From the NCBI GenBank assembly GCA_000165425.1, contig CT868208.1:310001-374000 (forward strand): a stretch of DNA of 64,000 nt. The letters run 5' to 3'. The translations under genes were made by a program, and so were the position numbers. Shown here in pieces: positions 1-64,000 of the stretch. The notes beneath the pieces are model-generated. The model made no database searches. It was not told the origin of the DNA and saw only the letters and a list, made by a program, of their open reading frames with translations. How positions within the stretch are numbered: the stretch's first letter is position 1; each line of letters begins with the position of its first letter. The stretch comes from Paramecium tetraurelia. Its lineage: Eukaryota.

Positions 1-1445
1 TCTTCCTTTTCTCCAGTGTATTTGAGCATTTACTTCACTGAGCTTATGATTTCCTATTAATCTATTTACACATCTAAATCTTTATAAATTAATTCCAATA
101 AGATAACATCGATCGACTCGATAACAATCAATCCCTTTCCCAACAAATCAAAATAGATTTTCTCTAATTGCTTTTCTTCAAAATTATCATACTCTTCTGG
201 ATCAATCAAGGGAATCACTTCTACATATTCCATTCTGAGTTTTTTAAGACTCTCTAATTTTTCAACGCACTTGTCAAAAACTCTCTATTTGAAAGCGGCA
301 TCAGTATTTCTCCTCAATAACTATTTGATAATCTAAACAGAAGTTTCATCAATTTCAAACTGTTTATTTTTATCCTTATGTTTTAATCCCTTTCTTTCAA
401 GGATTGGGAATATGATGGATAATCCTCCTATTGAAATTAACTTCTAACAGTTCTCCTTATGATTATTAATAGCCAAAAGCATTAAACTATACGCTCTTAT
501 AGATTAGGAGGTCTTTCCTTAAATAATCTTGATCATTAGTTGTAACCCTTCGTAACTTTGAAAGTATTCTTAATTTTCTTCTTAGATCAACAGTAATGTA
601 AGTAAATCATATACATTATTTAATATTTCCTTCTCTTCTGCAGTTTCTGGATCCTTTTTTCTGTACTAATTCAAGACCATTAATAAACTTTCGATTCCTC
701 CGCTTCTACCTATGATTTCCAAGTTTTCCTTTGTCTACTGAGTAAGTACCACCAATAGTTCAGAAGCGTAGAGTCTATTGTCATCCAAAGTTTGACTGTT
801 GTCTTCCACTCTTTTCACCAGGTACTATATGATTTTGGATCGAAGACCGATCTCTTTGCTTATTGATGATTTGATATCCACCATATTTTCAATTACTTCA
901 AAGCAATCATGCAATAAATTAACTTCCTCTTGAGATTTCTCTTCGTTCTTTACAATCAGTTCACCCAACGATTCAATCAAATAATTTCGAATGAGACAAT
1001 CGTATAATTGAATTATTATTTTAGGTTCAACTTCACTTTCAGGAGCGACCAATTCCTTCAAAAATTGAATGACATCGTTCGAAATAGACTCGTTATTGTG
1101 TAATAACAATTGGATCACTATTGGAAGAGCATTGCTGCTATAAAATATTGGATATAATTGGGGATATGCAGGTAAGATGAGAAGTTTTCTTAAATCCTCA
1201 TCTAAGTCAACTTCTGAATCGATGAACTTTTCAGGTTGGTTCGGATACCTCATTCTCTAATCAGAGTTCAGTTTGTAATTATTTTCCAATTGAAATATCA
1301 TTTCCCTCAATTGTCTTTCATCGAACAATTCAACATTCTATTCTCTGAATTACATGTCCTGTTATTCATCATTTCTATCATCATCGTATTCCATATCCTC
1401 CTCAATATCTTACTATTACAATTTGACTCTCTTTCTCGGGTCCAT
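1..1445 (-). CDS. CTNNBL1: Beta-catenin-like protein 1 (spliceosomal Prp19/CDC5L complex), 3' end runs off the window
   Basis: Table-6 translation from ATG 1445 (MDPRKRVKL...) continues into RMRYPNQPEKFIDSEVDLDEDL..L..YP.LY, the conserved CTNNBL1 N-terminal motif, followed by DNRLYASELL and EGLQLMIKIIQGK armadillo-like segments. Confidence 0.88.
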
Positions 1446-1753
1446 AATTATATTAATTATTAAAAAGATAGAAGCAAAAATTATATAATTATCACTCAGA
1501 ATACCTCCTCAACAGATCATTAATTCTGTAATACAGAACATCATATTTGGCTATAAAATCATCATAAAAATTAAATAAATTAATGTAAAATTCTATTTAA
1601 TACCCCTTATTCATTTTCCCACAAATTATGGTATTCATTCACATAATAAATCCATTTTCATTACATAATATCATTAAATGACTGGAAAAGTACAGTACTC
1701 AACTAACCTTTGTAAAAGATTATTTAATTAGTTTTAAATTTTTATTTATAATA

Positions 1754-3106
1754 ATGGGCTCATGTAATCAATGCCTGTAGAAGCAAGAGCCACTCAAATC
1801 AGGAAGGATTTAAAACATATTTTTTAAGTAATCCCCATAAAACCATAGAATGGCAATCAAAATTTAATAAGCCTATAGATCTTACATTATCCGATCAAAA
1901 TTAAAGTACTTCAATATAGTTATTTATAGCTTAAAATAGGCAGAAAAAAAAGCAAGGAACCAGATTAAATGTAATTCAACTGAGGACATTATTGTTGAGT
2001 ATCATACTAACTCCTATTCTCCAAAAATTCATTAGTCTGAAGTTTCCAATACTGTTTCCAGCTTCCAAAACAATCAAAAGGAAAAGGCTCATCAAATTTT
2101 TAATCGTCAACTAAGTCTCAAATTAGATCCGAAAGAAAATGATTAATAGGAATTTGAAGAACTGATCTTTAACGACTAAACTGCTTTTTAATAATATCTA
2201 CAATCTTCTATTAATTGTATTGGAGCTCTCAAGAATCAAAAAGAAAAAATTAATTCATTTAAGTTTTGTTGTGTCTTGACTCTAGAAACACTTGAGTCAA
2301 AAGATTAAATCATTTTAAAATAAAAAAGTCATAAAAGAACAAAATTAGACACAATTAAATTAATTGGTGGGAACTCTTATAATGGAGAATGGTTAGATTC
2401 TTTACCGGATGGGAAGGGCAAATACACTTTTTCTGATTCATCATATTATTAAGGAGATTTTAGGAGAGGGTTATTTCATGGCAAGGGCGAATTTAAAAGT
2501 AAATAAGGTAGCTATTATAGAGGATAATGGTAATAAAATAAAATGCATGGTCAAGGTACTTACAATTATAATAATGGATGCAAATATGAAGGTATTTCTA
2601 AAATTAATTAACATAAGGTAGTTGGGAAAGAGATCTTCCCAATGGATAAGGCATAGAATGGTATGCTAATGGTTCTGTTTATGTGGGTACTTTTTTGAAT
2701 GGACTAAAACATGGAAGAGGGAAATTAACATTTAATGTAGGAGAAATCTATGAGGGGGAATTTCAATTCGATAATTTCAATGGATAAGGAGTATATGTAT
2801 ATATTGATATTATTATATAAAATATAGAGATGGCAAGATGGAAGAGTCTATGAAGGAGAATGGTAGAATGGGAAAATGAGTGGGAAGGGACTCTTGACTT
2901 GGCCTGATGGGCGTTTCTATAAGGGCTAGTATTTGAATGATCTAAAACACGGTTTTGGGATATTTTCTTATTCTGATGGTCGTAAATACATTGGTCAATG
3001 GAAGCATGGTCTGTAACATGGATAGGGAGAGTTCCAAAAGGGAGAAAAGACATCAGTTGTTACCAAAGGAATTTGGAAACAAGGGCAATTAGTTAAATTG
3101 CTCTGA
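1754..3106 (+). CDS. MORN-repeat protein with N-terminal MGxC acylation motif
   Basis: Repeated YxGxW/FxxxxxxGxG units (YNGEWLDSLPDGKG, YQGDFRRGLFHGKG, YVGTFLNGLKHGRG, YIGQWKHGLQHGQG); starts MGSC; several ~25-nt introns; TGA at 3104-3106. Confidence 0.9.
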
Positions 3107-3146
3107 TCTTAACTGTTATAATTTTATTTTTTCTTTTTTTATATAA

Positions 3147-6100
3147 ATGAGTAGCGATTTACTTATTCAATAATCTCAAGTTTTCTACTTGTTAAGAGAA
3201 GGACTATGGAAATCAACATAGGTGTTGTGTCATAAGGTAATTTAAGATCAATATACGTAGTTTTATCAAAGAACTCAAGATCCATTCTTTCAATTTTGGA
3301 GGGCGTTCTGCTATTTCAAAAGTGGAAGTTTGAATGAAGCAATAAATGAATTAACACTTATTAGAAATAAAAGAGAATTTTAGTTTGCAACTTCAGCAGC
3401 ACTTATCTACTACTCATAGCAACAACGTGGAGTTGATAGGGTATAAGTGAGAGTTTAATTTTATAGGAAATCATTGAAACTTGCAGACAGATGTAGACAG
3501 AAGGTCGAAAGACTCCGAATGATCGAGCATTTCAGAGTGCCATTTATTTCTATTTATTTTGTTGATGAAGGTAGAAAGGCAAAGGAAATTTTGGAATTAT
3601 TATCAGAAGGTCAGCCAATAAGTCAGATCACTCTCGGGTGGTATAAATTATTACAAAAGGAAGAGGAAATAAGCCCAGATAAAATCCTCGATTACTTTTA
3701 GAGTTTTGGTGGTATTTAAGCTTATATTATCATTAGGGCAATTCAATTAAAAGCCTATTGAATATTTGTTAGGTCTGGCAAAGGCTTCGGAAATAAATAA
3801 GAAGTATCCAATCACCTTAGATGCTTTGAATGAATTGATGATCGTTTGGAGAGATTTTCCATTCACAGATGTAGAGAAGTTGCGATTCTGTATATTTATT
3901 TAAGATTGGGAATAATTTTAGGATCTAGCTAATAAACTACTCTATGATGATCCAACCAACATATTTGGATTGAAAGCTATAGCCTTTTATAATTTGGCAA
4001 GGAAAGGTGATGTAAGAGAATCATTAGAGAAAATTGAAGAATTATTTAATGCCATCTAAAAACAAGAGGAAGATAATGTCTCATTAATTTTGAATTGTTG
4101 CTAATTGCTATCCAGAGTTTCAGGGAGAAATCAATAAATTCTCTAATTGACAATGAGTTAAATCTAAAAGACTCGAAAAATTGCCCCATTATTAGGAGAT
4201 TTGTGTTTAGAACTAGCTTAGGAAACTTTGATGTTGGAAGAATATGACAAGGCTTATGGTTTTTTCTAAGAAGCAGCTGCTTTAGATGAAGGTAGAATGG
4301 AATCATTAGCAGGAATGATTTAATGCAAAATATTATAGGGAGTCATTGATGATGCAGAAAAATAATTGGAATTTGTTTAGGAAGTCTAAGTATCTGTTGG
4401 CAGAACCACAGAAATTGCATTTTTATAGGCCCTATTAGAAAGCAAGAAGTCAGAAGGCACTGATTCTCCTATTGCCTAGCAATTTATTGAAGAAACCCTT
4501 AAACTTCATTTAATCTAGAGTAAATTATTGCTACCTGGATATGAGTTTTATATTAAGTTTAATCCAGATTTTACATTTACTATAGCTTAGATGTATCTAA
4601 GAAATTTATCCACTAATTTAATGTTAGCAGGTAAGGAATTGCCCACTTCAGGTATTGGAAAAGGAACCAAATTATTAGAAAGTATTGCCAGATAAGCTCC
4701 TGGATTAACTAATGTTTAGTTATTATTATCTACTGGTAAAATGGCATTAGGAGATCCATAGGAAGCATTAAAAACTATTAATAGAGTGTTAGAATTAGAT
4801 CCTAAGAATGAAGATGGATACATTTTACATGCGTTGATTTCTATTAAAACTAAATAGATCAACTTAGCAGCAAACTCTTTAAATTAAGCCATATCTAATA
4901 ATTTTGCGATTAGAGAAAACCCCTTATTTATGTTAGTTAAAGGAGAGGTTGAGTATAGAACTGAAGATTACAAGAATGCCCAAATTACACTGGAAGCAGC
5001 TTATGAATTAGTTGCAGGAAAATATAAGAATAAAAATAAAGTGAAATCAAAAATTGTGTAATTTACTGAAAAGGATAAATGCCAAGTTTTTGTATTGTTA
5101 GCTAAGGTGTACGCAATTAATAAGAAAGAAACAGAAGCCAAAAAGATCATGTAAAAGGCTATCTAGGAATATGCAGGCAGTCCTCATGAAAGCACAATTA
5201 TGATGGCTAACAGTGAAATAGCAATAGAGAGTGGAGACATAAAGAAGGCTATTAATATTCTTAAGGCTGTTTAAGGTGGATAACCAAATTTTGTTAATTC
5301 AAGAATAATTTTAGCCGATGTCTACTTAAAGTATTTGAAGGATCGAAGAAATTATACAAGGTGTTATGCTGAAATCATTGAGGCAGAACCTACAGCAGAA
5401 AATTATAAACTAATTGGAGAGGCATTTATGAAAATTAATGAACCTCAAGAGGCTGTTTTAAGTTATTAAAAGGCTGCTGAATTGAATCCTGAAGATGAAG
5501 AAATTACAAGAATTATTGGTAATGCACTTACAATGACATATGATTATCAGAAAGCAGTTAATTATTATGAGGCAGCTTTGTAGAAGACTCCAGGAAGATA
5601 AGATTTATTAGTTGATTTAGGTAGATTATATTTGAGAATGAATAATATCAAAAAAGCAGAATAAGTATTAGTTTGGGAGAAGTTTGTAAGTGATGATTAT
5701 GCAGCACCAACATTGACAACTTTGAGAGCAAATGCTTAAGGTTTTCTTTTGATTGCAAGAATGGTTACTAAATTACAATAAGCTACTTTTAATTAAGCAC
5801 AAAATGCTGAAAAAGAGAAGATCTAATAGTAATTGATGGCTGAATCTCAAAAATTAATAGAAAAAATAAGAAAGGCATTTGAATTTGCAGTCTAAACATA
5901 AAAAGATGTTATTGAAAAAAGTAAATAAGAGGCTGCTAATGTAAATAAGGAAAAGGAACAATTGGGATTAATATTTTTAGAGTAAGCCAGGTACTTCTTT
6001 TATAATGAGAGAAATTACAAGGCAACTTTAGATTGTATAGATGATGGTGTTAAATTCATACCTACAAATGAAAGTTTGATTTAGTTATAAGCTGAAACAT

Positions 6101-7287
6101 TCTATTAAAGTGGTGACAAGATTTCTTGCGAATAAAAATTAAAGATATTATAAAAATTGAATCCTAAAAATGATTATGCTTCCATGATGTTATCAGAATT
6201 AGTATTACAATAGGATGATAGTGAAAAATCAATTTAACAATTTGTTCAAACCTTACAAGAGAAACCAAATTCTTTTGGAACCTTATCCAAAGTAATAGAT
6301 TGGTATAGAAAATAAAACAGATTGGATGAAGTCTAAACCATAATTGATAATTGTGCTAAGGCTACATAAAACTAAAATGAACCAGGATTATGTTTTTGCA
6401 GAGGCTTGTATTATAAATATAAAAATTTACCTAAAGAGGCTTTGATATAATTTAATTACGCAAAGAAACATTAATAATATGCTGAAGACAGTTTGACCTA
6501 TATGATTGATTTGTATTTGAATCCTGATTAAGATCTTTATTATTCAATAACAGATGAATAACCAAAACCAGTAGCAGTAGAGAATCTAAAGGCTTGTGAT
6601 TAATTACTTAAGGAACTGTAAAATAGAGGAAGTATGTCAAGGTAATTATAATAATAATTATTATTAGATATCTAGTTATGTAGGCATATGTACTTCAATT
6701 GTCAGGTATTCAAAAATCTATTGAAATGGCTAGTACTATATTGGCTCAGATATTAAAAAGTAATAAAGAATGGGTTCCTGCTATGTTGAGTTTGGCAATT
6801 AATAAATTCTTAAGCAAAAAACAAACTGAAGGCAAGACTATATTGAAATTGTTATGGGCAAAGCAGGCTGACACATGTGGTTGGGAAAGAGATGAATTAG
6901 AAAGGGCTTGGTTATTACATGCTGATGCATTTATATCTATTCAAAAATATGATTAATCTGAAGAAATATTAAGAAAATGCTTGAAATAAAATAAATGTTG
7001 TGCCAAAGCAGAAGAATTAATGGGTTTGATAAAAGAGAAGGAGCAATCGTATATTGATGCCTCGAACTCATATGAAAAAGCATTCAAGTTGACAAACCAA
7101 AGGAATCCTATTATGGGTTATAGATTGGCATTTAACTATTTAAAAGCAAAAGTATTAATAAAACATAAACATCTAGCGCTTCGTTGATGCAATTAATATT
7201 TGCAAATTGATTCTACAAATTAACCCAGCATTCCCTAAACTGTAATCTGAAATCCTTAACAAAGCAATTCAAGCCTTAAAGTCTTGA
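3147..7287 (+). CDS. TTC21B: Intraflagellar transport complex A subunit IFT139/TTC21B (TPR protein)
   Basis: ~1300-aa TPR-rich ORF; N-terminal [12 protein letters not shown]-terminal [30 protein letters not shown] and [18 protein letters not shown] match TTC21B/IFT139. Confidence 0.92.
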
Positions 7288-7324
7288 CAAATTAAAAATT
7301 ATTATTAGCAATTTAAATCATTAA

Positions 7325-8693
7325 TCATTTTTTCTTTTCTTATTATTATTATTATCCAACATTAAGATCTCTCAAAACCACTACTTGATTAGTAGCTCTA
7401 TTATATTCCCAACCTCCAAAAATCAAAATATGTGGACCTATAGAAGTAGCAGTATGACCATATCTATTTCTAGGAGCATTCCCTTCATATTTAGCCTTTT
7501 CCCAACACATCTTCTCGGTATTCAATACAATCAAATAATCAATGTCTGGTGGAGTAACAAAATTATTTTCACTTAAATATATATAATTAACTTACCTTCT
7601 AGCTCCTGAGTTTAGTGACCATCCTCCAAATACTACAATATCTGCTCCACTCACATTTGCTGAATGTCCATATCTTGGAGCAGGTGGTGTACCACTTACT
7701 CTTAGTCTACTCCATGCAAAATGCTCAGTATCAAGAATTCTAATGTCATTTAGATAGCATCCTCTTAAATGGGATCCATGTCTAGGATTGGCAGTCTTAG
7801 GAAGATTTTTTAGATTTTTATCTTCTTGATAGTAGAATCCACCTTGAATGATTAAATTGGCACCAACTTGTATAGCTGTGTGTCCTTGACGAGGAGTTGG
7901 AGATGGACCAGTACAAGGAGGTTAAGACCAAGCCATAACCTCTAAGTCTAGAACATAGAGATCATTGAAATAATCAATTCCATTCCATCCTCCAAATATT
8001 ATCATTTTAGTTGATGCATACTATTAAGATATTTTAATATTAAATAATTACTAAAGTAGCAGAATGGGCGAATCTAGCACTGGGTGACCCAGATCCTTCA
8101 GGTCCCTAATACCAAGTTAATGTTAATGGATCAAGAGCATGTAAATCTCTGAATACACACTTTTCTCCTTTCCCTCCAAATATGATTATTCTTTATCCTG
8201 CTAAAACTGCAGAATGAGCATATCTTGGAGCAGGGGGAGTACCTTATACTTTAGCCTTAAACCATCTATTTGCATTGACATCCATTTAATATGTGTCATT
8301 CAAATACTTGTATCCCTCATCTTTATTTGCATAATAATGTCCGCCAAATAAGATTATTGAGGCCCCACTCAACGTTGCTGAATGTCCTCCTCTAGCACAA
8401 GGAGGAACTCCCATCAATACAGACCGGTTCTGCCCATTACCACTTCTGCTTTGATCAAATGGTTAATATTTAAAGCCTTATTACAATAAGTAATTACTTT
8501 ATTAATCTTCTTACTGTTCTTCTGGCTGATATTCTTAATATTCTTCTTGCTGTTACAAATCTTGATCTTAATCTTCATCATCATAATATTGTTATTCTTC
8601 CATCTAAACTTCCTAGCCATCTCCTTAGTAATCCTCATTGTAATCTGCATTGTTTTCAGAATACTATGAACCATCTCTCTCTTCAGAGTACAT
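7325..8693 (-). CDS. Kelch-repeat beta-propeller protein with acidic/Gln-rich N-terminus
   Basis: Six Kelch-like units: PCARGGHSATL..IILFGG, PAPRYAHSAVL..IIIFGG, PSARFAHSATL..IFGGWNG, PSPRQGHTA, PAPRYGHSA..VFGGW, PRNRYGHTA..IFGGWE. Confidence 0.88.
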
Positions 8694-8746
8694 TGTTATA
8701 ATAATTTTAATATTACAATAGAAACTTATGTACTGAATGATTATAC

Positions 8747-10095
8747 TCATAAAAACAATTCTTCTTCTCTTTTAATCAAATTGCTTGTTAAATCAATCAG
8801 ATTTAAGACTTTATTTACATTGTCTCCCCACTCTTATAACACATCATTTTCGTTCTTCTTTAACTAGTAATCAACAATCCCTTTTATACGATCAATCTTG
8901 CATTTAAGTAACTTATATGGTGTATTTAAAACAATACTTTTTAATCCATCATTATGCAGATTTCTTCCTCTAATTCCTCGGTACTAATAGCAATTAACTC
9001 TGTTATTCTATTAAGATAGACAGAATCATAATAGATTTAGAAAATTCTTAAATTATGATGAATTAGTTATCTTCTAAAATCTAAACACATGATATTTAAT
9101 ATTACCTTTGTATCTTTATTGATTATTCTCAATAGACTCATCAAAAATCTCAGCTGCTTGGATATTATGAGTTTATGGTTCAGTGCTAATCAATTCAGTT
9201 CCCAAAAATGCTTAAATTAATTATTATAAATTAGGCAATGCTTCAAGACCATATTTATATGTTGTTGCAATGGACTACAATTATTTTTACTAATTTATAT
9301 TGTTTGATTGTATACTTTTTCTTCAGAATATTGGCTCAATATTGTATAAAGAGCATAATTTTCTAAAACAGTGTTGTAATCAATTTTGAAATTGAAATCA
9401 ACTTTTGTAGCTTCTAATTATCTATTTTTATGTAAGGATTCCAATATTTTAGAATAGGCATGAGCTGTTTCTTGATAGTTGTTTTCGTGTCTATAATAAA
9501 TGACTAAGAATGAATAATAAATGATTTTGAGATCTGCAATATTATCATCTTCAATATTTTTAGGTTCTATTTTCTTAGAGATTATGAATAGTCTAACATA
9601 ATCCAATTTCTTAATCATAATTTTCATTTGATATAGGATGAATTCCAATTTTTCTCTTTTGTCCATAGATCCATAGGTTTCCACTTAGACTTCTTATAAT
9701 ATTTTTGCAGCATCAGCAATTTGATTATCATCTTCTTTGTATTGGGTGAGCATCAATACACAACGAGCATACTCAACTTCTAAGTAAATCTTCTTTTCAC
9801 ATACTTTCATAATGGCATCTATCATTTCCAATTTCTAATTAATTGGAAGGGTCTTTAATTCAATCATAGCCATTTAAACAAGTTCAATTTATGCTTTTTT
9901 TGGCTATCCTCTCTTTTTGCTAAGTGACACTATCAATTCATTAAATTTTGAGTATTATTTTGTAACAAAACACAAATTAGCAATCTGTTTAGTCACTTTA
10001 AGTGTTTCAACTAAATTATTAGCTAAACGAGCTGTCTTCTCTTTGTTTAGGAGATCATCTATTTGTTTATCAAACTCATTCTCTTCAATGATCAT
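8747..10095 (-). CDS. PSMD12: 26S proteasome regulatory lid subunit Rpn5 (PCI domain)
   Basis: LLNKEKTARLAN, LSKKRGQPKK, KKIYLEVEYAR, VQVETYGSMDKREKLEFILYQM and C-terminal CKIDRIKGIV..W..LIKREE are typical Rpn5 motifs. Confidence 0.93.
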
Positions 10096-10143
10096 TTGGA
10101 TTTAAATTTAATTTAATGAATACCAATCTGATTTATTTTAATA

Positions 10144-13100
10144 ATGATTTATGAAGGTAAATAATCTATTTTCAGCCATTAAGATTAGTATGCTCTAATC
10201 AGATTGGTTAACTCTGAAGATGATGCAACCACAAAGAAACATGAGGAAGGTAAGACTACATTTACACTAAAAATGGCAAAGTACTTATCTACATCTGGAA
10301 TTGGAGATTATTTGGATGGAATTAACGTCCTCTTGAGTTTTCTATTAACTGTTTTGCATCTAATTGATTGTTCATTTTGGGTTTAAGGAGGAACTTACGA
10401 TGTTGGAGAAGCTTAAACATTTATTACAGTAATATCAACAAAATTAAAGTTTTTAGATTCCTGAATTGATCTGTTACATATATTTCCTCCTTGATTTTGC
10501 AATTAATTTCTATCTATCAGAAAATAAATTGTTCTTCACTTTTTAAACAACATCACTAATTGAATATGTTTCAATATTTCCATCATTGCTAGCTAGATTA
10601 AATATTATAACTGGATACAAGTATATATATTTATTGAGGGTGCTGCGTTTCCTACTGTGCTACAAACTGGATAAGGTTTTATAGAGGCAGTCAATGGAAG
10701 GTATTTAATTGGTTTAATTTAGAGTATTTAGGTTGGCATACAAACCCAATTGTAACTGTTATGGCAATAATAATGATCAATTCATCAGTCCTGTACGTAG
10801 TTGAACAAAATTACTCAATAGTTGAATATATCTACTTTATGGTTGTGACAATATCAACAGTTGGATTCGGTGATGTATACCCAACAACAATCTATGGTAG
10901 ATTTTCAATTATAATTGCAATTCTGATAATGTTTCTGGTCTTACCACCTCAAGTTGAAATGTTGTCCAGAGTATACAGTTTACGAAGTTAATATGCTAGA
11001 AATAAATACATATCAAAAAAAGAATCAGAACATGTTCTATTACTTGGATCTTCTTAAGTTGAAGGCTTTAAGACATTTTTGAATGAACTTTATCATACTG
11101 ATCATGGAATGAATGACACTAATACTGTCATACTCTAACCTTCAGCACCTACTGAAGAAATGACTCTATAATTGAAACAACCAGCTTTATAATCTAGAGT
11201 AATCTACTTAGAAGGACATCCACTATAAAATAAAGATCTAGAAAGGTGTAGTTCTAAGGACTGCAATTGCGTTATTGTCTTAGCAAATAAAACAAGTAGA
11301 ACACCAAAACGAGATGATTATCGTAATATTATTCATGCATTTGCTGTGAAATAATTTGCAAAAAAGTAGAAATCCAAAAAAGGTGCACGAGTATGCTTGT
11401 AAGTATTGCAACCTTCAAGTAAGGATTTATATTTTAACTCTCTTGGTGGCCATGAAGCTGATTAAGTCATATGTGTAGATGAACTTAAACTGTATCTTTT
11501 AGGGAAAACGTGTTTATGTCCTGGAATAAATACACTTATTTCATTTCTAATTCAATCATCAAAGCCAACCTATGATATTACAAAGTATGACAAGAATAAG
11601 AGTGAATGGATAGATGACTATTTATGCGGAATGCAAAATGAAATCTATCGAGTTCCATTAGAGTCGGAAGCATTTGTTGGCCTGACATTTAGTTAGGTAA
11701 TTTAGAGTTTAAATAGAATAGATTTCTTAAGCAATATATAAAGAGCTAAATATTATACTATTCGCTCTAGAAGTAGAATTAGAATCAGGCGCAAGTGTAT
11801 TTGTCAACCCAGCTGAATATCTATTTGAAGATTACTTGCATTACGGTTATGTGATAGCCAACGAAATGCCTAACATTGATTAGATATAATAGACCAAATT
11901 CCCTGAATACATTTAAAGGAACTACTGCTTTCCAAATCAACAGAGATAATAAACTAATAAAAATGCACTCTAACAAGAAGCTGAATACTTAAAGGAACTA
12001 CTTAGTGAGGGACTCAAAGATGATTCAGCCAAAAATCCTGCCTATTATTAAGTCAAGCCTTAAACCATCACTACAGGACTTCCTAAAGTTGGGGACCAAG
12101 AAAAATTTGAAAATCACTTTATCGTATGTGGCGTTGTTTCAGATATGAAATATCTTATGATGCCACTCAGAGCCAGGTCCTTAAAAAATATCCAACCAAT
12201 TGTAATATTGAATTAGGATTTGATTCCGACTGAAATTTAATTGCAAATTAATAAATTTCCTAAGGTATACTTTCAACAAGGATCTCCGCTCAATACTGAA
12301 GATCTAAAAAAGGCTTGCATTCAAAAGGCTTCAGCTTTAGTGATCCTCTAAAAGTCTGCTGATTTAGAAGATGGGTTATCAAATATTGTTGATGCTGATA
12401 CAATCTTCATATATAAGACAGTGAAGTTGCTAAACTAAAACATAAACATAATAACTGAATTGGCTTCCATTTCAACTATTTCTTTCTTATAGATCTCAAG
12501 AAATAATTATGTTCAGAAATATGATTGGTCTGTGAGTGAACCATTTGCCTCTGGAGAAATATATATTTCCACCATGCTTGATACTTTAATATGCCAAGCC
12601 TATTATAACCCTTTCATCACTAGTATTTTTGATTAGATGATTTTAGGAAGTGCTTCAGTCAATAAAAAGGTAATATAATTATAGCATTTTAGAATAAAAA
12701 AATATATTAGGCAAACAAGTTACAGCAGAGCAACTTATTTCTTATTAATATACCACCAAAATATTAAGAAAAAACCTTTGGAGAGCTTTTTGAAATATTG
12801 CTTACTGAGTAAAAGATGATTCCAATTGGACTTTATAGAGGGGAAAAAGTTAAAAATAATAGTAAACCTTATGTTTTTCTTAAACCTCCTATGGATGTGA
12901 TAGTATCAAGCAAGGATAGAGTGTATGTTCTAAGTGCAAAACAGCCAAAAGAATAAGAAACCATAGTTGACTCTTAAATCAATTTAGGAAATGAAGCTGC
13001 CTCCTAATATTTTAATATCAAATCTAAACTATAAGGGGAGGAAGGAAGAGTTGATGTTGAATATTCAAGAGAACTGATGAAATTTAACGAGAAAATGAAG

Positions 13101-13250
13101 ACTTTCGGAACTTAACTAAAAGATATCAATTCATCAGTCTTTAATCAAGGATTGATTCAACATGGTATTTAAATTAATTATTTAGATTTCATTGAAAAAG
13201 TACGATCATTATTAAAAAATGAATTAGCCAGTCTAAATCCAACAACTTGA
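10144..13250 (+). CDS. Slo-family (BK/Slo2-like) potassium channel with two RCK domains
   Basis: Six TM segments; pore YFMVVTISTVGFGDVYPTT; RCK1 motifs FLNELYHTDH, YLEGHPLQNKDLER, VICVDELKL..KTCLCPGINTLI; RCK2 GSPLNTEDL..ACI and EPFASGEIYIS. Confidence 0.92.
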
Positions 13251-13299
13251 TTAATAATTATGATTACTATGATATATATATATAAATAAAGTATTTAAA

Positions 13300-14867
13300 T
13301 CATTTTTAAACTTTAGTTAAAATTGAATACATCGCATTGATATGACAAAGTGTCTATTTCTACAAACTTTTAATAATAAACTCTCTTGAATAGCCAAATT
13401 ACTCTATTTAAGAAATGACTCTCAAATCTAGGTTAGAATTCTATGTAGACACTTTATTCGATTTCAAATTTAACTCTTTAAGCCAAGGATGATTCAGAAT
13501 TTCAGTTGATGTCATTCTCAATTTAGGATTCACATTTAATATTGACTTTATAAGATCTAATAGACGTATTAATTTAAAATTACCAACAGCATCATTTGAT
13601 AAGTTTAATTTCTTCATTTCCATAAAATTAAGCAAGCCATTTTAAATATTGTGATTTAGCTCATTCATATTATTTCCTTTGAATGGTACTTTTCCAACAA
13701 GCAAAATGTAAAGTAATACCCCTGAACTCCATATATCACTTGCAAAACCTTCATATCCTGTTTTATTGGATATAACTTCTGGTGCCAAATAAGCAGGAGT
13801 TCCACATTATTCCAATATCTTTTAGCCTTTGATAATTTGTCTACTCACTCCAAAATCACATATCTTTATTTACTCCCCCTAAAGTAGTATGTTATCTAAT
13901 TTAATATCTCTATGCAGGATATTATGACTTTAAAGTATCTATAAAGCTAAAATCAATTGACTAAATAGATTCTTAGCCTACCCTTCTGGAATAGGCTTCT
14001 CTTTGGTCCATTTCATCAAATCTCCTCCTTCAACATATTCCATTATGATATAGATCTGTTTTTTTGTCTCGAAGACTTCAAAAAGTGAAGCAAACTATTG
14101 GTATTACTAAAGGATTTTCATGAGTGTAATTTCCTTAAAAATAGATATATTTAAGAAATTACTAACAACAATCTTTTTTTAGCACTTTCTGTTTTAAGAG
14201 TTGATTTTTCAATTATTTTCATGGCCACCTTTGCTCCTGTTAATATTTGGATACCCAAGCATACTTTTGCAAATGCTCCCTTGCCTATCACGTAGCAGAG
14301 CTATCTTACTAAGGTTAGAGATGCGATACCTTATAAAAATCAGGTGTTGTGATTGGAATGCGTTTCTTTGTCTTGACAGTATATGCAATTCGGTTGGCAA
14401 GAATGATTCGTTCTTTCATAATGTCTTCAGTTGTTGGAAACTGGATATCGGGTAATTGTAGCATGAAATCTTGGCAATCCAATAGTTCAGTCTCCATTCT
14501 GCCAAAATCAGGTAGCATCTTTGGAAAGCTCTCTTCTTTGCTGATTTGGCTGTTGGAACGTGATTTTTGAGTTGTTTGCTAACTTCTCGAAGTTGCTTTA
14601 TTTCCAAGATCAATTTTCACTTTTCCCAATTTCGAAACTGGTTTTGAATTAGACATAGAGACTGACTCTGAATTTTTGGTAGGAGCAGGCAATCTAAGAA
14701 TTAAAATTGCTATGCTACTTAATGGCTGGACATTATTTGCTTACAGATCTAGAGCGGTCTGTTGAATTCTTGGAAACCTAATTTGAGATACTCCTAGTAC
14801 GAGTGTTAGTAGATTAAGTGTTAAAATTGATGCATTTGACAGAGATATGTTTTTTCAGTTGATTCAT
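13300..14867 (-). CDS. Ser/Thr protein kinase, CAMK group (AMPK/MARK-like)
   Basis: [52 protein letters not shown]. Confidence 0.92.
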
Positions 14868-15104
14868 TTTATAACAGATAAATTTTAATTATTCTAAATC
14901 GCGCAACTCAAACTATCCCAAATAGCACTAACCATAAAATAAAAAATCAGTGAAAAACTTATTACAACTATGGGTTTGAATGATGTTTATCAATTCATCT
15001 ATATTAAATTACATATAAATATCTAATTGATTTATTGATTTGAATAGATCAAATGAGTCTCTTTCATATGGTAAGAGTATTTATAAAAATTATGAAAATA
15101 AAAG

Positions 15105-16643
15105 TCATATATCTAAGAATTCTTATAAGGATAGTCTCCCATCTTTGTCTTTATCGTAAGCATTGATAAGAAGCATTGCTTCATGATGGGTGTATCTAAG
15201 CCCGCTTTCATAAAGATATTATTGAAGCTAAATCTAATACAAGTACATACATCTGAAACTCCTATAAAATTGTCTCTTGTAATGCCATCAATTTTATTGA
15301 ATAATTGAATGTCTGCATTTAATTTCACTGGAATTAATTACAATAAAGTTAATAGTTCAATCAGTAATTCAATAGTCTAATTGCTAAATAGCTCACTCAT
15401 CTTTTTCTTATATCCATCCTCACTTGGTTATCTTGTATTGAGTATTTCAGCAAAATTAGCAGATTAAGGTTGAAGCAGAATTAAAAAATCATGATATGTC
15501 AGTTAGTCACTGTTGAATCTATTAAAAATGTGCATACTTTAACCTGCCTTTTAATTAAGTAAAGTGTCAATTTCTTCTTTTCCTATTGATCCTTTGCTAT
15601 AAACATCCAAGGTTCTAAAAGCATCCAAAGCATTAAAATCTTTTTACAATGCTAGCTATTTTTTTATTTTTTCTATCTTAATTTCTTTATCCATGAGATA
15701 TTCAATAATTTCTTAAGGCTACTTTGATTTAATTTTTGATTAAGTATTAGCAGTCTTTTTATTGGTTTGTACTTCTATAATCTTTTTCTTCTCACTTTCT
15801 CCTTCTTATTTTTTTGAAGTCACTTTCCCTCTAACACCTTATTTTTGAGTTTAAGGCGTAGCCACTTTTTTTTTAGATTTTTACCTTTGCATCAAATTTC
15901 TTTTTTGAGGAGATACATTCATAAATCTAGCTGTTTTTTTCAGAGATTCCTTTTTATCCGTTGTCTTAATTGAATTCTAGACTTGTATTTACTTTTTAGG
16001 AGTTACAAATGCAGAACAGGATTAGTTTTCCTATTTGTTTTTGGTTTGCTTATTCAGGACAAGGACCCAATTCTTTAACAATAATAAATCAATTTAACCA
16101 TCGCCATAAAAGTCTAATCTCTTGACCATAGCATCGATTTCATCTTGATAGACAAATAATCTTTCCTTTTTAAACAAGGATTCAATATCTTCTCTAGTTC
16201 CATCAGTTAATTTATCTATTGATTAGGGAGGAAGCAAATTATTCATTAAGACAATCTCTAAGCTAATATGTTTTGCTATTTCCTTTAAGCATTCATTGGA
16301 TTAGTAGGATTGTTAATCTGAGTGAGAGATATAATCTCTTAACAGCTGATTTGTTGGAAGTAGAAATCTTAAGAAATCTACATATTTAAATTCTGGCTTG
16401 TAGAATAATATGCCACATTCCTTGAGAGTGTGCAAATAGCCAAATCGATGTAGGAAAACTTATATTGTTTATGCTGTGATGTAACCCTAAAAATCATAAC
16501 TATCACAATACATCATTAAGTTGATCAATTTATTTAAAAGCCTGGTAAGGATGAAAAGTAGGGAATTTAGTTAGAAATTACCTACTTATTTCGATGGTTC
16601 TTTCGATTTTTGCACATTCCATTAGAAAATCCAATAATTCCAT
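15105..16643 (-). CDS. Multi-EF-hand calcium-binding protein (start codon uncertain)
   Basis: EF-hand-like loops DSYDFQGYITAQ, LDFYGDGQID, AFRTLDVYSKGSIGKEE and terminal YDKDKDGRLSLQEF; low-complexity K/T/P-rich central linker. Confidence 0.7.
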
Positions 16644-16942
16644 TTAAACAAACAAAATAAATATTAGTATTAGAGGCTAATAATTTACATAAAACATAGC
16701 TAGTTCTTGTTTAAAATGTTTACATTATTTAAGTAGAATTGTTTTAAGGGAAATTCGATCAAATACAGGGTTGATTTCATTTACTTTTCATAATGAAAAT
16801 TTAAGAACTGAAGAACTTTTTGTTCTCTTTAATTCAGACGCAAAGTGAATATTGTTTAAGGATTGAGTCTAGGTGTAGAGAAGAATAGTCTGAATGATAA
16901 ATTTAAGATAATATATTCATAACAAATTTGATTAATAAAGAA

Positions 16943-18292
16943 ATGAAGAGAAACAACAGTTCTTTTGGATAATAAGAAGCTGTTTACCATATTTCAAAAC
17001 CAAATTCAATGTAAGAAATAAATTGTAAGACATTTAAAATACATAAGCATCAATCTGCATAAGTTAGGGTTATTAATAGAATAGTTCATTAAATTAGTTA
17101 TATGCAAATAGGTTCCTAGGCGAATGGAACGAGGATATGTATACAGTTACAAGAAAATACGTACCCACATACACTAATGGTTTGAATTTATACACTACAT
17201 ATTGTTCTCCACAAAATCCGATTGCTACTATTGTGATCATACATGGCTATGGGGATCATTCAGGGAGATATTTTCATGTATTCTATCCTATTAATCTGAT
17301 TAGGTTGCTGATGAGTATGCTAAATTAGGCTTTTAGGTTATTCTGTATGACTAAAGAGGATTCGGAAATTCTGGAGGAATTAGAAGTCATGGTCACATCA
17401 AATAGATGCACCAAGATCTAGAATGCATCCTATTGACCATAGAAAGATCCTAACCAATCTTCTTACAATGCTAATCATTGGGAGCTGCAGTTGGATTAAG
17501 TTTTTGTATTTCGAATCCCTCCTTGATTCTTTAAGGAGTCATAGTTGTTAACCCATATCTGAAATTTGCTTAGAAATACGGAATCCTCAAGAAGATGCTA
17601 CTAACATTGATGAATAAGATGATTCCAGTAAAATACAAATAAATCATAGGGATTGATGGTCAATTCCTATATAGATTTTGGGCATTGCAGTAAAAATAAC
17701 AATGTCATCAAAACAGTAGCTGAGGATAGTCTAGTCCAGCCATTTATGAGTATTGGGATGGCTTATAATATATTGTAACTAGAATAGTATATATTGCCTA
17801 ATGTACAATCGTAAAGAATTGCTCAATCCTTTTAGATTTGCTTAACCACTCTTAATTTTACATGGCAAAGAGGACAAAGTGGCTAGTCATATGAATTCAG
17901 TTGAGCTTTATCGACTTGCTGGATCAAAGGATAAAACCTTAAAGTTGTTCGATAAAGGATTCCATGAATTGCAAAATGATATTGAATTTGAGAGAGTCAA
18001 AAACCTAATAACCACCTGGTGTCAGAAATAAATAAACAAAGATAAAAGAATAAGTATTCTTTATATCGATTTAACCTAAGGCTATTTTAGAGAGTTAAAC
18101 CATGGTTTGGTAGCAAAACACACGAATAGTACAAAAATGATTCTTGTTTAATGGATATTGATATATTTTATGTTGAGAAAGTATTAATTATACCTTTAAA
18201 TTAGTAAAATGAAAAATCTTGGAGGATTAGCACGATTTGTTTGTATACTAGCTTTAATGATTGCATCACTGATTGTACACATTAGGTGGTGA
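16943..18292 (+). CDS. Alpha/beta hydrolase, monoacylglycerol lipase/lysophospholipase family, with C-terminal hydrophobic tail (start uncertain)
   Basis: IIHGYGDHSGRY, YDQRGFGNS, nucleophile elbow CQSLG, LILHGKEDKV, GFHELQND. Confidence 0.85.
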
Positions 18293-18601
18293 TTTATGAT
18301 TTTTATCTATTAAATTATGATGTAGCATTTTTTCTAAATTTATTTTATATGATAAATGGTAAAAGTATTCCACCAAAAATACAACACTACTAATTTAAAA
18401 GTTATAATATTGGGCTATTTGAGTTTAAATCAGTTTTACCAAAATTTCATTTAATTTTTATAATTAAATCTTTTTGATATCAGAATTTATGATATAGAAT
18501 ATTTTAATTTAATTAGAAGAAAATAATTCTGTTTATTCAAATTTGAAAGGCAAAATAATAATATTTATGATTCCAATATTAAAATTATAAAATAATTAAT
18601 A

Positions 18602-19024
18602 ATGTCAAATTTAGAAAACTTAATCAATAACTAAGAAGAGTAGTATGAATACAATAATGAAGATGATTTTGATTTTGATTTTGAAAATTTAGAGATGCCA
18701 TAGTTAGTAAGAAGAAATGGTGCTATTCAATAAGAAAATGTTTAAGGATACATAATCCTTGGCAACATGATAGATAAAATGTTTAAAGAGGAAGCATGTC
18801 CAATTTGTTTAAGTGAAGATGAAGAACTGTACCCGTTGTTTTGTGGTCATACTTTTTGCTAAAATGACATCAATAATTTGCTAACGGACTCCCAATCTAA
18901 GCAGAATGTCGTCTGTTGTCCTATATGCCGATAATACTAATTTATTGAGTCATTTAAAAAGTTATAGGAACTAAAAATTGCTTCAATAAATACAATTTAA
19001 AAAGACAACAATGTAACCTGTTGA
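18602..19024 (+). CDS. Small RING-finger protein (C3HC4-like variant)
   Basis: Intronless 140-aa ORF: acidic N-terminus then CPIC..CGHTFCQND..CCPICR. Confidence 0.85.
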
Positions 19025-19740
19025 AATTTAAACTGAAAATTTTGTTTTTGTATAGATAGTTATAGCCAATTAATAACTTATTTCCTCTTCAAATGTTTTA
19101 ATCTTCTATTTAAATTGAACCGGTGTTAAAATAAAATAAATTTTTATTATTTTATATCAAAACACGCATTATTCTTACCAAAAATTTTAAGAAAAAGAAA
19201 CTAAAACGCCTCCCCCTCCCTAAATTTTATCATATATTACTTCTTACACAAAGGGGTTTTTGTCAAAGTACTTTAAATTTTTCATAAAATTTATAAAAAT
19301 TTCTCCTAATTAAAATGCCGAATTTAAGGATTATTCCAATAAAAGAACAATTTTAATAGAATTTACCTTTAAATGTAGAAGGCAGCGACGATTTTACATC
19401 CATTTCACCTGATAATTTGTTAAATATCGTGAAGAATTAATCTATGCTTTTCTTTTCTAATTTAAAGTTAAGCATTGGTATAGTGGATGCTTATTTCTAT
19501 TCATAGTCATAGCTGGGTTAAAAGTTAAATATTAGTAATTTCTTATTAATAGCTAATTAGTAGCTCAAAACAGCTAAATCCATTTAAATTTTATTATTTC
19601 CTCATTTGGGGTATCATTTAAAAAGATTTATCTGTATGGAATACAATATAGAGACTTTTTAAAGTGATTTAAAATTCTGTTTTATCACAATAAATATAAA
19701 AATATTGAAATAATTTAATTATCAACTGATAAGTTAATAA

Positions 19741-20133
19741 ATGAGTTAGCTGTTCTCAAATACTACTAATAATGAAAATATTATATAAGAGGATGAAGAT
19801 TTATCTGATTATGATGATGTAGAACTTCCAAGAATGCAAAGGATGAATGCTTTAATTGTCATTGAGTAGAAAATAGAATAATAAATCCAGAATTTTGTTC
19901 CTAAAAAATATACTAAAATTTATTATTCTGAAAATTGTCCAATATGTTTAGAAAAAAAATAACTTATTCCCCTAGAATGTGGACATACCCTTTGTTTTGA
20001 AGATTTTTAAGAATTAATCACTTAGGCAAGAAAGGAAAATCGAAATATTTCATGCTGTATTTGTAGAACTGAACTGAATCCCTGTGTTTAATCGAATAAC
20101 TAGTTGTAAGATTCTCTCGTAATTGTCAGATGA
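19741..20133 (+). CDS. Small RING-finger protein, diverged tandem paralog of 18602-19024
   Basis: CPIC..CGHTLCFED..CCICR with the same acidic N-terminus; frame stays open upstream to an ATG at 19315. Confidence 0.82.
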
Positions 20134-20188
20134 AAACGTTGTAAATGGGCTTGATTATTTCTATTAGATAATAATTTATATAAGATTA

Positions 20189-22427
20189 ATGTTTCATTAA
20201 AAATAATCAAATAGACCTATAAAAGAAATTAACCAAGAAAAATGCTTGAATTGCAACAAGTATATAAATTCTACTCTGCTCCGTAATCATCAAGCTATTT
20301 GTGCTGTGACTATATCCCACAAGGATTAAGAAATGTTGGATGAGCATTTAGCTATGCTTATTCAATAAAATAAAATAGAATCTAAGATATTTATGTAGCC
20401 AAACCCCCCTGATACTCTGCAATAATTTACAAATTAACACGAATTTTAGGTCGAAAAGAGGGAAGTTCCAGCTTAAATAAAAAATGTTTTCTAGTCCAAT
20501 AAGCCGATAGCCTAATGTAGAGATGTTAACTATAGACAAGTAAGAATGCATTAAAAAAACCTAGGATTAAATAGTATATAATGGCGATTTAAAATTCTAA
20601 TAGAATGAATTAAAAAATAAACACAACATCTCTATTTAAGAATACGTTGAAAACACCACATAAAAAACGGATTAAAATCCATAATAAACCTAATAAAATG
20701 TGGTATTTAATACAGCCTAATCTTAAGCTTAAGCTTTTAAAAATTTATAAAAATGTGCTATTTAATAAGTGTAATAATAAGATCTTGCTTAAAGAGATCC
20801 TAATTATTAAAAATTTAATCAAATTCAAACTAATCTTGAAAATCACCCAGCAGGGAATCCTTAAATAAATATTTAGCAAAGTAGAAACGATCATATCATT
20901 AATAATAATTAAAATTCAAGAAATTTTCAAGTTCAAAAATAATAATAACCAAGAGCTCTTTTGTAAACTAATCGTATATATTTAAATGAAGAATTTAATA
21001 CAAATAGATAAATATCAGAAGAGAAAAAAATAGAGAATAGTTAATTCGATCCAGATAATTAATTTAATTAATTCAATTAATTTAATGATCTATATATTAA
21101 TTAAATGAATTAAGATTATCCATAAAATAGTCATTATGAAAAACAATCAATAAAGGATAAATATTCCAATTAAGATGCTCATTAATATCATTAATACCAA
21201 GATGTTTAATCGAATTAAAAAGTTATTCCCTCTGATTACTATTAGCTTAGAAAACCTAGAATATTTCAACCAATTCCAAATGAATAATAATATTAAAAGC
21301 CTCCATAATAATAATAATAATATTATTAAGTATAATAATATAAATAATAATAATAATAGTAATAATAATAGTATTAATAATAGTAATAATAATATTAATA
21401 ATAATCGTAATAGTAATAATAATAGCAATAGTAACTGTAATAATAATAATTGTAGTAATTGTAATAACAGAAATAATAATTATAGCAGTAATAGTAGAAA
21501 TAACATTAATAATAAAAATAATAGTCATAATAGTAATAATAATAGTAATAATAGCAGTAATAGTAATAGTAGCAGTAATAGTAGTAGTAGTAATAGCAAT
21601 AGCAGCAAAATTAACAATAATAGAAATAATAGTCATAAAACCAATAGCAATAGAACAATTAATAATTCTAACAACAATAATAATAATAGTAGCCATAAAA
21701 ATAAGCTCAAATTTAATAAGGTCAGAAAGAATAACATTAAAACCCCTAATTATAGCATGATAGATATTCTAAATAACATGTTTAAAATAAAATTAACTCA
21801 GAAGAATCAAAAAATATTGATTTCCAAAATTAGCAATAAATAATAGTTAAATAAATTATTTTAGAGGAAAGACCTCCGATCTAAAAAGTTAGCATTGATT
21901 ATAAAAATATCTAGAATGTTAGAAGGAACGAACCTTATACCTATTAAAAGTACTAAAATAAATAGAGGTATTTATGCATCCTTATAAAAAGTTAAAAATA
22001 ACCTCCTATTAGATAAGAGTAAAATAAAAAAAAGGCTAATTCATCTAATAAGAATAGAACAATAAATGAAGACATAGTTTATAAATAATTTGAATACATA
22101 CCAGGCATGACTCTTACTGATGACCTCGTGAATTAAATGTCTCCTGAAGAAATTTATGAATTGTTTACTCAATTAGATTTAGATAATTAAGTTGGACTGA
22201 CAAGCTAAATAGATTTATTAGATTACAAAAGAGTTTAAATAAATATCACGGATAGTTGCACTATTTGCATGGATGATATATAACCCCAAAAGGAAGCTTT
22301 CGATGTAAGGTTGGATTGCAATCATCAATTCCACTATGATTGTATCAGGTAATGGTTGATGAAATAAAAATTCTGCCCAGTTTGTAAGGAATTTGTAGAC
22401 TTTACGAATTACTAAAATCTTGAATGA
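20189..22427 (+). CDS. Gln-rich RING-H2 E3 ligase-like protein with N-terminal CxxC..HxxxC zinc motif
   Basis: N-terminal CLNC..NHQAIC; one 25-nt intron (20540-20564) restores frame; C-terminal CTIC..CNHQFHYDC..WL..CPVC. Confidence 0.88.
21285..21700 (+). repeat. Imperfect (TAA/TAG/CAA)n trinucleotide tract encoding poly-glutamine
   Basis: Long TAA/TAG-rich run in frame with the RING-H2 gene; appears as poly-N/I/L in the standard-code ORF track. Confidence 0.9.
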
Positions 22428-22533
22428 TTAATAAAACAAATAAATTATTTTTAAATTTGTATGACGCACATTTATTTTAGTAATAAGTATTCTTTTGAAA
22501 AAAATAAAATATAATATAAATTTGAAATTGGAT

Positions 22534-23714
22534 ATGCAATAGATTTCTCCAGAGGTTGAGCACTACCTACAAGAAGCAGTAAAGCCACTCCTTGAGAAAA
22601 TTGAGGAATTAAAATAAAAGGATTAGTAGAATGAAGATCAGATCAAATTTTTGATTGGAGAAATCGGTCAACTCAAGACATTAGTCTCTACTCTGAAGCC
22701 AGTTGAGGATAAAAGTATCACGATAATAATTATAATTAGAATAAGGAAAGTAATAATAGAAACAAGAAAGTAATGGTAACAATAATGGTAAAAATGATTA
22801 TATCTGGAAAATTAGATCATAAAAAGCCAGATCGCCCTCAAACAGCAATTTAACAAAAACCTGAGCAAAATAAATAAAAGGAACAAAAGCCATAAACTGG
22901 AAACAAGAATTTAAGCCAAAGCGTAGTAGTAGATAAGTCAACTAAGAATGAAGCGGAAAACAGTAAATTGATCATTAAAACTTAGCTACTTCTAAATCTC
23001 CAAGATAATCTGTCGAAAAACAAACTAAAACTACATAATAACAATAGTAGTAACCTCAATAGCCTAAACCTAAACCTGCTAAGTAACCAGAATAAAAGGA
23101 CTAAAAGGAAACAAAGACTTCCAATTAAGGTATATCCTAAATTTGATTTAGATTAACCGTAAAAATAAGCAAATAATCAGAAGGAAGATAAGAAGGATGA
23201 TAAAAATAAACCAAATAAATAACCTTAAGCTCCATAAACAGATAAAACTAAAGAGCCACCTAAAAAGAATGAAAAACAACCAGAATAGAAATCAAATGGA
23301 GCATAAAAAACTACAAATCCTAAATAGCCAGAAAAAAAAGTGGAAGCCAAATAAGATGATAAAAAAATAGTTAAAAAAGGTTCAAAGGTTGTATCTTAAG
23401 GTGGAAATTAACATTAAACTGATGAATAATTCTAATAACAACAATAGAAAGCATCAGTACCTTAAGAATAGCATTCAGCTGAGAAATCCTCTAAAGAAAC
23501 CCATTCTGAATAGAATGAACAATAATAAGAAAATCATTAAGAATTAGTTAATGAATAATAGGAAGTTGTTTAACATTAAGAAGAATAGAACTAATTTTAG
23601 AATAATAACCATTAAGAACATAAAGAGGATGAAGATTTGTTAGCCGATGATCATTAGAATGAAATTTAAAAAAGCGAACCAATCTAGGAGAATCAATAGC
23701 AGGATATGTTTTGA
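22534..23714 (+). CDS. Hypothetical protein: N-terminal coiled coil and Q/K/E/P low-complexity tail
   Basis: Open table-6 frame MQQISPEVEHYLQEAVKPLLEKIEELK..., short GT..AG introns near 22716, 22963 and 23130. Confidence 0.7.
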
Positions 23715-23786
23715 GTTTATTAAAAGTTATAGTGGAGAAAATACATTATATTATTATAAATATATATATATTTGCAAGCTGATTAT

Positions 23787-24375
23787 ATGCAAAGTGATTA
23801 TTAATTAAGTAGATTTAGAGATAATGATGGTATGATGGATTTTAAGTCAGATGTATTGTTTTATTTTAGAATAGTTTTTATAAAGGATTCAAAAGAATAA
23901 TTTAAGAATGTAAGTGTCTGAGAGAAAAATGAAAGATGGAACTATTAAACAAAAAGTCAGATTTACTCCCATGTCTACAGCCGATTATATTGGGGCTTGG
24001 GCAATCGCAATGTTAAAGAGTCTAATCTTGATATTTTTTTTGTTTATTGCCTACTAAATTTATTAGGATATTTAAGCTAATATAGAGATTTCAAAGACAA
24101 AGACTATGATTGAGATGAAAAATTGTGGAGTAGAATATGAATAAAATTAATGTTCAGAACACTTTTTTATTGATTCAATGGCCTAAAGATGCAAGGAGCT
24201 GGAAATTTGTATCAATTAAGATATCGAAATGAAAGTAAGAACTAAACAGCTTTGGCTTAAGGTACTTGGAAATTCATTCGAAAATATATTCGAAGACCTT
24301 TCATACAAGACTTGTGTAATGCTTACTTTAATTGCAATTACCCTAAGTGTCGTATTTATTAAATATTAATCATGA
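23787..24375 (+). CDS. Brr6/Brl1-family nuclear envelope protein
   Basis: Two hydrophobic segments flank CGVEYEQNQC..RCKELEIC, matching the four-cysteine CxxxYxxNxC...CxxxxxC pattern of Brr6/Brl1. Confidence 0.72.
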
Positions 24376-24422
24376 ATATAACTCAGTTTTTTAATATTTG
24401 TTCTCAATTTTAATATCATTAA

Positions 24423-25206
24423 ATGTTTCGAGGCAACTTTAATCGATAATCCCTTAAGCCGTAAGTGGTTACTTTTTAATACGTACTAGATTAAATCAAT
24501 GTTCTTGATCACAGAGCTCTCAGTGTAATGATTAATATCAATGTAGCTATTACAAAAAATGGTTAACCCATCTTAAATGAATATTTTTGCAACTGCTGCT
24601 CTTGTCTCATTGTTTGCAGGACTTATTCGAGAGATACCATGTGAATTATTGGATGAAAAAGTAAATCAATTTATAAACATAGAAACTCAATTGGAGTTTA
24701 TTAAACATGTTTTTAAATGATGTTGAGAAATTCTTAGAAAATTTAAGGAAATTCAAAGACTTTATTAATAAAAATTAGATTACATCTAAAAATATGCAAA
24801 TTGCTAATTATTGGATTCAAAAATATAATGAAATATAATAGGAGTAAAATAGATTCATAAACTTAGTAATTAATATTCAGTATCATATGCATTCATTTAA
24901 ATAACCTAAATGGTCATAAAACTTGACAAATAAATTAATTAAAGATTGCCATCAAGTCCAGCTAGGTCCTTGTCTGCATCACCAAGTCCAAAGATGAACG
25001 ACAATGATGATATCGATGAAATTGATGAACTTAAATCATAAGCTGAAAGAATAAGCGTCAAAGATCCAGTCAAACCGAAAGGATTGAAACTACAATTAGT
25101 TCCAAATAAACCTATCTAATCAACCGTTGGACATAAACACACTTAAAGTCAATAAATTAAACAAATCCAATCTATTCACGCCCCAGTAGTACCAAAAAAG
25201 AAATGA
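24423..25206 (+). CDS. Hypothetical protein, possible dynein microtubule-binding-domain-like region (exon structure uncertain)
   Basis: Spliced frame LQKMVNPSQ..AALVSLFAG..NWSLLNMFLNDVEKFLENLRKF followed by a S/P/K-rich tail ending PVVPKKK-TGA. Confidence 0.55.
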
Positions 25207-25838
25207 CAGTAATGATTATAAATCTTAAAATATTTATTTTGAGTGTATGAATATCATTTTTTTTTCAAAATTAAGATTAATGAAAATATATGCAATTCAT
25301 AATCTATTAAACTGTTCATCTTATAGCAATCTAGAAATACCATTTTATATAATAACAAATATGGACACTCTAATTGAATAAATAACTTGAGATTTTAGTT
25401 TTTTAGATATGATTGATAATCTTTTTTATGACACAAATAAGTAAAAGGAAAAATAAAATTGATTTTTTATTTAGAAATAATTCAGTCTCAAGTATTTTCA
25501 ATTATAATGGTCTGATCCATTTTTATCCGATGTTTTAATTAGAGAATAGAAGTAAGGTGCATATTAAAAAATAAAAATAACTTTAAAAAAAATAAAGTTT
25601 AGTTATAAGTTTTAAGATTAAAGAATTGGAAAAACAATTTTAACTTGCAGTTTGGTTAATTAAGGAAAAGGAATCAAGCCATTTAAAATCGTATGAGCAT
25701 CTTAACTAATCAGTATGCTTCAAAAAGATCGAAAATCTTTCTATTTTGAAAAGTCAAGAGGGTATCAAAAATAAACTAAAGCAAACTTTTTTGACAATCA
25801 TTACCACTTACATGATACTGTTATTTTATATTTATAAA

Positions 25839-27512
25839 TCAATCTATAGAATTATGCAATAACTAATTAACTTTGATTCTTTAACCTGAATAGTTTTGTT
25901 ATAAATTTAGATAGAACATACTATCTCTAGGGGCTATTTATTTATTTAAATTACTTTTATTGTATTTTAATTAAGGTATGAGCGAGAAAGGAGGGTCATC
26001 AATCTTATGAACGGAGGAACTTCTATACATTCTTTTCAACTACCTGATTATTGGTTTAGGAGTATGAAAATTCTATAATATATTATTCTATAAAGTTAAT
26101 TCTTATCTAGAACCACTGCCTAATTAATTGTTGGATTGCAATTATTATGCAGCCAATCCTAAAGAAAATTGTTATTAAACCATAATTTGAGAAGTATTCG
26201 GCCTGATTTATTGTGATTTTGTTTATTCTGATTTTCTATCCATTTATCTTGTTTTTGTTTAACGCAAAGCATTTTGTTGTTATTTTGAGGAATTCTATTA
26301 TTAAACTAGCATTTTTTGTTAACTTTTTTAAAGTAAAATATATGGGTCAAAAGTTGAATCCATATGATTCATAGAATTTGAATTATTTAATTGGCTTTGA
26401 TCTTGTCGTTTCTTAACCTTAAGATGTTTTTATCTGAAGTATTATTAAATGAATGTAGGCATTTTTTTATAAGATAGGTTTCCTAATAGAGCTCCAAACT
26501 GATCATCATTAGTTTAGCTTTGTTAATCCTGGCAGGCAGAAGGTTGTTTAGAAAGAACTTTGAAGGATATGGTTTTTTTTATATCCTAATTGAGCATTTA
26601 ATCCTTATTTGTATTTTACCAATTCTTTTCCAATTCATTGCATTTTTATTTATAAATTTCATCCCTTATAATAGTTCTATCTTTAAACATTTTACAGACT
26701 GATTGAAAAACTTAGGGAGATACATTTTTAAGTTGTTGTATTGATATCATTAAAAGAGATGCAGTCTTTGATATCACTTAAACGTTGTAAAGTGCTTTTT
26801 CTTATTAGGTGAATTCTTCTCCTAAAATGCCTTGATCATTTAATTCACATATAACAATTTCATTAAACCAAAATTTTCTGGGTAACACTTATTTTTCATA
26901 ATGAGAAAGTGCCTTCTAATAGTTTTTGCTTAAACTCAGAACTCCATATTGTAATATAAATAACGCATTTCCAGGTTCATCCATTTTCTAGATGAAGTCT
27001 GTATGCGCAAATTTGACTTCCTAGAAAAGTCGTATTAATTGTTCTTATATTTTAGGAGCAATTTTTTCTACTATAGGTAGATTGGCTATTAGTGATTTTT
27101 TCTTTTATTAATACAAAACGCCATGACTGGAGCTAAACTTTTTGTATAAATCAATTGGTAATGCAAAGCAATGAGTATCTTACTAATTTGAATATGAATA
27201 AAAAGAATACTTTAACTTCAAATCCTAAATCTCCTTCATACCACATTTCAGGTTGAATTTAGATGTTGTCTTCTGTTTAGAGCAATCCCTTAATTACATA
27301 GAATGCAAATTTATTATTTTGTTAGACTACTTGACCAGTTTCAAAATAAACATATCCTATGGTTTTGCACAACTATATTTCAGATTTATAAGTACGTCTT
27401 TTAAGACTTCATAAGGAGCTTGAAACTAAGGTAATTGACTCAGATGATCTTGAATAGCTGAGATGTCTTCCTGAGATTTGTTTAATTTAGTCAATTTTGG
27501 AATTAAATGCAT
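25839..27512 (-). CDS. Protein with two degenerate cyclic-nucleotide-binding (cNMP) domains and Q-rich tail
   Basis: KSQEDISAIQDHLSQLPQF lead-in helix; DFIQKMDEPGNALFILQYGVL..GILGEE beta-roll pattern. Confidence 0.7.
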
Positions 27513-27525
27513 AATAATATATATT

Positions 27526-30459
27526 TCATGGCAATCTAACAACCTAATCTGAATAAAGGATATATGGTAGAATAGACTCAGCCTTAATGTGATTTCCATT
27601 ATTCAAAACAATCTGCAATCTCACAAACATTTCTTTTCCATCAAAAGGGAGTTCAGGGAAATACGCATAATTAGATCTCACATTTCCAATCCATTATTTA
27701 TCACTATATTGTAATACATGTAAAAATACTTAAAAATTCTGATAGTTTTAAGGAGTGGTCCCAATTCTCCTAGGTCCAATTAAATATATAAATCATAAAG
27801 ATTTGTGATGCTTTCTTTTAACTAGATATTCTTGATGTATTTGGTTGGGTCTTTGAAATCTACATTGGCAGCCTTCATTTGCTCTGTGTATCTGTCATCA
27901 TAGATAGCTAGACCTCCAATAAGCCCATCGACTGCTTGTTATTATTAAGAAATGTTTTCAATCTTAAGGTACACGGATTTCAAGGTTTTTCCTTGATTTA
28001 AAATTGTGTATTATGAAATATCCCAACCCTTATTTGCTAATATTTTGGTTGGCTTGAATGTTTACAATCCCTTGTCTGCAAATTTAAAAACCAAACTTAA
28101 CTAAAAAATCTTTTTATCAAAGTTTTTCATGTTAATGCTTGCATTGATATTACCTTGAGGGTCAATCCTAGTTTTAAATAATTTAATGAGAAAACTTTTA
28201 TGAACTTATAAATCTCCTTTAATTTTGATGCAACTACTTCCATTCCATGAATCGCTAAAATTGATATTACTTTCCCAATTATCTTGAATGTCTTGGCTGA
28301 TAATCTTTTTTGTTGGATAGCATAAAGAATAATCAAAATCATTCAAATTATCGTAGTATCCCTTATAATGTGTATTCTTTTGACCATCAATATAATAGGC
28401 CTCTCCAACAGCATTATTGAAATAAGATTGCAAAGGGAATTCTTAATATGTCTTTGGTTTTATCATTCTCAATAGATCCTTGTAATAGTCATAACTTATG
28501 TAAACCATAGATTCCCCAGTAAATTGAGTACCATAATTACCAGCCCAATATTCCACGTCTTTTCCAGCCTCTATAAATTTTATATATTCTGTATCATCAG
28601 TAGTTTTGATACTCAAAGTATGTTCTCTCCATTTATCGTCAGCAACATTAACATGATCTGCATTAAACTGAATTTCTCCCTTGTTTACCTTAGTCGAAAA
28701 TGAATCGATGCTAGCAATACATCTGTTTTGTCTATCATATAACTCAATACCAATAAGCTAATCAATTAACACTACTAATTACATATAAATCCTCAAATTT
28801 TGGACCAGTTCCCTTTACTTTTGCATTGAATTGAATAATACCTCCTTTGTTTTAAGATACCAAATTCAATTACACCGTATACGTTCTGATGCACCAATCA
28901 AAGGATGCTATTGCAGTCTCCTCTCCATTATCTTGTACGATTTTCCATCCTTATCCCCCATTGAATGTGATAGCCCATTAATTTTTATGTTTATCAAACA
29001 AGGAAACTGTATTCTTCCCTTGCCATAATGAATTATCATTCTGAATAAACTATGATCTACTATCATTTGAAGTTTCATATGTCCAAGCTTAACCAAAAAT
29101 TGCTGTGGCTAATTATGCTCTTTTTATCTCTTACAATGCGATATAACTATCGAATTATCCACCTCCATACTGTCCCCTGCCCCATATGTCAATTCCTACG
29201 AAAACATTATTCCTCTAATTTCCAGCATTCTTCCCTGTATTTGCCAATTTATTCAAATTCCAATGATAATCACTAAAAAAGTAATTACAAGCTTAGAAGT
29301 ATTTCATATTATCCTAATTCAATTCAGATTGCCATTTCAAAACTCCCTCAGCATTATGACTATCATAATACATCAACAGGGCTCCTATCTATTATAATTT
29401 ATCACTCAATTATTTGATGAATTGTAGAAACAAGTCCACATTATCCACATTTGTTTCGATATTTAATAAATAACCATCAAATTTATAGAACTAACAAATC
29501 TACACTAGTTTATCCACATATTTTAAGTCCAATATTTATTTAGTCAAAGTATTATCATCTCCTTCTGTTATGATAGTTCCTAATATCTTTGTACCAAATT
29601 GATGACAAATGTTAATGTAGGGCACACTTGGAATGGTGATAAAAGTATGTGAAAAATATACAAAAATGTCACAATGGGTCATGTAATAAAAGCGATAACT
29701 ATTTTATCTCAAAGGATTTCCAAAACACCAAATATCTTCCTTATAGCCTCCTTACATATCATGACACACCAACAGAGGTTAATTGTTTGTTCTTGTAATT
29801 TTCTTTAGTGGCTAAATTGGAAGTATTGTGTATTCTTCATTGGGTTTCCAATTATCCAGCTCTTCTATTGATTTCAATGGTTTGCTAAATGGCAATTTAT
29901 ATTTTATCTATCCAATATCATTCAAGTCATTAAGAATAGATTTCTACAATTTGATTTCACCATCTATTTACATTTTTAAATCGGCTTCTTTCACAAATCT
30001 TATCTATAAATTTCTTGTAATCCCAGTGAAAGCATTCTAATTATTTTTACTTCCTAATAATATTCCCACTTTATTGGATGTATAAGTAAATTTTTATTGA
30101 AGATTTTAACTTTAAACATTTGAGTTTGTGATCAAATTTATCTGATTGTGGAATGATATAAATATTGGATACAACTTGTATAAAATGATTTATTAAATCG
30201 GAAATTTGTAAGTACCATCCAAATATTGAATTACAAGCTCTGTTTATTTTAATGTTATTTTTATCAAAGGTTTTCCAAGGTTATCTTGAATATCAATTAG
30301 TTCAATATTATTTTACTCTTATTCTGCTAAAATTAATTAAAATTAAACTATCCCAACTTCGGATGGAGTAAGCTATGTTATATTAAAACGAATATGTTCA
30401 GGCACTAATTATAATTGCCCATCCCTTTTGAGTCCTGAATTAAAAAAATAATTGCTCAT
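27526..30459 (-). CDS. ENGASE: Cytosolic endo-beta-N-acetylglucosaminidase (GH85) with inserted FBA-type lectin domain
   Basis: LVCHDMQGGY, DIFVYFSH, catalytic FDGYLLNIE, YDS, KWQSELN, VGIDIWGRG..GGG and AIFGQAWTYE are GH85 motifs; insert NGGQGW..WC..GKDVEYWAGNYG. Confidence 0.92.
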
Positions 30460-30684
30460 AATTTTTCAATTAATTTTATTGTGAAAAAATTAATAATAAT
30501 GCTTAAATATAATATTGAGGATAATTTGTGTACATTCATACATATTCTATAACACAAATTCTAAGTCTGCCAAGAATAATATATGAAATATTGGATACCT
30601 AGCAATTTATGTAAACAACCTTTGTAATTAACTAAGAAATTAATTTTTATCATTTAATTAAATTAAAGATAAATAGATTATTTT

Positions 30685-32643
30685 ATGAATAATAAAGAAC
30701 AGATTAGGTCTCCCTCAGCTATTTTTCCATTTCTATCTTAGTTAATGCGAATCTTATACTAATTTAACTTTACAAATACAAATAAATTAATAACATATTT
30801 TATAAGTTAACACAAAACTTTAAGTATATTGTAAGTTTGCGAGTTCATTTTTAGAAGGTTTTTTGAAAATATAATAAATCCACCCAGGCAATATTAGGTC
30901 GAATTATATGTGTATCCAAAAACTTTCCAGAGAAAAGTAGTGGAGTGCAGTTTTTCCTAATAATAAATTATTTTAATATATTATGAATATCAGACAATTA
31001 GATAATATTGTTTCTTGGTTACTCTAAAAATTTAAATATGCTCCTTATCGATGGAATGAACAGCAAGTTCATTATTTTTGTGAGTTTGTTGGATTAACTT
31101 GGGCAATTCCAATTGTCACAGTAAATCAACAATAATTGATTTTAGATTCAAACCATTCCCAAATAAAGATCATAAAACTACTAATAAGAAGTGCCAACTG
31201 ATGGATAAAAGTTTTAAATTCCTTTACTCGATATTTGTACTAAACAATATGAACAGATTTTGGAAGTATGTACCTCCTAAGGTTTATTCAAGATGATTAG
31301 TCATTCAATCGACATAAATCTTTACTATTAGATATAAAAATTAAAGATTTGGTCTCTTATATTATTAAAATATCAGAATTACAGAGAAATTTTGAAAAAG
31401 CTGTATGGATCAAAATTATTTTTTTAATAAAAATGCAAAACTTGCACAGCAGAAATAAGTTGCTCGTGCTCAGTTCTCTCCAATATCATATATGAAATAG
31501 AGATTTATATTAAAAGTATATATGAAATGAAAAGCCTCTAGAATCATAATAGAAAATCATCCATGTTTATTAGTTCAGATATTATAAATCTTTTGTTAAA
31601 ATCCATATCTCATCTACCTTAAATTGATTAATCACCTTTGTTTTGGGATATGGATGACATCAAAGCCTTATTGTATGTAATCAAATTTTAAGATTATTAC
31701 TAACTTCTTTATCAGAATTAGATAGATGGATTTGTGTTGCTATTGTTAGTGAATCCTCCTTTTAAAGGCGAGGATCTATTTCTTAAATGTTTACTTTTAA
31801 GTTAGGAAGGCTCTCAAAAGACTTAAAATAACTTAGTACGCAATAGATCAAGCATGGTGAGAAATACAATGTAGACTGCTAGTAAGTACCATTAAATAAA
31901 TTAATTGGTTAATCTACTACATTATTTGTTGTTAATATTGAGTTTTACTGCATATAAAAATCAAGAGTCTTATAATGAATATAGAAATATTGGATAGAGA
32001 AAGGTGAGTGAGATAAAGTGGTTATCATTATACTACTTCTCAAAAGCAGCCAGAACATTATAATTAAATAGAAGTATTTCATTGCTTAGTGAATCAAGAA
32101 GCTCATCAAAGTCTCTTGAACACAGATTTTAATAGTCAAATATGTAGAGACATAAAACAGAAATGATAGATATTAAAATGATGGTGATTGAAGAAAATCT
32201 AGATGCTAATAAAAAGAAGTAATTTAGTCATCCAAATGTGACTTAATCTGCTAAATCTTCTCCACAATCCTAAAGAAATAATTAGTGGATGCAACTTAAG
32301 AATTATAATACAAAAAAAAGTATTATAGGAAATTAAGTTAATAATGATTTAAAAGAGTCAATTTTGATGTAAAATTAGAAATATATTAATTAGTTAGGAT
32401 TAAGATTAAGATTATATTGATGAATAAGATAGAGATCTATAATATACAGAAACCAATGTTTAAATAGAAGAGGACATAGATTCGATTGAAAATGTTAATT
32501 AATCTTAAGAGGAGCAAATTCAATAATTGCCAAATAAGGAGGAGGACATTGGATAGGATCAACAGATGTAATAATCTGTTCTTATGATATAATCGGTAAT
32601 ATAATAGTATTTATTATTTAATAGTAGTATTTATAATAATAAC

Positions 32644-32675
<32 letters not shown>

Positions 32676-33698
32676 TAACAATAATAATCATAGATAATGT
32701 AAGAATCTGTATTTATGGGATAATCTGCTATGTTACAATAATCAACAATTTTGTAATAATCTTAACTCTTATAACAATCACAAATATTAAATAAATCAAT
32801 TCAAATTAACTAAATTATTGAGGAATAGGATCATAAAAGAGTAGAGTACTTATAGTATTATAAATAATTAGATACAACAGCCATAATCTTTCAAAGAAGA
32901 AATATTATAAAGATTATCAGTATTAAGTTTAACACCAATTTTTGATCCATTTCAATTGTTTTAATCAACTCATTTAAAATTAAAATGTGATGAACAATAA
33001 AAGGTATTTAATTGAATAAATTAATTTCCAATAGCTTAAGATAGTCAATATCCAAGGTGCCTATTTTGGTAGAAGTGATGAATGCACCTTTGCATTCACT
33101 GACCATTCAAAAATTAGTAGTAAGCATTGCCAAATACTCTATAAAGAAAGTATATGAACTTATTAATTCTTCTTAGAAGCCTTTTACTTATTGGATGTAG
33201 GTTCAAAAGGAGGAACCTTTATCAAAATAAATCATAACTTTGTGATAGAAAAAAACATGTCATTTTATATTGGAAATAGATTTGCATTTAAAATATTAGA
33301 AATAAATACTGAAACAGGTTTCTTAGAAGTGAGATATGAACATGAAGGAGCAGCAAAGCATAAGCAAATTTATTTAAAAAAGGGAGACAAGTTTTTGATT
33401 GGAAGAGAAAAATCTAAAAACAATTTTACATTTATGCATTCTCAGTTAATTTATAATTTAATATTTTAGATGCAACAAATTAATGAGTGCAAGGCATTTA
33501 GAAATTAATTATGAGTATAATTTTAAGATTGGGTCTGTAAAACTAATGATTAATGATCTAGAGAGTAAAAATGGAACATGGCTGAGATTAAGTGAAAAAT
33601 AGCTAAATAGTTCCCCTTTTTAATTACAATAAGGATCTAAATTTAATTTATCATTTGAAATTATATTCGATGTAGTTGAATTAGTTTGTGACGTCTGA
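30685..33698 (+). CDS. Protein with two C-terminal FHA domains and possible N-terminal SAM-like segments (5' extent uncertain; may be two genes)
   Basis: FHA1 FGRSDEC..ISSKHC..LDVGSKGGTF; FHA2 IGREK..MSARHL..DLESKNGTW; upstream WNEQQVHYFCEFVGL and WDMDDIKALL; poly-Q at ~32630-32690. Confidence 0.7.
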
Positions 33699-33815
33699 TT
33701 ATCCAATCATACATTTTTATAAATTAAATCATCTCATGTCTAAATAGATTATATTATTTTGAAGATTAAATAAATTTTTTGAATAAAAAATAGTCTTAAA
33801 TATAATGAATGCTTG

Positions 33816-35421
<1,606 letters not shown>

Positions 35422-35908
35422 TTCTTAATGATTTATATAATTAATTTTAATTTCAATATGTTTATTACTTAAAAGCTCTACTTTATTAGCTAGAAAAAAT
35501 AGTTAACGGAATTGCATAGAAAGAAGTTTAACTAACAAAATAAAATAATATATCATTTCATATTTAAATAAAATATAAACACTGAATAAGTTTTATTATA
35601 AATGAAATAACTTTATTTAGTTTAAATATATAATGGAATAATAAGCTATAAAATCAACTAAAGTAAAGAATATATTTATTTCAAAAATTATGCTGAAAAC
35701 TTTGTAATTTAATTAAGAAATTAATAGACAATCATTTTAATATTTATTAATAGATTACTCATTTTGATAATTGAAATACAATCTTGAAGATATAGAAAAT
35801 AGATCTAATACTTTTCAAATTTAATAATAACTAATCAAAGTTATCATTTTTTTAATATTTTTTTTTAATTTTCTGACAATATAACTAAAAAATAAATATA
35901 CTTAATCA

Positions 35909-38900
35909 TCAGAAAATAATGCAGTCTTTGCATTTCTCGCACTATGGTTTTAATAATGTTGCTTGAAAACATGGTAGTTAAGTTGTATGTTTTTTACAAG
36001 AATAGATAAACTGCACTTAATGGATGCAAACCAACTGCTATGTTTACTCATAGCATTTGACGATTCTTTAGTGATGACATGCTGGGAATATTTTGAGGAA
36101 AGGTTCTTCACAATTAGAACATGGTTTTCCACATTATGACTTACAAGGATGACCACAATTTAGCATCAACTTACAATTTTAAACGCATACGATATTAGCT
36201 AGATCTTCAGAGCATTTAGCTTTCTAAAGATGGCCACACTTTAGAATTATTTTAACTTCTGCTTGACAAGGATCACATTATTAATAGCACTTTTATAAGC
36301 AACTTTAATTGTGACCGCATAAAGGTTTTTTGTTGCAAGGGAACATGCATTTAAGTTCCTTCAAGAAGTTTAAATCCACTTTTTAGTAACAATAAATGAG
36401 TCTGGTATGACCACAAGGTAGGTTAATCTCACATTTTTCATTACATGGAGAGCAAGGCTCATAACATTTTTTTAAGCATGTTACTTTATGGCCACAAGGT
36501 CTTACTTTATTACAAGGTTGATCACATAAGGCTTTAATTCTTTAATTTTATTAAAAACAAGGTATTTATAAGTAATGACCGCAATCTAAAGCCCTATTAG
36601 TCTTAAATTGGCAAGGAGTGCATTCATCTTTTTTGAAACACATATTATAGCAAGGAAATTCATGACCGCAAGTTCTGCGTTTGATACATTGTTGTTTGCA
36701 ATCGTAATTTGATTAAACAAGTTTAGATTGACAACATTCAATATCAATCATATGTCCACAGTTTAATTTAAGCTTGACTATCTATTTACAGGGTGTACAT
36801 TCTTAATAGCACAAATTGGTGCATTGATACTAATGTCCACATTGTCTAGTTTTCATGCACTCTTCTTTACAAACAATACGTTAATTTGATAAATGACATT
36901 TAATCAGATGGTGATGACCACAATCCAAAGGTTTAATAACATCCTATAAGCATGGTTCGCATTTTTCATAGCATAATTACTTACATGGATAGATATGACC
37001 ACATTCTCGAATTTTTTCGCAGGGTTCTTAGCATTGTTAATTTTGATTTTATTAAAAACACTTAATTTATATTTTATGTCCACAATTATGTTATTTTATC
37101 ACCGATTCTTAACAAGGCGAGCATTGCTTTTAATAACATTTTGCTAAACAAGGGTCAGTATGACCACACTATCTTTTTAATATGCATGGTTCTGTACAGC
37201 TGAAACTCTTTATTGACTTTTCACTTGAATGACATTCAAATTTATGAGTATGGCCACATTTGAAAGTGTGATTAATAACTTCTTTACAAGGAGAACAAAC
37301 ATCAAAACATAAATTTTTGCATTCTTAATCATGTTTACATGGCCTTTTTTTTTCACACTTTGCTTTACATTAATGTTATTAATTTTCTTTATTGCATTCT
37401 ACTTCTATTGTATGTCCACAGCCGAGTTTTTTTTTAATCATAAATAGACAGGGAGAACAAGGTTCATAACAATAACTCTTGCAGGCTGATTGATGTCCAC
37501 ATTTTCTTGGTTTTTGACATTACGAGAAACATTTGGAATTTTAAACTATATGATCAGCATCATGACATCTCACCTCAATCTTATGTCCGCATGATAATGT
37601 TCTTTGAACCAACTTTTGACAAGGGGAACAATATTAAGAGCATTTATTAGTGCAAATCTAATCATCATGACCACATTATCTCTTTTTGATACATTGCTAT
37701 TAGCATTGATGCGTTAATATTTATTGCTTTTACTAAGAACAAGAAAACTATGTACTGTGTCCGCACTTCAAATTAGTAAGTACTGGAACTTCACAAGGTG
37801 AACAATCTTAAAAACATAAACTTTTGCATTTATTCTCATGTCCACATGGGAGTGCTTTTTGGCATTTCTATACACAAATTCCGCAATCAACTGAACATAA
37901 TTTATCACAAATATGACCACATGGTAGTTTCTTTTAACACATTGATTAACATTTATGTATATATTGTTCTCTTTCAAAACAAAGAAATTCTGCTTTGTGA
38001 TTACATTTAGAAAATGAGATTTATTGTTTTTCACGACATTTCTAACTTAAAGGATCTGTTCCACAAAGTGCTCTTATTTTATGATTGCAAGGTAAACTTA
38101 AATCAACCATTTCATTGCATTTACATTTATCTCGACAGTACAACTTACACTTGTGTCCACAATCGATAATTCGATCACATAAAAATGAACAGGATTATGC
38201 TGGATGACAATCACTAATGTGACAATCCTTATTACACAAATGATTACAATTTGCAAAAGTCTTTAAACATTTTTTATTACATAGTTTTGGCTTTATTCTA
38301 TTCCAATCATCTGGTTATCTAATTGTTTGCAAGTTTCCATGAGGTATACATTTTGTGTTTATATAATCATTCAAACAATTCTTAGCTTTAGCCAATAGTA
38401 TCATTTTTTACCATGTACTACCCATAGCTGAAGAATTGAAGATAAAATCAAAGTTTCCAAACACATATAAACCAATTCTTGCTCTTGATAATGCAACATT
38501 AATTCTATTATCTATTTTTATAAATCCCAAATTATTTCTGTTGTTGTTTCTCACTAAAGATAGTATCACAATGTCATTTTCTTCTCCTTAATAATTATCT
38601 ACTGTTTATACTTTGACTTTGGGTTAATTAACATTAAAAAACTTCCTTTTTATAACTTAGGCCTGTTTCAAATATAATGTTAAAACACTAATTTAAGTTT
38701 CTTTATAACCACATTTTAAAAGGTACTGCACCATTTCAAAAATCATTTAAGCTTCTTATTTATTTTCTTTTGATCTCTCATCTTGGGCCTCAAGCCATTT
38801 ATGATTAAAAAAGACTAGATCTTTCTCTAAACCTACTATTTCAATGTCATTTTATTTTTAAATATCTTAATGATCTTAATAAGCGTCACCATATATTAAA

Positions 38901-41773
38901 CGTATGAAATCTGCAATTTTGGATTTCATTCTTCTTTATGAGGTCAAAGTTACACTTGGTATCTCATTCAGGAATAATCTTTCAAATAATGAAACATTTG
39001 CTTTTAATTTCTCTTATAAAAAATAATTTTTTATCGAAGGTTTTAATTATTAATGATCTCCTATTAGAATTAAGTGTTGTAAATTTGAAGTCAAAACGCT
39101 TGCAACATGAGATTCCAATACCTCAGCAGCCTCTTCTATAACCATAATTTTTGAATTTAACTTTTATAACTTATTTGTTTATTTAGCTACACCAGTGACT
39201 GTTGCACCAACAATCTTCATACCATTCAATATTTGAATTTCATTCTCATCATATAAATCTTTCAATTAACTAGATTTCTCCATAAATTATTTGTATAAAT
39301 TTCCAAATTTAAGACTATCATTCTAATATTTAAGGCATTCAAGATAAATTAAGATCTCCCTGATATCAGCAGGACTTAAAAACCAAGGATTGCTATTTTA
39401 TAAGCTTAGATAGCCTTTGATATTTTCAATGGTCTAGTATTAATAATGCAATAAATTTTAATTCTAATGATTTTCATTAAATTTTTGAATAGCCGAATCT
39501 ATACCAAGAGAATCAAACTTCATTTCCTTGTAATTATTATTATAAACTGCTTCGTCCTCTGAATCTAAATATTCATCTAAATCATCATCAGAATCACCAT
39601 GCTGCTATTAATTTAAACCAGGAGTTTTTTGTAAGTTTTAAAATTATTAAACGTCTTCATAAAATTGTTTCATTCTGAAGTATTTATGCATTCCATTTAA
39701 ATACCCATTTACTATCGTATTTTCTTCAGGTTTTTATTAATTAATCCAATATTTCACCAAAGTTTCTTCTGAATCCTCGATTAAAAAATCATCTTCATTT
39801 AACTCATTATCCGATAAAAAATTTGAGTATATGGAATCGTATAGCTCCCTCCAATATTTTGATATGTCTTATGGCTTAATTTTATAATCGTAATTTAGCA
39901 TTCTTTAAATTATATCACTTATCTCCTTTTTCAACTTATTGAATTCTCTAAACTCAAAGTCTACTTTCTACCTACACCTAATTTGACATTCTTATAATAT
40001 AGGGTTTTTGGAAGCTCCTCCCAATCTTGCCACATGTTCTTTTGGAACGAACTTTAAAATGTGTTCAAGAAATTAATCCAAAGCATGATTTGTATAACAA
40101 ACTATTAAAATAGGAAAATCATTTTTCTGTAGATTCTAATATAACAATCTTACAGCTAGAGCTCCACAATAAGTTTTTCCAGTTCCTGGAGGCCCTTAAA
40201 TTAAAGCCACTTCTTTCTAGAGCATCATTTTAACTGCACTTAGTTAAGATGCGTCCAAGGAAGTATTTAATTATGGCCATGGCTGTTAAAATATATTAAA
40301 TTTAACCCCTTTATATTGATTACCATATACAAGATCAATATCGAAGTGATAATTTTTATTTAAATATTGGGGGTAGCTTACTTCTTTTTTATTTTCAATT
40401 ATAATATTTTAAAAAGGGATGCTCACTTTTTATTTCAAAGCTTCTAAATAGCAGAGTATTGGTTCAACCAATCCTTCATATTACATAAGTATTGTTTTTT
40501 AAGAAAACAAATTTAATAATTGCATGATTGAAGTATTTGGATCAAGAAATCTAAATTCTAATTGTATTTTTCCATTTTTTTTATATTAAAATTATCTATC
40601 ATCTCTTCTTGTTATGACTCCAAATATTAAAGGAAAACACTCTATATTGGTTAAACAAATTAATGACCCAGAGGATAGTTTTTTTGATTTATCCCAATTA
40701 ATATTCTTCTGCTTTCTGCCATCCATATTAAATTGCTCAACTTAAATCTTCCAACTTAAGTCATTATTATTCATTCCCGCTGATATTAATTCAATATTTT
40801 AATATAATCCTATGTTACTTGTTTTTTCCTTATCTATAAATTCAAATCCTGATTCGTTTAAACTAATAATTGCATTTCTTAACTCTAAAATGTAATCCTC
40901 TCTGATTAGGTTAAAATGATGATCGATGTATCTGTCAAAAGTAATATTTTCTTTAGGAAGAATTTCCAATTTACCAAACAACTGATTGGGTAACTTATTA
41001 TATGAGAAAAATTCTAAGGCTACAGGGTAAATAGGTATTTCCCTCCATTCTAACACATTAGCAGTCTTATATATTTATTTTAAGAAATTATCAAAATCAG
41101 TCAGTATTTTTCCAACTTATTTTTGAAGCTAAGGGTTATATAATTCAATTATTTTGAGTAGATTGTATAAACTAGAGATACTTGATTGCTTTAGAGTTAT
41201 ATAATCATTGAGTTTTAAAGTCCAAAATAATTTGTACATTATTTCCAATTCTTAATTCATGTATTATATTGAGTTCTAATATATTAAAAGTAGAGTGCAT
41301 CTCTCTGTAATTTGAGTATTAAAGCTTTAGCTTCTAAGAATCATATTTATGTAGTTTTATTATCTTGATTCTCCTAAAATCCTCATAAGAGTAATGTATG
41401 ATTAACATTAATTTGCATTAATTCTGAGTTTGGAAAATGCTTCTTCTAGATTGTCTACGCTTTAAAAATATTGACTAATTGTATGAATTGTGTGGTTATT
41501 TTGTGAGATTTAAGAGAACCAATTAAAAAATTCCTCCTGTTTTTGTTATTCTTGTCTTCTTAAGATAGCTCTTTCTTTTTATTCCTATCTTATTCTTCTA
41601 AATTCTCTTCCCTTTGTATTTCTTTGTGATTATTACGACTATTAGTATTATTATTAAGGATGTTACTATTAAGGTTAATATTACTATTATTATTATTGTT
41701 ATTATTATTATTGTCCTTTGCCTTTCTTTTTGTAGTTTTTTCCTTCACCATTTTGCTTTCTATTATTTTACAT
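35909..41773 (-). CDS. ZNFX1: ZNFX1-like SF1 (UPF1-family) RNA helicase with long NF-X1-type zinc-finger array
   Basis: 5865-nt span divisible by 3, no intron seen; [75 protein letters not shown]; then ~25 C(G/N/K)H Cys-rich repeats. Confidence 0.9.
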
Positions 41774-41896
41774 GTTTACTAAAATAATAAATTTAAATAA
41801 TATATTAAAAAAATAGTTGATTGGTTAAAATTTCTAGAGAAAAAAATAGGCTATTTTTTTTAATTATTATTTGATTCTTTTTAATACTAATTTATT

Positions 41897-42904
41897 ATGT
41901 TAATGTGTTGTAATTCAAAAAGATTAAAAACGGGTGAATCCCCAAACAGATCGAAATCAAAACCAAAACAACGAAACAGTGAGATCTGTCCGATGTTTAC
42001 AAAGGAACGATGGATAGAAATTATGAAGAGATCATTTGAAGACTAAGGATATTCAGAATTAAGTTATAATCTTAGACATAATTTTCCACTTGAATTGAGA
42101 TGTCAAGTTTGGTTTTGGCTTACAGAAAAAGCCAGAATCAAAAGTTGTTTATATCAAAAGCTTTAATTTGAATCACCATCTGAGCAATAAATACTTAAAG
42201 ATCTACACAGGAGTTTTCGATCAAAACGAAATACTAAGAGGATTTCTGGTTCTTCTGATTCTAGCTAACCAGATAAGAATTAAGAACAAGGAAAAGTTGA
42301 TTAGCAAAAATTAGACAAGTTGAAAAGGATTCTAATTGCATATTCGAACTTGGATAAGGAAGTTAAATATGTCTAGGGAATGAATTTTATAGCATCTTCT
42401 ATACTTGAACAGCTAGAATAAGAAGAATTGTGTTTCATAATTCTAAATCACATCTTAAACATTCAAAATTATAGAAAAGGTACAACATTATCATATTATT
42501 AAAAGTATTTTTAATGGATATGACAATCCTTGAGATTATTGATAAGCGGATTTAGTTTGAAGTTCCTCTTATTTATAATAAAATGTAAGAATTAAAAGTC
42601 AAACCACAATATTGTTTTGACACTTATATATTTTCATTGTTTTAACTTGTCAGAAAGGAATTAGCACATAGAATAATAGATATTTTCTTATTTGAAAAAG
42701 AATGTAAAATAAATTAAATACAAAAAAGCCATTTTGTAGACTGTTATCATATAATTACTAAAAATGCAATAAGTTGAAATTTTGAAGTGTCAAGATCAAG
42801 ATGAAATGATTATATATATAAGAAATGATCTTATAGAAGACGCCCTCGACAAATTGGATGATGGAAAGGATTATTTATCCTAGTTGCTTTCAATTCATTT
42901 ATGA
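41897..42904 (+). CDS. Rab-GAP TBC-domain protein
   Basis: PLELRCQVW, QILKDLHR (IxxDxxR finger), LKRILIAYS..YVQGMNFIA (YxQ finger). Confidence 0.88.
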
Positions 42905-43082
42905 ATATGCTACATTAATCAGAATATACTTATTGAAAAATATAAAAATAATTAATTATTTTGAAATAAGGACTTGGTAGTTATGATTTAAAAATCATAG
43001 ATTTTTCAAAATAAATCAAAATGGTTTCTAATTTTAAATTATTAATGAGTCTTAATATGCAATAATTAAATTAGTAAATAAT

Positions 43083-44083
43083 TCATATTTCTTTGAGAAT
43101 TTCTTTTGCTTGTTTGTTTTCAATTGAACCACTTTAAAGGTTCAATAACTTTAAAATATCATTAATCAAAAAGTTTAGCGAACTGTCTGATTATTAAATA
43201 GCTTTAGCTCTTAGAATTAAAGGACTATAATCAATATATTATGAAAGACCTTGATTCTGAGAGAGTAGAAAATGTTTTATGAAATAAAATACCTATTTTC
43301 TATATAAAAAAATACTTAAACACTTCTTTCATAATTTGATTAATCACATAATTTTGAGATTATCTATACGAATTAATTATCAACAATAAAACACAAATCC
43401 AAATGTTTTTCTAATAATTTGAAGAGAAAATTTAAAATTGTACAAGAATCTAAACTTAAATAATATTTTATTGAAGCTTGAAATCTTGAACTAAATAATT
43501 AATCAATTAGCCTATTGGTTAATGTTTCTTCTGGCAATTTAGAAATCAATTAGCAAATTTACTCTACATTTAGATTTGAATCTTGTAAATTTATCAACTC
43601 TATTAAATATAGCATAAACTCTTAAGTATAAAAGTTTGCAAATTTATATTTTGATAACATGGTTAATCCATTTAAAGCATAATCAATTAATTCTATATCT
43701 TGAAGTCTAATAACTTCAAAAAAGAAAGGTACAGCTTTCATTTGCTCTTGCTATATAAATTAACTATGGGATTCTCTACATAAAATAACAAGACCAGGTA
43801 TAAGAAGGTTGAAGTACTTCATAATTTAATTATAATTTGAAATGAATAGGTAGGAGAGATCAGAAATAAACCCTTATTTTATTATTTCAAATGTGTTTTC
43901 ACTCAAATTTTGGTAATATTGCTCAGCTTATTCAAAATTTACTTTCTCTAAACCCTCCAAAAATAAATGACTATCATTATTTTCAGCTTTCTTCAAATAT
44001 TGTTGTCTAGTAATGAAAAATTTCAGTTCTCTTTCAAATTTTCTTTTTTGGTGCATAAATTTTTCAACCTTTAATCTTAACAT
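43083..44083 (-). CDS. Hypothetical helical-repeat protein, possibly degenerate importin-alpha/ARM-like
   Basis: Open frame with one ~23-nt intron; basic N-terminus KVEKFMHQKRKFERE resembles an IBB-like segment; amphipathic helices follow. Confidence 0.5.
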
Positions 44084-44380
44084 CTAAGTATAAATAATAT
44101 TTATTTTTTAATTTTGTATTTTGCTTGAATGAAAAAATATTTTAAAACAATTCTGGATGCTTTTGGTGCTAATATAAAAAATTTAGAATACTGTTGCTAT
44201 TAAAATAATATATAATCGAAAATTTTAATTTATCATGAATATTGCTCAAAACTTGATATTTTCTTCCTCCTCTCCAATTTCATTTATAAAAATATATAAT
44301 TTGAGCCAAAATGGAAGATAAGGATCTTAAAATTAGGAGAAATATGATTATTTAAATCCTATTAAAAATCAATAATTTAA

Positions 44381-45289
44381 TATATGAAATATAGATGATC
44401 AAAACATACAACTTTCATATGTAGGTATCATGTATTTAATATTAATGTATGCATCTTCTCCTCCATTTTTTTCAAGTGTTTCTAATGTTTCTTGTATAAG
44501 ATCAGATAGATTTTCATTTTTTCTTTATGAATAATCAATTTTATCTCCAATATTTACTAAAATAAATGAGAATTGAAATATACATCTTTTATTCTTATAC
44601 ATATTCATAACAGGTAGTATTTATCTATAATAAGGAACTAAGGCTTCTCCTATCATTTATCCACTTTTGACTAATTTCTATATTTTCTTTAAGGTAATAC
44701 ACATAATATCATGATTCTTAGTTGCTAAGGCTTCTATTAAAGAATTTCATAAATATGAATATTTACTTTTGATAGGAATAATCAATTAAGGTAAGACTGA
44801 TAATATCTTAGTTTCTCCTTTTTATAATAATTCTTCACATCCATTGACAGCTAAGAATTTATAAGGATCTTCAGTTTCTCTGAGTCCTTCAAAGAATATA
44901 GGAAGATATAAATGATAATCTAAGCATTCAGGTTCACATTTCCAAACGATCTTTCTAACAGCTCCACTAAAATTAACAGCAATTGGAAGATCTCCACGAT
45001 CATAATATTTTTTAAATAGAGTCTATTCAATCATAGGCAAAGCTTAAAAGATCCCTGATTTTGGTACTTTTTATGGAGCTTGACTTTTCTTTGGAGCTAA
45101 TGATGAAGACACTAATAGTCATATAACTTAAATATTAATACTTCCACCTGTCCCTGCAAATTTATTACTAATATTCAATAAATTTGAACAGAATTTACCT
45201 GGTGATCTCTAAGGAGAATGTCCTTTTATTCTTTTATTTGTTGTTTATTACTGCAGCATACTTTATTTATTTTATATTAAATTAATTAT
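44381..45289. repeat. Left arm of ~909-bp inverted duplication (pairs with 51882-52790)
   Basis: Line-by-line reverse complement matches 51882-52790 with a single mismatch (45278/51893). Confidence 0.97.
44399..45259 (-). CDS. PACRG: Parkin co-regulated gene protein (axonemal inner-junction protein), copy A
   Basis: [72 protein letters not shown]. Confidence 0.96.
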
Positions 45290-45666
45290 ATTTTGTTTCA
45301 TTTATAATATTTCTTTTTAAACTCTTCTCACATAATAAAGTTTGGTTTCTCTAGCTATTAGAATTATTTTCGAAACATTTTTAAGAGTTTATTCACATTT
45401 TAATTATTTTCAAAAGATAAAAGCTCAAAAAGTATCCAATTTAAAGGAGCCCACTTTTAAAAGTCAAATTATAGCCGAAAAAACGAATGTATTTGTTTAA
45501 ATTTTAATATTCTTATAATTTTATTCACATCTTGATTATTTACTTTGCATTTCAAATCATATCCAAGTTTTATTCTAGCATTTATTTATTTATAATGATA
45601 ATTCATATAAGTGTTTGAAATTATAAAGTAATTATTAAATTTATTTTATATATATATTACACTAGC

Positions 45667-47185
45667 ATGGAAGTAAACTTTAATTAACTTGACATCCTTT
45701 TAAGATTGATTTAAGAAAGATCTGAGGATATTCGAGTGATGACAACAATAAATCAATAAGTATAAGCTAATTAGAAGACCATTGATATTGAATTCAATTA
45801 AGTTTAACAATCCCTTAGGCAAATGGGATTTAAAGTAATAGCTATGAAAAAACATGATAAACCTAGGTAGGATGAAGAAAACAAAATTTTAGAGTATCTT
45901 TCAAAAATCAATACGCTAAATCTTCCTGAGAGGATGTATATTTATAAATTTTGTTAAACTATAATAAAATTGTTCAAGCCAGAGATGCAGATAGTTAGAT
46001 TTAATTAAAAAGATACAAAAGACCTGTTATTGATGTTTAAATAATATTTCATGGCCGAGAATAATATTGAAATTTTATAATAAATCCAATAACTTATGAT
46101 GGATTAAGAATTTAAAGTAATTTATATATATCATATTGCAGATGACTTCAGCGTTAGTCCTTATAAAGATTTTAGTGAACAAATCTAGGGAAGATTTTCA
46201 TAATTTAATTCAAAGTACTTCTGCAATTGTTATATCAAAAATAAAAGCAAAACTATCTGAGCAACAATAACAATAAAAACATATTATGAATGAATAGCAA
46301 AAATCAACCGAACTACAAGATCCAGGATCAAATGAAAGCCCTAAAACCAAACTGTGGATTTAGAGAAAAGGCAGTAAATAAAGAGAATAATCGAGCTCTT
46401 TGGTTTACTAGAAGCCTACAATTATCCTCAGATCTGTCTCGATGGTAGATAAATTGCTAGTTGCCCAGTCTTAGTAATAATCTTATCAACAACAACTAAT
46501 GTAATAACAGTAATAGATGTACATCAATCCAGAGAGAGAATTAAAATTATAATTAAGAGCACAATAAAAGAAGTTAAAAAAGAAGCTACATTCTAATTAT
46601 AAAGCTATTTTAGATGTGGACTTTGATAATTATTGGGCTATGCATATTATTTTGAAAAAGAAATTCATCAAGCATTCAGATAAATATTGTAATTTAAAGT
46701 TATATATAGTTTTACAAAGAGGTGGATTCTACATTTGGAGTTAATTAAAGTTGTTTAATTAATCTATTAGATAAACCATAAACAACCATCAATTCAAAAG
46801 AGTAGAAAGCATTTAGGCAGATAAATTGACGAATGAGTAAGTTTAAGAGATACATCGAACATATAATACTACTTGTTAATCCCCAAGGAAGCTTCCATAA
46901 TTACCAAATGTACAATTAAAATCATAAAGTCCATAAATCATAAAATAAAATAAGTTTGTCCAAAATTTATCATTTTTACCATAGCTATAATTTAGAAATC
47001 AGCAACTTATCTAACAACAATAATAAGCTTATTCGCAAGTTTCATAGAAACCAATATCATTTTATGATCCAAATAAAGATTTTACTACATCAGCTTAAAG
47101 GTCTAATAAGTCATTAAATCTATCCTAAGACTAGATTCGCCACAAAAAATCTGAGCATAATTCTGAAATAATTCTCTACAAATGA
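45667..47185 (+). CDS. Hypothetical protein, Q-rich/coiled-coil
   Basis: Table-6 open frame MEVNFNQLDILLRLIQERSED... interrupted by several ~25-nt GT..AG introns; TGA at 47183-47185. Confidence 0.6.
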
Positions 47186-47245
47186 TTGATTGAGTAATTT
47201 TAACAATTAATAAATTCTCGTAAATAAATAATTTTAAAATTATTT

Positions 47246-47791
47246 ATGAGACAATAACAAGCTCATATTTAGACTCTCTAAACTATGGCAGCTAGACTCA
47301 GCTCAACAATCTCACATAGGAGGTCTGTAATGAATGATAGTTAGCAAATCTACAATAAACAACAAAATCTTTCAGTTAACCAATCCTTTAACAGTCCAAA
47401 AATCATATCCAACCATTAATCATTTATTATTTCATAGCGAGCAAATTAAAGTATCAGAGACAATGTTTAAAGCGTTCAATGTGCATCTCCATCTTTAAGA
47501 ATAAAAACAGAGATAATAGAGAAAGAGGATAAGAAATAACAATAATTTATTGATGCAACTATGAAATTATTGGCGCAAAACGAGAAATTAGAAAAATTAA
47601 TTTGTGAATAAAATGAAATGCTAGCATACTATAAATAGGACAAGCAGGAATTAGAATTTTAAATAAAGAGATTATCACAGGAAATTATATTTCTCAAAGA
47701 TACAAACTAAAAGAGAGTAATGGCTTTAGAGAGGGAGTTAAAGTAGGTTAAAGGAAAATCTTAACATTAACCTAAAAAATTTCTTAGATGA
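47246..47791 (+). CDS. Hypothetical coiled-coil protein
   Basis: 546-nt open frame; S/P-rich N-terminus then heptad-like LLAQNEKLEKLI..LEFQIKRL..LERELKQ. Confidence 0.65.
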
Positions 47792-48639
47792 ATGTTAATT
47801 ATTTTAAAATCTTAATTCTATTTTATTATTTGAATCATAATCATATTTTTTTCAGTAGGCATTACTTTTTAAACAGAAATTTTTGTTTTTAGAATTAGGT
47901 TTATCTCCAGAATTTAATTACCCAGATTAATATTGGATCTAAAATTAGTTCAACTAGAAAAAATTCATTGAATAAGTTCTTATGTTTCTATGATTTAATG
48001 AGCTTTTAATTCAAAGAAACTAAAAGTTTTTTAAGAATTGACTGGCTTAGGTTAATGAAAATAAAAACTAGAAAGCAAAAAAAACTATATTTGCACCCTA
48101 AAAATTATCCAAATATTAAATATATAAAGAATAATTATGCCATAAATTAATTTGAGGTATTATTTGATGGTGTTACTTTTACAGAACTGGTCTTTCGATT
48201 TTTTTGATTACAAAAATAAATACAAATAGGACAATTGAAAGCTATGAATTTCAACTACCAAAATATCATTAAATTTAAAGCCAAAGAAAATGAAAATAAA
48301 TACTTTCTTAAAATCGATGATTTTCATTTGATTTGATATAGTAGATAATGTCCGTTGTTAATTCGATTTTCCTAAAACAGGATTTGGAATTAAACTCATT
48401 ATAAAAATATTCTTCTGAAATGCAATTATATTTGGAATAGATAATTGCAAGGATACATAGATGCAGTATCAGAAACCGGAGCAATTTAAGAATCTCTTTA
48501 AATGCCAGAAGCAATAAAAATTATGAAATTTATATATAATTATGCAATTCCAAATCAAATTCTCCAGAAGGAGAATTAGCTCAGAAGAGCATGAATTAAG
48601 AAAAACAAAAGAAAGCAAAATGCAGATTGCCTTCCATTC

Positions 48640-49057
48640 TCAATCAGTAGCGTTAGTCTTGATGGGATTTCCGTGAATGAGCACCTGGATGTGAAATTGT
48701 TTTGTAATGTGTTGTCCTTTTGGGAGGATTTTGACGCCCGCAACCTTCTTCGTCATCTATTCTGTCTCGCTGGGAGGAGTTTTGGGAGAATCATTTTTTT
48801 TATATAGTTTTTTTGATTTATTATATTGGGATATGTGTTCAGACCATATGGCCTTACCCCAGGAGTAAGACATTTGTAATTCTTGGCAAGCCTAAAAAAT
48901 GTAAACAAGAGCATAATACTTCTTTTAAAGATTTTTTCTCATACAAAACACGTGTGAGGAACATCACTTTCTCTTTCGGACTTGGACCAACTCTATTAGA
49001 CTATTGTTTCTTCAATTATAGTTCAACTTAATATTTTAAATCAGCGAGAATGGGCAT
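48640..49057 (-). CDS. Small helix-turn-helix (homeodomain-like) DNA-binding protein
   Basis: After a 28-nt intron: EKVMFLTRVLYEKKSLKEACQELQMSYSWGKAIW, an HTH-type SxKEAxxxLxxSYSxxKxI pattern. Confidence 0.55.
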
Positions 49058-49665
49058 GAGTTTATGAAATTTAGGTAAATAATAAAGCTTAATATCCTTA
49101 GATCAACATACTTTTATCTCTCGATAATACGTCATCCAACAAGGTTTTAGTAGCAAATAACACTAATTATTTAGTGTGTTATCATGATCAAAAAAATACT
49201 AAATTCTTTCTCACCTCAAATTCACTTATCTTTCGAAAACACTTCACTTCACTTATTAAAAAGTTGGGAATGACCCATATAACATTGTGATTATGGAGAT
49301 AATATAGACTGAAACCTTTTCTTAAATTAAACTATCTGAATTAGTCTAAATATTTTAAGCACAATTCAACTTAAATCTAGGCAACCCTTATGATTTTCTT
49401 AACTCTAAAAATAGTATTATTTGGTTTAGAATACTGTGGTGAAGTCTCTTTCAACATTTATATTTAAGATTTATTCCCAATCCGAACAAGCATAGACAAA
49501 TTTATTAGAATATCATTTCTTCTAATCAAATTAGTGAATTGATTATACTCTGAATTCTTGTCTATGGATTCAATTTCAACCAAAAACCATAGAGCTGATT
49601 TGGAGGTAAAATTCAGAATGTAAATTAAATTAATTGAAACAGTTAATATATATAGATATAAATTA

Positions 49666-51585
49666 TCATAGTTTTGTAATTAATGATTCAAAAGCTATAT
49701 CTTATTGGAACAATGATGTCTTGAAATTGTTAGAGTTCTTTTAAGGAATATCTTGATCCTACATTAAATCCATCAAATATGTTGTTAAATATAGTAATTC
49801 TTTATCTAAAGCGTTGTCATAAAATGGTATAATAGGAATACCATTTTCTAATTAAAAGCAAAAAGAGTAGGATGCATTATCAATTAATACCATATCTTTT
49901 AAATTTCTATTCCCTATTACTCTTAAATCTTTGACATGTAATCCATCTTATATTACAACACAACTATCCCTGAAAAATCTATGATGGATAAACTTTTTAT
50001 CAGGATCCAGATAGTTTAGTACTTTTTAGGCATAGCATTCATGGGAAGCTGTGAATACAATTATTTCATATTTTTATGACAGAAGCTAAAGCATGTCTTT
50101 ACAATATGGTCTAATATTAATTCCTGCTTCAACGGTTTCTCCTGTAGGAAACTTTATTGTTAACACTATATCACTTGGATCGTCATTTGATTCTTGACAA
50201 TGAATCAGTGTTTCATCTAAATCAAATACAATACTTTTTGAAACTACTTATAAATAAAATATGTACATTTATTTGGAGGTAAATTTACTATTTTTTGTTT
50301 TATCTCTTCTAATTTAGGTTTCTGAGCATCTTTACAAAATTGTAGAGCATGAAAACTTTATTAAATATGGTCCAAATATATTTCGCAGAAGTATTATTAG
50401 GTTTTCAGACTATTATTAAATAGTTGCTTTATTTATGTTTCGAATTTTTTGTCTTTATGAAAAAATCTAGCAAATGACATGTAATATTGAAATTCTTAAA
50501 ATGGTGCTTAAGGTCCTATGCTAACCTTTTACATTTGTGTAAATTTTCTATCTCCTGACAAATTTCTAAGTTTTGATTTTGATTCTCTATGACTTACCAA
50601 TTATTCAGAAACTATAGAATTTTCTTTCGACCTTTTTTAACCATGTAAAGGAGAATTCATTCTTTTTCTATTTGGCTTTGTATTCACTGAAGTATTAACA
50701 GAATTTGAATTCTATTTTTATGGCATGAAATTTGCTCCTCTTGAAATTCTCGTTACATATTTGTTTATTGAAGTTTAATTAACTTATAAAGTATTTGATT
50801 AGACTACATTAACATTCTGATCTTATTCTTGTAAGACTGCTTATGATGCTTATGACAATAATGTTTATTATGTTGTTGAAAGAGATTAGTTTTCTTTAGG
50901 TTATGAAACACTTAAAACTATCTATGGGGTTATTTGTTATGTTTGCTACTAATTTTATTATGAACCTTAATTAAAAAAAGATGTGTTTTTGTATTTTGAG
51001 ATCAATTATTCTAATTTTTAAGTAGCCTCTGCATTTTCTATTTCCTTTATAACTTACTATTATTATGTCGATTCCTCAATAATTATTTATTGCACTTCTT
51101 TTTTACTATTGCTTCTTGATTCTCTTGTCAATTTAACTGTCTTTTATTTAATGCCCAAAGATGCAGCACTTTATCCAAATATAGTTCTTTAAATTAATGA
51201 TGCTTTTTTATTAGTTTTCTTTTCACTTTATTGATCTTAAATCCTTTAGGATTATAGTGGCTCAGTTGTAGAATTATCACTAAAATCATAAGAAATTTTA
51301 CGTTGGCTTTAAAGTCTCATTAGTTCGTTGAGATGCTTCTTATTTTATATTTGCAATAGGCTAACATAAAGAAGATGTCACCAACTAAATTTTATTAAAA
51401 TTATATAGTACCTTGTAACTGGGCTGACCGTTCTGATTTGTTTTATTAGATTTTGCAGAAGGCACTCTTTTTTGTGAATGGGATTTTTATGAAGATTTTG
51501 GTCTCTAATTTACTAAGGCTTACAATAGAGAGCTCGAACTCTATTAGTGGTTAAGATTAACTATTGACATATTTGTGCGAAGCAT
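49666..51585 (-). CDS. FCP1/SCP-family (NLI-interacting factor) CTD-like phosphatase, HAD superfamily
   Basis: VFDLDETLIHC, INIRPY, IIVFTAS..YA..VLNYLDP, HRFFRDSC, VKDLRV, LIDNAS..FQLENGIPIIPF; long low-complexity N-terminus. Confidence 0.93.
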
Positions 51586-51881
51586 GCCTTTATTTTTCAA
51601 AATAATATTATCGTTAGAATATTTATTGTTTAAAATACTTAAAATGAATTATATTATAAGATTTCTTTAACTATTAAAGTTGAACTCGATATTTTATTGT
51701 TGAAAATATCTTTGATGTGTTAGGTTTTGTTGAGAAATCATAATTATAAAGAATGGGGATTTTAGGCGCTTGAAAAATAGTTTAACTTGGCACTCAAACT
51801 TTAAAGTCTGTCAAATAGTTCTTAGTTGAAACACGAAAATAATTATCCAAAATAACTTAAGTGCATGCAACATCAGGTTAG

Positions 51882-52790
51882 ATAATTAATTTTATATAAA
51901 ATAAATAAAGTATGCTGCAGTAATAAACAACAAATAAAAGAATAAAAGGACATTCTCCTTAGAGATCACCAGGTAAATTCTGTTCAAATTTATTGAATAT
52001 TAGTAATAAATTTGCAGGGACAGGTGGAAGTATTAATATTTAAGTTATATGACTATTAGTGTCTTCATCATTAGCTCCAAAGAAAAGTCAAGCTCCATAA
52101 AAAGTACCAAAATCAGGGATCTTTTAAGCTTTGCCTATGATTGAATAGACTCTATTTAAAAAATATTATGATCGTGGAGATCTTCCAATTGCTGTTAATT
52201 TTAGTGGAGCTGTTAGAAAGATCGTTTGGAAATGTGAACCTGAATGCTTAGATTATCATTTATATCTTCCTATATTCTTTGAAGGACTCAGAGAAACTGA
52301 AGATCCTTATAAATTCTTAGCTGTCAATGGATGTGAAGAATTATTATAAAAAGGAGAAACTAAGATATTATCAGTCTTACCTTAATTGATTATTCCTATC
52401 AAAAGTAAATATTCATATTTATGAAATTCTTTAATAGAAGCCTTAGCAACTAAGAATCATGATATTATGTGTATTACCTTAAAGAAAATATAGAAATTAG
52501 TCAAAAGTGGATAAATGATAGGAGAAGCCTTAGTTCCTTATTATAGATAAATACTACCTGTTATGAATATGTATAAGAATAAAAGATGTATATTTCAATT
52601 CTCATTTATTTTAGTAAATATTGGAGATAAAATTGATTATTCATAAAGAAAAAATGAAAATCTATCTGATCTTATACAAGAAACATTAGAAACACTTGAA
52701 AAAAATGGAGGAGAAGATGCATACATTAATATTAAATACATGATACCTACATATGAAAGTTGTATGTTTTGATCATCTATATTTCATATA
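51882..52790. repeat. Right arm of ~909-bp inverted duplication (pairs with 44381-45289)
   Basis: Reverse complement of 44381-45289. Confidence 0.97.
51912..52772 (+). CDS. PACRG: Parkin co-regulated gene protein, copy B (identical to copy A)
   Basis: Same motifs as copy A; introns 52030-52059, 52405-52437 and 52588-52614; 256 aa. Confidence 0.96.
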
Positions 52791-52850
52791 CATTGGAAAT
52801 TATGAATTTATATCGAATCAATATATTCATAAATATAAAAATTATTATTC

Positions 52851-53621
52851 ATGATTTATACAGGAAAAAAGTAAAGAGCTACAGAAAAAGAAACAAAAGA
52901 AAATAAATTAGGATAACTCTAAAAAAGTTAGGCTAAATAAGTAGAATAGTTAACTTTGATATATGATGTTTTTTAAAAAAATCTACATCAATTTGCAGGA
53001 AAATATAGAGATGAAATCTCAAAGAATCCTGATTTTAGAGAAAAGTTTAATGAATTATGCGATAAAATGGATGTCAATCCAATGATGTCGAAAAAGACTA
53101 TTTGGAGTGATTTAGGTTTCGGAGATTTTTATAATGAGTTAGCTGTAAATTATTGATAATATGAAAAGATCAAAATTCTAGATATTTGTGCTAAAAAATA
53201 TGCCATTTATGGTGGAATTACTAAAATCACTGACATAATTGATGAATTCAGGAAGGTTTATGGAATGAAGGTTTCTAAATCTGATATTGAGAGAGCAATA
53301 AATACTGTATCATCCTTGGGGGGTTGCCATATTCATAACAAATATGTGTACACAGTTCCTATAGAGATGAGTCCTGATTTTAATTTGTTATTGGAAGTAG
53401 CAGAAGAAGAAAGGTTTGTGAATGAAAAAATTATGTAAGTGAAGAAAGGTTGGACAAAGGAAAGATTTTATCAAAAAATTTAAGTATTATAAAGGGAAGG
53501 ACTGGTTTGGGCAGATAAAAAAACACAAACTAAAATTGTAGATTATTATTTCCCTTCTCTTTTAAATACATATTTTGATCCTATGAGAAGTTAAATGATT
53601 ATGCAATAATTAAAATAATGA
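52851..53621 (+). CDS. SNF8: ESCRT-II subunit Vps22/SNF8 (EAP30)
   Basis: FAGKYRDEISKNPDFREKF..C..DVNPM.SKK..W..LGFGDFYNELA, DIERAI..LGG, VYTVPIEMS, GWTKER, EGLVWAD..YYFPSL. Confidence 0.92.
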
Positions 53622-53995
53622 GTACAAAATTGGATCTGATCTTATTATCATTTAAATATAATATATTATTTATCTTTATTTAAACAAAATGTTAATTATT
53701 ATAATTCAATATATCCTAAAAGTGAAACTTCTCAAAACCATGCTTGGTGCTAAACTATTTTTAAACTTACATATTACAATGAAATTATCATTTATTAATT
53801 TAATTTACAGATAACTAATTCAACCTAAATATGCATGTATTAAAAACATCTTGAGCAACCTAATTGAAATGGACGTCTAAGATCAGGAAGCAGAATAATT
53901 TTTTAGTTTTTGGATAATAAAAATCAACAAACATTATTCGAAAATTAATTATCATTATATATTGCATTTTCTAAAGTTCCAATTTTTGATTAAAT

Positions 53996-54984
53996 ATGTT
54001 GACAAATAATAGTACTGATTCCATTCTCGAAAGCATTTTAAAAGAAATATTGTCAGAAGTATTAGTTTTAAGTGTAAATATAGATGTTGTAATTACTTGA
54101 ATAGAATATAAGATCGTAAGAGGAGTTGCAAATCATATAAGATCATCTGCAAGATTATGAGAATTTGCAACAGTTAGCAGAAACTATGAAATTTATCATC
54201 AATCTGCTTAGAAAAAAGCTCAAAGGAACTAATAATTAAGAGAAATATTTCAAATGCGAATCAAAATCAGAGAACTATCAAAAATTAGAATAGGCTATTC
54301 AAAAATAAGAATAGGACATAAGAATTCACATTAGGGTATGATCAAATGATATATAGATTTAGATAGGCTTAACATGAGATGAAGATATACATTGATACAA
54401 TGTAATAATAATTAGAGGAATCAGAATAAATTAGAAAAGAATATCTTCAAGAAACAACTAAATTAATTCAAGTAATATTTGAGTTTAATTTAGAAACTTA
54501 AAAAAGAAAATCATAATCTGATTCAACAATTGAAACATTATACACAATCCTAAAAATAATAAACTGCATAAAATTCTAGGAGAGATAGCACATAAACAAT
54601 AAATGTTATTTTCTAAAAATAACCATCTAAATCAAATCATTTAGGAAATAATTAAGAGAAATAAGAACCATGGAATAATAGCTAAATAATTAAATGGCAA
54701 TTAACTTAAAATAATAGTTAAATTCAATTATTAAAAAATAAGGATTCTTAGAGATCATTGACTTAGAGATACATAAAAGCAAAGTACTAATTTATATATA
54801 TAAATAAATAGTAGAAATAAGAGTTATTCTATAGGAATAAGCAAATAGAACTCCATTAATGGCAGTTTTATTTAGAAACTGATGATTAGAATAGGGATCG
54901 AAAAGAAAGAGTTTACATGCAGAAAGTCATCGATCCAAAGGATCCAAAGGTTTCACAGATCAACAGAAATTATCATAAAAATGA
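53996..54984 (+). CDS. Hypothetical coiled-coil protein
   Basis: Spliced frame with YQKLEQAIQKQEQDIRIHIR..HEMKIYID heptads; several short introns. Confidence 0.62.
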
Positions 54985-55013
54985 AATGTTATTCATAAAT
55001 TTTATTATTTTTA

Positions 55014-56906
55014 ATGGAATAAATAATTTAGAATGATAATTTAGTGATGTTATAGTAAAAAATATTAAGCTATCCAAAAACAAATGAGGATCTTAAAGTA
55101 CTTTTTATATTAATGATAAGACTATGGCATCAATAATAAAAGTAACATAAATTTTCAACAAATTAAATGAGCTTTATCATCAACAACTATCACAAGAAGG
55201 ATAAATAAAAGTAAATTGATATGATTTGATTAGCTCTGTAATTATTTAGAACTTAAAAGTTATGAACTTGGTTAATAAGTGTAAACAAGTCAAAACTTCG
55301 CCGTATAGCTTATTCTAAAAGGATAAGTCGAAGTTTATTTTTTGGAAGAGGGATACTTCTATAATCACGAAAAATACCTCTAAACTTTAGATCCTTTATT
55401 TTACATAGAAGAGGACTTTATCTTTGACAAAATAAAATATCAGCAAAATCAACTTATTTATAAAGCATCCTTTAATAATTCAGTGTTGTTGATGATAAAT
55501 AAAAGAGAATGCGATGAAATCTATAAATATTATGGGGAGATATTTTTGTATAAGCATAGAACTTTATGCAAAATAATACCAGGTTTGGGAGAATTGAATT
55601 CTAAAAGAATATTAGAGTCTCTTGCTAATCAATTTGAGAATATAATCCTACCAAATTGCACTTAAATTACGGAGTAATAAAATAAGTTTAATATATTTAA
55701 GGGAAAATCAAATAGGAGAATACCTGTTCTTTTTAGCATAAGGTCATGTGTCTTTTCAAAAAAATAAAGAACATATATTTGATATGGAAGAGAGTGGGAT
55801 AATTGGAGATGAATTATTAGTCGATCCCGATCAAGATTAAAATAGTTTATAAACTTATTACTATACTGTAATTGCCAAATCAGCATAAGTTTTACTATAT
55901 AAAATCAAACTTAAGATCTTTTCACGCCTATTTCCAAATGCAATTATAAGACAAATTATTACTTAACATAAGTGTATATCTTGATGTTAAATTTAGAGAA
56001 ATAAGTGATAAGATTACTTGTTGGAAGCAAACCAATTGAGAAATAAAAATGTAATACCTCACCAACCAATGAAATTAAAAAATCTAAATCAACATTGATT
56101 TTTACAAAAGACACAATAAAGGCTTATGATAAAGTGGACATAGTATTTTAGTAATATTAAGTAGAAATCTTATAAAAAATTAGGTACCTAAACACAGTCG
56201 AGTATTAAAATTCAATAATAATTTGATGGATAAGTTCCATAAAAAGTTAAAAAATACAGGAAAAAAAATTACAATAAATGAGTTTGTTTAGTAAACAAAA
56301 TAAAGTGATGAACCTTAAATGAAATTATTAGAAAAAGTTGAGAATCCATATAATTTTGCCTCAAATGTAAACACAGAGGGTTTTCTAAAGAAATATTATT
56401 CAAATCTCATAAGAATTGGATTAGTAAAGCCTCCTTTGAGAGTAGCTCCTTAAAATTATGAAGCTATTCAAAGATCAAGAGTAATTTCAGCTATGAAATT
56501 AATTGAGCACACTCATAATTAATTAAAACCCAAGAGAGCGACAAGTGCTGCTTTCGGAAAAGCCGATCCATTACTTTCAATAAATGCTTTAGTGTCTACA
56601 AAGGAGAGTGAAATTAATGTTAGCACTCAGAAACTAATTGAGAAAAATAAAACAATGACTACAGTTTACCCTACTCCAAGAACGTAGTCATAACCTTAAT
56701 TGGGTTATCATACTAATGTAACTCCTAGATATTCATCTGTAATGGAAACACCTAAATGTGACACTCCTTAATCAAGATCAACAATGGCAAAATCATCATA
56801 GCAGGTTTTTAGACCATATTCTGGATTTATGGATCATACTTCACGTTTGTCTTAATAATCAGAAATCAATAAAAGATTAAAGAGGCCCAATCAACATTTT
56901 TTTTGA
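55014..56906 (+). CDS. Protein with degenerate cyclic-nucleotide-binding domains and S/T-rich tail
   Basis: YPKTNEDLK lead-in; GEYLFFLAQGHVSF..SGIIGDELL beta-roll pattern; same layout as 25839-27512. Confidence 0.62.
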
Positions 56907-56957
56907 GTATATTTTGTATAAAAATTCTATTTATATTTTGACATTATGAATAACAAA

Positions 56958-58501
56958 TCACTAACACTGCTTATTTGCATGAGTTAAATATTCTAACCCG
57001 TATCTTTTACCAAATACAACTCCATAATATATTTAAGAAATAATATTGGCTATGTCTAGACAAAAAACAATCAAAATTACGAAATATCCAATTTTGTATT
57101 TACCCAATAATATGTACCCTATTTTAGCAAAGACTGATCCTCCAATAATCTAAATAATATAACATTAATACAGCTAATCCAGTAAATAAAATTATGGTTT
57201 GCCAATCCAGGTAATGGTTAGTAAGAAGAGTAATTAAATTATTTAATGAAATCATTAAATAAATAAAGGCTGATGTCGCTGAAGCACATCTAGGAATTAA
57301 GCCACTATATAGTAAAGTAGGAACCATTACAAATCCAGCCCCCATTCCTAAGAATCCTGATACAAATCCAGCCATAAATCCACCAGCATATATCTTAAAA
57401 AACCTACTGATTGGAGTAAAGTATCTTTCTTTTGGCAAAAAGTTAATTTAATTAAATTGCTTCTCTTGACTTGTTCCAAATTACCAAATCAAATAATCGT
57501 ATAGGACATTGGCAACTATCAATATAAAAATCATAAAATCATTTTGCCAAGTGCAATCTTCGATTCCAACATATGAGGGTTTTTTAGGATTAGTCGATCT
57601 CATTTATATGAATATCTAATTATATAAAACATATCTCTTACTTAATTTAATCCAAACGAACCTAGAATAAAGAGAACTGGCATAGGAGGCAATATATTTT
57701 CCGATTCTTATTTAAATTATGAATAGAGAGATTGATTTAAACTGGCATTAGAAATTATGGATATCTTTCTCCTTTCTTTCATAGAATCTTCTTATTCTTA
57801 TTATTCTTACATCCCTTCCATATTCTGTAACTCTATTTTTGGATGTAAATTAGAATCATTTAAATTTGTGGTGCTTTCTTTTGCAGAATCACTAATTTTC
57901 AGTTCTGCTTCTTTAGCACTTTTAGCTAATTTACAGAATTATTCTATATATATACCTTTTTACCAAAGAATGGGAGCAACTCCAAATAAAAACAACTCTT
58001 ATAGTATGAGAGTGTATAATTGCGGTAGAAAAGACGCTAAGGAGGAACCAAGATTAGTGGCGAATGGAACAGCAAGATTAAAGATTATTGCAATTCTGTA
58101 GTTTATAATTGGTCTTCTATCGTCTTCAGGATTCCTAATATTGTTAAGGTTAATACTTTTCGAACATCAATAGAACTGTGTTAAGAAGTGTACCTCCAAA
58201 CATAAGACAATATGCTATATGAGTGGCTTCACTTTAAGAATAATTTAGAATCATTTCCAAAAGTGGTCCTTTCAATACTCCACCTAAAATCTAGTAGATT
58301 TATACCTCCCATTCCTCCTAGAATACCGACTCCAATCAATATTGGTGTGATGATATATGATATAATTATTCCAGCTTTTGGTGTAAATGGAGAATCATGT
58401 TAACATGAATATACTAATGTTGCTGCATTCAATTCACATTAACTAAATTACCCACAGGTATGAAAAAAGCCTGTCTAACCAGGTACGCACACTTCTGTCA
58501 T
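56958..58501 (-). CDS. TauE/SafE (sulfite exporter)-family multi-pass membrane protein
   Basis: Duplicated Gly-rich TM motifs GVGILGGMGG..GG and GGFMAGFVSGFLGMGAGFVMVP; RPIINYRIAIIF; PRCASATSAF. Confidence 0.88.
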
Positions 58502-58848
58502 TATAAAATATAATTAAGTTATTTTCAATGTTTAAATGAAAATTTGAACTGGATCCTCACTATATTATAATTTATATATTAAGATGATATATAATCTTTT
58601 GAAATGTTAAACAATTTTTATTTTACAAATTAATTTTCTATTTTCAATCATTGTCACCATTTCAAGGTTTAGAAAAAATAAAGAAAATACATGATTATGG
58701 ATTGAAGAATAATGATGCTTTTAATAATAAATTTTAAAACATATATGTATATATATGTGAGAATAATAAGAAATAAGTGAATGGAACAGAGAAGAAAGGC
58801 TTAAATTTATTATGATATGTTTCTTATAATTGTTTGATAAATAATAAT

Positions 58849-60488
58849 ATGTTTAAACCAAAAAGTTAGAAAGATCAATAATAACAGCCATTTTATTTGA
58901 GTTGGTTTGCAAATCAGGGGTACTTTAAATTGATTGGTAATTCAGTTTAGTGAAAACCTAAAGCGGGGAGGAACTGCACCACATTAATCTCGTAAGGAAA
59001 AAATGCCATTAAAAAGTCCATATTAACAACCTTTGATTACTGTTGTACATAATGTTCCAAACCCATACTTGAAAACTATGTGAGAAGTGTTTTCATTAAT
59101 ATAGATCACAGCCAAAAAGTTAATAAAATAATATCCAGCAGATTTCTAAAATTTACGCAGGTCAGTTTTAAAGCACTGTTAAAAGAAGAAGTCTTGAAAA
59201 GCGTTATGATGATGGGCCAAAGAGTGGAAGAGGATCATTTAAACCTTCTAGGACATTCACATAACAAATTTCAAGGCCCTTTCGATTTTCTGAGTAGTAA
59301 TAGAGTAGACCATAAACTCAATAAATCAATACTTTGGAACCTAAGTTAAATTGTGAAAATTTGCAAGTTGACAATTCAGATTCTGAACAATACACTCCTA
59401 GAGAATAGGAGTGTATTGAAATAGTAGATATGGACAATAATGATGATTACTCAAATAAATCAAATGAAGCTGATAGTGATGACAATTAAAACCTCCAATT
59501 GCCTACTTAAAACTAAGAAGAGAAGGAAATTCAAAAGAATGTCTCTTACGTACATAAATAAACTGAAGAACCAATTGCAAGCATGAGAAAAGCAACTGTT
59601 GGTCTAAATAGACCCTAAACATCTGAAGGTGTAAGAAGGAAAAGATTCATGAATTCAGATAAAAATGACTCAAAACATGCCTTTGAAACAAAGCAATCAG
59701 ATTTTGGGCTCTTAGATTACGAACCCCATGTTATCTAAGAGGAATGCTTAGAGAATTAAGAAATAATTCCAATTAACTTGAATTAACTGAATTCTCCTAA
59801 AGTATAAATTTTCATTTATTTTATAATCTAGGAATAGCTCTCCATACGTTCTGGATAAAGAAAAAAGTAGACAGAGTAAGTTTAGATTGATAATTTTGAT
59901 AAGAATGAAAGACCTCCTTCAAGACACAAAACACCTCCAAAGGCAACTGGATTAGAACTGCCCATTCAATCTGGCAATTAGAACTTCGATAGGGATGGCA
60001 TAGAAATCCCTATCAAGAATATGTATGCTCAAATTGATGAAATATGTAATGCTTCTCAATATTGTTTAAGCCAACTAGAATAATAATGTGGCAATTATTA
60101 AGGATAATGATGAATTTGATGATTTCGATTTAGGGTTCTTTAAAATGAATAATCAAGTTAATTTAAACAAGTTTCATTAAAGAGATGGATATCGAACTGA
60201 TGATGGAAGTAAGTAATTCTTTTTAACAAAGAAAAACAAGCTTCAGGATAAAAGCATCCTTAATCTGCTAATTTAAAGTATAATGGACTGGGATTCTAAA
60301 ATATCTCGTACTCTCCTATAAACAATCAGATTACTTCTGCTCATGGATTCAGAGCCAACGAAGAATAAATAGTTATCAAGTATAATTCTAGATCAGCCTT
60401 AAATAAGAACTAGAGCAATTAACCAGTCAAAGTACCCTTTCAAACTTCATTGGGTTAAGATTTCCTAAGATTATTTGCTAATGATTGA
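58849..60488 (+). CDS. Hypothetical low-complexity protein
   Basis: Spliced table-6 frame MFKPKSQKDQQQQPFYLSWFANQG...RPPSRHKTPPK...FLRLFAND-TGA. Confidence 0.62.
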
Positions 60489-60532
60489 ATCCACTAATAT
60501 ATTATTATAAATAAACAGTTATTATACTTTAA

Positions 60533-62647
60533 ATGTCAACAGCAGGGTACTTAAATAAATACAATAACAAGAAATAGAATGATACTAAATCAATTGTAAG
60601 TTAACAATCTAGTAAAAAGGTATCAAATCTATAATTTGTTTTAGAGTACAACTACAGATGTAAAAACAAAAGAAGACATATTGAATAAAATGCAATAGAA
60701 CGAAGAGAAGCACAGACAATTGATGATTGAAAATAATAAAAGGAGAAAGGAATAAGAAAAGAAACTCAAATTGCAAGAGGAGGAGAAGTAGAAATAAGCA
60801 GCTGCATTGCTTGATCAAAGAAAGAAAACAAAGGAATAGGCTTATATCAATTATTTAAGAAACAATACCAAATAAATATTGGCAGACTATTAACCCAGGT
60901 AAACTGATTATCCTAAGCAAAATCCAAAACCTCCATTGGAGAAGAAAGTATAAACAAATTACAATAATTTCGAAGCACTTGATCTAGAAGTATCCCAAGT
61001 TGCTAAGAACAAAAAATTGCCTCAAGAATTTTAAAAATAATGGGAAGATTTTGAAGTCATGAGGAAAAGTGAACTATTAGATAGTCTTGACTTAAGCATG
61101 GCTTAAAAATAAAAACCAACTCCAAATCAAAAAAAGAATGATCTACAACAATTACTAGGATTACCAGAGGAATGTAGTGATGACGAAGAAGATTTGTGGA
61201 AGAATACAATGAAAAATGGATAATTGGCTAAATAAAATGCAAAGCCTCCTTTATCCAAACCTGCTTAATGGGCTGAATAAGCAATGACTTAAGCAGACGA
61301 TGTCTTATCTAAAATGAGTTAAAAACAAGGGACAGAAAGAGATAAGAGAGAACAATCTTCATAAAAAATATAATAATAAGAACCATTAAATACTAAATAA
61401 AAATAAACTTCTTCATCAGTTCCCAAAAAAACTCCTCCAAATAAGAATTAAGAACATATGAAAATATTATAATAAAAAGAATAACAATTGCTGTCTCAAC
61501 AAATGCAAATTCAATAGCAAATATAATAAAATACTGTTGATACTAATTAGAATAACACTAATAATCCTTCTCATTAAAATCCTCCTCGAAAGCCTCCATA
61601 AAATATAAGAATTACTAATAAATAAATACATAAACAAGCTAGCAGTGTCCAAGATGAACAAAATCATATCTAAGAATTTCTTCAGGTATAGATTTGTGAT
61701 ATTATTATGATAGGAGGATCTTTAAAATATCAACGATATGGAAATGTAGATTTAACTTGAACTATTAAATTTGAATAAAGAGAACAAATAAAAGATAGAA
61801 TCAGTATAGTAAAAATATGGAGTGAGAAATTTGCAATCTTCCAATCAAGTAAACAGGGTAGTGTTTGTTTAGAATTAATATCCAAGTATTGTGCATTAAT
61901 ATTTTAGTAAAGTCCTAAGAAGATTAAATTGAGGCATCCTTATTGAAATTGGATATGATGCTTTAATAACCGCCTTAAAAACCAATAGAATAATAATAAT
62001 TTAATAATTAATAATAGCAATAATAAATAAGTTACACAATTCCGTTACAATAAAATATCTAACAGAATACTTATTAACAATAATAGACTTAATAACAACC
62101 AATTAATTAGTAAAATTATTAATAATAATTAAACCCTCAATAATATTAATAATTACTAGAATAGTAGAATTTTCTCTAGTAATAATTGATAAGGGCATAA
62201 TAATAGATATAATAGATGCAGTAATAAACACAACAAACAACATAAACTACTAATTAGCAATAGGGAGATTTTCCTCAATTTCCTTCTTATGTATTACATT
62301 AAGATCATTAGTCCTTTGTGTAAACATTCTCAAACGGAATACCTTAATAGTAATAGCATTAGTAATAGTAATAATAATAAACATTTAATTCTAAACCGAG
62401 GAATGTTATTTCAAGTGAAAATCAAAGCGTTTCAATAGTTTCATCATAATAGAACGATAAATATACTTTTGATCTAGATTTTGGAGTTCAAAAAAATCCC
62501 CAAAATACTTACACTCAATAAGCCTTAAAGAAAATGACTCAGAAGCAATCTTCAGTTAAATCAAATATTCCAATAGAGGAAGAAGAAGAGCCAGAGGAAG
62601 GTAAAATAGAAGTTAGAAAAGATTTAAGAAATCTACTTTTTGATTGA
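60533..62647 (+). CDS. Hypothetical coiled-coil, Gln-rich protein
   Basis: Spliced frame with E/K/Q coiled coil (EEKHRQLMIENNKRRKEQEKK) and Q-rich C-terminus ending KDLRNLLFD-TGA. Confidence 0.62.
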
Positions 62648-62690
62648 AATGCATAATTAGTAAATAAAATATCTTTATTATAATTATTTA

Positions 62691-64000
62691 ATGAATAATA
62701 CTCTCATCAACCTATCTGCAGAAATATTGCAAGCCTTAGACATTAAGAAATATTAATAAAAAGATGTAATTTGAGTTCTAAAATTACTTAGTTGAATCGA
62801 ACCACTTAGAGGCTGAGATAAAGCGAGCTAGGATATAATGATGGAAGGCCTATTTGTTTAAATAAAATCTACTAAGAGAGAGAGGACGAGGAAGTTTACA
62901 ATGAAATACGAATGAGGAAGGCAAAGCCCATGTATAAATTAATGTTTGGCACAGAATTTCATATCAAAGACTTATCAAACAGATTGAAAGTGTTGCTAAA
63001 AGAGTTGGGTGTTCATGTTGCAGCTGAAGATACAAGGGGATTGAGTAGTCAAATAACATTGGCATTTGTGGATATTTTAGAAGAAATATACATTATATAT
63101 AAGCAAACTGCAATGCAAGGAGAAGATGGCTAATAGTACTTCATGAAAAGTGTGATGAATGTATTGACTACATATAGAGGATATGACTTCATAATTATAG
63201 AACCCAATTATAATGAAGTTTAGCTTTCAGTACTTTACTCAACAATGTATGAGGTGGATAGTCAAATAGACAGGATAATGGCCTAGACTCTACATTAGGA
63301 AAATGATTAAAGTAAACAAATTATTGAGTATGGAACATTTAATGAGGACTTTAAAAATTATTAAGATGCTGTGAATATGGAACCATTAAATTTTGAATAC
63401 AATTGGGAAATCGAATATAAAGAAGAAGAGCAATAAGAAATGGAATAAATTGAAGTAATTGAAGATGCAGGGATTATCAATTATTTACCAGAATTTGATA
63501 AGCAATTTCATATATATATAGTGGAAGCATAGCCAGAAAAAAATTGGTAATAATTGATATATGAATTATTAAAAGACTTATGTGATAAGAATTTGTCAAA
63601 TTTAGTTTTGGAATAGAAATTTTATGGAATATTAAAAAATATATATGCTGCATAATATTTATTGATTCATAGAAAGGATATAGTTAAATTTTTGAGTAAT
63701 AAGAAATTCTTGGAATAATACAATTATTAATAGAAACAAAACATGAAAAATAAAGAGACAGCTTCTTCAAATTATCAATTACTTGCTAAAATTGGGATAG
63801 ATATTGATTAGGAAGAATTGTTGGTACTAAGAAAATTAGAACTTAAAAGTCTACAAAAAATATCGAGTACATTGTAAGAAGGTTTAATAGAATTTGATCC
63901 AGAATAATATACAAGAATGGAACAATAAACTTTGCTTAGATATTTTCCTACCTCTACAAGAACAGATAAATTAGAATATCTATATATACGAATTGATCCC
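62691..64000 (+). CDS. Hypothetical protein, 3' end runs off the window
   Basis: Long table-6 open frame containing the 62912-63133 ORF and continuing to the window edge. Confidence 0.6.

What the first reader, a model, noticed from the sequence alone, without database searches (positions are those of the whole stretch)
28490..28990. ENGase with an FBA (Fbs1-type) N-glycan-binding domain inserted after the catalytic barrel
Seen: right after the GH85 barrel end (AIFGQAWTYE) the frame reads WAITFNGGQGWKIV..ASFDWCIR..GKDVEYWAGNYG. It then resumes the usual ENGase continuation (FPLQSYFNNAVGEAYYIDG..WNGSSCI). Established: NGGxGW..WC..GKDxxxWAGxYG are hallmarks of the F-box-associated sugar-binding domain of FBXO2/FBXO6, which binds the chitobiose core of high-mannose N-glycans, the same structure ENGase cleaves. 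Inference: a lectin-enzyme fusion that joins glycoprotein recognition to deglycosylation in ERAD/free-glycan turnover. Animal ENGases lack this insert.
Basis: partly seen in the sequence, partly recalled or inferred. Interest (0 to 1): 0.78.

Follow-up and report, generated by a model that had tools for sequence, protein, structure and literature searches.

The report
ENGase carrying an Fbs1-type lectin domain
This Paramecium gene encodes a sugar-chain-trimming enzyme (ENGase) that has, built into its middle, the same kind of N-glycan-recognising domain that animals use in separate ubiquitin-ligase proteins, an arrangement shared by several distant protists but missing from the animal and plant enzymes examined.

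Summary
Window 27526-30459 (minus strand, ciliate code) holds a three-exon, 960-aa gene. It is identical to a Paramecium tetraurelia protein record and is transcribed and spliced in frame.

The protein has a GH85 ENGase barrel with the catalytic N333/E335/Y365 intact. About 160 residues follow (window 28485-28983) that animal and plant ENGases lack. The usual ENGase beta-domains come after that.

The same GH85+FBA architecture occurs in Blepharisma, Naegleria, Balamuthia, Rhizamoeba, Copromyxa and Diphylleia, so it is an old protist form of ENGase. Ten literature searches found no description of it.

Glycan binding by the insert is inferred, not shown. The Y279 position varies within the family. 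I rate it a new variant of a known kind, of moderate interest.

The parts
27526..30459 (-). Whole coding region of the ENGase gene (960 aa, ciliate code 6, TGA stop at 27526-27528)
   Evidence: ORFs and translations. Exon lengths 1677+1028+178 = 2883 nt = 960 codons + stop, the same length as the P. pentaurelia and P. octaurelia orthologues. Stranded oligo-dT RNA reads cover 27507-30502.
28783..30459 (-). Exon 1 (residues 1-559): N-terminal domain, GH85 barrel, first third of the FBA domain
   Evidence: 559/559 identical to the P. tetraurelia record P0281.
28758..28782 (-). Intron 1, 25 nt, GTA...TAG, lying inside the FBA domain
   Evidence: Read from the sequence. 16 RNA reads (3+9+4 in three runs) run from 28757 straight into the letters of 28783 onward (loose ends). 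Public protein records join ...FEDLY|LIGIELY....
27730..28757 (-). Exon 2 (residues 560-902): rest of the FBA domain and the post-insert ENGase beta-domain
   Evidence: 342/342 identical to P0281.
27704..27729 (-). Intron 2, 26 nt, GTA...TAG
   Evidence: sequence. 16 RNA reads (3+6+7) run from 27703 into the letters of 27730 onward. The orthologues continue ...TIRIFNDKQWIGN....
27526..27703 (-). Exon 3 (residues 902-960 and the stop)
   Evidence: translation, which matches the C-terminus of P0003.
29011..29787 (-). GH85 catalytic (beta/alpha)8 barrel, residues ~225-483
   Evidence: Pfam Glyco_hydro_85 E 9e-73, 245.8 bits. phmmer against Endo-A 3fha_A E 2.1e-13, residues 237-483.
29455..29463 (-). 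Catalytic N333-I-E335 (LLNIET)
   Evidence: Aligned to Endo-A N171/E173. Invariant in 26 of 26 aligned ENGases. The roles of these residues are recalled, not tested.
29365..29367 (-). Y365, equivalent of Endo-A Y205
   Evidence: alignment. Invariant.
28485..28983 (-). FBA (Fbs1-type) beta-sandwich insert, residues ~493-650 (contains intron 1)
28900..28902 (-). F520 (SFDWC), equivalent of Fbs1 F177
   Evidence: Alignment, with numbering worked out from chains 1umh and 2e31. F/Y/H in 18 of 18 family inserts. Invariant in 10 of 10 Paramecium copies.
28545..28550 (-). Y629-W630 (GKDVEYWAGNYG), equivalents of Fbs1 Y279-W280
   Evidence: alignment. W in 18 of 18 and Y in only 6 of 18 family inserts. 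Y/L/H among Paramecium copies.
27529..28457 (-). Post-insert ENGase beta-domains, residues ~660-960 (contains intron 2)
   Evidence: Motifs shared with animal and plant ENGases after the insert (F672, G677, G684, G732, W804, G840 in P0003 numbering). Pfam Ig_ENGASE1_C not detected.
29890..30459 (-). N-terminal ~190-residue domain of uncertain kind (possibly ConA/LamG-like)
   Evidence: No Pfam hit. Atlas lead Laminin_G_3, score 0.92. Pfam Laminin_G_3 at the N-terminus of family members P0163 and P0210. hhalign between the Paramecium N-termini and the others gives no support.

Best explanation
This is the Paramecium tetraurelia cytosolic endo-beta-N-acetylglucosaminidase (GH85). It is a single expressed polypeptide in which an FBA-fold lectin module, homologous to the sugar-binding domain of Fbs1/FBXO2, is inserted in the linker between the catalytic barrel and the usual C-terminal beta-domains.

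Proposed mechanism (inferred): the FBA module acts like an appended carbohydrate-binding module. Its loop tip carries F520, Y629 and W630 and would bind the Man3GlcNAc2/chitobiose core of high-mannose N-glycans. In Fbs1's substrates that core is exposed mainly on unfolded glycoproteins. Binding would hold cytosolic misfolded glycoproteins or free oligosaccharides next to the GH85 site, which cuts the GlcNAc-GlcNAc bond. One glycan core cannot occupy the lectin pocket and the active site at once. The module would therefore work through a second glycan on the same substrate (avidity) or by capture and hand-over.

Shown: the gene model, expression and splicing; GH85 identity with intact catalytic residues; FBA homology and fold; the insertion point; conservation among Paramecium copies; and the occurrence of the same architecture in distant protists. 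Inferred: glycan binding, its specificity, and the role in ERAD or free-glycan turnover.
For: Gene and expression: exons are 100% identical to record P0281. Stranded oligo-dT RNA reads from three runs (846, 1461 and 1413 reads laid, all in one orientation) cover the gene. Depth is 17.9-76.7 across the FBA-coding bins, and reads bridge both introns.

ENGase: Pfam GH85 245.8 bits. N333/E335/Y365 align to Endo-A N171/E173/Y205 and are invariant in 26 of 26 sequences.

Binding residues: the F177 equivalent is aromatic or His in 18 of 18 inserts, and the W280 equivalent is W in 18 of 18. Their role in Fbs1 is taken from PMC4603797 (passage).

Selection: the insert is 87-96% identical among 9 Paramecium orthologues and ohnologues, against 91-98% for the barrel and 78-96% for the N-terminus.

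Context: elsewhere FBA modules sit next to carbohydrate-active or lectin domains (NAGPA phosphodiester glycosidase, Ricin_B, SUEL and C-type lectins, AbfB), as carbohydrate-binding modules do. There is no signal peptide-like hydrophobic N-terminus (sequence).
Against: The window's own insert is below Pfam's FBA threshold (18.1-21.8 bits against 32.4). Alone it hits FBXO2 only at E 0.0024.

The Y279 equivalent, reported as essential in Fbs1, is Y in only 6 of 18 family inserts. It varies Y/L/H among Paramecium copies. The K281 equivalent is K in 1 of 18.

FBG3/FBXO44 keeps the three residues yet does not bind glycans (PMC4603797), so residue conservation does not prove binding.

Paramecium has an extra loop of ~15-17 residues inside the sandwich.

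The model was made from the P. pentaurelia orthologue, not from the window's own sequence. The Atlas feature search on the insert returned no FBA cluster (best score 0.82). No binding or activity data exist. The geometry between the lectin pocket and the active site could not be modelled.
Confidence: 0.6

Rival explanations
1. The insert is a real FBA-fold domain that no longer binds, or never bound, the N-glycan core. It would serve as a structural spacer, a regulatory domain, or a module for another ligand (a different glycan or a protein), as FBG3/FBXO44 does among the F-box proteins.
For: The Y279 equivalent is not conserved (Y in 6 of 18; Y/L/H in Paramecium). The K281 equivalent is lost (K in 1 of 18). 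There is a Paramecium-specific loop insertion. The Pfam score is sub-threshold. FBG3 retains the residues without sugar binding (PMC4603797). FBA modules occur in many bacterial surface proteins of unknown ligand.
Against: The W280 equivalent is invariant, and the F177 position is always aromatic or His, across very distant taxa. The domain is as conserved as the catalytic barrel among Paramecium copies. It has stayed fused to a chitobiose-cleaving enzyme in ciliates, Amoebozoa, Heterolobosea and Diphylleia.
Confidence: 0.3
2. The FBA module binds the same chitobiose core as the active site and so acts mainly as a brake or gate. It would sequester glycans, or restrict the enzyme to multi-glycosylated unfolded substrates, rather than simply enhancing catalysis.
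For: This rests on logic only. Fbs1 contacts GlcNAc-GlcNAc (PMC4603797), and GH85 cleaves that very bond, so both sites compete for one epitope. In mammals unrestrained ENGase action on glycoproteins is harmful when NGLY1 is missing (PMC8997433, passages).
Against: No data bear on it. Appended binding modules in glycosidases usually raise activity on complex substrates (general knowledge, recalled).
Confidence: 0.08
3. Artefact: the segment is an unspliced intron, belongs to another gene, or the motifs are a chance resemblance.
For: The GenBank model of this very locus is mis-merged with the neighbouring gene (P0281, 1487 aa), so annotation here is imperfect.
Confidence: 0.01

Closest known systems
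Cytosolic ENGase / GH85 (animal ENGASE, plant ENGase85A/B; solved bacterial Endo-A, PDB 3FHA/2VTF)
   Same: GH85 barrel with the N-x-E and Tyr catalytic residues. The same conserved motifs occur in the beta-domain that follows (F.T.F..G.G, W804, G840). No signal peptide, so presumably cytosolic.
   Different: An FBA domain of about 160 residues is inserted between the barrel and the beta-domains. There is an N-terminal extension of ~190 residues. Pfam's Ig_ENGASE1_C model is not detected at the C-terminus. In the GH85 tree, the FBA-less animal and plant enzymes form one supported clan (95/93), apart from the FBA-bearing ones.
Sugar-binding domain of Fbs1/FBXO2, Fbs2/FBXO6 and FBG3/FBXO44 (Pfam FBA PF04300; PDB 1UMH, 1UMI, 2E33, 8ZUH, 3WSO)
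   Different: There is no F-box and no SCF context: the domain is internal to a hydrolase. It has an extra 15-17-residue loop. It carries a GTGP..D motif that is invariant in the ENGase-linked set. The Y279 position is variable and K281 is lost. In the FBA-domain tree the GH85-linked domains cluster apart from the F-box clan.
Mammalian PNGase (NGLY1) with its C-terminal mannose-binding PAW domain
   Same: The logic is the same: a cytosolic deglycosylating enzyme carrying its own glycan-recognition module (recalled from the literature, not checked here).
   Different: A different enzyme (amidase, transglutaminase fold) and a different lectin family. The lectin is C-terminal, not inserted.
Bacterial multidomain proteins with FBA modules (T9SS-secreted, NAGPA phosphodiester glycosidase + FBA, AbfB + FBA)
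   Same: FBA is used as an accessory module next to carbohydrate-active or lectin domains.
   Different: They are secreted or surface proteins, often with tandem FBA repeats and other catalytic partners. They form a separate clan in the FBA tree (SH-aLRT 91).

Membership tests
GH85 endo-beta-N-acetylglucosaminidase | Match to Pfam Glyco_hydro_85 above its gathering score | tested here: met
   245.8 bits against a cut-off of 22.2, E 9e-73, residues 251-508. The same holds for P0281.
GH85 endo-beta-N-acetylglucosaminidase | Catalytic Asn-x-Glu and the conserved Tyr (Endo-A N171, E173, Y205; roles recalled) | tested here: met
   N333, E335 and Y365 align to these residues of 3fha_A. They are invariant in 26 of 26 aligned sequences.
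GH85 endo-beta-N-acetylglucosaminidase | Hydrolysis of the chitobiose core of N-glycans | not testable with these tools
   Needs an enzyme assay.
FBA / Fbs1-type sugar-binding domain (PF04300) | Window's own sequence reaches Pfam's FBA gathering score | tested here: not met
   18.1 bits (exon 2 alone) and 19.8 bits (P0281). Orthologues score 19.7-21.8 bits over profile positions 19/20-173 of 175. The cut-off is 32.4. This is a detection threshold, not a structural feature.
FBA / Fbs1-type sugar-binding domain (PF04300) | Statistically supported sequence homology to solved FBA domains | tested here: met
   A profile of 5 homologous inserts hits 1umh at 6e-20, 8zuh at 6e-16 and 3wso at 2e-14. 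Homologous inserts in 10 GH85 proteins pass Pfam FBA at 39.7-94 bits. The single sequence gives only E 0.0024.
FBA / Fbs1-type sugar-binding domain (PF04300) | Antiparallel beta-sandwich fold of the Fbs1 sugar-binding domain | tested here: met
FBA / Fbs1-type sugar-binding domain (PF04300) | Chitobiose-contacting residues F177, Y279, W280 of Fbs1 | tested here: met
   In the window these are F520, Y629 and W630 (alignment). Across the family F/Y/H is present in 18 of 18, W in 18 of 18, and Y in only 6 of 18.
FBA / Fbs1-type sugar-binding domain (PF04300) | Binding of the Man3GlcNAc2/chitobiose core | not testable with these tools
   Needs a binding assay. FBG3 shows that the residues alone do not guarantee binding (PMC4603797).
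Sugar-recognising F-box proteins (SCF-Fbs: FBXO2/6/27) | F-box domain N-terminal to the FBA domain | tested here: not met
   No F-box or F-box-like Pfam match in P0001, P0002, P0003, P0004 or P0281 at E up to 0.01-1. It shares the lectin domain only and is not a member of this protein family.

The most novel reading that the evidence does not exclude
The FBA lectin module was already part of the cytosolic ENGase in early eukaryotes, and was lost from the lineage of enzymes that animals and plants keep. The fusion would then be a 'Rosetta stone'. It says that chitobiose-core recognition by FBA domains and ENGase cleavage belong to one ancient pathway for handling cytosolic N-glycoproteins. The stand-alone Fbs F-box lectins of animals could descend from, or have replaced, this built-in module. 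That would give an evolutionary rationale for ENGase and FBS2 both modifying NGLY1 deficiency in mice.
Probability: 0.2. Interest if true: 0.75.

Novelty: new variant of a known kind. Interest (0 to 1): 0.55.

Why it matters
ENGase and the Fbs lectins are both central to how cells deal with N-glycoproteins that reach the cytosol. In mice, loss of either gene rescues NGLY1-null lethality (partially for Engase; PMC8997433, passages read). A natural fusion of the two activities has three consequences.

- It predicts that a lectin of this fold can steer ENGase to substrates.
- It offers a compact, testable model protein for asking how core-glycan recognition and core cleavage are coordinated.
- It extends the FBA domain from 'F-box associated' to an ENGase-associated module present in ciliates, Amoebozoa, Heterolobosea and Diphylleia.

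It may also be useful as a glyco-engineering scaffold, since GH85 enzymes and Fbs1 are both already used as glycan tools. Ten full-text searches found no paper describing the architecture. It is visible in automatic database annotation: Pfam columns, and the UniRef name 'FBA domain-containing protein' for the Naegleria protein.

Tried and rejected
- Own-genome search: no genome is held for this window. Paralogues, PNGase and F-box-FBA genes of the organism could therefore not be looked for.
- Indexed sequencing runs: no RNA holder was listed. Raw-read RNA runs of the same species label were laid instead.
- Read-laying table 5 listed no joints. The two splices appear only as loose ends of 58-nt reads, so the ratio of spliced to unspliced reads is unknown.
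- Word-index homologue searches with the insert alignments gave only 9 hits each and few new names.
- Atlas feature search on the insert: best score 0.82, GH85-named clusters and no FBA cluster. Uninformative.
- N-terminal domain: hhalign of the Paramecium N-termini against those of other family members gave probability 0.13%, and hmmsearch gave 12 bits at best. The LamG-like reading stays a lead.
- The full-length fold (alignment A4) was not accepted. The relative placement of the lectin pocket and the active site is therefore untested.
- Papers: PMC1851568 is not held. Residue numbers were not found in PMC6389600, PMC5457524 or PMC3210139. They were found in PMC4603797.
- Literature searches for the fusion found nothing relevant. 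One search was badly designed and returned only ciliate cell biology.
- Considered and rejected: the insert is the ordinary ENGase domain 2. The conserved domain-2 motifs follow the insert, and FBA-less ENGases align across it with a gap.
- Considered and rejected: recent capture from an animal F-box gene. The GH85-linked FBAs lie outside the F-box clan.
Full report
**Gene model.** The finding lies in a minus-strand gene read with the ciliate code: 51 in-frame TAA/TAG codons are read as Gln, and TGA is the stop.
- The coding region is 28783-30459 (exon 1, 559 aa), 27730-28757 (exon 2) and 27526-27703 (exon 3).
- Two Paramecium-type GTA...TAG introns of 25 nt (28758-28782) and 26 nt (27704-27729) separate the exons.
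- The product is 960 aa, the same length as the P. pentaurelia and P. octaurelia orthologues (90% and 86% identical over exon 1).
- The translations of exons 1 and 2 are 559/559 and 342/342 identical to a P. tetraurelia record (P0281), so the window is that species' locus.
- That public model (1487 aa) runs the ENGase into the next gene, a cyclic-nucleotide-binding protein. The sister species annotate two genes of 960 and about 534 aa.

**Expression.** Three oligo-dT, stranded RNA-seq runs of the same species label were laid on 27400-30600.
- 846, 1461 and 1413 reads were laid, all in one orientation. Depth covers 27507-30502 and is almost nil beyond it.
- The FBA-coding bins (28470-29004) have depth 17.9-76.7, among the highest in the gene.
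- The reads are 58 nt, and the tool listed no 'joints'. However, 16 reads (3+9+4) end at 28757 and continue with the letters that start at 28783. Another 16 (3+6+7) do the same from 27703 to 27730.
- Both introns are therefore removed exactly as modelled, and the insert stays in frame in the mRNA.

**The enzyme.** Exon 1 matches Pfam Glyco_hydro_85 at 245.8 bits (cut-off 22.2). Against PDB sequences the protein hits Arthrobacter Endo-A (3fha_A, E 2.1e-13). N333, E335 and Y365 fall on Endo-A N171, E173 and Y205 (their catalytic roles are recalled, not tested). These positions are invariant in 26 of 26 aligned ENGases. The N-terminus has no hydrophobic signal-like stretch.

**The insert is an insertion.** In an alignment with gar, honeybee, coral and Selaginella ENGases, the Paramecium proteins and three unnamed homologues carry a block of roughly 190 alignment columns that the others lack. 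The block lies between the end of the barrel (...AIFGQAWTYE...LW) and the conserved F.T.F..G.G motif that opens the next ENGase domain. Motifs shared with animal and plant enzymes resume after it (G677, G684, W804, G840). I ran a profile of the insert over the 120 best ENGase homologues listed (335 had E <= 0.001). Only 5 matched (P0003, P0004, P0013, P0025, P0043). The other 115, including every named animal and plant protein, gave nothing at E <= 10.

**The insert is an FBA domain.**
- Pfam's FBA model is below threshold on the window's own sequence: 18.1 bits for exon 2 alone, 19.8 for P0281, and 19.7-21.8 for orthologues over profile positions 19/20-173 of 175. The cut-off is 32.4.
- Alone, the protein hits FBXO2 chain 5b4n_A at E 0.0024.
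- Homologous inserts in more distant ENGases pass clearly: 82 and 72.6 bits in P0025 and P0043, and 39.7-94 bits in ten others.
- A profile of five inserts hits the solved sugar-binding domains of Fbs1/FBXO2 (1umh, E 6e-20), Fbs2/FBXO6 (6e-16) and FBG3/FBXO44 (2e-14). The next sequence is at E 0.21.
- I folded the insert of the P. pentaurelia orthologue with an 18-sequence alignment. The window's own domain is split by the intron, and I did not type a joined sequence. The orthologue's insert is 89% identical to the window's. The model has mean pLDDT 85.2 and pTM 0.80 and is all-beta.
- Foldseek ranks 1-10 against the PDB are all Fbs1, Fbs2 or FBG3 (E 8.5e-10 to 1.6e-8).

**Binding residues.** According to PMC4603797 (passage read), hydrophobic contacts of GlcNAc-GlcNAc with Fbs1 Phe177, Tyr279 and Trp280 are essential. 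The same paper shows that FBG3 keeps the equivalent residues but does not bind sugar, because its loops differ.
- Counting along the alignment, these residues fall on F520 (SFDWC), Y629 and W630 (GKDVEYWAGNYG) of the window's protein.
- Across 18 GH85-linked inserts, the F177 column is F9/H5/Y4, the W280 column is W in 18 of 18, the Y279 column is Y6/H4/G4/N2/L1/R1, and the K281 column is K in only 1 of 18.
- Among ten Paramecium copies (the window's plus nine others), F and W are invariant. The Y position is Y in 4, L in 4 and H in 2.
- The pocket is therefore partly conserved. Binding is plausible but not assured.

**Conservation.** Among nine Paramecium orthologues and ohnologues the insert is 87-96% identical to the window's. 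The figures are 91-98% for the barrel and 78-96% for the N-terminal domain. It is maintained like a functional domain.

**Distribution.** An exhaustive profile search of 1.84 billion cluster representatives found 852 FBA-like proteins at E <= 0.001.
- I scanned 89 of the 150 listed with Pfam; 61 were not scanned. Sixteen carry GH85 next to the FBA-like stretch. Three of these (P0157, P0178, P0184) are fragments or shorter records.
- Source names place them in Diphylleia rotans, Naegleria fowleri (UniRef name 'FBA domain-containing protein'), Balamuthia mandrillaris, Rhizamoeba saxonica and Copromyxa protea.
- Blepharisma stoltei and five Paramecium species complete the named list. Several others are unnamed.
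- The remaining FBA proteins are F-box proteins, bacterial T9SS or surface proteins, and enzymes such as NAGPA phosphodiester glycosidase with tandem FBA repeats.

**Trees.**
- GH85 barrel tree: 36 rows, made of all 18 FBA-bearing sequences I had and 18 of the 115 FBA-less ones, chosen by me for taxonomic spread; 264 columns, with the insert excluded. The presence or absence label needs 2 changes, against 12.3 for shuffled labels. The animal and plant enzymes form one clan (95/93).
- FBA-domain tree: 81 rows, one per protein, quick method. The 20 GH85-linked domains cluster. F-box-type and bacterial-type domains each form a clan (SH-aLRT 94 and 91).
- Holding the 20 together gives a tree 15.98 log-likelihood units better than the free search (p-AU 0.70).
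- One ancient fusion, inherited vertically and absent from the animal/plant type of ENGase, fits these trees. They are unrooted, so gain and loss cannot be told apart, and transfer among protists is not excluded.

**Mechanism.** The most likely reading is that the FBA module works as a built-in carbohydrate-binding module. It would bring N-glycan cores, and hence misfolded cytosolic glycoproteins or free oligosaccharides, to the GH85 site. The lectin pocket and the catalytic site want the same chitobiose, so a single glycan cannot fill both. Avidity on multi-glycan substrates, or capture and hand-over, is therefore implied. A gating role is a minor rival. The main rival is an FBA fold that has lost, or never had, core-glycan binding. 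I put about 0.6 on the targeting-lectin model, 0.3 on a non-core-binding module, under 0.1 on gating, and about 0.01 on artefact.

**Novelty.** Ten full-text searches were run. None found a paper on an ENGase-FBA fusion. The other three were for residue numbers or background. The library lacks most subscription journals, so a description elsewhere cannot be excluded. The architecture can be seen in automatic annotations. In Paramecium, however, the FBA part is below Pfam's threshold and is not named. I class it as a new variant of a known kind. It is a neat and probably ancient domain architecture with a clear, testable prediction. It touches the ENGase/FBS2/NGLY1 axis known from mouse genetics (PMC8997433, passages).

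Noticed in passing
window 25839-30459 (minus strand): The public P. tetraurelia model for this locus (P0281, 1487 aa, named 'cyclic nucleotide-binding domain-containing protein') merges the ENGase with the downstream cNMP-binding gene. Sister species annotate 960-aa and ~534-aa proteins separately. RNA depth drops to about 0-0.5 at 27400-27506, just past the ENGase stop at 27526.
   Followed up: partly
window 29890-30459 (residues 1-190): The N-terminal extension may be a ConA/LamG-like lectin fold. The Atlas feature search points to Laminin_G_3 (score 0.92, a lead only), and two family members (Diphylleia P0163, Balamuthia P0210) have a Pfam Laminin_G_3 hit at the N-terminus. Pfam finds nothing in Paramecium, and hhalign to the other N-termini gives no support. 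If real, the enzyme would carry two lectin-like modules.
   Followed up: partly
window 30075-30288: RNA depth falls to 0-2.7 in all three runs although both flanks have 3.5-15. The stretch is the most AT-rich of the gene (GC 22-23%), but the covered 5' flank is about as AT-rich. The cause is unexplained. It may be technical.
   Followed up: partly
window 28263-28295 and 30357: Small groups of RNA reads match only a short core here and diverge on both sides, with sequence about 75% similar to the window. Minority letters are seen at 28614, 28638, 29275 and other places. These are most simply reads from the expressed ohnologue (P0291-type copy), so both duplicated ENGase genes seem to be transcribed.
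   Followed up: no
residues ~578-594 of the protein (window ~28653-28703): Paramecium FBA inserts carry an extra loop of about 15-17 residues (FSTKVNKGEIQFNADHV) that is absent from the other 16 GH85-linked FBA domains aligned. It is modelled with high confidence (block pLDDT 87-95).
   Followed up: no
proteins P0128, P0137, P0140, P0144, P0302: FBA modules occur as tandem repeats (seven Pfam FBA stretches in the 1506-aa protein P0128, eight by my insert profile). They are also fused to other carbohydrate-active domains in apparently bacterial proteins (NAGPA phosphodiester glycosidase with three FBA copies; AbfB). 'F-box associated' is therefore a narrow name for what looks like a general glycan-binding module.
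   Followed up: no
alignment A3: The GH85-linked FBA domains share a G-T-G-P-x3-D motif (G68, P71 and D75 invariant in 18 of 18). Fbs1 has a different sequence at this place in the alignment. It could mark the ENGase-linked subfamily or a contact with the barrel.
   Followed up: no

Follow-up and report, generated by a model that had tools for sequence, protein, structure and literature searches.

The inverted PACRG pair and its neighbours

The window, which is the whole stretch of 64,000 nucleotides of Paramecium tetraurelia DNA analysed here, carries a PACRG gene twice, as the two arms of an inverted repeat. The left arm (44381-45289, minus strand) and the right arm (51882-52790, plus strand) are 909 bases each, and self-BLAST of the window showed that 908 of the 909 bases of the left arm agree with the reverse complement of the right arm. 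The sole mismatch, 45278 against 51893, lies 19 bases upstream of the ATG and leaves a contiguous identity of 897 bases. Outside the arms identity is lost immediately, and the arm pair is the only long near-identical repeat within the window. The right copy (51912-52772, plus strand), for which there is a gene model, Pfam matches and RNA, codes for 256 amino acids in genetic code 6 and has introns at 52030-52059, 52405-52437, and 52588-52614, all GT..AG. Its ATG at 51912 is 30 bases inside the arm and its stop codon ends at 52772, 18 bases short of the end of the arm. The left copy (44399-45259, minus strand), modelled as the mirror of the right copy and also matched by Pfam, has its ATG at 45259, its stop at 44399 and its introns at 45112-45141, 44734-44766, and 44557-44583; the two copies therefore face away from each other. 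The ParcG family (PF10274) was found above its cut-off of 22 bits in both exon pieces (120.7 and 139.5 bits), the frame is intact, and intron 2 is spliced in an RNA run. None of the 90 intron bases and none of the 248 silent sites differ between the arms. These results agree with the original prediction of a whole-gene inverted duplication with one mismatch in the 5' flank, identity across all three introns and every synonymous site, and limits about 30 bp before the ATG and about 18 bp after the TGA. As further predicted, these limits may lie near those of the transcription unit.

The Paramecium copy does not have the N-terminal extension of PACRGA, and its length of 256 amino acids compares with 249 for PACRGB and 319 for PACRGA. 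The extension is present in the three other PACRG genes, and that of the gene on C113 matches PACRGA with an E value of 6.8e-15. Tetrahymena PACRGB, going by its structure entry (PDB 8g2z chain 4S, 249 amino acids; 10.1101/2022.09.30.510376), has a short N-terminus as the Paramecium copy does, and in both the matching segment is followed by 102 residues. The pair is probably PACRGB-like, an assignment made by length and elimination.

The arms enclose a spacer of 6592 bases (45290-51881), which the original prediction described as a block of four genes. Three of these are conserved in C236, the sister scaffold from the most recent whole-genome duplication (WGD). Spacer gene 1 (45667-47800, plus strand, end approximate) is covered by RNA contigs, has an ohnolog on C236 and an older paralog on C169, and no Pfam family was found for it. 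Spacer gene 2 (48640-49060, minus strand, limits approximate) is small, has a conserved downstream element, and shows DNA identity of 92% to C236 and 80% to C169. The third (49666-51585, minus strand) is an NLI-interacting-factor-like (CTD-type) phosphatase (PF03031, E 1.7e-52) with an ohnolog on C236. The fourth, at about 49190-49590, is at most a putative gene, a diverged open frame (49188-49590, minus strand). To the right, an EAP30/VPS22-family gene (52851-53621, plus strand), recognised by its family match, starts 79 bases past the PACRG stop, and its counterpart is missing at the corresponding place on C236. Rfam gave no matches over 43000-54500 at E values up to 0.5.

Assembly and sequencing runs

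An assembly artefact, either a single copy entered at two places or a consensus of two moderately diverged copies, was examined in contigs of three DNA runs (X1, X2, and X9) from three studies. In all three the start of the arm is joined to two different spacer ends, and both of these inner junctions are at single-copy depth. Both junction contigs run 30 bases beyond the mismatch at 45278/51893 and then end, so that this difference is real in the reads. The contigs cannot span a 909-base arm; the junctions covered are two of the four, both of them inner. DNA cover to the right of 52790 (52800-54600) is nearly absent in all three runs, which may be a filter effect. The arm contig 51968-52340 has no other letters, and its depth relative to the spacer, which does not equal copy number, is about 1.8x in X2 and 2.1x in X9, whereas X1 is erratic, with 3.7x at one arm contig and about 1x at another. 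All 25 alternative letters listed for the arm correspond to C236 alleles, and no third arm-like sequence at 93% likeness or above was seen in the DNA runs, although contigs keep a single one of two close variants and may thereby hide differences between the arms. Redundant small scaffolds have been noted for assemblies of this type (PMC3464196), and a 1-base insertion in the left copy on C236 may be a sequencing error. Nevertheless, C236 was assembled separately and has the same layout, with arms that differ from each other at 5 places, and these arms were not simply collapsed because two runs have different letters at one of the sites that distinguish them. With both inner junctions present in every run and about double depth over the arm in two of the three, an artefact is very unlikely.

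The assembly is macronuclear, and it could be asked if diverged germline arms are made alike in the developing macronucleus, or recombine there to give a mixture of both spacer orientations. We know of no such mechanism of somatic arm homogenisation. The ends of the tract near the gene ends would suit this explanation, but no divergent arm was found in X2 and X9, the larger DNA contig sets, whose germline content is not on record, and the C236 arms retain fixed differences. We consider it very unlikely. Among the matches listed, beyond which there are 141 loose ends, no germline insertion (IES) was found in the arms.

Concerted evolution of the pair

C236 carries the same inverted PACRG pair, at 84508-85423 and 93107-94024, and its spacer and both flanks are collinear with those of the window; near-identical inverted arms are thus found on one chromosome in both cases. 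When the four arms were compared from ATG to stop, 78 columns varied by scaffold, none by position, 5 were singletons, and 789 were constant, the "lineages" in this comparison being WGD sister scaffolds and not species. Within the pairs 0/248 and 4/248 silent sites differ and dS is 0 and 0.013, while between scaffolds silent divergence is about 0.31 and dS is 0.38-0.40 in all four comparisons. The introns follow the same pattern, with 0/90 and 2/89 differences within the pairs and 15/88 between scaffolds, so that homogenisation extends to introns and synonymous sites. The original prediction offered either a very recent local duplication or ongoing gene conversion, and proposed that arms alike within and diverged between paralogous scaffolds would indicate conversion; this is what was obtained. 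A very recent duplication is rejected because C236 carries the same pair and spacer and the arms group by scaffold. Purifying selection alone, which might be considered since dN between scaffolds is only 0.008, is refuted as the cause of identity, and has practically no probability left, because about a quarter of the silent sites and introns differ from one scaffold to the other, as against 0/248 and 4/248 silent sites within the pairs.

The upstream flanks behave differently from the arms. At 30-80 bases upstream of the ATG the flank of the left copy (45290-45339, minus strand) resembles its positional counterpart on C236 with a z of 5.9 and that of the right copy (51832-51881, plus strand) with a z of 3.0, as against -1.1 and -0.4 for the within-scaffold pairs, and hence the grouping switches here from scaffold to position. 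This signal is confined to these 30-80 bases of the 5' side; none was seen farther upstream or in the 3' flanks. Beyond the arm ends, the one left-right likeness in the window is at 20-70 bases past the stop (z 2.4, p 0.018), which, as one of 36 tests, we do not take as evidence of residual similarity.

Since C236 shares the layout, the spacer, and the position-specific upstream flanks, the pair is older than the WGD and, on these sequence comparisons, has been homogenised by gene conversion. Two independent recent duplications, one per ohnolog, at the same site and in the same orientation, would also give near-identity inside each pair and sharp arm ends. However, the fraction of retained P. 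tetraurelia ohnologs in single-gene duplication is given as 0.0011 (PMC10195154 Table S4), which for both ohnologs together is about 1e-6 before the same site is required, and positional homology of the two upstream flanks extends to the very edge of the arm. Such a coincidence is very improbable. Exchange of the whole region between ohnologs was ruled out by the spacer, since dS of six neighbouring exon stretches is 0.30-0.96; PACRG, with 0.38-0.40, falls near the bottom of this range, and one gene 1 stretch is lower.

Inverted repeats of at least 200 bases at 85% or above numbered two in 402 kb, both of them the PACRG pairs, in stretches that were chosen by homology and not at random. No opposite-strand pair at most 20 kb apart was found among the listed matches to histone (at least 37) and tubulin (at least 43). 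The neighbouring phosphatase, used to scan metagenomes, had 48 pattern matches and 6 distant relatives (48-54% identity), with PACRG in none of the 6 loci.

The true older paralogous regions are C169 and C58, and no PACRG was found in 80 and 50 kb of them, the best matches being short and at E 0.001 or worse. C80 and C435 were ruled out as such regions because only the phosphatase matches. An origin by staggered-break inversion is not supported because the orientation of gene 1 relative to the left flank, and that of gene 2 relative to the right flank, is preserved in C169. The arms had also been predicted to be able to flip the enclosed block. A flipped spacer was not seen in the two sister scaffolds, the orientation being the same in both and in agreement with C169, which weighs weakly against flipping; the contigs do not span an arm.

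Proposed history

Very probably, the inverted duplication arose before the most recent WGD, the pair was copied by it, and each pair was then homogenised by conversion on its own chromosome. A short-form PACRG would have been duplicated locally in inverted orientation, and the WGD placed the pair on two chromosomes, as the common layout, spacer and positional flanks show, with separate homogenisation afterwards, as is seen in the pattern of differences. We infer that a double-strand break in one arm, presumably in the germline, would occasionally be mended by copying the other arm, at a distance of 7.5 kb, with no crossover or an even number of crossovers. The coding core would stay a substrate for conversion because selection on the protein keeps it alike, and the flanks would have escaped homogenisation, which would place the limits of the tract 26-30 bases upstream of the ATG and 5-18 bases downstream of the stop. 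A ratio of about 250 conversions to one mutation at each site (100 or so as a minimum) would be enough, and would amount to some 15-40 sweeps of every site on each chromosome after the two pairs separated. Recombination in P. tetraurelia is 420 cM/Mb (PMC13085455). The age of the pair rests on the published estimate of 320 My for the most recent WGD, and late exchange between ohnologs could make the split younger. A plausible reason for keeping four copies would be gene dosage, the protein being an abundant component of the inner junction of the ciliary doublet.

The pair joins the known concerted inverted pairs, and is unusually old, replicated by WGD, and located in a genome with few single-gene duplicates. 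The Amy and Hsp70 inverted pairs of Drosophila are likewise close, divergent copies of a highly expressed gene with homogenised coding regions and diverged flanks, but are much younger and not replicated by genome duplication. The Saccharomyces flip/flop locus (YNL018C/YNL034W), as described in PMC9731477, also has gene-bearing inverted arms round unrelated genes, and conversion leaves its paralogs closer than orthologs. It differs in having arms of 4.2 kb round 24 kb, an age of at least 17 My, fast-evolving genes, and a polymorphic spacer orientation, whereas the Paramecium pair has 0.9-kb single-gene arms, a 6.6 kb spacer, and a very conserved protein, predates the WGD, is present twice, and shows no flip. 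In the mammalian BMP8A/B, DDX19A/B, and TUBG1/2 pairs conversion similarly extends into introns and has lasted more than 100 My, but by that account (PMC2720389) only segments are homogenised, while here it is the whole gene and the control is a WGD sister scaffold and not a species. Conversion between WGD ohnologs, as reported for Paramecium (PMC10195154; 10.64898/2026.06.20.733495), is the same kind of process in the same organism, but it is between chromosomes, whereas the PACRG ohnologs have remained diverged from each other and the exchange takes place between arms of the same chromosome.

Concerted evolution is usually read from species comparisons; here the WGD supplies two replicates in one genome. 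About 14 species share this WGD, which could give up to some 28 replicate pairs in which the ends of the tracts and the rates of conversion and flipping are measured across a very long period. Knock-down or knock-out of short-form PACRG must reckon with four copies. Gout et al. 2023 (PMC10195154) take pairs with Ks <1 as recent single-gene duplicates and count 52 in P. tetraurelia, in a table that lists no genes. The PACRG pair would pass this filter twice though it is older than the WGD. It is a doubtful, though possible, extension that the pair has been converting unbroken for ~300 My in all aurelia species, in parallel on both chromosomes and with no inversion fixed, that it arose to restore the PACRGB dose once the copy from the intermediate WGD had disappeared, and that a considerable part of the few dozen "recent" low-Ks single-gene duplicates per Paramecium genome are an overlooked class of ancient converted pairs. 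Some "recent" Paramecium gene duplicates may really be ancient and, if such pairs are common, the real duplication rate would be lower still.

The inverted PACRG pair and its junctions

The original prediction that the whole PACRG gene is duplicated in inverted orientation is correct. In a self-comparison of the window, the left arm (44381-45289, minus strand) and the reverse complement of the right arm (51882-52790, plus strand) are identical at 908 of 909 bases, the sole mismatch being at 45278/51893. Each arm carries a complete PACRG gene of 256 aa in genetic code 6, with its ATG 30 bases inside the arm, its stop 18 bases short of the arm end, and three introns bounded by GT..AG (30, 33, and 27 bases long); PF10274 was above cut-off in a profile search. 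All other self-matches in the window are low-complexity triplet-type repeats (21280-21750, 32580-32700, and 41620-41715). Elsewhere in the window, a 2001-aa open frame (35909-41914, minus strand), in which helicase-like motifs are joined by a long tail of Cys/His repeats, presumably resembles a ZNFX1/NFX1-type helicase.

Contigs from four of the 24 public runs listed, three of DNA (X1, X2, and X9) and one of RNA, were placed on 45290-54600, that is, the spacer (45290-51881) and one arm. In all three DNA runs the right spacer end continues into the arm in one contig and the left spacer end into the arm on the opposite strand in a second, both at spacer depth, and this junction support covers two of the four junctions, both of them inner. 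Both contigs end at 51923, 30 bases beyond the mismatch; a genuine mismatch would produce such ends. Across 51968-52340 the arm contig shows zero other letters, and its depth is about double that of the spacer in X2 (~1.8x) and X9 (~2.1x) but erratic in X1. All 25 other letters listed across the arm are alleles of the PACRG copies on another contig, C236. As caveats, contigs lose close variants (at 52603, X2 and X9 retain different C236 alleles), and hardly any DNA cover exists right of 52790. At 52800-54600 depth is a small fraction of that of the spacer in the three DNA runs, while the gene there is covered by the RNA run; this is probably a filtered contig. Window-type and C236-type PACRG contigs occur at similar depth in the RNA run, with intron 2 spliced. 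This run carries another organism's label, but its window-type PACRG contig has zero differences from the window and therefore it is no second species.

Probable gene conversion and age of the pair

C236 and the window are collinear across the spacer and on either side of the pair, and C236 was taken as the sister scaffold from the recent whole-genome duplication (WGD). It holds two inverted PACRG copies, each 91% alike to the window arms. When the four arms were aligned from ATG to stop, 789 columns were constant, 78 differed by scaffold, none by position, and 5 were singletons, all on C236. One singleton, near C236 85030, inserts 1 base and so disrupts the reading frame of the left copy, where the C236-type RNA contig is gapless; it is either a sequencing error or a fresh mutation. 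Computed without columns missing from the window copy, PACRG dS within pairs was 0 and 0.013, as against 0.38-0.40 between scaffolds, where dN was 0.008; six neighbouring exon stretches gave a dS of 0.30-0.96 between window and C236. Silent differences were 0/248 and 4/248 within pairs and 0.31 (corrected) between scaffolds. Near-identity within scaffolds and divergence between them was the outcome said beforehand to indicate gene conversion. At 30-80 bases before the ATG, compared with shuffles, the positional pairs were alike (z 5.9 and 3.0) and the within-scaffold pairs were not (z -1.1 and -0.4); farther upstream and on the 3' side the same comparison gave no clear flank signal. An old pair whose cores are converted while its flanks are not would leave exactly this pattern. 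The feature is real, and we consider it very probable that it is an ancient inverted PACRG pair under gene conversion.

The split of the two scaffolds sets a minimum age for the pair. The recent Paramecium WGD has been dated to 320 My (PMC10195154), and late exchange between ohnologs, the gene copies from a WGD, has been reported (PMC10195154; 10.64898/2026.06.20.733495), which could make a given scaffold split younger than the WGD. Regions on C169 and C58, paralogous through an older duplication, have many genes in common with the window, but no PACRG was found in 80 and 50 kb of them; thus the pair originated or came in later than that duplication, or was lost there. Relative to the window, C169 467000-488000 and C58 519000-537000 have several old local inversions, one with a breakpoint inside the spacer equivalent.

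As to mechanism, germline breaks in one arm would be repaired from the nearby inverted copy; its established part is the layout, the identity pattern, and the tract ends. Pooled within-pair silent divergence (4/496) corresponds, assuming equilibrium, to ~250 conversions per mutation, at least ~100, and by arithmetic to 15-40 sweeps of each site on each chromosome after the scaffolds split. Since recombination in P. tetraurelia is 420 cM/Mb (PMC13085455), it would be enough if a very small fraction of breaks were repaired ectopically. If 4% of conversions have a crossover (figure cited in PMC9731477), about one flip of the spacer is expected per lineage and the probability that both nevertheless display the ancestral orientation is ~0.25-0.4. 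Therefore, the orientation common to window and C236, which is consistent with C169, argues neither for nor against flipping.

Spacer genes

Three of the four genes predicted in the spacer are backed by conservation, whereas the fourth is an open frame only. A small gene (window 48510-49100, minus strand; C236 88058-88757; C169 467043-467646) has unusual DNA conservation: ~60 bases near 48790-48860 are almost invariant in all three copies, silent sites included, and ~130 bases after the stop, with a short hairpin, are conserved despite a broken frame in C169. These stretches suggest an RNA element, and no match was found in Rfam. An extra gene at C236 88800-90570, also on C169 and C58, is replaced at window 47850-48500 by 650 unrelated bases, which is an ohnolog loss.

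PACRG forms and related systems

Three further PACRG genes (on C113, C136, and C2) have a long N-terminus, which in the C113 gene matches Tetrahymena PACRGA, the form with an N-terminal extension. Along the inner junction of Tetrahymena, PACRG A alternates with B (10.1101/2022.09.30.510376). By its length, the paired gene fits PACRGB, the form lacking the extension. CFAP20 has four strong matches in the genome, and the counts of four B-like, three A-like, and four CFAP20 genes fit, but do not demonstrate, a dosage reason.

In the defining features tested, the pair matches inverted gene pairs that evolve in concert, a kind to which Drosophila Amy and Hsp70 also belong. It works like the yeast flip/flop repeat (PMC9731477) and like long-lived mammalian gene pairs (PMC2720389); it is not assigned as a flip/flop region. 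No paper on this locus was found in a literature search that reached few subscription papers. Aurelia genomes contain very few single-gene duplicates (a median of 28, and 52 in P. tetraurelia; PMC10195154); apart from PACRG, no such inverted arrangement turned up in 402 kb of sequence that was not a random sample, nor among the histone and tubulin matches listed. The PACRG pair is of a known kind, and what sets it apart is its age and its replication by genome duplication.
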